This document shows, piece by piece, positions 1 to 32,082 of a stretch of DNA of 32,082 bases. A program made the position numbers and the translations under genes. Positions within the stretch are counted from its first letter, which is position 1. The number at the start of each line of letters is the position of its first letter. The notes under the pieces were generated by a model. It did not search any database and had not been told where the DNA came from. It saw nothing but the letters and a program-made list of their open reading frames with translations. The DNA is from Phoronis australis (Eukaryota; Animalia; Phoronida), in NCBI GenBank assembly GCA_002633005.1, contig NMRA01001272.1:1-32082 (forward strand). Reading direction: 5' to 3'.

Positions 1-3000
1 GACAAAACTTTTTAATACTTAGAGATACTTGATGTTATAGGGCATTAAGGTGAGGTAAGAGACGCCGGTGAGACCCACGGGTAAATTTGTTTCCACTGCC
101 CACCGCCATACCAGTACTAGTACTAGTACTAGCATTAGTTTCACTTTTCACTATCACCCAGTTCACTTTCCTGGTATCGCTCTTGTTGTAGGCCTAGTAG
201 CTATGTGGATGGTCCTGATCCCCTTGAAAATGCGTTACACAGGCGCCAAAATCGCATTTTAAGGGTCGCCAAATCAGAAAATGTACAGTGCTTCAAACTG
301 TGTACATAAAGTTTCACTTTTCGTTGTTTTGACTGTAACCATGTTTGTAAAGTATTTTCGTTACACGACAAGAGGGTTGTTTTGTAGTTGTTTTACGACA
401 CACTCCGTCACTAATGCCGTTCTTGCCTAGTGCCTTATTGATCCGACACAGGATCTTCAAATGTCAGATGTGTGGTTAAAAAAATCAGAAGCTGGTCTAT
501 CGTTATCGCGGGAGAAATTGCCGATAGGATTCGGGCAAAGCACGGAAAATTTGAGTAAATCAAGGAAAAAATGGACAAGGATCATGTAAATTATGGATAT
601 AATGAGTCGCAGCACAGTCTCAACGAGGGGAGATAGTCAGACCTTCAAATTGTTGGCCATGAAACGGGTGGCGACGAGCCGGAAAGAACAGATATAGTTT
701 CAAAAATAGTTGTTCAAGCGAGAACACAAGAGATTGGTTAAATTAGTACAATTTTGGAAGATGTTTTATCTAGGTTGGGAACATAAATTCAAAATATTTC
801 GATTTGCTTCCTCATACCTCACAGCACATTATGCAATTTTCGACTCGACGACCGGAAAACGTGACTAAGAAAAAGTTTGGTTCCGAGAACAGAAAACCGA
901 AAGCCCTCACAGATCCAAGAAATCAAACAACTACAGCTGTTTATGTAAAATTTTCTTAAAAGTGGCGATAGCAAGGCAGAGACATATTCATCTAATTTAC
1001 GCCCGGGTTTGAAATGAAGAGAAAGCGATCTTGAAAAATCATGTGAAACAAAGTTTAGGATATCTAGAACGACTGCCATAATGTCAGAAAGTCTTGCTGA
1101 AAACACCAGTGCCAAACATCCGTCAAATGTATGTCTTGTCGTCCCTGTTTAAACGGCTTTGGGTAAACCTGCAGAAACGTCAAGTGACGCTTTTTCTTTT
1201 TTGTGTAAGTGCAACTAGTCCATACTACAATGAAAAGGATTTGGTGAAGACGGAAATCTTGAAATTGAATCCGATCCGGACCCCCAGCCGGATCACTCTT
1301 GCCTGTTGGGGTTCAAGTTCCGTAGGTTGCAACTACGACACTAAAAATATTGTGTACGCAGTAGCGTTGTGTTGAATGGGCGTATTTGTACAAAAGAAAT
1401 ATGAAAGAGTGTATATAAAAAACAAGAATACAATAATGACTGCTATCGTATGTGTATATATTAATTTCTTTTCCTTTATATGGCATACTTTGTACAACTT
1501 GATTTCGTTACCAACCAAGGTATAAAATGCTAAAGGCTGGTTACTAGAGATAATTATTAGTGATATGTGCAACATGAATTCATAGAAAAAATGTGTTTAT
1601 TTAGAGTACTGAAAGACACAATCCCAAGCAAGAATCATTAGAGATGACCATCGGCAACACAGAAGCTATACTGCCTCCTCCTCATTATCATATTGTTTGG
1701 TATCTCAGGTCAGTGACCCTCTTTGTTTTACGATTATTGGTTTAATTGTACCACGTGATCTCTTTGTCTTGTTGCAACACTGGGCCATCGTCCACAATTC
1801 TCTCCAACTTTCATTTTTCACTCAATTTCTCTTTCCCTCCCTCCCTCAAACCAATTTTCATCCTTTCCCTGTTATCCTCAAATTTCACATGTCGCTGTCC
1901 CGGTGTTGCTGTTATTCTTCCGCATATTGTTTCGCAGATTGTCACCCACCTTTACAGTGCAACATGTTATATAACTTTTGTAATTACCGATATCTGTAGT
2001 AGTTTAGTTTGTCATAATATATATGACCTTTTATCTCAACTACACTGTAAACTAGCTTCGGTATCGCTTCGCAGTTAGCGCATATAAATAAATTTATGAC
2101 ATGACAGTTTTCATCATAGTTGTTCATAGTTTGTTTTATTCAAAACTAATTCTAGAAACTTGCACTTATTCAAAATAAATGGTAATACAATCTCTTTTGT
2201 GTTGATGTTTGTTTTTTCCGCTGGAGGCACAGTGTATGATGGTCGGTAGTTTGTATTATTACTAACGTACATGTAACTGGGAGATTGTAATGGTGTTGTT
2301 CTGCACGTGTTTTCTCGAAGTGGTCGATATTCTTGGATGAATTCTTTGTTGTGAAAGTATATAGGGAGCATTATGTTTTTATTTTATAGTAACACTTTAA
2401 GCAAGATAATGTAAATGTATCCTTGTGTAGAGTTTTACAAATTGGGAGAGTAGAATTGTTTAGATCTCGTAAAGCTTCTTTGTAACATGTTTAACCCTGT
2501 GTAAACTTCGAATGAACAAACAATTATCCCATATGTAATTGGAGATAGAATGGGTGACTAAACATGTTCAGTTGGAACTAGGCCATTAAATTGAGTTTGT
2601 GCCAAAGCGTTCTTTTTTGTTTCGAGAAGGATAAAAAGCATATCGATACCTTTTCTTTACTAAATTCTGTTTTGTTATTCATAACGTGTACACTGTCCCG
2701 GCAAATTTGAGATATCACATTCACAATATGCGGCAAATAACACTGTAGGCGGTGCGTTTTCTCACCTGGGCCCACCTATAAAGAACTGTCAACACCGCCA
2801 CTGTGGAAGCCCCTTACACACGGTGCGCCATGACGTAGTAGGACGTAGGCTCACGTTTACGCAGTACATCACGCGTTTCCGTTTTAACTCGGCTCAAACT
2901 CAGCTTAATCTTGAAACGCTGGTTTATACACAGGTGTACTCTGTGCAGTGACCCGTTTCGTCACACAACTAAGGAAACATATAAAAAAGTTGGCAAACTA

Positions 3001-4394
3001 AGATTAAGATCTATGGTTTTAACTGCAATCATTATGAGGTTTAACTATGTGTAGAGGGTACTACTGTCTTTTGTTGATTACCATGCTCTATTTAGATTAT
3101 TTACGCTATGATTTTTAGGAAAGTTCATTCGTGCGGCAGAAAATGACACATCTGTTTAGCTTGTTTGCTTGCAATACCTGGCGAAACTCGCAATGTCTTG
3201 AATGCTATCGCTCTTCTAGCAAGAAACTATGACTACGGAGTGAACGCCAGGACTCTAATGTCGGCCAAGTGTCCCGCGGGTCAACAGTATAAATTGATGA
3301 GTTGTAAATGCATCGTTTCAGTAATGGATTTTTTCTCGTTCTTATTTCAGTTCAACTATTTAGTTGGCCTTAATATTCAGTTCATAAGCAAACATTGAAT
3401 TGTGTAGCTGTTGGCAATTGTTCACGAAAACATTTAAAACTTTCGTATAATTACGACGACGCTGAAGCGAAAGAGTAACAAGCATCTCATTTAAAAACAA
3501 ATTGAAAGCGAACGTGTATGTGAAAAAAATAATCGATATTAAAATGAATGGTTGTCTTTGTTGTCATTAATTTGAGTAATTTCATTCGAAAGTTATGCTT
3601 AAGCTTTTGATCTTTTAGATGTCCAATACAAATTACGCATGTTGACAACTGACCAGCGTTCGAAATACACTCTCACCCTTTGGCCCAGATTTGCGTCCCT
3701 ATGTGGATGTGATCTTATATTCAACTAACTGACCCGCTGGCCAGCACATTCACTTGCTGAAGCTCGAACTCTCGAACTGGCTGATTTCTCGTTATAACTA
3801 TATGAATATTACGGAATCTCTAGGGCATTATCTTGAAAACCATTATAACAAAGATGTTGCACTCAAAAAGTAGCCGACTCGCTCAGAGTTAGTTTACAGA
3901 GTATTTTAACGAACAGAGCGCAGTAAAGAATTCAGCACGTCTTAAATCAAAGCCAAGCCTAATGTAGATCTTTAGCATGAAAAAAGTGTCATCTTTAGTA
4001 AAATTGTCAGTTACAGGCTTTATAAATATGATCTAAAAATGGAAGAGTATGTTCAGTGTTTAGACACTAATGGCATTTATCTGCTGTTGCTATATTTAGA
4101 TCCGTAAACCATTCAGTGAAAATCGAATATGAGAGAAACCCAAGCGAAGAGCGTTTGTGTACAGCATGTTCTACAAGAGTAGTTGAAGAATGAAATTCCT
4201 TTTTACGCGACTGTCCTGCATACGCTGGTTTGAGAGCAAAGTACGGTATTTTTCTAGGCTTGTAAATAAGGAAAAGTTTCGTAACTATGTCTGTACGTAA
4301 GGTTTGGAAATTAGCCAGTTATCTATCGTTTCCGAAAAAGACGTACACCCTGATGTGTTATTTTTATGGTTGTACCAGATGATAACGCGCCATA

Positions 4395-5447
4395 TTCGGG
4401 CTGTGAATAATTTACACAAGGGACGGTGGCATTAGTATTGTCAATAAAGTTATATTATATCATATTATACGATTTTTTCTCTGAAACATGTTAATCAAAG
4501 ACAACTCACAAATATGTAATAGCAATTTTAATAACGGATTCCATTAATTTTGTGTGTTATCTGCACTGCGCATACCAACCGAAATTATCTTTACGCACTT
4601 AGACTGACATACAAAAATCGATTGTTTTCAATCAATCTATAAAGAGCGTGAATAAAAAGTTTTTCTTTAATTTAATGGTGTGACTTCATGTGCAAGATAC
4701 AACACTGTTATTGAAATCAAAATAATTCTTTTCGGTTTCAGTTTCATTGATCACGTGAACGACTAACTATAGTCGAGAAGAATCACTTTCCGAGATCAGC
4801 CTCAGCTCGGAATCCAACTTAACAAGTTCTTACGTCGCAAGCAAACGTTTTGTTACCTGCGCTTAATAGCAGCATCAGTATGTGGGGTGTATTTCAAGCG
4901 CACTTTCACTGGTGAAATCACAGAACTTGATTTCAGCGTATGTCTGGCAAATAACGGCGGTAATTGGAGATTTGTAGTAAAATCGCACAACACAAGGAAT
5001 AGTTTGGGGTTTGTTTAGCTCTGTTAAAAGCTTGACGTAAGTTCATAAATTTTATTCCGCTCAATCCCAAGCTGGAGTTTTTCGGTCGTGAAAATGATAA
5101 CGTCCCTTTAACCAATGTATTTTGTTTCGGCGGTAATGAAAATCTTAAGTATGCAATAATACTGATTATAAGAGCAGACAATTTCAATTAAAACGAGCAC
5201 TTAGTAATTGCAGTTTAATCCACAGAAGCACCGTTTAATCAATACTCAATAATTCCAATTAGAATACCAAAAAACTAGCCATCTTGATATGTTGAAGTAA
5301 TACGGACTATTTTAAGTTAGAAAAATGTTAATTGCACACTTGAGAACACTAATATAACAGCTATTTTAAATTGTAGAAATATGATAATGTTATTGACGTC
5401 GTGAACAGAATTTTGGTATTAAAAATAGAGAACAGCGCACAATCTTT
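4395..5447 (+). repeat. Old tandem duplication, copy 1 of a ~1 kb non-coding unit
   Basis: Colinear with ~5479-6405, e.g. TTCGGGCTGTGAATAA, GAGAATCACTTTCCGAGATCAGCC, CGTGAAAATGATAACGTCCCTT, TTATTGACGTCGTGAA. Many substitutions and indels; boundaries approximate. Confidence 0.9.
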
Positions 5448-5478
5448 TGTGGTTGAACTCGATCATGAAGGCGGCATC

Positions 5479-6405
5479 TTCGGGCTGTGAATAAAAACAA
5501 AGGATGGTGGTCTTTTGAATAAAGTTATATTGTGTAATATTAAACGATTTTTGTCTCTGAAAATGCTAAACTCGCACATATGTGATGGGCATTTAAACAA
5601 AACTTCACATTAATTTTGTGTGCTGTCCACGCCACGTATACCAACCGAGATTATCTTTACACACTTAGCCTGACGTCCAAAATTCGATTGTTTTCAATCA
5701 GTCGATGAAGGGCGTGAATGAGCAATTTTTCTTTATTGATTTAATGGTGCGACTTCATGTGCAAGGATACGACACTGTTCCTGAAATCAATATAGTTCTT
5801 TTGGTTTCAGTTTATTTGATCACGTGAACGACTAACGCAACACTACAGTCAAGGAGAATCACTTTCCGAGATCAGCCCCAGCTCGGAATCGAACTTAACA
5901 AATTCTCGAGCCGCCGTTAGAAGTTTCGTTAGCTGCGCTAAATCCCAGCATCAGTAGGCCCATGTGGGAGAGTACTTCACTGGAGAAGTCACAGGAATTC
6001 ACTTCAGCTGATGTGTGAAAAATAACGACGGAAATTGAGATTTGTAATAAAATCACGAATCAAACCGTTCAAACAAATTTTATCCCACTCTATCCCAAGC
6101 TTGCGTGAAAATGATAACGTCCCTTCAACCAATGTATTTACTTTTGAGGATAATGAAAATCTTACGTGTGCAATAATACTGATGAAGAATTTTAAGGGCG
6201 ACAAATTCAATTAAAACGAGTACTAAGTAATCATTAACGAACTTGATATATTCCGGCATTAATACGACTATTTGAAGTCATAAAAATGCTAATTGCACGG
6301 TTGAGAACACGAGGATCGCAGTTATTTCATATTGTAGAAATATGATGTTATTGACGTCGTGAATAGAATTTTGGTATTGAAAATTGTGAACAGGGCACAA
6401 TCTTT
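5479..6405 (+). repeat. Old tandem duplication, copy 2
   Basis: Same blocks in the same order as 4395-5447. The ORFs at 4933-5187 and 6004-6210 resemble each other for this reason. Confidence 0.9.
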
Positions 6406-6760
6406 ACAACACGTGTTTCACTCGAACAGAAATGTGAGAAAGTGCGTTTTAATATGATAAAATGTCGCCGCGCACAACTACGCACAGGTAAAACGGGTCT
6501 GTAAAAAAGGTAAACACACGTATTTCACAGTATAACTACAATGATCATTCAAATACACGAGACCTTCAGGTATAAATGTGCTGATTTTTGTCAAACTTTT
6601 ATTCGAATTTTTAGACAAAATACGTCCAATATTACTTTGTCGTCTGCACACAATGTTACATACAGACTTCAAGAATTTCAAACAGTTATTTCACAAAACA
6701 TTTCTTCAAAACATTATCACAAACATTTATTCAACCAGGTGATGGTACAGGTGTGTTAAA

Positions 6761-8554
6761 TTAGATATCAAGATAACTAAACTCCTTCACATCACCTCCC
6801 TTCTCCAGTACATACACCTTCCCTGGGCCTGATGGACATATGGCTCTAGGCCAGCAGACATCACCCCTCGTGGTGATCACGTGTGCACGTGCAGGGGTCA
6901 ATAGATGGATACAGTGACAGAAGCAGTCGGCCAGGAGAATGTGGCCGAACTGATCCACACACACACAGCGCGGCACACACAGTCCATCACTGAATGTGTG
7001 TATAACGGCCGGCTGTGTGGGGTCAATCACGTACACACGTGGGGGGTAGTCCTGGCTCACCACCACATGTCCAGTGTTCTCATCCACACATATATAGTAC
7101 GGTGAGAACTCACTCAGACCCAGGGAGTGGGCGTCTATTTGATGATGGACCTCACAATCAAAGTCGGTGTACAACACCCGTCCACCCTGTGTATCCGCCA
7201 CTATCAGCTGGTCGGTGTGACATGTAATACACCCCTCATCTTTATACACACCTGGGTAGACCTTCACCAGTTGACCTCTGGCGTCATACTTCACAACACC
7301 GTGAATGTCGTGGTCGGTGATGAAGATCTCACCAAGTCTATTACATGTCACATCAAAAGGGTTCTGCAGTTGGTGCTGGGAGGTGTTTAACGTGAATTTG
7401 AAAGACAAGTTGTTTTTATTATACACCTTGACATTGTGGTTGTAACAGTCCGTTACAACCACCACCCCATCACCCACTGCCAGCCCATTACAACAGCCTC
7501 CCCTCTCCGCCTTAAGCAGACTGCTAAATCTCCGCTCAAGCTGAACATGTTTAACAGCCAGTTGAGGGGTCACACGGTGGACAGGTGATTTACTGGAAAC
7601 TGCAACAACTGAGGCAAAATTTTCAAAAAAAGTGGATGAAATATTTTCGTCTTCCATTTTTCTCATAATATTCACAGCTACATTTGGAACTGCAATTGTC
7701 GCAGGTTGTATTTCAAAGACTGATTTTTCAACCCGCTTCTCGACTTGATCAATATTCAAGTTCTTAAGAAGAGATTCAATCTCATTAAATTGTTGCAGTT
7801 TCTCAGCGTCATGACATGACTCAAGAACATTATTTACATAATCATCTATGCTAGCAAACATTCCCCTGTTAAACTCAGCCTCATCACAAGCAGCTTCTGC
7901 CCGTTTTCTCGCCGTCTCTACTTGTTTTTCCAACTCAGCAATAGCTTTCTCTTCATTAACCTTGACTTGACGAGTGATCTCTTCCAGGAAATCACTGTAT
8001 ACACGTTTTATCTCATTCTTACAAGCATTTTGTTGCTGGGCATAACTTTGTGCAACTTGCTGTCGTTTATTGCGCAACATTTCCCACTGCTGCGTAACAT
8101 CTCGCCAAGGTTTCAACAACTCACGCATCACTTCAATGGCGTCTTTTGCAGCAACGTCTAAATCTTTCAGTTTGTGTTGATTATGACTTGAAGTTGCGCA
8201 TCGTGAACATATGGCCACCTCGCACTGTTCACAGTACATTTCCAAAAGCCGGTCTCCATGAGCTGAACAATGCATTTTATTCATGCTGTCATAATTCGAA
8301 ACAATGTCACAGATACCGGCATGAAAAAAGTTATGTTGGAAGCCAGTGGCACCTTCTTTTGGAACAGGAAATTGTTTTCTGCACATCGGACATGGAAATT
8401 CACCACTTTGCCCCTGTTGTGTCATGTGACTGTTCAAGCAGTCTTCGCAGAATGAGTGAAGGCATGGCAAAACCCTCTGGTCACTGGATCGCTTAAAACA
8501 CACGGGGCACTCTATCAGTCGACGCAGCTGGGCAACTGGATCGTTCGACGCCAT
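6761..8554 (-). CDS. TRIM-NHL E3 ubiquitin ligase (TRIM2/3/71-like architecture), 597 aa, single coding exon
   Basis: C3HC4 RING (CPVC..CLHSFCEDC..CPMC), B-box (CSAH..CEQC..CSRC..HNQH), coiled coil, and NHL repeats (PFDVTCNRLGEIFITD, PRCVCVDQFGHILLAD). The true ATG at 8554 follows a splice acceptor (tttctgtctgcag|GACATG), so the first 10 aa in the ORF track are intronic. AATAAA on the minus strand at ~6726-6731 and ~6597-6602. Confidence 0.93.
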   Translation of the reverse strand: MASNDPVAQLRRLIECPVCFKRSSDQRVLPCLHSFCEDCLNSHMTQQGQSGEFPCPMCRKQFPVPKEGATGFQHNFFHAGICDIVSNYDSMNKMHCSAHGDRLLEMYCEQCEVAICSRCATSSHNQHKLKDLDVAAKDAIEVMRELLKPWRDVTQQWEMLRNKRQQVAQSYAQQQNACKNEIKRVYSDFLEEITRQVKVNEEKAIAELEKQVETARKRAEAACDEAEFNRGMFASIDDYVNNVLESCHDAEKLQQFNEIESLLKNLNIDQVEKRVEKSVFEIQPATIAVPNVAVNIMRKMEDENISSTFFENFASVVAVSSKSPVHRVTPQLAVKHVQLERRFSSLLKAERGGCCNGLAVGDGVVVVTDCYNHNVKVYNKNNLSFKFTLNTSQHQLQNPFDVTCNRLGEIFITDHDIHGVVKYDARGQLVKVYPGVYKDEGCITCHTDQLIVADTQGGRVLYTDFDCEVHHQIDAHSLGLSEFSPYYICVDENTGHVVVSQDYPPRVYVIDPTQPAVIHTFSDGLCVPRCVCVDQFGHILLADCFCHCIHLLTPARAHVITTRGDVCWPRAICPSGPGKVYVLEKGGDVKEFSYLDI

Positions 8555-9600
8555 GTCCTGCAGACAGAAAATAATTATAATCACTCAAGACATATTTCAG
8601 CATCATACCGGTGTTTTTCAATGAACTAACCTTTGATAACCGATAGACATTAAACTGGGGCTGATCATTATCAAAAGTCATTCACTTCGTGGTACATGGA
8701 ACTAAAATAGTCCTAGGCAAAATAATTCAAATTCAACTTCTACGTTAAGTTGTCAGAGCAAAACGTTGACTGCTTTTTGTATTCGTTCTTATTAACATTT
8801 AATTACGACCAGTTTAAGGTTATATAGGACCTTATTGACAAATCTGTACACTTAGCAAAATATCTGTACAACTATAGAACTTAACTCTCAGCGAAAGTAT
8901 ATTTTTTTCTGAAAGCAGAATTTACCTAGAAGTTAGTAACTGACTTTAAACCAACCTCCCATTAATAAGCTCAAGTGATTAATATGCTTTTATCGTAAAA
9001 TTTTGAACAAAAACAAAAACCACGAGATCAATTACATGATTAAATTTAGTATGATATAAATGCTACAAATAAAATCTCAAAATCTTTGCAATAGTTATTT
9101 TCTAAATTATCACTTCCTTTTCATTTGATGCAACTGTGATTTTTTCACAAAAATCCGCCCTATTTTTGACAATCCCTGATGCAAAAGTAGAACATTTTAA
9201 ATCAATACCTAACAGTGCATAAAGTGTAATATCTTTAATTTGCACGTAAATTTGTTCAGTCACTTCTGGGGTACTCTGTGATGTTCCCTGGATTTGAAAA
9301 AAAGTGTTTGAGCTGGAAGGAAATGAACACAAAGTTACAGCTAGCCACCAAGACAACTAGCACTATGATTATGAAGACAAACAGCTTTACACCAAGGCTA
9401 GCTAGTTTGTAATAAGGTTTAGAAAGTAAGCAACTACATAAAATGTGTACTATGCACGGGTACAGGAAAATAGGACAAGAAAACAACATTAACACAAGTT
9501 GTCACAAGTAGGCCTACTAGTTACTTATTAAAGTACAAAATTCATAGGGTCTACCATGACCCATGTAGAAAGACGCAACACATGAAATTCACACTCTTAC

Positions 9601-9900
9601 TTCGTTTATCAAAAAACATTGTTATACACGAAATACAAATCTGAAAGGAACATTCTACTTTTCAAAAAACTTGACAGCATTCTTCAACAAACATTTCTAT
9701 ATATGCCTTTACAACACCTAGGCGCAACGCGTACGCGTTCTTCTGCAACATTGTTCCTCAGTTAATTCCAAAGTAGAAGTCTCAAGATCGGTGCGGCTTA
9801 AAACAGTATCGTGGATGATAACGTGATTCAAACTTTCATTTCAGATTAGTGATAGGGTAAACTTACTGAAACAAAACGACTGTCGGCAGTTTCCCGCCTA
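9601..9900 (-). promoter_or_regulatory. Putative non-coding first exon/promoter of the TRIM-NHL gene (intron 8558-9600)
   Basis: Minus-strand donor GAA|GTAAGA at 9600, a second donor-like site at ~9861-9866, an IRF-like GAAATGAAAGT at ~9832-9842 and an E2F-like TTTCCCGC at ~9890-9897. No transcript evidence. Confidence 0.4.
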
Positions 9901-9956
9901 ACGCTGAACAGAGAGCTCGGTCGACACGTCCGACTGCTATCAAATACCTTCGTTGN

Positions 9957-10098
9957 CCTGTTCTGCCATGTGACTGTTCAAGCATTTTTCGCAGAATGAG
10001 TGAAGACATGGCAAAACCCTCTGGTCACTGGAGCGTTCAAAACACACGGGGCACTCTACCAGTCGACGTAGCTGGACAACTGGATCGTTCGACGCCAT
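9957..10098 (-). CDS. Second TRIM-NHL copy: N-terminal RING fragment (47 codons), cut at the N at 9956
   Basis: MASNDPVVQLRRLVECPVCFERSSDQRVLPCLHSFCEKCLNSHMAEQ, with the same acceptor context as copy 1 and no stop or frameshift. It ends exactly at an N, so it is a paralog or alternative haplotype cut by assembly. Confidence 0.8.
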
Positions 10099-11148
10099 GT
10101 CCTGCAGACAGAAAATAATTATAATCACTCAAGACATATTTCGGCATCATACCGGTGTTTTCCAATGAACTAACCTTTGATAACCGATAGACATTAAACT
10201 GGGGCTGATGATTATCAAAAGTCATTCACTTCGTGGTAGATGGAACTAAAATAGTCCTAGGCAAAACAATTCAAATTCAACTTCTACGGTTTTTTGTCAG
10301 AGCAAAACGTTGACTGCTTTTTGTATTCGTTCTTAATAACATTTAATTACGACCAGTTTAAGGTTATATAGGACCTTATTGACAAATCTGTATACTTAGC
10401 AAAATATCTGTACAACTATAGAACTTAACTCTCAGCGAAAGTATATATTTTCTGAAAGCAGAATTTACCTAGAAGTTAGTAACTGACTTTAAACCAACTT
10501 CCCATTAATAAGCTCAAGTGATTAGTATGCTTTTATCGTAAAATTTTGAACAAAAGGGAAGTGCATTCAAAGCAAAACCACGAGATCAATTACATGATTA
10601 AATTTAGTGTGATATAAATGCTACAAATAAAATCTCAAAATCTTTGTAATAGTTATTTTCTAAATTATCAATTCCTTTTCGTTAGATGTAACTTTGATTT
10701 TTTCACTAAAATCAGCCCTTTTTTTGACAGTCCCTGATGCAAAAGTAGAACATTTTAAATCAATGCCTAACAGTGCATAAAGTGTAATATCTTTAATTTG
10801 CACGTAAATTTGTTCAGTCACTTCTGGGGTACTCTGTGATGTTCCTTGGATTTGAAAAAAATGTGTTTGAGTTGGAAGGAAATGAACACAGAGTTACAGC
10901 TAGCCACCAAGACAACTAGCACTATAACATCAAACAGCTTTACACCAACACCAAGGCTAGCTAGTTTGTAATAAGGCTTAGAAAGTAAGCATCTAAATAA
11001 AGTGTTTACTATGCATCGGTACAGGAAAATAGGACAAGAAAACAACATTAACACAAGTTGTCACAAGTAGGCCTACTAGTTACTTATTAAAGTACAAAAT
11101 TAATAGGGCCTACCATGACCCATGTAGAAAGACGCAACACATGAAATT
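9957..11148. repeat. Near-identical duplicate of 8413-9589 (TRIM 5' CDS plus intron)
   Basis: Aligns directly along its whole length; bounded on both sides by Ns. Confidence 0.95.
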
Positions 11149-11854
11149 NNNNNNNNNNNNNNNNNNNNNNNNNNNNNNNNNNNNNNNNNNNNNNNNNNNN
11201 NNNNNNNNNNNNNNNNNNNNNNNNNNNNNNNNNNNNNNNNNNNNNNNNNNNNNNNNNNNNNNNNNNNNNNNNNNNNNNNNNNNNNNNNNNNNNNNNNNNN
11301 NNNNNNNNNNNNNNNNNNNNNNNNNNNNNNNNNNNNNNNNNNNNNNNNNNNNNNNNNNNNNNNNNNNNNNNNNNNNNNNNNNNNNNNNNNNNNNNNNNNN
11401 NNNNNNNNNNNNNNNNNNNNNNNNNNNNNNNNNNNNNNNNNNNNNNNNNNNNNNNNNNNNNNNNNNNNNNNNNNNNNNNNNNNNNNNNNNNNNNNNNNNN
11501 NNNNNNNNNNNNNNNNNNNNNNNNNNNNNNNNNNNNNNNNNNNNNNNNNNNNNNNNNNNNNNNNNNNNNNNNNNNNNNNNNNNNNNNNNNNNNNNNNNNN
11601 NNNNNNNNNNNNNNNNNNNNNNNNNNNNNNNNNNNNNNNNNNNNNNNNNNNNNNNNNNNNNNNNNNNNNNNNNNNNNNNNNNNNNNNNNNNNNNNNNNNN
11701 NNNNNNNNNNNNNNNNNNNNNNNNNNNNNNNNNNNNNNNNNNNNNNNNNNNNNNNNNNNNNNNNNNNNNNNNNNNNNNNNNNNNNNNNNNNNNNNNNNNN
11801 NNNNNNNNNNNNNNNNNNNNNNNNNNNNNNNNNNNNNNNNNNNNNNNNNNNNNN
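11149..11854. other. Assembly gap (706 N)
   Basis: Run of N. Confidence 1.
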
Positions 11855-12879
11855 AACAAGAAAATAATGTTAAAATTCATGACAGAACAGAAAATTAACC
11901 ACAAATTAATTGCAACAGCACGGTCCCCCCTCCCAAAAAGAATTTTTCAGGCGCCAGGGTTAAACTGCGGCAACCGACATACATGTACGCGTGGGGCGGG
12001 TACAGTCGAGAAAAGAAAGACTGCTGAATGCAGTTAAGAGAGAAAACTCAAGAGAACATACTCACATAGTAATAACTCTGTATCAGTGCATAATATGGTT
12101 TACCTTTTGAGGACCCTGGCCTAGTTGTTGGGTTTCCGCTTTCGCACGTAATGATTCATGCATATATTTCGAAAAATCGACAAAACCTGTAAAGCGAAGC
12201 TTTTGCGGAGCGTATTAATTTACTTTAATTTTTTAACACAGTAAGACAATTTTGCGACTGCAAAACCATATTTTTCCAGAGGCCCTTCTCTGGCAAGGGA
12301 TAACGGAGACTGTCTCTTTTTCTCGAATTGTATGTCACTTGAGAAAAATTGATGACCTGACAGATATATCATCAATTGCTGCACATTTCTTGATCTTTGA
12401 AAATATAGATATTTTCACATAGAGGGGCCCCATGTCTGAAGGAAGCCATTGATGACAGTCAAGTGGCCACAGTTTTTATGTTTCTATTAACAAATTCTTA
12501 AGGGTACGCTCACAGAGAGAGGTCCCATAATGTGGGGCTCGATTACATCTGTAAGTCTATTTTCCTGTTTTTTGTGAAATCAACTTTTATGTTGAAGAAG
12601 GTCACTTCCTGCACCGTTGTCTGACCACACGACGGTGGAATGAACTGTCACTCACTGGTGGATTTTTCAACTGCAAATTGGTACTAATATGTCATCCACG
12701 TAAGTCATTATGTACTCGAGCATATAGAGTAATAGACACTTATCTTGAGTTCGCACTAAAGTAGGGTAAAAATGACAAACATTATTTCGAATTCCATTTC
12801 GAGTAAAAAAGATTCGAGACTGGGCCCAGAACTCCGACAGTTCGCTATTTTGATTGTGTGATCACGACTCATTCTCAAC

Positions 12880-13580
12880 CTGAGAGACAACTTCTGGGGT
12901 ACGACTACGGCGACCAACGGCGGTTTCAAATTTAAGAAGACTAAATGTGACTCCCTGATTTCGTGAGAAGTGGCAGGGACAGGTTGGCCTGCTACATTTA
13001 GTTTAGACTTGGCCGTGTGCTTCGCGCTGCGATTCGATCTTGACATGGACTTGATGAATTTTGTCATGGTTGATAATCCATCAGTATTCCTACTTCATAT
13101 CATTTTAAAATGCAAGTGCGAACTCAACTTAAGCCACGCAGGCAATTTCTCATGCATATGAAATCTGACTACGGTTTCTAGTTGTGTTGGCCAGCAGGAG
13201 ACAGTGGTCACTGTCTACATGGAGTCCAAACCAAGTGTTTTAGTGACCGGGTGTTGATTTCGGTATAGATGCATCTAATAACCGAAATATCGTTTATTTT
13301 TTGCATGTAAACGTTTAAAAATCACATCTGACTTTGAAAGTTTAGATATTTTTGAAGCGGTGAACCTTCGGGCTAGTGAACCTTCCGAGTAGCAAACCTT
13401 CGAAATAGTGGGATGTTCCCATTTCCAGCGGTGTAGGCAACTTAAGTAACACGCTAAAATACAACCGGACATACAATTTTGTTAAGTCATTCACCGACTA
13501 AACTTCATATTTCCATTTGAGTATGCAATGAAGTGTAATCACTCATTTAAGCATGGCTGATTTGAAACTTTGGCAGGAGA
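12880..13580 (+). repeat. Diverged direct repeat, copy 1 (partner ~15445-16130)
   Basis: Shared blocks GACCAACGGCGGT, CTACATTTAGTTT, TTTTTGCATGTAAA, GTTCCCATTTC, AATGAAGTGTAATCACTCATTTA. Confidence 0.8.
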
Positions 13581-13868
13581 TAATGCCAGAATGTTCTCAT
13601 CCCCCTAATTAAGTTGAGTCAAAGGCCTTACCGAAATTTCTACTGTGTCGAGGTTTGCAAAATATCAAAGGTCTGCTGTTCTTGAAATTCGAACCACACC
13701 TCGCTCAATGCTGGCTACGGGCCTGCATAGGATACATGCATTTGAGTAGAGAGGTGGTGTTTAATAAAAAGGTCGCCCCTTCATCGATCAAACCTGTGCA
13801 TGCTACTGCCCCACCGCTAGAAATGTCTGTAAAGTACCTTTTTGCATGCAGAATGTTGCTCGACATTA

Positions 13869-14248
13869 TGCAGATGATTTCAAACGGTTACCTGGCGGTT
13901 AAATCTGGCCGAACTCATCGTGTGTGGCGGGGCTAATCCACAACTAGACTTGTCGCGCAATGTTTATTCATGATGCATGGGCTTACGTAGAATATTTTGA
14001 AACTGGTTCCACACTGTTACCTCTTGGGTTGATTTACATGTACCTCAAATTTTAGCCCTTCTTTAGTCGTCTGGCAGGGCCACCCCACCACTGAAATTGT
14101 CTGGCATCTTACTGTTATATGATGTGCAATGATGCTGAGAATCGTGCAGGTGTTTTCAAACGGTTATCCCGTGGGTTGATCTAGCTCAACTCAGGTCTTT
14201 GGGCGTGTCTGGCGGGGCTAACCCGCCACTAGATTTGTATGGCAGTGT
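13869..14248 (+). repeat. Short diverged direct duplication (~13869-13963 and ~14145-14248)
   Basis: TTTCAAACGGTTA...TGGCGGGGCTAA...ACTAGA present twice. Confidence 0.7.
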
Positions 14249-15174
14249 GGTTACCAGAAAAGTTGAACTAGCTCAATTTTTGATTGTCATTCTCTTGGCC
14301 CCATGACCACACCCACCAAAGCGAACCAGTCAGACGGCTATTTCCAAGCATTAGGATACGCACAGAGCACTGTGGCACCAAAGAAAATTGGTAACATTTT
14401 CATGCCCAAAAAAGCTTTGGGATCCCGGTCTATTTCCTCAATTCGAATGCAGATAACTGCGAATCCAAACTTGATCAGTGTTAATGAGCACGTGGCCAAG
14501 AAGCGCGCGCTAGGGCCTACATAATATGTGGGCCTGCTACGCTGACAAATGAACTCTGATAACACGCACGCGCTCGCTCACTCGAGACTAACTTCAAAAC
14601 AAACGTCAACATTTGTGTTCATCACAGATTTTTTCATGTTGCTGGGTGCGATGTAGCGCAGATTTGGACTTTAAGTCTGAGTTAACCGCAGATTAAAATC
14701 TTAATAAGGACTGTCGCTATATGGAAGGAGGATTTTAGGTAATTTGCTGAGTCGAAACTGTATTTTTACTCAAAAATTCAAGTTGCCGGCTTACCGACGA
14801 TCGCGAGGCCACGACGCATCAGTCAGCAAGTTTTCGCCCTGGGATTTCAGAACATTTGAAAAAAGACCGTAATTTAACAACAAAATTTGATAGCAGTGCA
14901 CCGCAGTTTTGTAAAGTGTCTCTCATATGTTACAGATACGTCACAGCGCGTCGGAATTTGATGAATCCTAGTTTCCGATTTCACATGAGCATTTTGCCGT
15001 TCACTGAGTGACTTTACCTAGGTTCTTTTGTCTGTATTTCACGGAAGAATACTAATTCGAATGCGTACCCGAACCGAAACTCAATCAGTGACACTGGTGC
15101 ATAGGCTTGCAGACTTCATACAATCAACAAAGTTTATGGAAAAATTTTCAAGGTTACATGTCACTAGGCCTACT

Positions 15175-15985
15175 CCCAAGTTTCACTACTCCGAAGGTGG
15201 CTACCTTCATATGTTCACTACTTCGAAGGCCCACAATTCCGAAACTAACTCCGACAGTGCAGTAATCTGATTGTCTGCTATATAAGTCGGAACTGACATG
15301 AATAAAGTACTGTAATGTGTTTGTGTTCAGTAATCATTTAAAGGATGTGCAAAAGTTGAATAGTTCTTAAAACTTTGATTACATTGTTGAGCTCAGTTCC
15401 AATCCCTGTCGATCGTGATATCTAAATCTTACTAATGACTCCAAGCAGAGACACCATCGGGTTGGGGCTGCGGGGACCAACGGCGGTAGACCGAATGCAA
15501 CTCTATGACTTCGTGAAGACTAGCAGGTAGGCCTACATTTAGTTTCGATCCACATAAGTCGTGCGCGTGGTTCCGGTGGCTGAGGTTGGGACGCAGCGGC
15601 CCAGTCACGCTGTGAAATGATGCGATCTTGAAGTGAATTCGAGGAATGAATCGTGAATAATAATTAATTCATCAATATTTCTACTTCATATTCTTTTACA
15701 TATGCAAATATGGGGTCTACACGTGCTCATGTTCCGTATTCGTGAGTCATGCGGGCAATCGGATGCCCATTAGCTCCGGGCGTTATTTTCAGTTCAGTGG
15801 CCAGACACCTCTCAGTTTTTCTAATCAGTAACCGAAGTATTGATCGTTTTTGCATGTAAAAGTATAAAATTACACTTGAATCCGAAATTTTAGATATTTC
15901 TGGAGTCAGTGGTGAACCTTCGAAGTGGACGGTGACTGAACATTTGGAATACCGCTACGACCTTCGGAATAGCGGTCTGTTCCCA
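15175..15985. mobile_element. Degraded foldback/MITE-like element with subterminal repeats
   Basis: TTCACTACT(C/T)CGAAGG units at 15182-15230 face inverted GTGAACCTTCG / ACCTTCGGAATAG units at 15912-15973. The same units occur at 13360-13412. Confidence 0.45.
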
Positions 15986-16130
15986 TTTCTAGTGATGTAA
16001 GCAACTAACTAAAATACAACCAAGGTAAAACGATTCAAGACATTTTTCGACAAAATGTTTCTTTCCGAGCAATTAATGAAGTGTAATCACTCATTTAGTC
16101 AGCACGGCGCCTGATCTGAACGTTTGGACG
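15445..16130 (+). repeat. Diverged direct repeat, copy 2 (partner ~12880-13580)
   Basis: Same shared blocks in the same order as copy 1. Confidence 0.8.
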
Positions 16131-16796
16131 GGGGAGGAGGGTTAACGCGTTTCGGTTCTCTTTGTGGACCACGTTGACAAACAACCGAGTTTGAGTCCCG
16201 TTATGTGGGATCAACGTCACGACATCCTCATTTCTGGTATTACGAATTCCGTCTCATCTCAGGCTTTTGAGCTGGGAGTCATGGTTGTGTAGCCTATGCC
16301 AGATTTTCCATCCCTGGCCTTACCGTCGGAAAACTACAGTGTGGACGTTTACAAAGTATCAAAGGTCCGCTCCTCAGTGACAATGGTGGCTCCGGGCCCG
16401 GCTGGAGGCGATGCACACAAGCGGCATTTTCTGATCCTCAATTTTAGGGTTAGTCAGTACCTTAAAAATGAAGCGTCTTTCCTGGTGTCGCTTATCGGGG
16501 GCTTCGATGTTTTTGTTGGTAGATGGAAATAGAGTTCTATGACTGTGGCTTCGAATAGTAAGAGACAGATTTCATGCCAGTAAAAGAGACCTAATCATTT
16601 TTTTAGTTTTTAACCGGCTTTACAGGTCATGGTATTCTGTTCGCACCGCCACAGTATTCATAGTTGGATAATCGTTCACTACAAAAGAGGTTCTATAGGA
16701 CTGTGAACTACAGTGAACTTACGTGGTAGCCTTGTGTTGTCTTCTGTTAAAGTCATCCGATAAGTAGACCAATACCACCCGCTAACGATCATTACT

Positions 16797-16970
16797 TGTT
16801 TTATTTATTTATTTATTGTAATATTGTTAATTAAAATGAGGGTGGCCTCTTCAGTATCAACACTGCTTCCCAAGAGGGCCCTCAACAACCGGCAAAATAT
16901 AAAACAGTGATATAATACAATAAAGTAATAAAACAATAAGTGTTTTTTAAACCACTTTTTAAAAAAAAAT
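16797..16970 (-). mobile_element. Possible 3' end of a non-LTR retrotransposon (L2/CR1-like)
   Basis: An (AAAT)n-type tail on the minus strand next to a small stem-loop (TGAGGG..CTCTT / AAGAG..CCCTCA). No reverse transcriptase motif readable. Confidence 0.3.
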
Positions 16971-18849
16971 ATTGGATGTCTCTTAACGATCAAACTTGGC
17001 TTAAAAACTTTTGAGTGCCTTCTAACGATGAACCCTGGGTTAACATTATTGGGTGCCACCTAGCTATGGGTGTCGACTTTCTGACGGATCTGACTACCGC
17101 TGTGCCCGCTCCAGTGGCATCTTTACTATCTTTTGCCTCGTCGGAGTTCCTTGACGGATTTCTATGATATTTAGTAAGTATGGTTTTATTAAGCCCTTAA
17201 CGACTCAGCCATTTACGTTTTCGGACAGATATTCATTTAAGAATTTTATTCTGTCGACTATCTATGTCATCAGAATCGGAGATTAAGCCTGCATTGTACA
17301 GATATTGGTAAAATAATGAATTACCATTAACACTTTAAATTGCAATTGCTCTATATTGCTTGTTTAGACGGCTATATCAGTAGGAACTTTACTTAACATT
17401 TGTGGATTAAGAACTTCAATGGCGGCCTTTTGGGCGGGGCCAGCTGATGCTGTGAAGGGGATAACGATTTTGGTTGAATGCTGAAAAAAACGTAACTTAT
17501 TTTGCAATACCGACAGCTAACATAACATAATAATAGTGAAACACATGTGTGCACCCAGGGGGATCTCGGGGTCTCGAAGGAGCCTCCTCATTTGGCGGGT
17601 CCGCCGAGAAAAAAAGTCCATTAATTTTAAAGAAGGCAGGAGTCTGTGACTGCAAAATTCATTTCCCTGCCTTAGGCTACGTACGCCGTTTTTTTGTTTT
17701 TGAAGTAGCGGTCCACATTCTCAAGAATTCGAGCCCCCTCATATTTTAGGCTGTATGCCGTGCATGCCAGTGGAATCAGTCAAGGGCCTGCATGCCACCA
17801 AAGAGTGAGACGGTGGTGCGCTCAGTAGACTAATAAGTTGCCTGCGCCGCGTTCGTCACAACTTGAGGATAGCTAAAAACTAGTATAATCGGCTAGAAAT
17901 CTATTCAATTTTTTATTTCCTTTTCATAGCCACATGAGGGGCATCTCGGTAAAATATTTAGTAAGGCTGTGAAACGTTTTGTGTAGAAGCGGCACGCTAA
18001 AATTTGAGACTAAGTCCAGCCGTTCCGCAGACGTAGGAAGTCACTAGGAAACTAAGTATAACTGAGGCCATTCCTGCAACGAAATTAATCTTGTGAGGAC
18101 TACCAGGATGGTTGAATACATGTATGACCTTGTACGTGAGCGCCGCGGGCACTACTGAATTTGAAAGCCCGTGCAGGCAGCCCGGCCCGCACCAAAAAAT
18201 CACTGATTTTATTTATTTGAAATAAATAGGCTACTTTAGACTTCTGCCGAGTATGAACATGAGACCCGAGTGTACTCAACTATATTTCTGACCGACCGAC
18301 GGCAGGGTGACAGCTAGAGAATGAATTCGAAAAAGGAAAGCTATTTAGGGATATGTTTCTAGGAAAAACATCTTTTGGGAGTCAGTCCCATATCGCCCGA
18401 TGCTCAGGTAGTAACCACTCTCCACCAGATGTCAGGCGTGTCCGTTTCGATTTTTATCTCCCCACTTCAAAAACTGGTCCCTTTCCACTTTGCGAAGAAG
18501 TGAACAGCGACGAAAGCACATACAACACTGTTATCTGTTATTTCAAAGCCACTACGACCGTCAACTCGGAGTTTATGCGCAGAAGGTACTTATTGCACCA
18601 TGGTTTTTGGGATGGCCGAACTAAAGTCTTTAGGCTCGGTAATTACATCGCTTTGAATGCCGCAGCCATCCGAGGCCGAGGGGTTAAGAAGTCGCATGTT
18701 GTCTACTCACTACTCTACTCACAGACATCCTCAGCTTCTGATCGTCCCCAATACACTATATAATACTACGTACTATCAGAAGCTGAGGATGCCTGTGACT
18801 ACTGTGTCATATATACAGTGTGCAGCCTGTTGGGACTCGACGAGCCGAG

Positions 18850-19425
18850 CTCGCTGGTTCCCTGCGTGCTTAGCCCAGCCAGCACGCAGGTATCACGCAG
18901 TGGCACGCGCTTTAGCATTGGTCGATGTAATCTTGGCAGTCATTGGTTAGCTTTACAACACCGTGAAAAATGGCAGACTGTGAATGGTTTTAGCCTTGTC
19001 ATGCAAGTGGTGTCGCAGCAACTATTTCGTTTGTGCAGTGATGTTTAATAGCCGGCGCGCGCTTGAAGCACATACATGCACAATAAACACATATTACGGT
19101 GTGTTATTCATACTGTATAAGGACACTATCGTAAACAAAAGTCATCGACAGTATAAAGATGCATTCCGAAAAGGCTCAATCACAATTTCTAGGCTTCACA
19201 TTTCCTGAACATAATTTTAAGCACCGGTTTGTCTGTACAACAGACCACATTTACACTTCAGTCCATCAGCCATGGCCAGTTTGTTTGCGCAAAGCGCTGC
19301 CTGTTGACGAATCGACTAGCCAATCAGAAACGCCGGTGTAAAAAAATTTACAGAGGAAATTTAAGTGATACCTGCGTGCTGGCGCGGCTACCGCCCCACC
19401 TAGCGGCACGCAGGGAACCAGCGAG
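18850..19425. mobile_element. 576-bp non-autonomous TIR element with 9-bp target-site duplication (MULE-like)
   Basis: TIR CTCGCTGGTTCCCTGCGTGC / GCACGCAGGGAACCAGCGAG; inner inverted repeat GCCAGCACGCAGGTATCAC (18878-18896) / GTGATACCTGCGTGCTGGC (19365-19383); CGAGCCGAG at both 18841-18849 and 19426-19434. Confidence 0.85.
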
Positions 19426-19440
19426 CGAGCCGAGGCGGTG

Positions 19441-20273
19441 GTGCTGTACGTGAACTTGGAATCCTGCTTCGGGAGTGAGTGTTGTATGAACTTCGAATAC
19501 GCGAGGCAACTTGACAAGTTCACTCAAATAATCAGGTTCGTGTTCATAAAAATCTGCACTTCACTAAATCAAGTTACTTGTGAATAAAATAATGTCAATT
19601 TTAACCAACCTTTTCAACTACAGGCGATGCAGTTTCACCAAACAATAATCTATTTAGCCTGTATATTCCTCCGTTTCAGCGACACAAGTTACGGTAAAGG
19701 AGAAAATAGTTGATCGCGAGGCCAATAATTACAAAAATTCTTTTCTCTGAACAAAAATTTCACCCTTTTGCCTTAAAGAATATTCAATTCCAAGTTCACG
19801 CAACACTCACGTATTCCAAATTCATGCACAGCTGAGTGGCACTGTCTACAACTGTCTTGCAGTTGTGCAGCTGTGCATCACCTGTGCGTGAACTTGAAAT
19901 CCTGCTTATTCTCAAGATCTTGTATGCATGAACTTGGAATACACGAGGAAACTTGATAAGTTCACTCAAATAATCACGCTTATGTTTATAAAAATTTACA
20001 CTGCACTGAATGAAATTAAATGTTCATAAAATAACTTTAATTTTAACCAATATTTCTCCAACTATTGGTGATCTTTATTATCAAACTTTATTTGATCATT
20101 TAACCATTCACATATTTCTCCCTTCTTTGACACATAAATAGAACGGACAAAGGAAAAAATGTGTGTGAGGCTAGTTATTACAAATATTCTTTACCCTGGA
20201 AAAATGTCACCTGATTGCTCAAATAAATGTTCAATTCCAAGTTTACGCGGGATTCCAAGTTCGCGCACCAGCA
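19441..20273. mobile_element. Tandem dimer of a ~390-bp MITE-like unit (~19442-19832 and ~19884-20268)
   Basis: Each unit begins with CGTGAACTTG(G/A)AATCCTGC and ends with inverted ATTCCAAGTTC units; the internal sequences align. Confidence 0.75.
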
Positions 20274-20669
20274 CAGCAGTATTCAGCTAAATGCTATGGC
20301 ATAGTGGGACAGTGAGGACAGTGCTCTCATCAGCGTCAGCCGCTCGGCGTTACAGTGTGTCGTACAGTGTCATGACGCGTGGCTGACTAAAATGTAATAG
20401 TCTGATATAATATGCCCATTTCAAACCTTGCTCATAGTAAATACAGTGAAATGAAGTGGTGAACTATACATTCCCAACCTTTACTGAGTCACGACCACCC
20501 TTTCATGAATTCAACAACACCTGAGAAGATATTTGACAAATCAAGTTTGTCTCCCAAGCATTTCCCCTCCCAACAATATGTTTGGTAACTCGCGTTTTGT
20601 CAAGAGGACATATATTGTCTTCTCAAGGGAAATGCGTTTTCTGGACAGGACGATATATGACCCCCGAGA

Positions 20670-20845
20670 TTACGCAAGACTTCCGCTTTGTTAAATAGTC
20701 TCCTGTTGTTTGGCATTATGGTTAACACGATAGCATGGGTGTGAATGTGCCAGGTGGCCATATCGTTGGCCAGGATACAGATGCAGGGGACCGAGGGAGT
20801 GAGGGTGTGGTAGATGGGTAAGGGTTGGCCTCATCTAAACCAAAG
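20670..20845 (+). promoter_or_regulatory. Candidate promoter / non-coding first exon of the HDAC6 gene
   Basis: ETS-type ACTTCCG at ~20679, a GC-richer stretch, and a strong donor AAG|GTAAGT at 20845/20846, 1.3 kb upstream of the ATG exon. Inferred only. Confidence 0.4.
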
Positions 20846-22152
20846 GTAAGTTTAAAAGACTTTCTGTTTTCACCCGCTATACATCATATCTATATCGATC
20901 AAGTGCTGCCGGCAGCCCGAAGTCCGATGAGAAAATGCAAGACTTTCTTGTGACGACTCGACTGTCATTTGGTTAAAGTCGCCTGCCTTTTGGCATTACG
21001 CACGTGAGTCTGAGTATCCACATGCAATAGGCAGACGCGAAAGAAGGGGGCCTAGGGAGTGGTGTTGCATTGGGTTTCTTTTAAGGTGATATATTTTATT
21101 ATTAAAGAATTCGCAGAACATACAAGGAAATTAATGACAAACCCAGAAATCCTGAAGCATTATATTTGGGTTGGGGGCTGGGCTGGGTGGGTGTGGACTC
21201 ATCTTAGACCAAAGGGAATCAAAGTTTAAAAGACAATTTTCATTGTTGTACCTTCTAGGGAGGTCATATATAACAATATCGTCCGAGTTGCCTGTGCCCA
21301 GATGTGGTCTTCCACCCTTATTATTTGCTCGAGGTTCAGCCTACAGTGGCGCTGTCTCTGGTCAGATATAGTGTTATTCAGTGGATGAAACTGCTTCTCT
21401 TAACTTAAGGACCCGTACACTTCTGCCCCGTATCATGACAGTAGTGAACAATTGCTAGTATTTGACGCATATAAAGTTTACTATCCTGGTAGAAAATTTC
21501 TCCTTCTTTCAACTGGTGGTTATTTACGATCATGACTATATGCCTAGCATCACAAAACCCATAATGTGATGTCATTTGGTCTGCTTCGTGTAGTCCTCAG
21601 TTGTACTGTACTTGTGCTTTAAAAGCCGGGATCTTGTCCAAGAGAAAATTGACCATTATCAAGCAAAAAACCGATGTGCAACAGGGGTACACCATTGTAT
21701 TGTTGATGGCATTCTTCATTTTGACTGTCACGTGACTTTGCTGTTCTGATAGAAGGTCGCACATGCGCAGATTTGGTATTTTTGTAGTTTCCAATTATCC
21801 CTGGGTGAATTTAATAGTTTGAGAAAAGGAATTTTGGGAACTTGCAATGTCAGGGCTTCAGCCCAGCAGGGCTCAAGAGCAGACATATGTGACATCATTC
21901 TCAATACTTAACGGACGCTCCCCAAAACATGCACGTGTCCACATTGGTAAACAAGGTCCCTTTGTGATCAAGTATCCATAGGTTGTCATCCTCGCCCGTC
22001 CTGTAGTACAAGTTTTTACTCCTCCCAGTTTTTGAAGTTTTACCTCCAACTGTAGACAAAGAGCATATCGCTCTAAAACGTTTACTATAATCTTTTGTAT
22101 TCATGTTTTATAACTACTCTTTTATCGTTTAGCATTTATTTAGTGAAAGCTG

Positions 22153-22191
22153 ATGGATGAAGCTACACAAGATTCAGTCACTGCTCCAGAG
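22153..22191 (+). CDS. HDAC6: HDAC6 coding exon 1 (MDEATQDSVTAPE)
   Basis: ATG preceded by an in-frame TGA (22144) and acceptor AGs; donor GAG|GTGAGT; phase 0 matches the next exon. No homology support. Confidence 0.6.
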
Positions 22192-22743
22192 GTGAGTAAG
22201 TAATGTTAGATTATAGACTCTGTGCGCATTTATATGATTGAATCTGACGGGTGAACTGGCTAAGACATCTGCTCAGTTTGCAAGCTGGAAAGTCGTCCTC
22301 AAGAACCAATTGGATGTCTTGGCCTGTGAACCAGCAGTGATTCCATGGTGTTTTTCCCCTCCTGTTGGGGACATATTACCTTGGAGGTGCCCTATCTTTG
22401 GTGACTGGTATTGTCGTTCCGTGACAGTGCCTTTTATTCCATGACTGTGACATTTCCATGTGAAAATTGCCTGACATAATCCCAGAATTTTCCTGGCAAA
22501 GTTTTCTTTGGATGTAGTTTTTCCTCGGGACACAGATTTGCTGGCATTCTGAATGCCAACAAATGTGGCATCTTATTCCGGTAAAATTTAGTCACTATTT
22601 CTAGGATTAGTTAAAAGGACATTTTACTTTTTCACATTGATCAAATTTCAAAACATTTTACTCATCAGAGATTTCCACACTATGCAAGAAAATGCTGTAC
22701 AACTATCAAACAGATCATTCAGCATGCAGTCATGTCACTAAAA

Positions 22744-23174
22744 CAAGGTACCTAAACTACACGGTTATCGTACTCATGAACACGACTCACTTACCTGCAA
22801 ACACCGTCAACTGACTCACGAACACGCGAACGGACTCACAAAACGCGATCTGTTCACCCAAATGTACGGGACACGGCCTCACATTCACGAAGAAAACACG
22901 GTTAACGGACCGCCAAGCACTGTTTACAGACAAAATGTAGATGTCAGCTGACCCAGAAAGCCGATGAGTCCATGACCTGTGTTTGGCGGTCCGTTAACCG
23001 TGTTTTTCCGTGAAATGTGAGTCCGTGTCCCGTGTTTTTGGTGATTGAATCGTGTTTTGTGAGTCTGTTCTCATGTTTGTGAGTCAGTGAACGGTGTTTG
23101 CAGGTACGTGAGTCATGTTCATGCGTCCGTGACCGTGTTTATGAGTCCGGTAACCGTGTAGTTTAGGTACCTTG
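22744..23174. mobile_element. 431-bp foldback MITE with long imperfect TIRs and TAAAA flanking duplication
   Basis: CAAGGTACCTAAACTACACGGTTA ... TAACCGTGTAGTTTAGGTACCTTG; arms of ~175-200 bp; TAAAA at 22739-22743 and 23175-23179. Confidence 0.9.
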
Positions 23175-23747
23175 TAAAAGTGTCACAGACCCTAAATTAT
23201 GACCAGAGTACTTGATTCTTCCTAAATTCTGCCTATGTGGAATCCTGTGGTATTTTTTAAACCTCCAATAATCCCTCAAAGGTGCAGCTGGATTTGTTCA
23301 GGAGACGTTTAAATATCACGCTTTCAGTCTACTAGTACTAGGCCTCAAAAGTTGTATGCAACATCATTTTTTATCCCTAGTGTACCTTGTGGCATGCTTC
23401 ACCAGACTAGTATCCCAGCGTGCTCTAAATCTTTCTTCCATTTTGAGATTTACATTACTGGGTGACTTGAGGACTTAATGCAGTGGCTGAGATTCGCGCA
23501 TAGTATGAAACACCCTCGAGATACAATGCGAGGCCTCGAAAACACCAGAGGTGTTCCAGATGAATCTCTTGTCATTTCAGTCACAGGAGTTTTCAGTACT
23601 TTTCGATGGTAGAAACTTAATAACTGCTTCAGTGGCAGGGAGAGTTTTGTGACAAGTGTATGTTAATTGATGTTTAGGTCTTAAGCTGGAAGGATGTTAT
23701 AGTCCTGAATGAATTCCCTGAGAAGTATACAGTAGGCTGAAGTTGCC

Positions 23748-24422
23748 GTATTTTATGATTTGATCAAATTTAGACTGTATTTTATGATTTGATCAAATTT
23801 AGACTGTATTTTATGATTTGATCAAATTTAGACTGTATTTTATGATTTGATCAAATTTAGACTGTATTTTATGATTTGATCAAATTTAGACTGTATTTTA
23901 TGATTTGATCAAATTTAGACTGTATTTTATGATTTGATCAAATTTAGACTGTATTTTATGATTTGATCAAATTTAGACTGTATTTTATGATTTGATCAAA
24001 TTTAGACTGTATTTTATGATTTGATCAAATTTAGACTGTATTTTATGATTTGATCAAATTTAGACTGTATTTTATGATTTGATCAAATTTAGACTGTATT
24101 TTATGATTTGATCAAATTTAGACTGTATTTTATGATTTGATCAAATTTAGACTGTATTTTATGATTTGATCAAATTTAGACTGTATTTTATGATTTGATC
24201 AAATTTAGACTGTATTTTATGATTTGATCAAATTTAGACTGTATTTTATGATTTGATCAAATTTAGACTGTATTTTATGATTTGATCAAATTTAGACTGT
24301 ATTTTATGATTTGATCAAATTTAGACTGTATTTTATGATTTGATCAAATTTAGACTGTATTTTATGATTTGATCAAATTTAGACTGTATTTTATGATTTG
24401 ATCAAATTTAGACTGTATTTTA
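23748..24422 (+). repeat. Perfect 29-bp minisatellite, 23 copies plus 8 nt
   Basis: Unit GTATTTTATGATTTGATCAAATTTAGACT; no variant units seen; no spacers. Confidence 0.98.
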
Positions 24423-24553
24423 CTCTTGACCATTGTTACCTATTCGTGACTCATGTTTGACTAACATTTTATGTATCATCTCTTTGTTTGTGCTTCATTT
24501 TCTGACGCAAAGTAATCGTTATACATGTCTTGTAATAACAACATTCTCTACAG

Positions 24554-24714
24554 GTGACGGAGAAGAGAAAGATTAAGAAGGACAAGAAAAAGTCACAGTC
24601 TCTTGCTGATGTTAAGAAAAGATGTCGACAGCTTAAAAGTAAAAATGAACAGACATCTGTTATTCAAGGACTAAGAGAATTGTCCGTCGACAAACGCCGT
24701 AACATGTCAAAGAA
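24554..24714 (+). CDS. HDAC6: HDAC6 coding exon 2 (basic N-terminal region)
   Basis: VTEKRKIKKDKKKSQSLADVKKRCRQLKSKNEQTSVIQGLRELSV... resembles the LAEVKKKG...LIVGLQGMDL region of vertebrate HDAC6. ctacag| acceptor, |gtgaga donor, phase 0-2. Confidence 0.8.
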
Positions 24715-25143
24715 GTGAGACATCACGAATTAGGTTCTTTACACATTGTCTGTTTTTACTGTTAACATTAAAATCAAATTTGAATTTCATATAGGCACAT
24801 AGACCATGCGCCTTCTTAATGTCAAGTTGCATTTGGCGACCTAGCAAATGTGCAGATTTCACGAAATAAATAGAACAATTGTGAATCAAAGGTTATAATT
24901 TTGGGAAAATTGTTAGTAGTTTCAAGTTTGCAACTCAACATGAACTTTGAAGGAAACTTAGAGTGAATTATAGTCTGGCTTTGATATTTGCAGTGGCGAT
25001 TTCATGGCGACCTGGAATTTTTCTCTGGTCGCCGAACACAATTTGAGGTCGCATTGACGACATGCAGGTTGCCAAGTCGAACGCTGACCTGGCATTTAAG
25101 TGACAACTGTATTGCTTCAGAGGCTGAAATAAACCTGCCACGA

Positions 25144-25341
25144 CAAGCTACCATTATGCATCCTAAGCAATAATAAACTGCCAGTTATACTCAACCTTCC
25201 ATTTTGCATCCTAAGCAATAATAAACTGCCAGTTATACTCAAGCTACCATTATGCATCCTAAGCAGTAATAAACTGTCAGTTATACTCAAGCTACCACTA
25301 TGCATCCTGAGCAATAAGGAATTGTCAGTTATACTCAAGCT
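25144..25341 (+). repeat. 48-bp minisatellite, ~4 copies
   Basis: Unit CAAGCTACCATTATGCATCCTAAGCAATAATAAACTGCCAGTTATACT. Confidence 0.95.
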
Positions 25342-25959
25342 GATAAATTATTTCTAACATGAGTTTGGAACAAGATTAGCACAATTTCATAGCAGTACAG
25401 TAAACTCTGTTCGATTTCAGACATAATATGGCAGACAAGGGAATTTTTTTTCCTGAGCACATTTTGGCATTGAATTCAATGACTTTCCATGCTCAAATTT
25501 TGTATTACAGCTACCATCAGACAAAGTTTTGCAGAAACTGTTAGAATTCACTGCAACATGAAAAGCCAATGGAAAATGATAAAAACTATTCTGGCAATAG
25601 TTTTTGTCCTACATTTGTGAGATCATACCCCATTAAAATGGGTTTTTGACTGAGGATGGGGTTCTATTGCACATTTAGTTAATACGGTGAAATCTCAACA
25701 GTTACACTTGTTTCCTCCAACAACAGTAAGTGCAGATATCTGTCTTCAAAAATCTTCAAGTTCGGACACTGTAGTTGCAAAATGTGGAAGTGACTTCCGT
25801 AAACTTCTACATGAATAATACTTTGCTTCAGTTGTTTTCGTTCGCTAGTTTTGTATGGTACAGCTGTCACCAAATTGGCATTTTAGTATTAGTAGACGAT
25901 TTACCGATAACAAATTGTGACTACCATGTTATTTCTCATACATGTACATGTATTTACAG

Positions 25960-26101
25960 CACTGGGTTTCTGTATGATAAAAAGATGTCTGACTACAGAT
26001 GTCTCTGGAACCCAGCCTTCCCAGAATGCCCTGAACGACTTCTCCATTCATATGACAGATGTGTGGAATATGGACTGGTGGAGCGATGTGTCCAGATACA
26101 G
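25960..26101 (+). CDS. HDAC6: HDAC6 coding exon 3 (start of catalytic domain 1)
   Basis: TGFLYDKKMSDYRCLWNPAFPECPERLLHSYDRCVEYGLVERCVQIQ; class II HDAC PECPERL motif; AG/GT, phase 2-0. Confidence 0.93.
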
Positions 26102-26163
26102 GTGTGTTTATCCTGATGTTCACTAGTGACCTTCATTTAAAACTCATATTGTAAATTAGGTAA

Positions 26164-27364
26164 ATATAGAGTGTTACAAGGCGAAGTCGTTATCCCCCGT
26201 TATCTAGAGCCCGAATGGATTTTGGAGAATTATTGCCTGAGGTAATAGTTCTACAAAATCCACAAGGGCTCTAGACAAGGGGTACAACGGCTGAGAACAT
26301 GTAACAATCTATTTATACCAAATACTAAACGATAAACTTTGCAATGAATCGATTTACCTTTCTCGACTCACCTCAGCTTTGTAACTACTTTCTATGTCAG
26401 AGGCCCTGGTTGGAGGTCGTAACCTTTTAAGAAAAGCTGAGCTATTTTTGTCAAATAATGCTTTTATTCAAAACCAATCGAAAATTTAAACAAAATATAA
26501 TTAATAAAATGAATTTATAAATTAAGGTTACCAACTATTATAGCTTAAAACACATTTTATCACGCTAAGCTTCGACCGGGAAGCGATCTTCTGCTGAAGT
26601 ACGGGTTACCACTGGTAACTGAGAATAGTTCTTAAGTCAAAGGTGATTTACGAGTGAAAGAACATGAGAGAAAAATTTCACTGAATTAAAATACAGTTTT
26701 TATGGAAATTATTTGTCTTATTTTTCATAGCGTATAAATGTCGGTACAATGACCTTTATTGAACATGCGATTATTGCGCGTGCTCATTTAAGTATTCTAT
26801 TTTCACGCTTGATGACGTCAGCCGCTGAGTGGTGTAGTGGTAAAGTCGGCGACCGAAACTCTTGAGACCCGGGTTCGAAACCCGGCCTCGGTTTCCCGCC
26901 AAAATTTTATCTCACTAGTGAGATAACTTTATGGTTTATTTATACGTTACATTAAATCAACTTTTACCGAAGGAAGAAATACAATGATTCACCACAACGT
27001 TATACTCAAAGACGCCACTGTTACGGGGCAGAAGCGCTTTTTGAGTTTTTTCACGCTTGTTAATACTTTCTTAGAATTTTAGACAGATCTTCTGAGGACA
27101 GAGTGGGGTTTATCACTAGTTTCTGTTATTAAATACTTCTCTATAAGGTCTGAAAGGGCAGTGGCTATAAAATACCTGTGGGGCGGGACAGACTCTGGCT
27201 TGTTAGCACAAGTCACTATTCATATTCTGATGTCCATTGTAATGTCCACTTGAAGCTATTTGCTGGCTAGTTATTGATATGGAAATGTTCATGCGGGCTC
27301 TCTTGAGACCACATGGTTTGAGTCGGTCTCCGGTTTGTGAAGTGTGGCTATATCGTTGGTATAA
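26164..27364. mobile_element. Hairpin-ended non-autonomous element in an HDAC6 intron
   Basis: Imperfect palindrome of ~150 bp at 26166-26312 (ATAGAGTGTTACA..TCTAGAGCCC..TGGATTTTG / CAAAATCCA..GGGCTCTAGA..TGTAACAATCTAT), then TTATACCAA (26313-26321) matched by TTGGTATAA (27356-27364). Confidence 0.55.
26824..26892 (+). pseudogene. tRNA-like sequence (tRNA pseudogene or SINE head)
   Basis: A box TGGTGTAGTGG, T arm CCGGG-TTCGAAA-CCCGG, weak acceptor stem GCTGAG/CTCGGT; no convincing anticodon arm. Confidence 0.6.
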
Positions 27365-27851
27365 GTACAATTGTATATAATTTAACTGTAGTTGCTCGTC
27401 TTATTTTTTATTTGTGAATCGCGAACCCGTGACAGCTGCAAACATGAATTATTTCAAAATCCGCGACATTTTGAGTACAAAACTGGCAGATCTGGCTTCC
27501 TTCCATGTCTTACTTAATGGAAGTAATAATGTATGAGACAGTTATAGACTTTCACGATTGGTCGATTTGTTGCTTTTCAGACCCCAAACTGTGATAATGA
27601 CCTCGCCTCTGCCATTGATCGTAATGCCTTGATATCATTTAATCAATTACCTTCGTTTTGTATTGATAATCGCATTTATTGGCTTGAATGTTCTATTTGT
27701 TCATTAGATTAAGTTCTTAAATCACTTTAAATCTCTTTTATTCTTTTGAAAAGTCATTACACTCTTGAGAAAGAAAAATTGCTTGAATAGTAGTTTCCAT
27801 GTACCACCAGAGGTGTCTTTACTCAACGTTGTCACTTAATATTATTTCCAG

Positions 27852-27989
27852 ATTGAAGCTGTGTGCGAGGACAAGCTGTTAGCACTTCATACGCCAGAGC
27901 ACATTGAACTCATGAAACGAACGCAAGCTATGAATTATGAAGAGCTGCAAGATGCATCTTCAAAATATGATTCTATATTCCTTCATAAT
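27852..27989 (+). CDS. HDAC6: HDAC6 coding exon 4
   Basis: IEAVCEDKLLALHTPEHIELMKRTQAMNYEELQDASSKYDSIFLHN; AG/GT, phase 0-0. Confidence 0.92.
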
Positions 27990-28319
27990 GTAAATATTCC
28001 TTACCATTAAGTTTATGTGCTTGATGTAAAATTCCAGGAACTCATGAGAGATTTCACTGCAGTTCACATTTATAATGTCGACTACATGTTATCAAGTAAT
28101 CGAACCCCTTGGGTTGTTCTACATGCAGTTATTTTCCAAAAGGATTTGCCTAGTTTCCACATAACGCTCTTAAAGAACTGATGAATTGAGAAACAAACCT
28201 TGTTGTGTTCACTAATTTAAAAATGGACTGCTTTTTTGACAGTCAGTACTTCCTTACTGTTGTCGGTATCATCGTTTGCGAATTTCCGTCTCACGGTCTT
28301 TTTATTTCAATTCCTACAG

Positions 28320-28417
28320 AACTCGTATGATGCCGCCCTTCTGGCTGCAGGGGGCGCTGTGCAGCTTGCTGAACAAGTAGTCAGTGGACATTTAAAAAAT
28401 GGCTTGGCTTTGGTCAG
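28320..28417 (+). CDS. HDAC6: HDAC6 coding exon 5
   Basis: NSYDAALLAAGGAVQLAEQVVSGHLKNGLALV(R); phase 0-2. Confidence 0.95.
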
Positions 28418-28694
28418 GTAATAAATACGCTTCTATCTTGATCATGGCTATTCTTCAGTTGTTTCACTAACCAACCCACAGGTATTGCACAACATGACGC
28501 ATTATAGACAGAATTCTGTTGACATGAGTCAAGCAAACAGCAGAGGTAACTTTTACCATGAGAAGATTCTTGATCCAGCTACATTCCATGTCAAATATCC
28601 TCACCTATAATTGGTGCTTGAAGAATTAGTTTTTGGCAGTTTTAGTGATAGAAATAATATGCTGCCCAGTAATAAACATACCTTTTGTTTTCAG

Positions 28695-28796
28695 ACCTCC
28701 TGGCCATCATGCTAATTCTGAACTGTGTGGTTACAGTTATTTTAATAATGTTGCAATCGCTGCCAAGCATGTATTGGACAACATGGGTTTAGAACG
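28695..28796 (+). CDS. HDAC6: HDAC6 coding exon 6 (catalytic His dyad)
   Basis: (R)PPGHHANSELCGYSYFNNVAIAAKHVLDNMGLE(R); phase 2-2. Confidence 0.96.
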
Positions 28797-28861
28797 GTAG
28801 GCCTTGTCTTTTCTCTTTGTCGTGTCTTGTCTTGTATAGTAAACAGCATTATAGCTTACGT

Positions 28862-29178
28862 CACATCTCATTCATGGCATGTTCATAACTGTTGCCCACA
28901 TCTCATTTATGGTGTGTTCATGACTGTTGCCCACATCTCATTCATGGTGTGTTCATGACTGTTGCCCGTATCTCGTTCATAGTACGTTCATGATTGTGGC
29001 ACACATCTCATTCACGGTCTGTTCATGACTGTTCCACACATCTCATTCATGGTGTGTTCATGACTGTTACACACATCTCATTTATGGTGTGTTCATGACT
29101 GTCGCACAAAATCTTATTCACGGTGTGTTCATGACTGTTGCTCACATCTCACTGATGCTGTTTTCACGACTATTGCAC
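28862..29178 (+). repeat. 35-bp minisatellite, ~9 diverged copies
   Basis: Consensus CACATCTCATTCATGGTGTGTTCATGACTGTTGCC. Confidence 0.95.
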
Positions 29179-29394
29179 CCAAATTACACTACTGAGACAG
29201 TTTTATTTTATATGTGCACAGTCAAATTAATCATGTCTCATAAACACACGTTAACTCCTACATGTAGTTTCCTTAATATGTGAAGAATATTCAATTTGGA
29301 AGAAAGTGAATAAAGCTTGTTTATTTGAAGGAAATAACAACCAGTGCCCAGTATTCTGTTCAACCAATAGTGACTCCTCGTGATTCTATTTCAG

Positions 29395-29463
29395 TGTATT
29401 GATCATAGACTGGGATGTTCATCATGGCCAGGCCACTCAACAGATGTTTTACGATGACCCAAG
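29395..29463 (+). CDS. HDAC6: HDAC6 coding exon 7 (Zn ligands, DWDVHHG), ending in a GC donor
   Basis: (R)[22 protein letters not shown](R); donor AAG|GCAAGT; phase 2-2. Confidence 0.95.
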
Positions 29464-29713
29464 GCAAGTCTTGATTAAGTAGTTTTTGATGTCAAGAGCC
29501 CATTTTTGCTTCAATGGTATACTCTTTGTGAACTAATTACAGGAACTGTTCTTTGTCTCCTGCTCAAGATAATCTGGTTGTTTGTTACAAACTTTTTTCA
29601 TCATTTTGTTTGCTTTCAACTTTGTGACCCAAACTAATTGAGACTATATTCAGCAAGAGTTTTAAGGATTGCACTGCACATGATTTTAGTGTACAGTTGT
29701 TATTTTATTACAG

Positions 29714-29840
29714 GGTTCTTTATTTTTCCATTCATCGTTTTGAATATGGGTTTTACTGGCCAAATCTTCGTGAGTCCGACTACGACTACATTGGCGAGGG
29801 AAAAGGTCGTGGCTTTAACATCAATGTTCCTCTTAACACT
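29714..29840 (+). CDS. HDAC6: HDAC6 coding exon 8
   Basis: (R)VLYFSIHRFEYGFYWPNLRESDYDYIGEGKGRGFNINVPLNT; phase 2-0. Confidence 0.96.
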
Positions 29841-29876
29841 GTGAGTAAAGAACAGTTATCTACAGCTTGTCATTGT

Positions 29877-30024
29877 AAACGACTTATTTTTAATATTTCA
29901 CATATAAGCAAAAATGCAATTTCAGGCCTCAAAAGTGGGGCACTATATTAAAATGGGAGGCACCATTTTTGAAGCTCGAAATTGAATTTTTGCCTATGTC
30001 GTTTTAATAACAATAAGTTGGTTT
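29877..30024. repeat. Imperfect palindrome (hairpin element remnant)
   Basis: ATAAGCAAAAATGCAATTTCAGGCCTCAAAAGTGG versus CCATTTTTGAAGCTCGAAATTGAATTTTTGCCTAT; core 29904-29997. Confidence 0.8.
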
Positions 30025-30640
30025 AAATGAAAAAAAATATGGTAATGTACACGTTTATTGGCCCCTGCCTCAGTTTCCTACTAAATGTGTTTTTTGGAGT
30101 CATTAGTACATGACTATTCAATTTGATTCGGGTGTAGTGTGTTCTTGAGCTATACTTGTTGGAGCACACAGCTATCCCTTGTGTGTATATGAATAAACTT
30201 GTGGATCACTGAGCGGACTCTACTGTGTTTCATGACTGTTTGAACTTGTTGAATACTTTAAAATATTTATTCAATTTCTGTTTTCCAGTCTCAGTTAACA
30301 CTTGTTTGTTATTTGTTGAACAATGTTTTTTGTAAATGTAACTACTATAAAAAGCAACATGTTTAATATACTCGAAAACATTAGGAAAGTTACATTTAAT
30401 TGTTGCTAAATCTATTTTACATAATACAAATGATGGTATGTGATCACTTTTGAGGGAGTTGCATAATATTTGGTGCTTCTGTGGCAGTGGTGAAGAACTA
30501 GACCATTCATTGGCTGTTATGTTTCTGATGTCATTGTTTTACGATGTCTTTCATATTTGTGATGTCATTGGTTTGTGTGGACTGGTTAATGGTTGTTCAT
30601 TTGACTCCTAAATTGGTGATGTCATGGATTTTTGTTACAG

Positions 30641-30706
30641 ACTGGGTTGGGTAACAGTGACTATATGGCAATATTCCAACAACTGTTGATGCCTGTCGCC
30701 TACGAG
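30641..30706 (+). CDS. HDAC6: HDAC6 coding exon 9
   Basis: TGLGNSDYMAIFQQLLMPVAYE; ttacag| acceptor and |gtaagt donor; phase 0-0. Confidence 0.95.
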
Positions 30707-30940
30707 GTAAGTATTACATGATATTCTTCATCCTGTCTTTCATTTGAGAGGAAATTTCCACTGTTATATTGATTCAAGGAGACTTGAAGTTAAATATTTC
30801 TTATGCTCTGGAGACCTGCACCAATTGAAATAGTTTTTATTTTTAAGGAACACAATTTGTTCCGTTTGCAGTCAAAGTTGGTAGTTCAAGTACAAATTAA
30901 TTACATTTCTTTGGTTACCATTTCTTGAATATTTTTCCAG

Positions 30941-31000
30941 TTTGCACCACAGATAGTTTTAGTGTCTGCCGGGTACGATGGCGCTGTTGGATGTCCCGAG
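30941..31000 (+). CDS. HDAC6: HDAC6 coding exon 10A (alternative; Glu gatekeeper)
   Basis: FAPQIVLVSAGYDGAVGCPE; tttttccag| acceptor and |gtattt donor; 60 nt, phase 0-0. Confidence 0.92.
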
Positions 31001-31027
31001 GTATTTGAATGTCTGCTGTGTTGTCAT

Positions 31028-31493
31028 GAGGGGAACAGGGAGCATTTACATGGTCACAGTTTTTGACAAATGTAAAACAGAACTTTCTGCTGAATATCGT
31101 TTTTGCTGCTAAAATGTGAATGTTTAAGAAATTGTACTCTGTTACTCAGACGCTTGTTAGAGAAGTTGAGGTCCAGACATTCTAATTTCTGCATTTCACT
31201 GTCCGACTGATTTTCCTATTGTTTGCCACTCAGTAAATGCAGAGCCTGACACAGTGGGTGCACTGAAATGTCTGGAATTGACCTCTATCAGTGCGCAAGC
31301 GATTATGTAGTGAACTAGTTGACCTTCCACACAGCCAGTTTGCACACACCAGTGTGTCTAATTGTCTCTGAGAATGTATAACATTCCAAATTTATTGCTT
31401 CCTGAACCACCAAGTTAATTCAGTGCCCTCATTACCTTGTTGTCCGACCTTTGACCTCACCATGTGACCATGTCTATGTCCTCTGTTCTCGTC
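31028..31493 (+). promoter_or_regulatory. Intronic long-range RNA duplex (31028-31058 with 31463-31493) enclosing a hairpin (31151-31301)
   Basis: Gapless 31-position pairing with 24 Watson-Crick and 3 G-U pairs; regulatory role inferred from its position. Confidence 0.7.
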
Positions 31494-31554
31494 GCATTCT
31501 TTCTTATTAGCAGTAGTTTGTTACTCGTAACGAAAACTTTGTTGTTCTGTTCAG

Positions 31555-31614
31555 TTTCAGCCTCAAGTGGTTCTTGTGTCTGCTGGCTTTGATTCAGCAA
31601 TTGGCTGCCATAAA
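31555..31614 (+). CDS. HDAC6: HDAC6 coding exon 10B (alternative; Lys gatekeeper)
   Basis: FQPQVVLVSAGFDSAIGCHK; ttctgttcag| acceptor and |gtaaat donor; 60 nt, phase 0-0. No further exon recognised before the window ends. Confidence 0.9.
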
Positions 31615-32082
31615 GTAAATATTTTCTTATTTACTTTTTATGATAAATTTCTTTTTTTCTCCTTTTCATCAACTTTGTTGTATTAACATTTAGTTAGTCC
31701 ATTGTCCTTACACTGTGACATCAAGTCTGAAAAGACCTCTCTCGTCACGGCAACTAGCTTTTCCTACCTGGTCATTTCTGGAGTGGTAAATTACCTTGGG
31801 ATCTGTAGATTTTGGCAAACAGGGCATGCAAATGTAAAAGTTTTTGCCGTGTGGTGCCTTCTTACTGTTAGTCAGCACCCATGTCAGCTTTCGATTCATG
31901 AACTTTTGAAACAGGAGTTTAAGGTGATTTGTTATTTGTACCTGTACATGACTGACAGATATTTAGTAAATTATTATCTTTAGTTATAAAGACAATTCCT
32001 ATATCAGTTGCTACAGAGGTTAATTTTTTTGGAAATAATGTTTGTTGTCAAAATGGACCTTACACAGTTTAGTTCACTGATC

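Follow-up and report, generated by a model that had tools for sequence, protein, structure and literature searches.

In a single HDAC6 gene of the phoronid Phoronis australis, the part that encodes the catalytic domain CD1 carries two homologous 60-nt exons in tandem, the upstream one (exon A) ending in Glu and the downstream one (exon B) in Lys at the position known as the substrate gatekeeper. Both exons are included in mRNA, exon B as seen from nine joint reads and exon A from four exon-bounded reads, and they are very probably an alternative and ancient exon pair. We propose that their splicing as alternatives would allow one gene to place either Glu or Lys at the CD1 gatekeeper; this is a real, ancient splice switch at a tested specificity residue, apparently undescribed so far. 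The gene was found in positions 1 to 32,082 of contig NMRA01001272.1, a stretch of 32,082 nucleotides termed here “the window”. The two exons are as follows.

30941..31000, forward strand: alternative exon A, FAPQIVLVSAGYDGAVGCPE, Glu gatekeeper, with exon-bounded RNA depth in runs X2 and X3
31555..31614, forward strand: alternative exon B, FQPQVVLVSAGFDSAIGCHK, Lys gatekeeper preceded by an unusual Cys-His, with nine joint reads from the upstream exon U

Each exon is preceded by AG and followed by GT and encodes 20 residues of HDAC6 CD1, including a conserved Asp which we take to be a zinc binder; the coordinates, splice sites and translations given in the initial annotation were all recovered. 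Thirteen of the 20 residues are identical between A and B, and 8 of the 13 codons for these shared residues differ silently, the same figures as reported earlier. At the nucleotide level, the copies agree at 36 of 60 positions, with unrelated flanks (27/80 upstream and 23/80 downstream), and thus an assembly duplicate was ruled out. When the window was scanned with A (BLOSUM62, ungapped, 62,394 segments of 60 nt on both strands), exon B scored 76 and the runner-up 19, so the likeness is not a matter of chance. Being tandem, homologous, equal in length and phase and flanked by intact splice sites, the exons have the makeup of a mutually exclusive pair. Their sequences show that one exon was duplicated long ago and that both copies have stayed under constraint at the protein level; this was the view of the initial annotation, and the low nucleotide identity, silent codon differences and dissimilar flanks bear it out.

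The host gene was reconstructed upstream of the pair, and the borders of the seven exons from 25960 to 30706 were set from RNA joints together with splice sites.

22153-22191: candidate for the first coding exon, with 13 codons in phase 0, preceding the exon at 24554
24554..24714, forward strand: coding exon for the HDAC6 N-terminus, containing a basic motif; joint 24714 to 25960, GT..AG, 12 reads, in frame
25960..26101, forward strand: CD1 exon with the L1 loop; RNA joints and loop comparison
27852..27989, forward strand: CD1 exon; RNA joint 26101 to 27852, 17 reads, open frame
28320..28417, forward strand: CD1 exon; AG/GT ends, open frame, tblastn
28695..28796, forward strand: CD1 exon with the catalytic His-His motif; RNA joint to 29395, 5 reads
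29395..29463, forward strand: CD1 exon bearing the DxH zinc motif; GC-AG intron after it, RNA joint 10 reads
29714..29840, forward strand: CD1 exon, Pfam Hist_deacetyl positions 167-204; RNA joint to 30641, 11 reads
30641..30706, forward strand: constitutive exon U, upstream of A and B, with a phase-0 donor; RNA joints

These seven exons form one open HDAC domain of 247 residues that ends just before the pair, with its best identity (60%) to scallop HDAC6 CD1 and with the His-His, DxH and conserved Gly-x-Asp motifs of a CD1-type domain. Its L1 loop has five residues from Trp to the E-x-P-x-R motif, as in HDAC6 CD1, against seven in the HDAC10 rows, and has Phe where mammalian CD1 also has it. 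The loop comparison found no HDAC10-type two-residue insertion (3-10 helix) in the window loop, in agreement with the initial annotation. Compared with homologues, the loop after His-His is shorter by one residue, with Gly-Tyr retained. Further upstream, the basic motif of the exon at 24554..24714 resembles the pre-CD1 motif of HDAC6 homologues and was not found in the one HDAC10 representative tested. The window ends 468 nt past exon B, and CD2 and ZnF-UBP would lie beyond it.

Several other features of the window were recorded. The GC-AG intron of the HDAC6 gene, 29464-29713, is the one backed by the 10 joint reads listed above. Other introns contain minisatellites at 23748-24422 (29 nt × 23.3 copies, 100% match), 25144-25341 (48 nt × 4.1) and 28862-29176 (35 nt × 9.0), and the intron sequence at about 26161-26940 is an interspersed repeat covered by RNA reads of many diverged copies on both strands. 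Outside the HDAC6 gene, a 607-codon frame on the reverse strand (6764-8584) with RING, B-box and NHL matches represents a TRIM-NHL-type gene. Near it, about 1.2 kb is present twice in tandem with 93% identity (8413-9589 and 9957-11148), and the second copy region carries another TRIM RING start (9943-10128, reverse strand). This copy has a lone N (9956) on one side and an N gap (11149-11854) on the other, and could be either a genuine partial duplication or an artefact of assembly.

Exon use was examined in three stranded raw-read runs carrying the same species label (X1, X2 and X3), about 18-19% of each. At several exon positions the runs and the window disagree, which indicates that the RNA came from other individuals or a close relative. 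A fourth run under this label, of contigs (X4), yielded nothing on the pair, which is no evidence of absence. The region 30601-31680 is covered by 26 reads (X1 11, X2 7, X3 8; small counts, in which mates may be counted twice), with depth only on U, A and B. The joint from 30706 to 31555, proposed as a check in the initial annotation, is present in nine reads (X1 7, X2 1, X3 1) that pass from U to B with GT..AG ends and bypass A, and RNA joints delimit the upstream exon as 30641-30706. Past B, fourteen reads continue into GEMKVEPACF, the segment that normally follows in CD1, encoded outside the window; joined to U on one side and running on into CD1 on the other, exon B thus belongs to the same gene and domain, as had been assumed. 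Exon A is covered by four exon-bounded reads, two in X2, two in X3 and none in X1. Exon B, with 19 reads, was therefore more often read in these samples than A, and the difference between X1 (11 B to 0 A) and X2 plus X3 (8 to 4) was not significant (Fisher p 0.09).

Among joints with at least three reads, the 26 reads gave none from A to B, and none from U to A or from A to the downstream exon. The read depth is informative on the connection of A. In X2, 201 bases fall in the bin that holds 32 exon bases, so all seven reads touch U, both A reads included. In X3, six of the eight reads are on B and two on A; the sole U to B read has 20 bases on U, and the two reads covering all of U must thus be the A reads. 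From this depth arithmetic we infer that A is joined to U as well. The last A bin of X2 holds five bases, which fits one read continuing with G like the downstream exon and not into B.

The alternative use of both exons suggested by the initial annotation is supported by RNA on each of them, by the absence of a listed A to B joint and by the isoform pairs of other species described below (14 of 16 protostome clusters). Against strict exclusivity stand 33 database records from other species, Lineus, Crassostrea, Mytilus and Scylla RefSeq isoforms among them, that contain both copies back to back with a 20-residue spacing. Such records may stem from predictor chaining or leaky splicing, and co-inclusion may also be real; gene predictors frequently chain tandem exons. 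In the alignment of the both-exon form, the invariant Gly-x-Asp column falls on the first copy in all rows. If A and B were independent cassettes, with both-exon and no-exon forms as a regular output, these records would be expected, as would the Scylla and Danaus isoform records that show no segment at all, and with in-frame exons and a 554-nt intron neither decay nor crowding would remove co-inclusion. However, none of the 26 reads shows the A to B joint while nine skip A, and both copies occur in 0 of 17 full-length protostome proteins sourced from Logan (16 Glu and 1 Lys, five of them from ticks, which may lack the Lys exon), and we give independent cassettes a small chance. There is scarcely any chance that one of the exons is a pseudoexon, an assembly duplicate or a part of another gene or of CD2. 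Exon A has neither X1 reads nor a listed joint, as a pseudoexon might, but the 36/60 identity, the unrelated flanks, the exon-bounded RNA depth on both exons, the continuity of B with U and with CD1, and the conservation of the pair across phyla all argue against this reading. For alternative splicing itself, a short intron, a frame shift and non-canonical sites were each rejected as the cause of exclusivity, given the 554 nt between A and B, exon lengths that are multiples of three, and GT-AG ends; regulated splice-site competition is therefore our default guess. The best RNA stem (-16.9 kcal/mol) covers the A donor and pairs 30993-31003 with 31792-31802, and 4 of 20 shuffles were as good; an 11-bp inverted repeat within the A-B intron (31048-31058 with 31463-31473, -16.7) was likewise equalled by 4 of 20 shuffles.

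Comparison with other animals confirms that the pair is real, and also revises its scope, since what had been claimed for this locus is a trait common to lophotrochozoans and arthropods. Among the 120 homologues listed, the gatekeeper is Glu in 56, Lys in 41, both in tandem in 15 and other or unparsed in 8. We then looked up isoforms in 20 named clusters, picked for size and spread (16 protostome and 4 invertebrate deuterostome), with up to 15 members of each listed. The homologue check advised for both peptides was positive in 14 of the 16 protostome clusters, which hold Glu and Lys isoforms of equal length with differences confined to the 20 residues: the molluscs Haliotis, Patella, Biomphalaria, Mizuhopecten, Crassostrea, Mercenaria and Mytilus, the nemerteans Lineus and Tubulanus, the crab Scylla, and the insects Anopheles, Hermetia, Thrips and Danaus. 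The Scaptodrosophila and Rhipicephalus clusters have the Glu form only among the members listed, and Glu-only records account for 2 of 2 drosophilid and 15 of 24 tick records listed. In deuterostomes, Asterias rubens has Lys and Glu isoforms with four differences, all inside the 20 residues, and Branchiostoma lanceolatum has Lys and Met isoforms with nine differences, spread over a longer exon (residues 499-535); the members listed of two sea urchin clusters have Lys only. The Glu exon of the starfish has a near-zero score and lineage-specific residues common to its own Lys partner, and its orthology with the protostome Glu exon was not demonstrable.

Every one of the 35 Glu/Lys tandem records has the Glu exon ahead of the Lys exon, as in the window, and none has the reverse order. 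A profile of positions 1-17 alone, trained on the other group, gave the Glu exon the higher rank in 12 of 14 lophotrochozoan species and in 11 of 11 arthropod species, which points to a single duplication before the parting of lophotrochozoans and arthropods. Within species, the Glu-Lys identity over these positions (12.2/17) exceeds the cross-species identity of the same type (11.7 and 10.9), a pattern suggesting that the copies have to some extent exchanged sequence or drifted together. Glu and Lys copies differ at 5-10 residues, the gatekeeper among them, and the Glu exon is the better conserved (mean pairwise identity 14.45/20 vs. 13.13/20). The window pair itself does not sort by type, as its profile scores (A -5.4, B -1.3) run in the wrong direction. 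At position 18, exon B has Cys, the residue of 66 of 67 distinct protostome Glu segments, whereas all 62 distinct protostome Lys segments have Asp; no other Lys segment lacks this Asp in the 236 Lys-bearing proteins of the 534 fetched. Exon B may descend from the ancient Lys exon, with part of it overwritten by A, or may be a Lys exon derived anew from a Glu copy, two origins between which 20 residues are too few to choose.

For the phylogeny, a tree was built from 52 hand-chosen rows, with the alternative segment excluded and with no nematode, cnidarian or sponge row. The window CD1 is placed among the protostome CD1 rows (98/90) without close kin, and hence the gene is not an HDAC10 orthologue. 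HDAC10 and vertebrate HDAC6 CD1 form one clade (98/94) that excludes all invertebrate CD1 rows, and because of this grouping, protostomes with the pair probably have no true HDAC10. A single class IIb gene is reported for Drosophila and for Anopheles (PMC7288346), and in the supplement of that study, the C. elegans proteins named HDAC10 (NP_496910) and HDAC6 (NP_500787, first domain) have Glu and Leu, respectively, at the gatekeeper. The neogastropods Babylonia areolata and Nucella lapillus have two HDAC6 records each, one Lys-type and one Glu-type, seemingly on one contig, with identities of 75% (Lys-Lys), 79% (Glu-Glu) and 67-71% (cross). They are candidates for isoforms split into two genes; the tree does not resolve these four rows. 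Separation of splice isoforms after gene duplication is a described process, with vertebrate cases in the sections consulted of PMC4494069.

That the last residue of the segment is the gatekeeper, as the initial annotation had it, agrees with PDB alignments and with the passages used of two reports (PMC5454378 and the preprint 10.64898/2026.05.22.727066). Residues 1-20 of exon A align to zebrafish HDAC10 chain positions 255-274, with Glu at 274, and both exons align to zebrafish HDAC6 CD1. According to the passages used of PMC5454378, E274 of HDAC10 and K330 of HDAC6 CD1 are corresponding gatekeepers for cationic and anionic substrates: Glu274 favours N8-acetylspermidine and Lys330 gives the preference for anionic substrates. 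The E274L change lowered activity on N8-acetylspermidine 20-fold and raised that on acetyl-lysine about 100-fold, deletion of the L1 helix cut polyamine activity 15-fold and left a bifunctional enzyme, and the gatekeeper is termed necessary, not sufficient (PMC5454378). In the preprint, HDAC6 CD1 deacetylates free acetyl-lysine and K330E inhibits deacetylation, a result that in the passages used concerns acetyl-lysine, not polyamines (10.64898/2026.05.22.727066).

On the analogy of these vertebrate enzymes, we consider it likely that the exon pair switches CD1 between acetyl-polyamines (Glu) and free or C-terminal acetyl-lysine (Lys). The proposed mechanism would start from two intact and transcribed exons, B being joined directly to U with A skipped and A, by the depth arithmetic, also joined to U, in an arrangement of Glu then Lys kept across lophotrochozoans and arthropods. 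Through the Lys330 preference for anionic substrates, the inhibition of acetyl-lysine hydrolysis by K330E and the preference of Glu274 for N8-acetylspermidine, the choice of exon would then set the substrate, and the Glu form would act as a bifunctional or modest polyamine deacetylase in place of HDAC10. The vertebrate mutants suggest free or C-terminal acetyl-lysine as a substrate of the Lys form and not of the Glu form. Lacking the L1 insertion, the latter would lean to acetyl-polyamines, though probably with less strictness than HDAC10. The gene would thus most likely work like a combined HDAC6-CD1/HDAC10, yet is no HDAC10, and the single class IIb gene of Drosophila and Anopheles, in the part of PMC7288346 consulted, would make the Glu form the natural candidate for polyamine deacetylation.

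Two other functions of the pair were weighed against this substrate swap. The Lys form might be an acetyl-lysine deacetylase that Glu silences or retunes, toward internal peptide lysines or a scaffold role, with no part in polyamine metabolism. The inhibition of zebrafish CD1 by K330E on acetyl-lysine fits such an on/off switch (10.64898/2026.05.22.727066, passages used), as do the missing L1 insertion and the Cys in place of Asp ahead of the gatekeeper in the Glu form. Nevertheless, the Glu exon is the better conserved and the sole form seen in drosophilid and tick records, which fits a positive function, and Glu is also reached in HDAC10, in a starfish isoform and in C. elegans HDAC10; we regard the on/off switch as unlikely, with a real but minor chance of being right. 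The chance is slight that the isoforms are near-equivalent in substrates and the pair is kept for stability, partner binding or splicing regulation. The 5-10 residues by which the copies differ, beyond the last alone, leave room for such roles, but across phyla each exon type keeps its own end residue, Glu or Lys, with drift at the remaining positions, and single changes at the gatekeeper strongly shift the specificity of vertebrate enzymes in the passages used of both reports (PMC5454378; 10.64898/2026.05.22.727066). Our literature search found no published enzyme assays of Glu/Lys isoform pairs.

Beyond the preferred substrate swap, we put forward a conjecture that is speculative and on balance doubtful. 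The Glu/Lys switch would be an ancestral bilaterian device for making two deacetylases from one gene, in which the Glu form is the polyamine enzyme of insects and molluscs and the Lys form recycles acetyl-lysine; HDAC10 and HDAC6 would each have received one exon, and neogastropods would have repeated the process. Such inheritance fits the tree, the starfish pair, the neogastropod paralogues and the process described in the part of PMC4494069 consulted. Just as possibly, Glu came to the gatekeeper by convergence at a specificity hot spot and not by exon inheritance.

What HDAC6 CD1 does is a long-standing question. The splice choice reverses the charge at the one residue known to steer the specificity of both CD1 and HDAC10, and its spread across lophotrochozoans and arthropods makes it a natural and cheap two-enzyme experiment. 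The switch also offers a testable origin of the HDAC6/HDAC10 split. The single class IIb gene of flies and mosquitoes leaves their polyamine-deacetylating enzyme an open question, and Drosophila HDAC6, of the Glu form only in the records examined, may be a poor model of human CD1, which has Lys. Glu and Lys isoforms are already annotated in RefSeq with the gatekeeper swap unremarked, and the literature, judged mainly from abstracts and with few subscription papers, gave no account of an HDAC6 exon pair or of a gatekeeper swap.

Among known systems, the closest are the annotated pairs of Mizuhopecten (XP_021357756/7), Haliotis rufescens (XP_048253052/3), Anopheles gambiae (XP_061502723/34) and Hermetia (XP_037919448/9), which show the same 20-residue Glu/Lys substitution as the window; their Lys exons and those of other annotated protostomes keep Asp at position 18, whereas the window Lys exon does not. 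Vertebrate HDAC6 CD1 (zebrafish K330, human K353) is the same domain, with a Lys that matches exon B, an L1 loop of equal length with Phe, Gly-Tyr after His-His and an N-terminal basic motif. It differs in having Gly-Asp-Pro-Lys where exon B has Gly-Cys-His-Lys, and in having no Glu in 101 mostly vertebrate rows (93 Lys, 4 Met and 4 Leu); some Sinocyclocheilus HDAC6 records have Met as the CD1 gatekeeper. Vertebrate HDAC10 has its Glu gatekeeper in common with exon A only, and differs in the two-residue L1 insertion that the window CD1 does not have, in Asp where exon A has Cys two residues ahead of Glu, and in Phe where the window has Tyr in the loop after His-His. Finally, the systems described in the part of PMC4494069 consulted also have tandem homologous exons used alternatively, of which paralogues may each keep one, as the Babylonia and Nucella records may illustrate. 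HDAC is absent from the main text of that study, and the charge reversal at a tested specificity residue is particular to the HDAC6 pair.

Follow-up and report, generated by a model that had tools for sequence, protein, structure and literature searches.

Mutually exclusive splicing controlled by RNA structure is already known, as is the exclusion of one exon by another through linear steric hindrance, of which alpha-tropomyosin is a case; for Dscam exon 17, in work from 2013 by Yue, steric hindrance is said to be joined with RNA structure. In FGFR2, a single long-range stem, formed by IAS2 (ISE-2) and ISAR, is tied to the two-exon mutually exclusive pair IIIb and IIIc; it sits in the intron between the two exons, as does the stem described below, and Muh et al. 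in 2002 reportedly found it to be sequence-independent. The docking/selector systems of Dscam, 14-3-3zeta, Mhc and srp likewise use long-range intronic pairing at a cluster of duplicated exons, with stems that span an exon and compete (PMC4691838 and PMC6027157, in the sections available). Linear hindrance is described for OGDH exons 4a and 4b, which have distant branch points, with a steric limit of about 50 nt (PMC7969005, available sections); another published limit is 60 nt (PMC13762713, available sections). Finally, the zipper stems of yeast introns lie between the donor and the branch point, at least 10 nt from the former and at least 20 nt from the latter, are poorly conserved in sequence and leave a linker of 42-85 nt, a range modelled as compatible with the spliceosome; such stems can enhance splicing (PMC12350175, in the part accessible).

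Here, we describe a predicted RNA stem between two alternative exons, A and B, of an HDAC6 gene of Phoronis australis, in a stretch of 32,082 nt of genomic DNA (hereafter, the window). Judged by analogy, it seems to work most like the FGFR2 stem. In FGFR2, however, double inclusion leads to a frameshift and to NMD, whereas exons A and B both keep the frame, and the FGFR2 arms are homologous across species, whereas those of P. australis and of the insect-type introns described below are unrelated. A reading made from the sequence alone had named Dscam, Mhc and 14-3-3zeta as precedents. That parallel does not hold, since those are competing docking/selector systems, whereas the stem here lies within the intron at 31001-31554, and no competing partner for either arm was found in positions 28000-32082, where the best alternatives reach -23.4 and -20.3 kcal/mol against -40.8 kcal/mol for the stem. 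Linear hindrance fits the orthologous introns of 40-54 nt directly; in P. australis, the linear distance is 530 nt and closeness could come from folding only. Yeast zippers enhance the removal of constitutive introns, whereas the intron here separates alternative exons. The HDAC6 exon pair, together with the alternation of short introns and clamps, is what appears to be new: no description of the pair was found in the open-access literature, although genome-wide tables of exclusive exons may list it; nor did that literature yield a locus that has a short intron in some lineages and a clamp of unrelated sequence in others, and the accessible parts of four reviews hold no case of hindrance made by folding (PMC11802352, PMC7404189, PMC6071210, PMC12962786).

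The features of the locus, all on the forward strand, with the evidence for each, are as follows.

25960-26101, 27852-27989, 28320-28417, 28695-28796, 29395-29463 and 29714-29840, +, six upstream exons of HDAC6 domain 1 (homology, open frame)
30641-30706, +, constitutive exon before the pair, ending ...VAYE (AG/GT ends, open frame, RNA reads)
30941-31000, +, alternative exon A, 60 nt, FAPQIVLVSAGYDGAVGCPE (homology, RNA depth of at most 2)
31001-31554, +, A-B intron, 554 nt, with the weak donor GTATTT (sequence)
30997-31000 (the end of exon A), 31007-31010 and 31013-31018, +, 5' side of predicted weak outer helices (prediction only)
31028-31058, +, 5' arm of the clamp (folding, pairing, shuffles)
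31463-31493, +, 3' arm of the clamp (folding, pairing, shuffles)
31508-31513, 31516-31519 and 31524-31527, +, 3' side of the predicted weak outer helices (prediction only)
31526-31531, +, candidate branch point CGTAAC, with the A at 31530, position -25 (motif scan, AG-free zone)
31555-31614, +, alternative exon B, 60 nt, FQPQVVLVSAGFDSAIGCHK (homology, RNA joints)

Eight exons between 25960 and 31000 encode 267 residues of HDAC6 domain 1 with no stop, and this reading is 58-60% identical to the best mollusc HDAC6 matches among the proteins fetched. Exons A and B have the same length of 60 nt, are bounded by AG and GT, encode the same 20-residue segment of the HDAC fold and keep the frame. Residue 20 of exon A, its last, aligns with E274 of zebrafish HDAC10 (6vnq, residues 255-274); exon B has its best match in HDAC6 CD1 and ends in a Lys at the place of K330 of zebrafish HDAC6 CD1. 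The gatekeeper residues of the vertebrate enzymes are K330/K353 in HDAC6 CD1 and E274/E272 in HDAC10 (PMC5454378, available part); thus, the same two residues that end exons A and B are found in vertebrates in two genes, whereas here they belong to one gene and would be switched by splicing. The L1-loop exon (about 25960-26101) aligns without gaps to HDAC6 CD1, its 43 residues spanning 45 of HDAC10, and its alignment lacks the two-residue helix insertion (PACE) of the HDAC10 L1 loop. Because the loop has the length of that of HDAC6, and because removal of the L1-loop helix renders HDAC10 bifunctional (PMC5454378, same part), we predict that the form with exon A (the E form) would be bifunctional, not strictly a polyamine deacetylase; the form with exon B is the K form. 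The same gene has a GC-AG intron at 29464-29713, and its first coding exons are probably at about 22153-22191 and 24555-24717 (found by eye), the second being rich in Lys and Arg.

The exon pair is not confined to P. australis. In 120 listed homologues, the segment in domain 1 ends in a GCPE-type or a GDxK-type motif, and six carry both in tandem. Ten clusters of homologues have 99 listed members, 88 of which include the segment (53 with E only, 21 with K only and 14 with both). E-only and K-only forms coexist in nine of the ten clusters (crab, two oysters, mussels, locusts, Biomphalaria, Anopheles, Mya and abalone) and both forms are also present in Octopus; isoforms with both exons are annotated in five of the ten (crab, three oysters and mussel). 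The latter are gene models and assembled transcripts, and may represent real leakage or modelling errors. As judged from these sequences, the E/K pair is common to arthropods and molluscs, and ancient. It was not found in deuterostome invertebrates, with 10 of 150 representatives looked up. Three HDAC6-like proteins of 1763-2025 residues (P0001, P0213 and P0002) have at least three catalytic-site motifs, which may reflect extra deacetylase domains or fused gene models.

Transcription of both exons is seen in three raw RNA runs of one study of the same species (X5-X7), about 18-19% of each of which was read. Twenty-six reads were placed, all oriented as expected for a transcript of the forward strand and none in the A-B intron. 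The constitutive exon at 30641-30706 is covered in all three runs, the joint from the upstream exon to exon B is found in nine reads (seven, one and one across the runs) and the joint from exon B to an exon beyond the window in eight and six reads. The depth over exon A is 0 in X5 and at most 2 in X6 and X7, so that it is covered in two of the three runs; its own joints fall below the threshold of three reads for listing a joint. No A-B joint is listed among the 26 reads, at that threshold and at an exon A depth of at most 2.

The two arms of the stem pair without gaps through 24 Watson-Crick pairs, three G-U pairs and four mismatches, and a run of 11 contiguous perfect pairs forms the inner end; the geometry given in the sequence-only reading was thus recovered in full. 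The duplex has an energy of -40.8 kcal/mol, and in four folding contexts of 554-1259 nt its pairs have probabilities mostly between 0.83 and 1.0. It begins 27 nt after donor A and ends 61 nt before exon B, so that 88 nt remain when the stem is paired, close to the shrinkage of the 554-nt intron to about 90 nt that had been proposed. None of 1000 dinucleotide shuffles reached the helix score of 48 (mean 26.9, maximum 43). In the 32-kb window, however, eight of 108 other sliding windows of 554 nt score at least 48, an empirical rate of about 7%; these represent six distinct features, mostly long DNA inverted repeats. Dinucleotide shuffles therefore overstate the rarity of the stem, which is about 7% locally, not below 0.1%. 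When the first 80 nt of the intron were paired with the last 150 nt, windows picked after the stems had been seen, the end-to-end duplex reached -56.0 kcal/mol, a value attained by none of 500 shuffles in each of two schemes and by one of 200 in a third. Among the eight introns of the gene tested in this way, the A-B intron is the only one with such a duplex (z of -4.1, against -0.9 to +1.5 for seven upstream introns). The G-U pairs had also been put forward as a sign that the stem belongs to the transcript. The three pairs are indeed present, and the sense strand is more stable than the antisense strand (-40.8 against -32.9), but one A-C mismatch would be a G-U pair on the opposite strand, which leaves the argument thin.

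A pattern scan of metagenome contigs gave 27 loci, of which 13 carry an A/B pair (nine distinct introns), one ends inside the intron, 12 are E-only by motif and one is a chance match; the exon A pattern had no match in the set of genome contigs or in that of viral contigs. Three lineages have very short A-B introns, of 40 nt (L022), 49 nt (L002, identical to L014) and 54 nt (L026), and in L022 and L026, where a motif was found, the donor lies 15 and 21 nt from the candidate branch point. In an intron of 226 nt (L024), the end-to-end duplex is no better than expected by chance (305 of 500 shuffles reach its score), and a weak end-to-end helix is predicted for this intron in context. The remaining group is formed by five related introns of 461-502 nt from insect-type sequences, presumably of termites. 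Hence, two lineages combine a long intron with a clamp, one has a medium intron without a clamp and three have very short introns; the five insect-type sequences, being close kin, count as one lineage. The introns of 40-49 nt indicate that, elsewhere, the layout of the locus makes a joint between A and B hardly possible, and in the three short-intron lineages, going by these lengths, length itself can presumably bar the joining. Constitutive introns of 51-59 nt do occur in loci with a single exon of the pair, so that 54 nt is not always unspliceable. At the E-only loci (L001, L004, L006, L007, L010, L011, L015, L017, L018, L020, L021 and L027), the intron before the next constitutive exon is 51-82 nt long in 11 of the 12 and too short to hide an exon B; the K exon may be absent or lost in several lineages, or these loci may be paralogues.

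The best helix of each insect-type intron has one side at position +21 and the other 66-99 nt ahead of the acceptor. With energies between -37.8 and -51.2 kcal/mol, the end-to-end duplexes are matched by 0-3 of 500 shuffles of the ends and, bulges included, by 0-15 of 500 shuffles of the whole intron; the ungapped part by itself lacks significance (14-30 of 200 shuffles). For four upstream introns, used as controls, 7-102 of 200 shuffles reach the score. The core pairs have probabilities of 0.87-1.0. In the alignment, variation is found in one of the 38 core columns and in 72 of the 384 other columns (Fisher p 0.011, post hoc and with related sequences). Of 150 pairing cells, 149 pair, three changes keeping the pair as G-U; put by pair, 26 of the 30 are invariant, three show one-sided changes that still pair and one is broken in one sequence. 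Measured within this group, the arms are conserved and keep their pairing, and none of the 30 pairs in the five introns shows a two-sided compensatory change. The partial locus (L016) has two differences in the region of the 5' arm, both at unpaired positions. The insect-type arms share no evident sequence with those of P. australis, and donor A is weak there as well (GTTTGC). From these sequences, the insect-type clamp appears to have arisen at the same intron position independently of the P. australis stem.

A second partner for the insect-type stem was considered in the upstream intron, with energies of -29.7 to -35.0 kcal/mol (0-3 of 30 shuffles) and a site shared by four of the five sequences. 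This is a G-rich site about 560-770 nt upstream of donor A (in L005, L012, L013 and L019) that could pair with the inner portion of the 3' arm; L012 has differences on both sides that might be compensatory, and the pairing, if real, would loop out exon A. It was not accepted as a competing partner, for it resembles what we take to be a common interspersed repeat.

What may the stem do? That it has a function of some kind seems to us very probable. The best single reading, which we favour while placing it somewhat short of an even chance, is that of a clamp by which donor A and the branch point of exon B come to crowd each other. Paired in the pre-mRNA, the arms would leave about 400 nt in a loop, and the pairing would bring donor A beside the candidate branch point at A31530; the two would then be too crowded to be engaged jointly, and a transcript would take up only the E or only the K gatekeeper exon. 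The linear distance from donor A to the candidate branch point is 530 nt, and the AG-free zone is of 36 nt. As had been argued from the sequence, linear hindrance does not apply here, and a distant branch point near donor A was ruled out by the many AGs downstream. With the stem paired, the unpaired linker from donor A to the branch point would be 27 + 37 = 64 nt, and in the insect-type introns 20 + 29 or 30 = 49-50 nt, values at or above the published 50-60 nt. The predicted outer helices (probabilities of 0.5-0.72, in one folding context), in which the final 4 nt of exon A face the bases that directly precede the candidate branch point, would shorten the 64-nt linker and leave little of the gap open, which favours crowding. 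Crowding is further consistent with the strength of the stem and its restriction to one of eight introns, with the very short orthologous introns of three lineages, with the separate clamp in the insect-type group, with the insect-type linker of 49-50 nt, at the limit of about 50 nt, and, weakly, with the absence of a listed A-B joint. Against it stand the linkers, whose lengths lie within the 42-85 nt of yeast zippers, the lack of a two-sided compensatory change in the insect-type group, the clampless intron of L024, the fact that an intron of 54 nt is not always unspliceable, and the 14 of 88 homologues with both exons, which imply that exclusivity may be leaky or the models wrong. In long introns, the clamp would replace the sub-minimal intron that compact genomes have at this locus. 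Broader still is the idea that HDAC6 domain 1 has switched between E and K since at least the common ancestor of arthropods and molluscs, with exclusivity held by a conserved geometry and not by sequence, be it a short intron or clamps of independent origin that would fold long introns down to the steric limit; this we advance as a tentative proposal, and a doubtful one.

The stem could instead set the ratio of A to B, as a bridge of the FGFR2 type that carries protein-bound elements to donor A or to the branch region of B, with exclusivity loose or secured elsewhere. Pairing in FGFR2 controls the mutually exclusive IIIb and IIIc and is kept from sea urchin to human, and long-range stems in SCN9A and ATE1 shift the ratio and leave exclusivity intact (PMC12772994, in the sections available). 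The weak donor A in both P. australis and the insect-type group, the skewed and run-dependent usage seen in the RNA and the both-exon isoforms annotated in half of the clusters all agree with a bridge; yet the read counts are too small for ratios, and the introns of 40-54 nt in three lineages, where no bridge fits, would go unexplained. We regard a bridge as possible and rather doubtful, below crowding. An opposite effect, in which the intron, made shorter by the clamp, would be removed more readily and an A+B isoform or stepwise splicing would gain, appears improbable to us. The linkers of both lineages do fall within the yeast geometry (with candidate branch points), yeast zipper stems also diverge in sequence between species (PMC12350175, as above), and annotations of an A+B isoform exist for crab, oysters and mussel. 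Set against this are the nine reads joining the upstream exon to exon B, with no A-B joint listed at this shallow depth, the introns of 40-49 nt elsewhere, which point to selection against A-B joining, and the product itself, since inclusion of both exons would, by inference from the fold, duplicate a core strand and the zinc-ligand loop. Splicing in yeast proceeds by intron definition, and the transfer of zippers to animals is uncertain.

Finally, the arms may be neutral, either what decay has left of the ends of an old inverted-repeat element or a repeat that arose by chance in a repeat-rich genome. The scores of eight of the 108 other windows, a ratio of G-U to A-C of merely 3:1, the lack of a clamp in L024 and the restriction of the data on arm conservation to the insect-type group would all fit. 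However, no target-site duplication of 2-9 nt flanks the outer ends as drawn, the 32-kb window contains one copy of the 5' arm at three mismatches, nothing in the window or in the 27 loci matches the intron except for its own arms and short chance hits, and positions 30600-32082 have no Rfam match at E values up to 1. Moreover, chance would hardly place a clamp of unrelated sequence at this very position in the insect-type introns and conserve its arms better than the rest. A neutral origin thus seems to us unlikely, more so than a bridge. Within the 32 kb, the absence of a target-site duplication and the single copy speak against terminal inverted repeats of a MITE.

If the clamp bars A-B joining, steric hindrance made by folding would do the work of a short intron at an orthologous locus, which would then offer a natural experiment on whether the donor-to-branch-point limits are a matter of spatial distance or of the number of nucleotides. 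Much of the interest of the stem is owed to the flanking exon pair, which, regardless of the stem, makes this HDAC6 a candidate polyamine deacetylase of protostomes and predicts two HDAC6 enzymes with opposite pocket charge in mosquito, locust, oyster, snail and octopus; their E and K forms are already in the databases, as unnamed isoforms.

The window also contains an intronless TRIM-NHL gene at 6761-8554 on the reverse strand, encoding 597 residues with RING, B-box and NHL domains; by eye, its 5' end and about 1.2 kb upstream of it recur at about 9960-11148, beside a gap of Ns, and may be a partial duplicate or an assembly artefact. Inverted repeats that outscore the stem are found at 22769-23129 (with arms of 94 nt), 29902-29999, 26196-26282, 18871-19390 and 18719-18798, and are likely remnants of small transposons. 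A stretch at about 26820-26895 looks by eye like a tRNA, with A-box and B-box resemblance, possibly the head of a SINE; ARAGORN called no tRNA gene, there or elsewhere in the window. A diverged direct repeat of about 1 kb was seen by eye at about 4400-5400 and 5480-6400, and three intronic tandem arrays are present, at 25144-25341 (4.1 copies of 48 nt), at 28862-29176 (9 copies of 35 nt) and at 23748-24422, where a unit of 29 nt is repeated 23.3 times with 100% identity.
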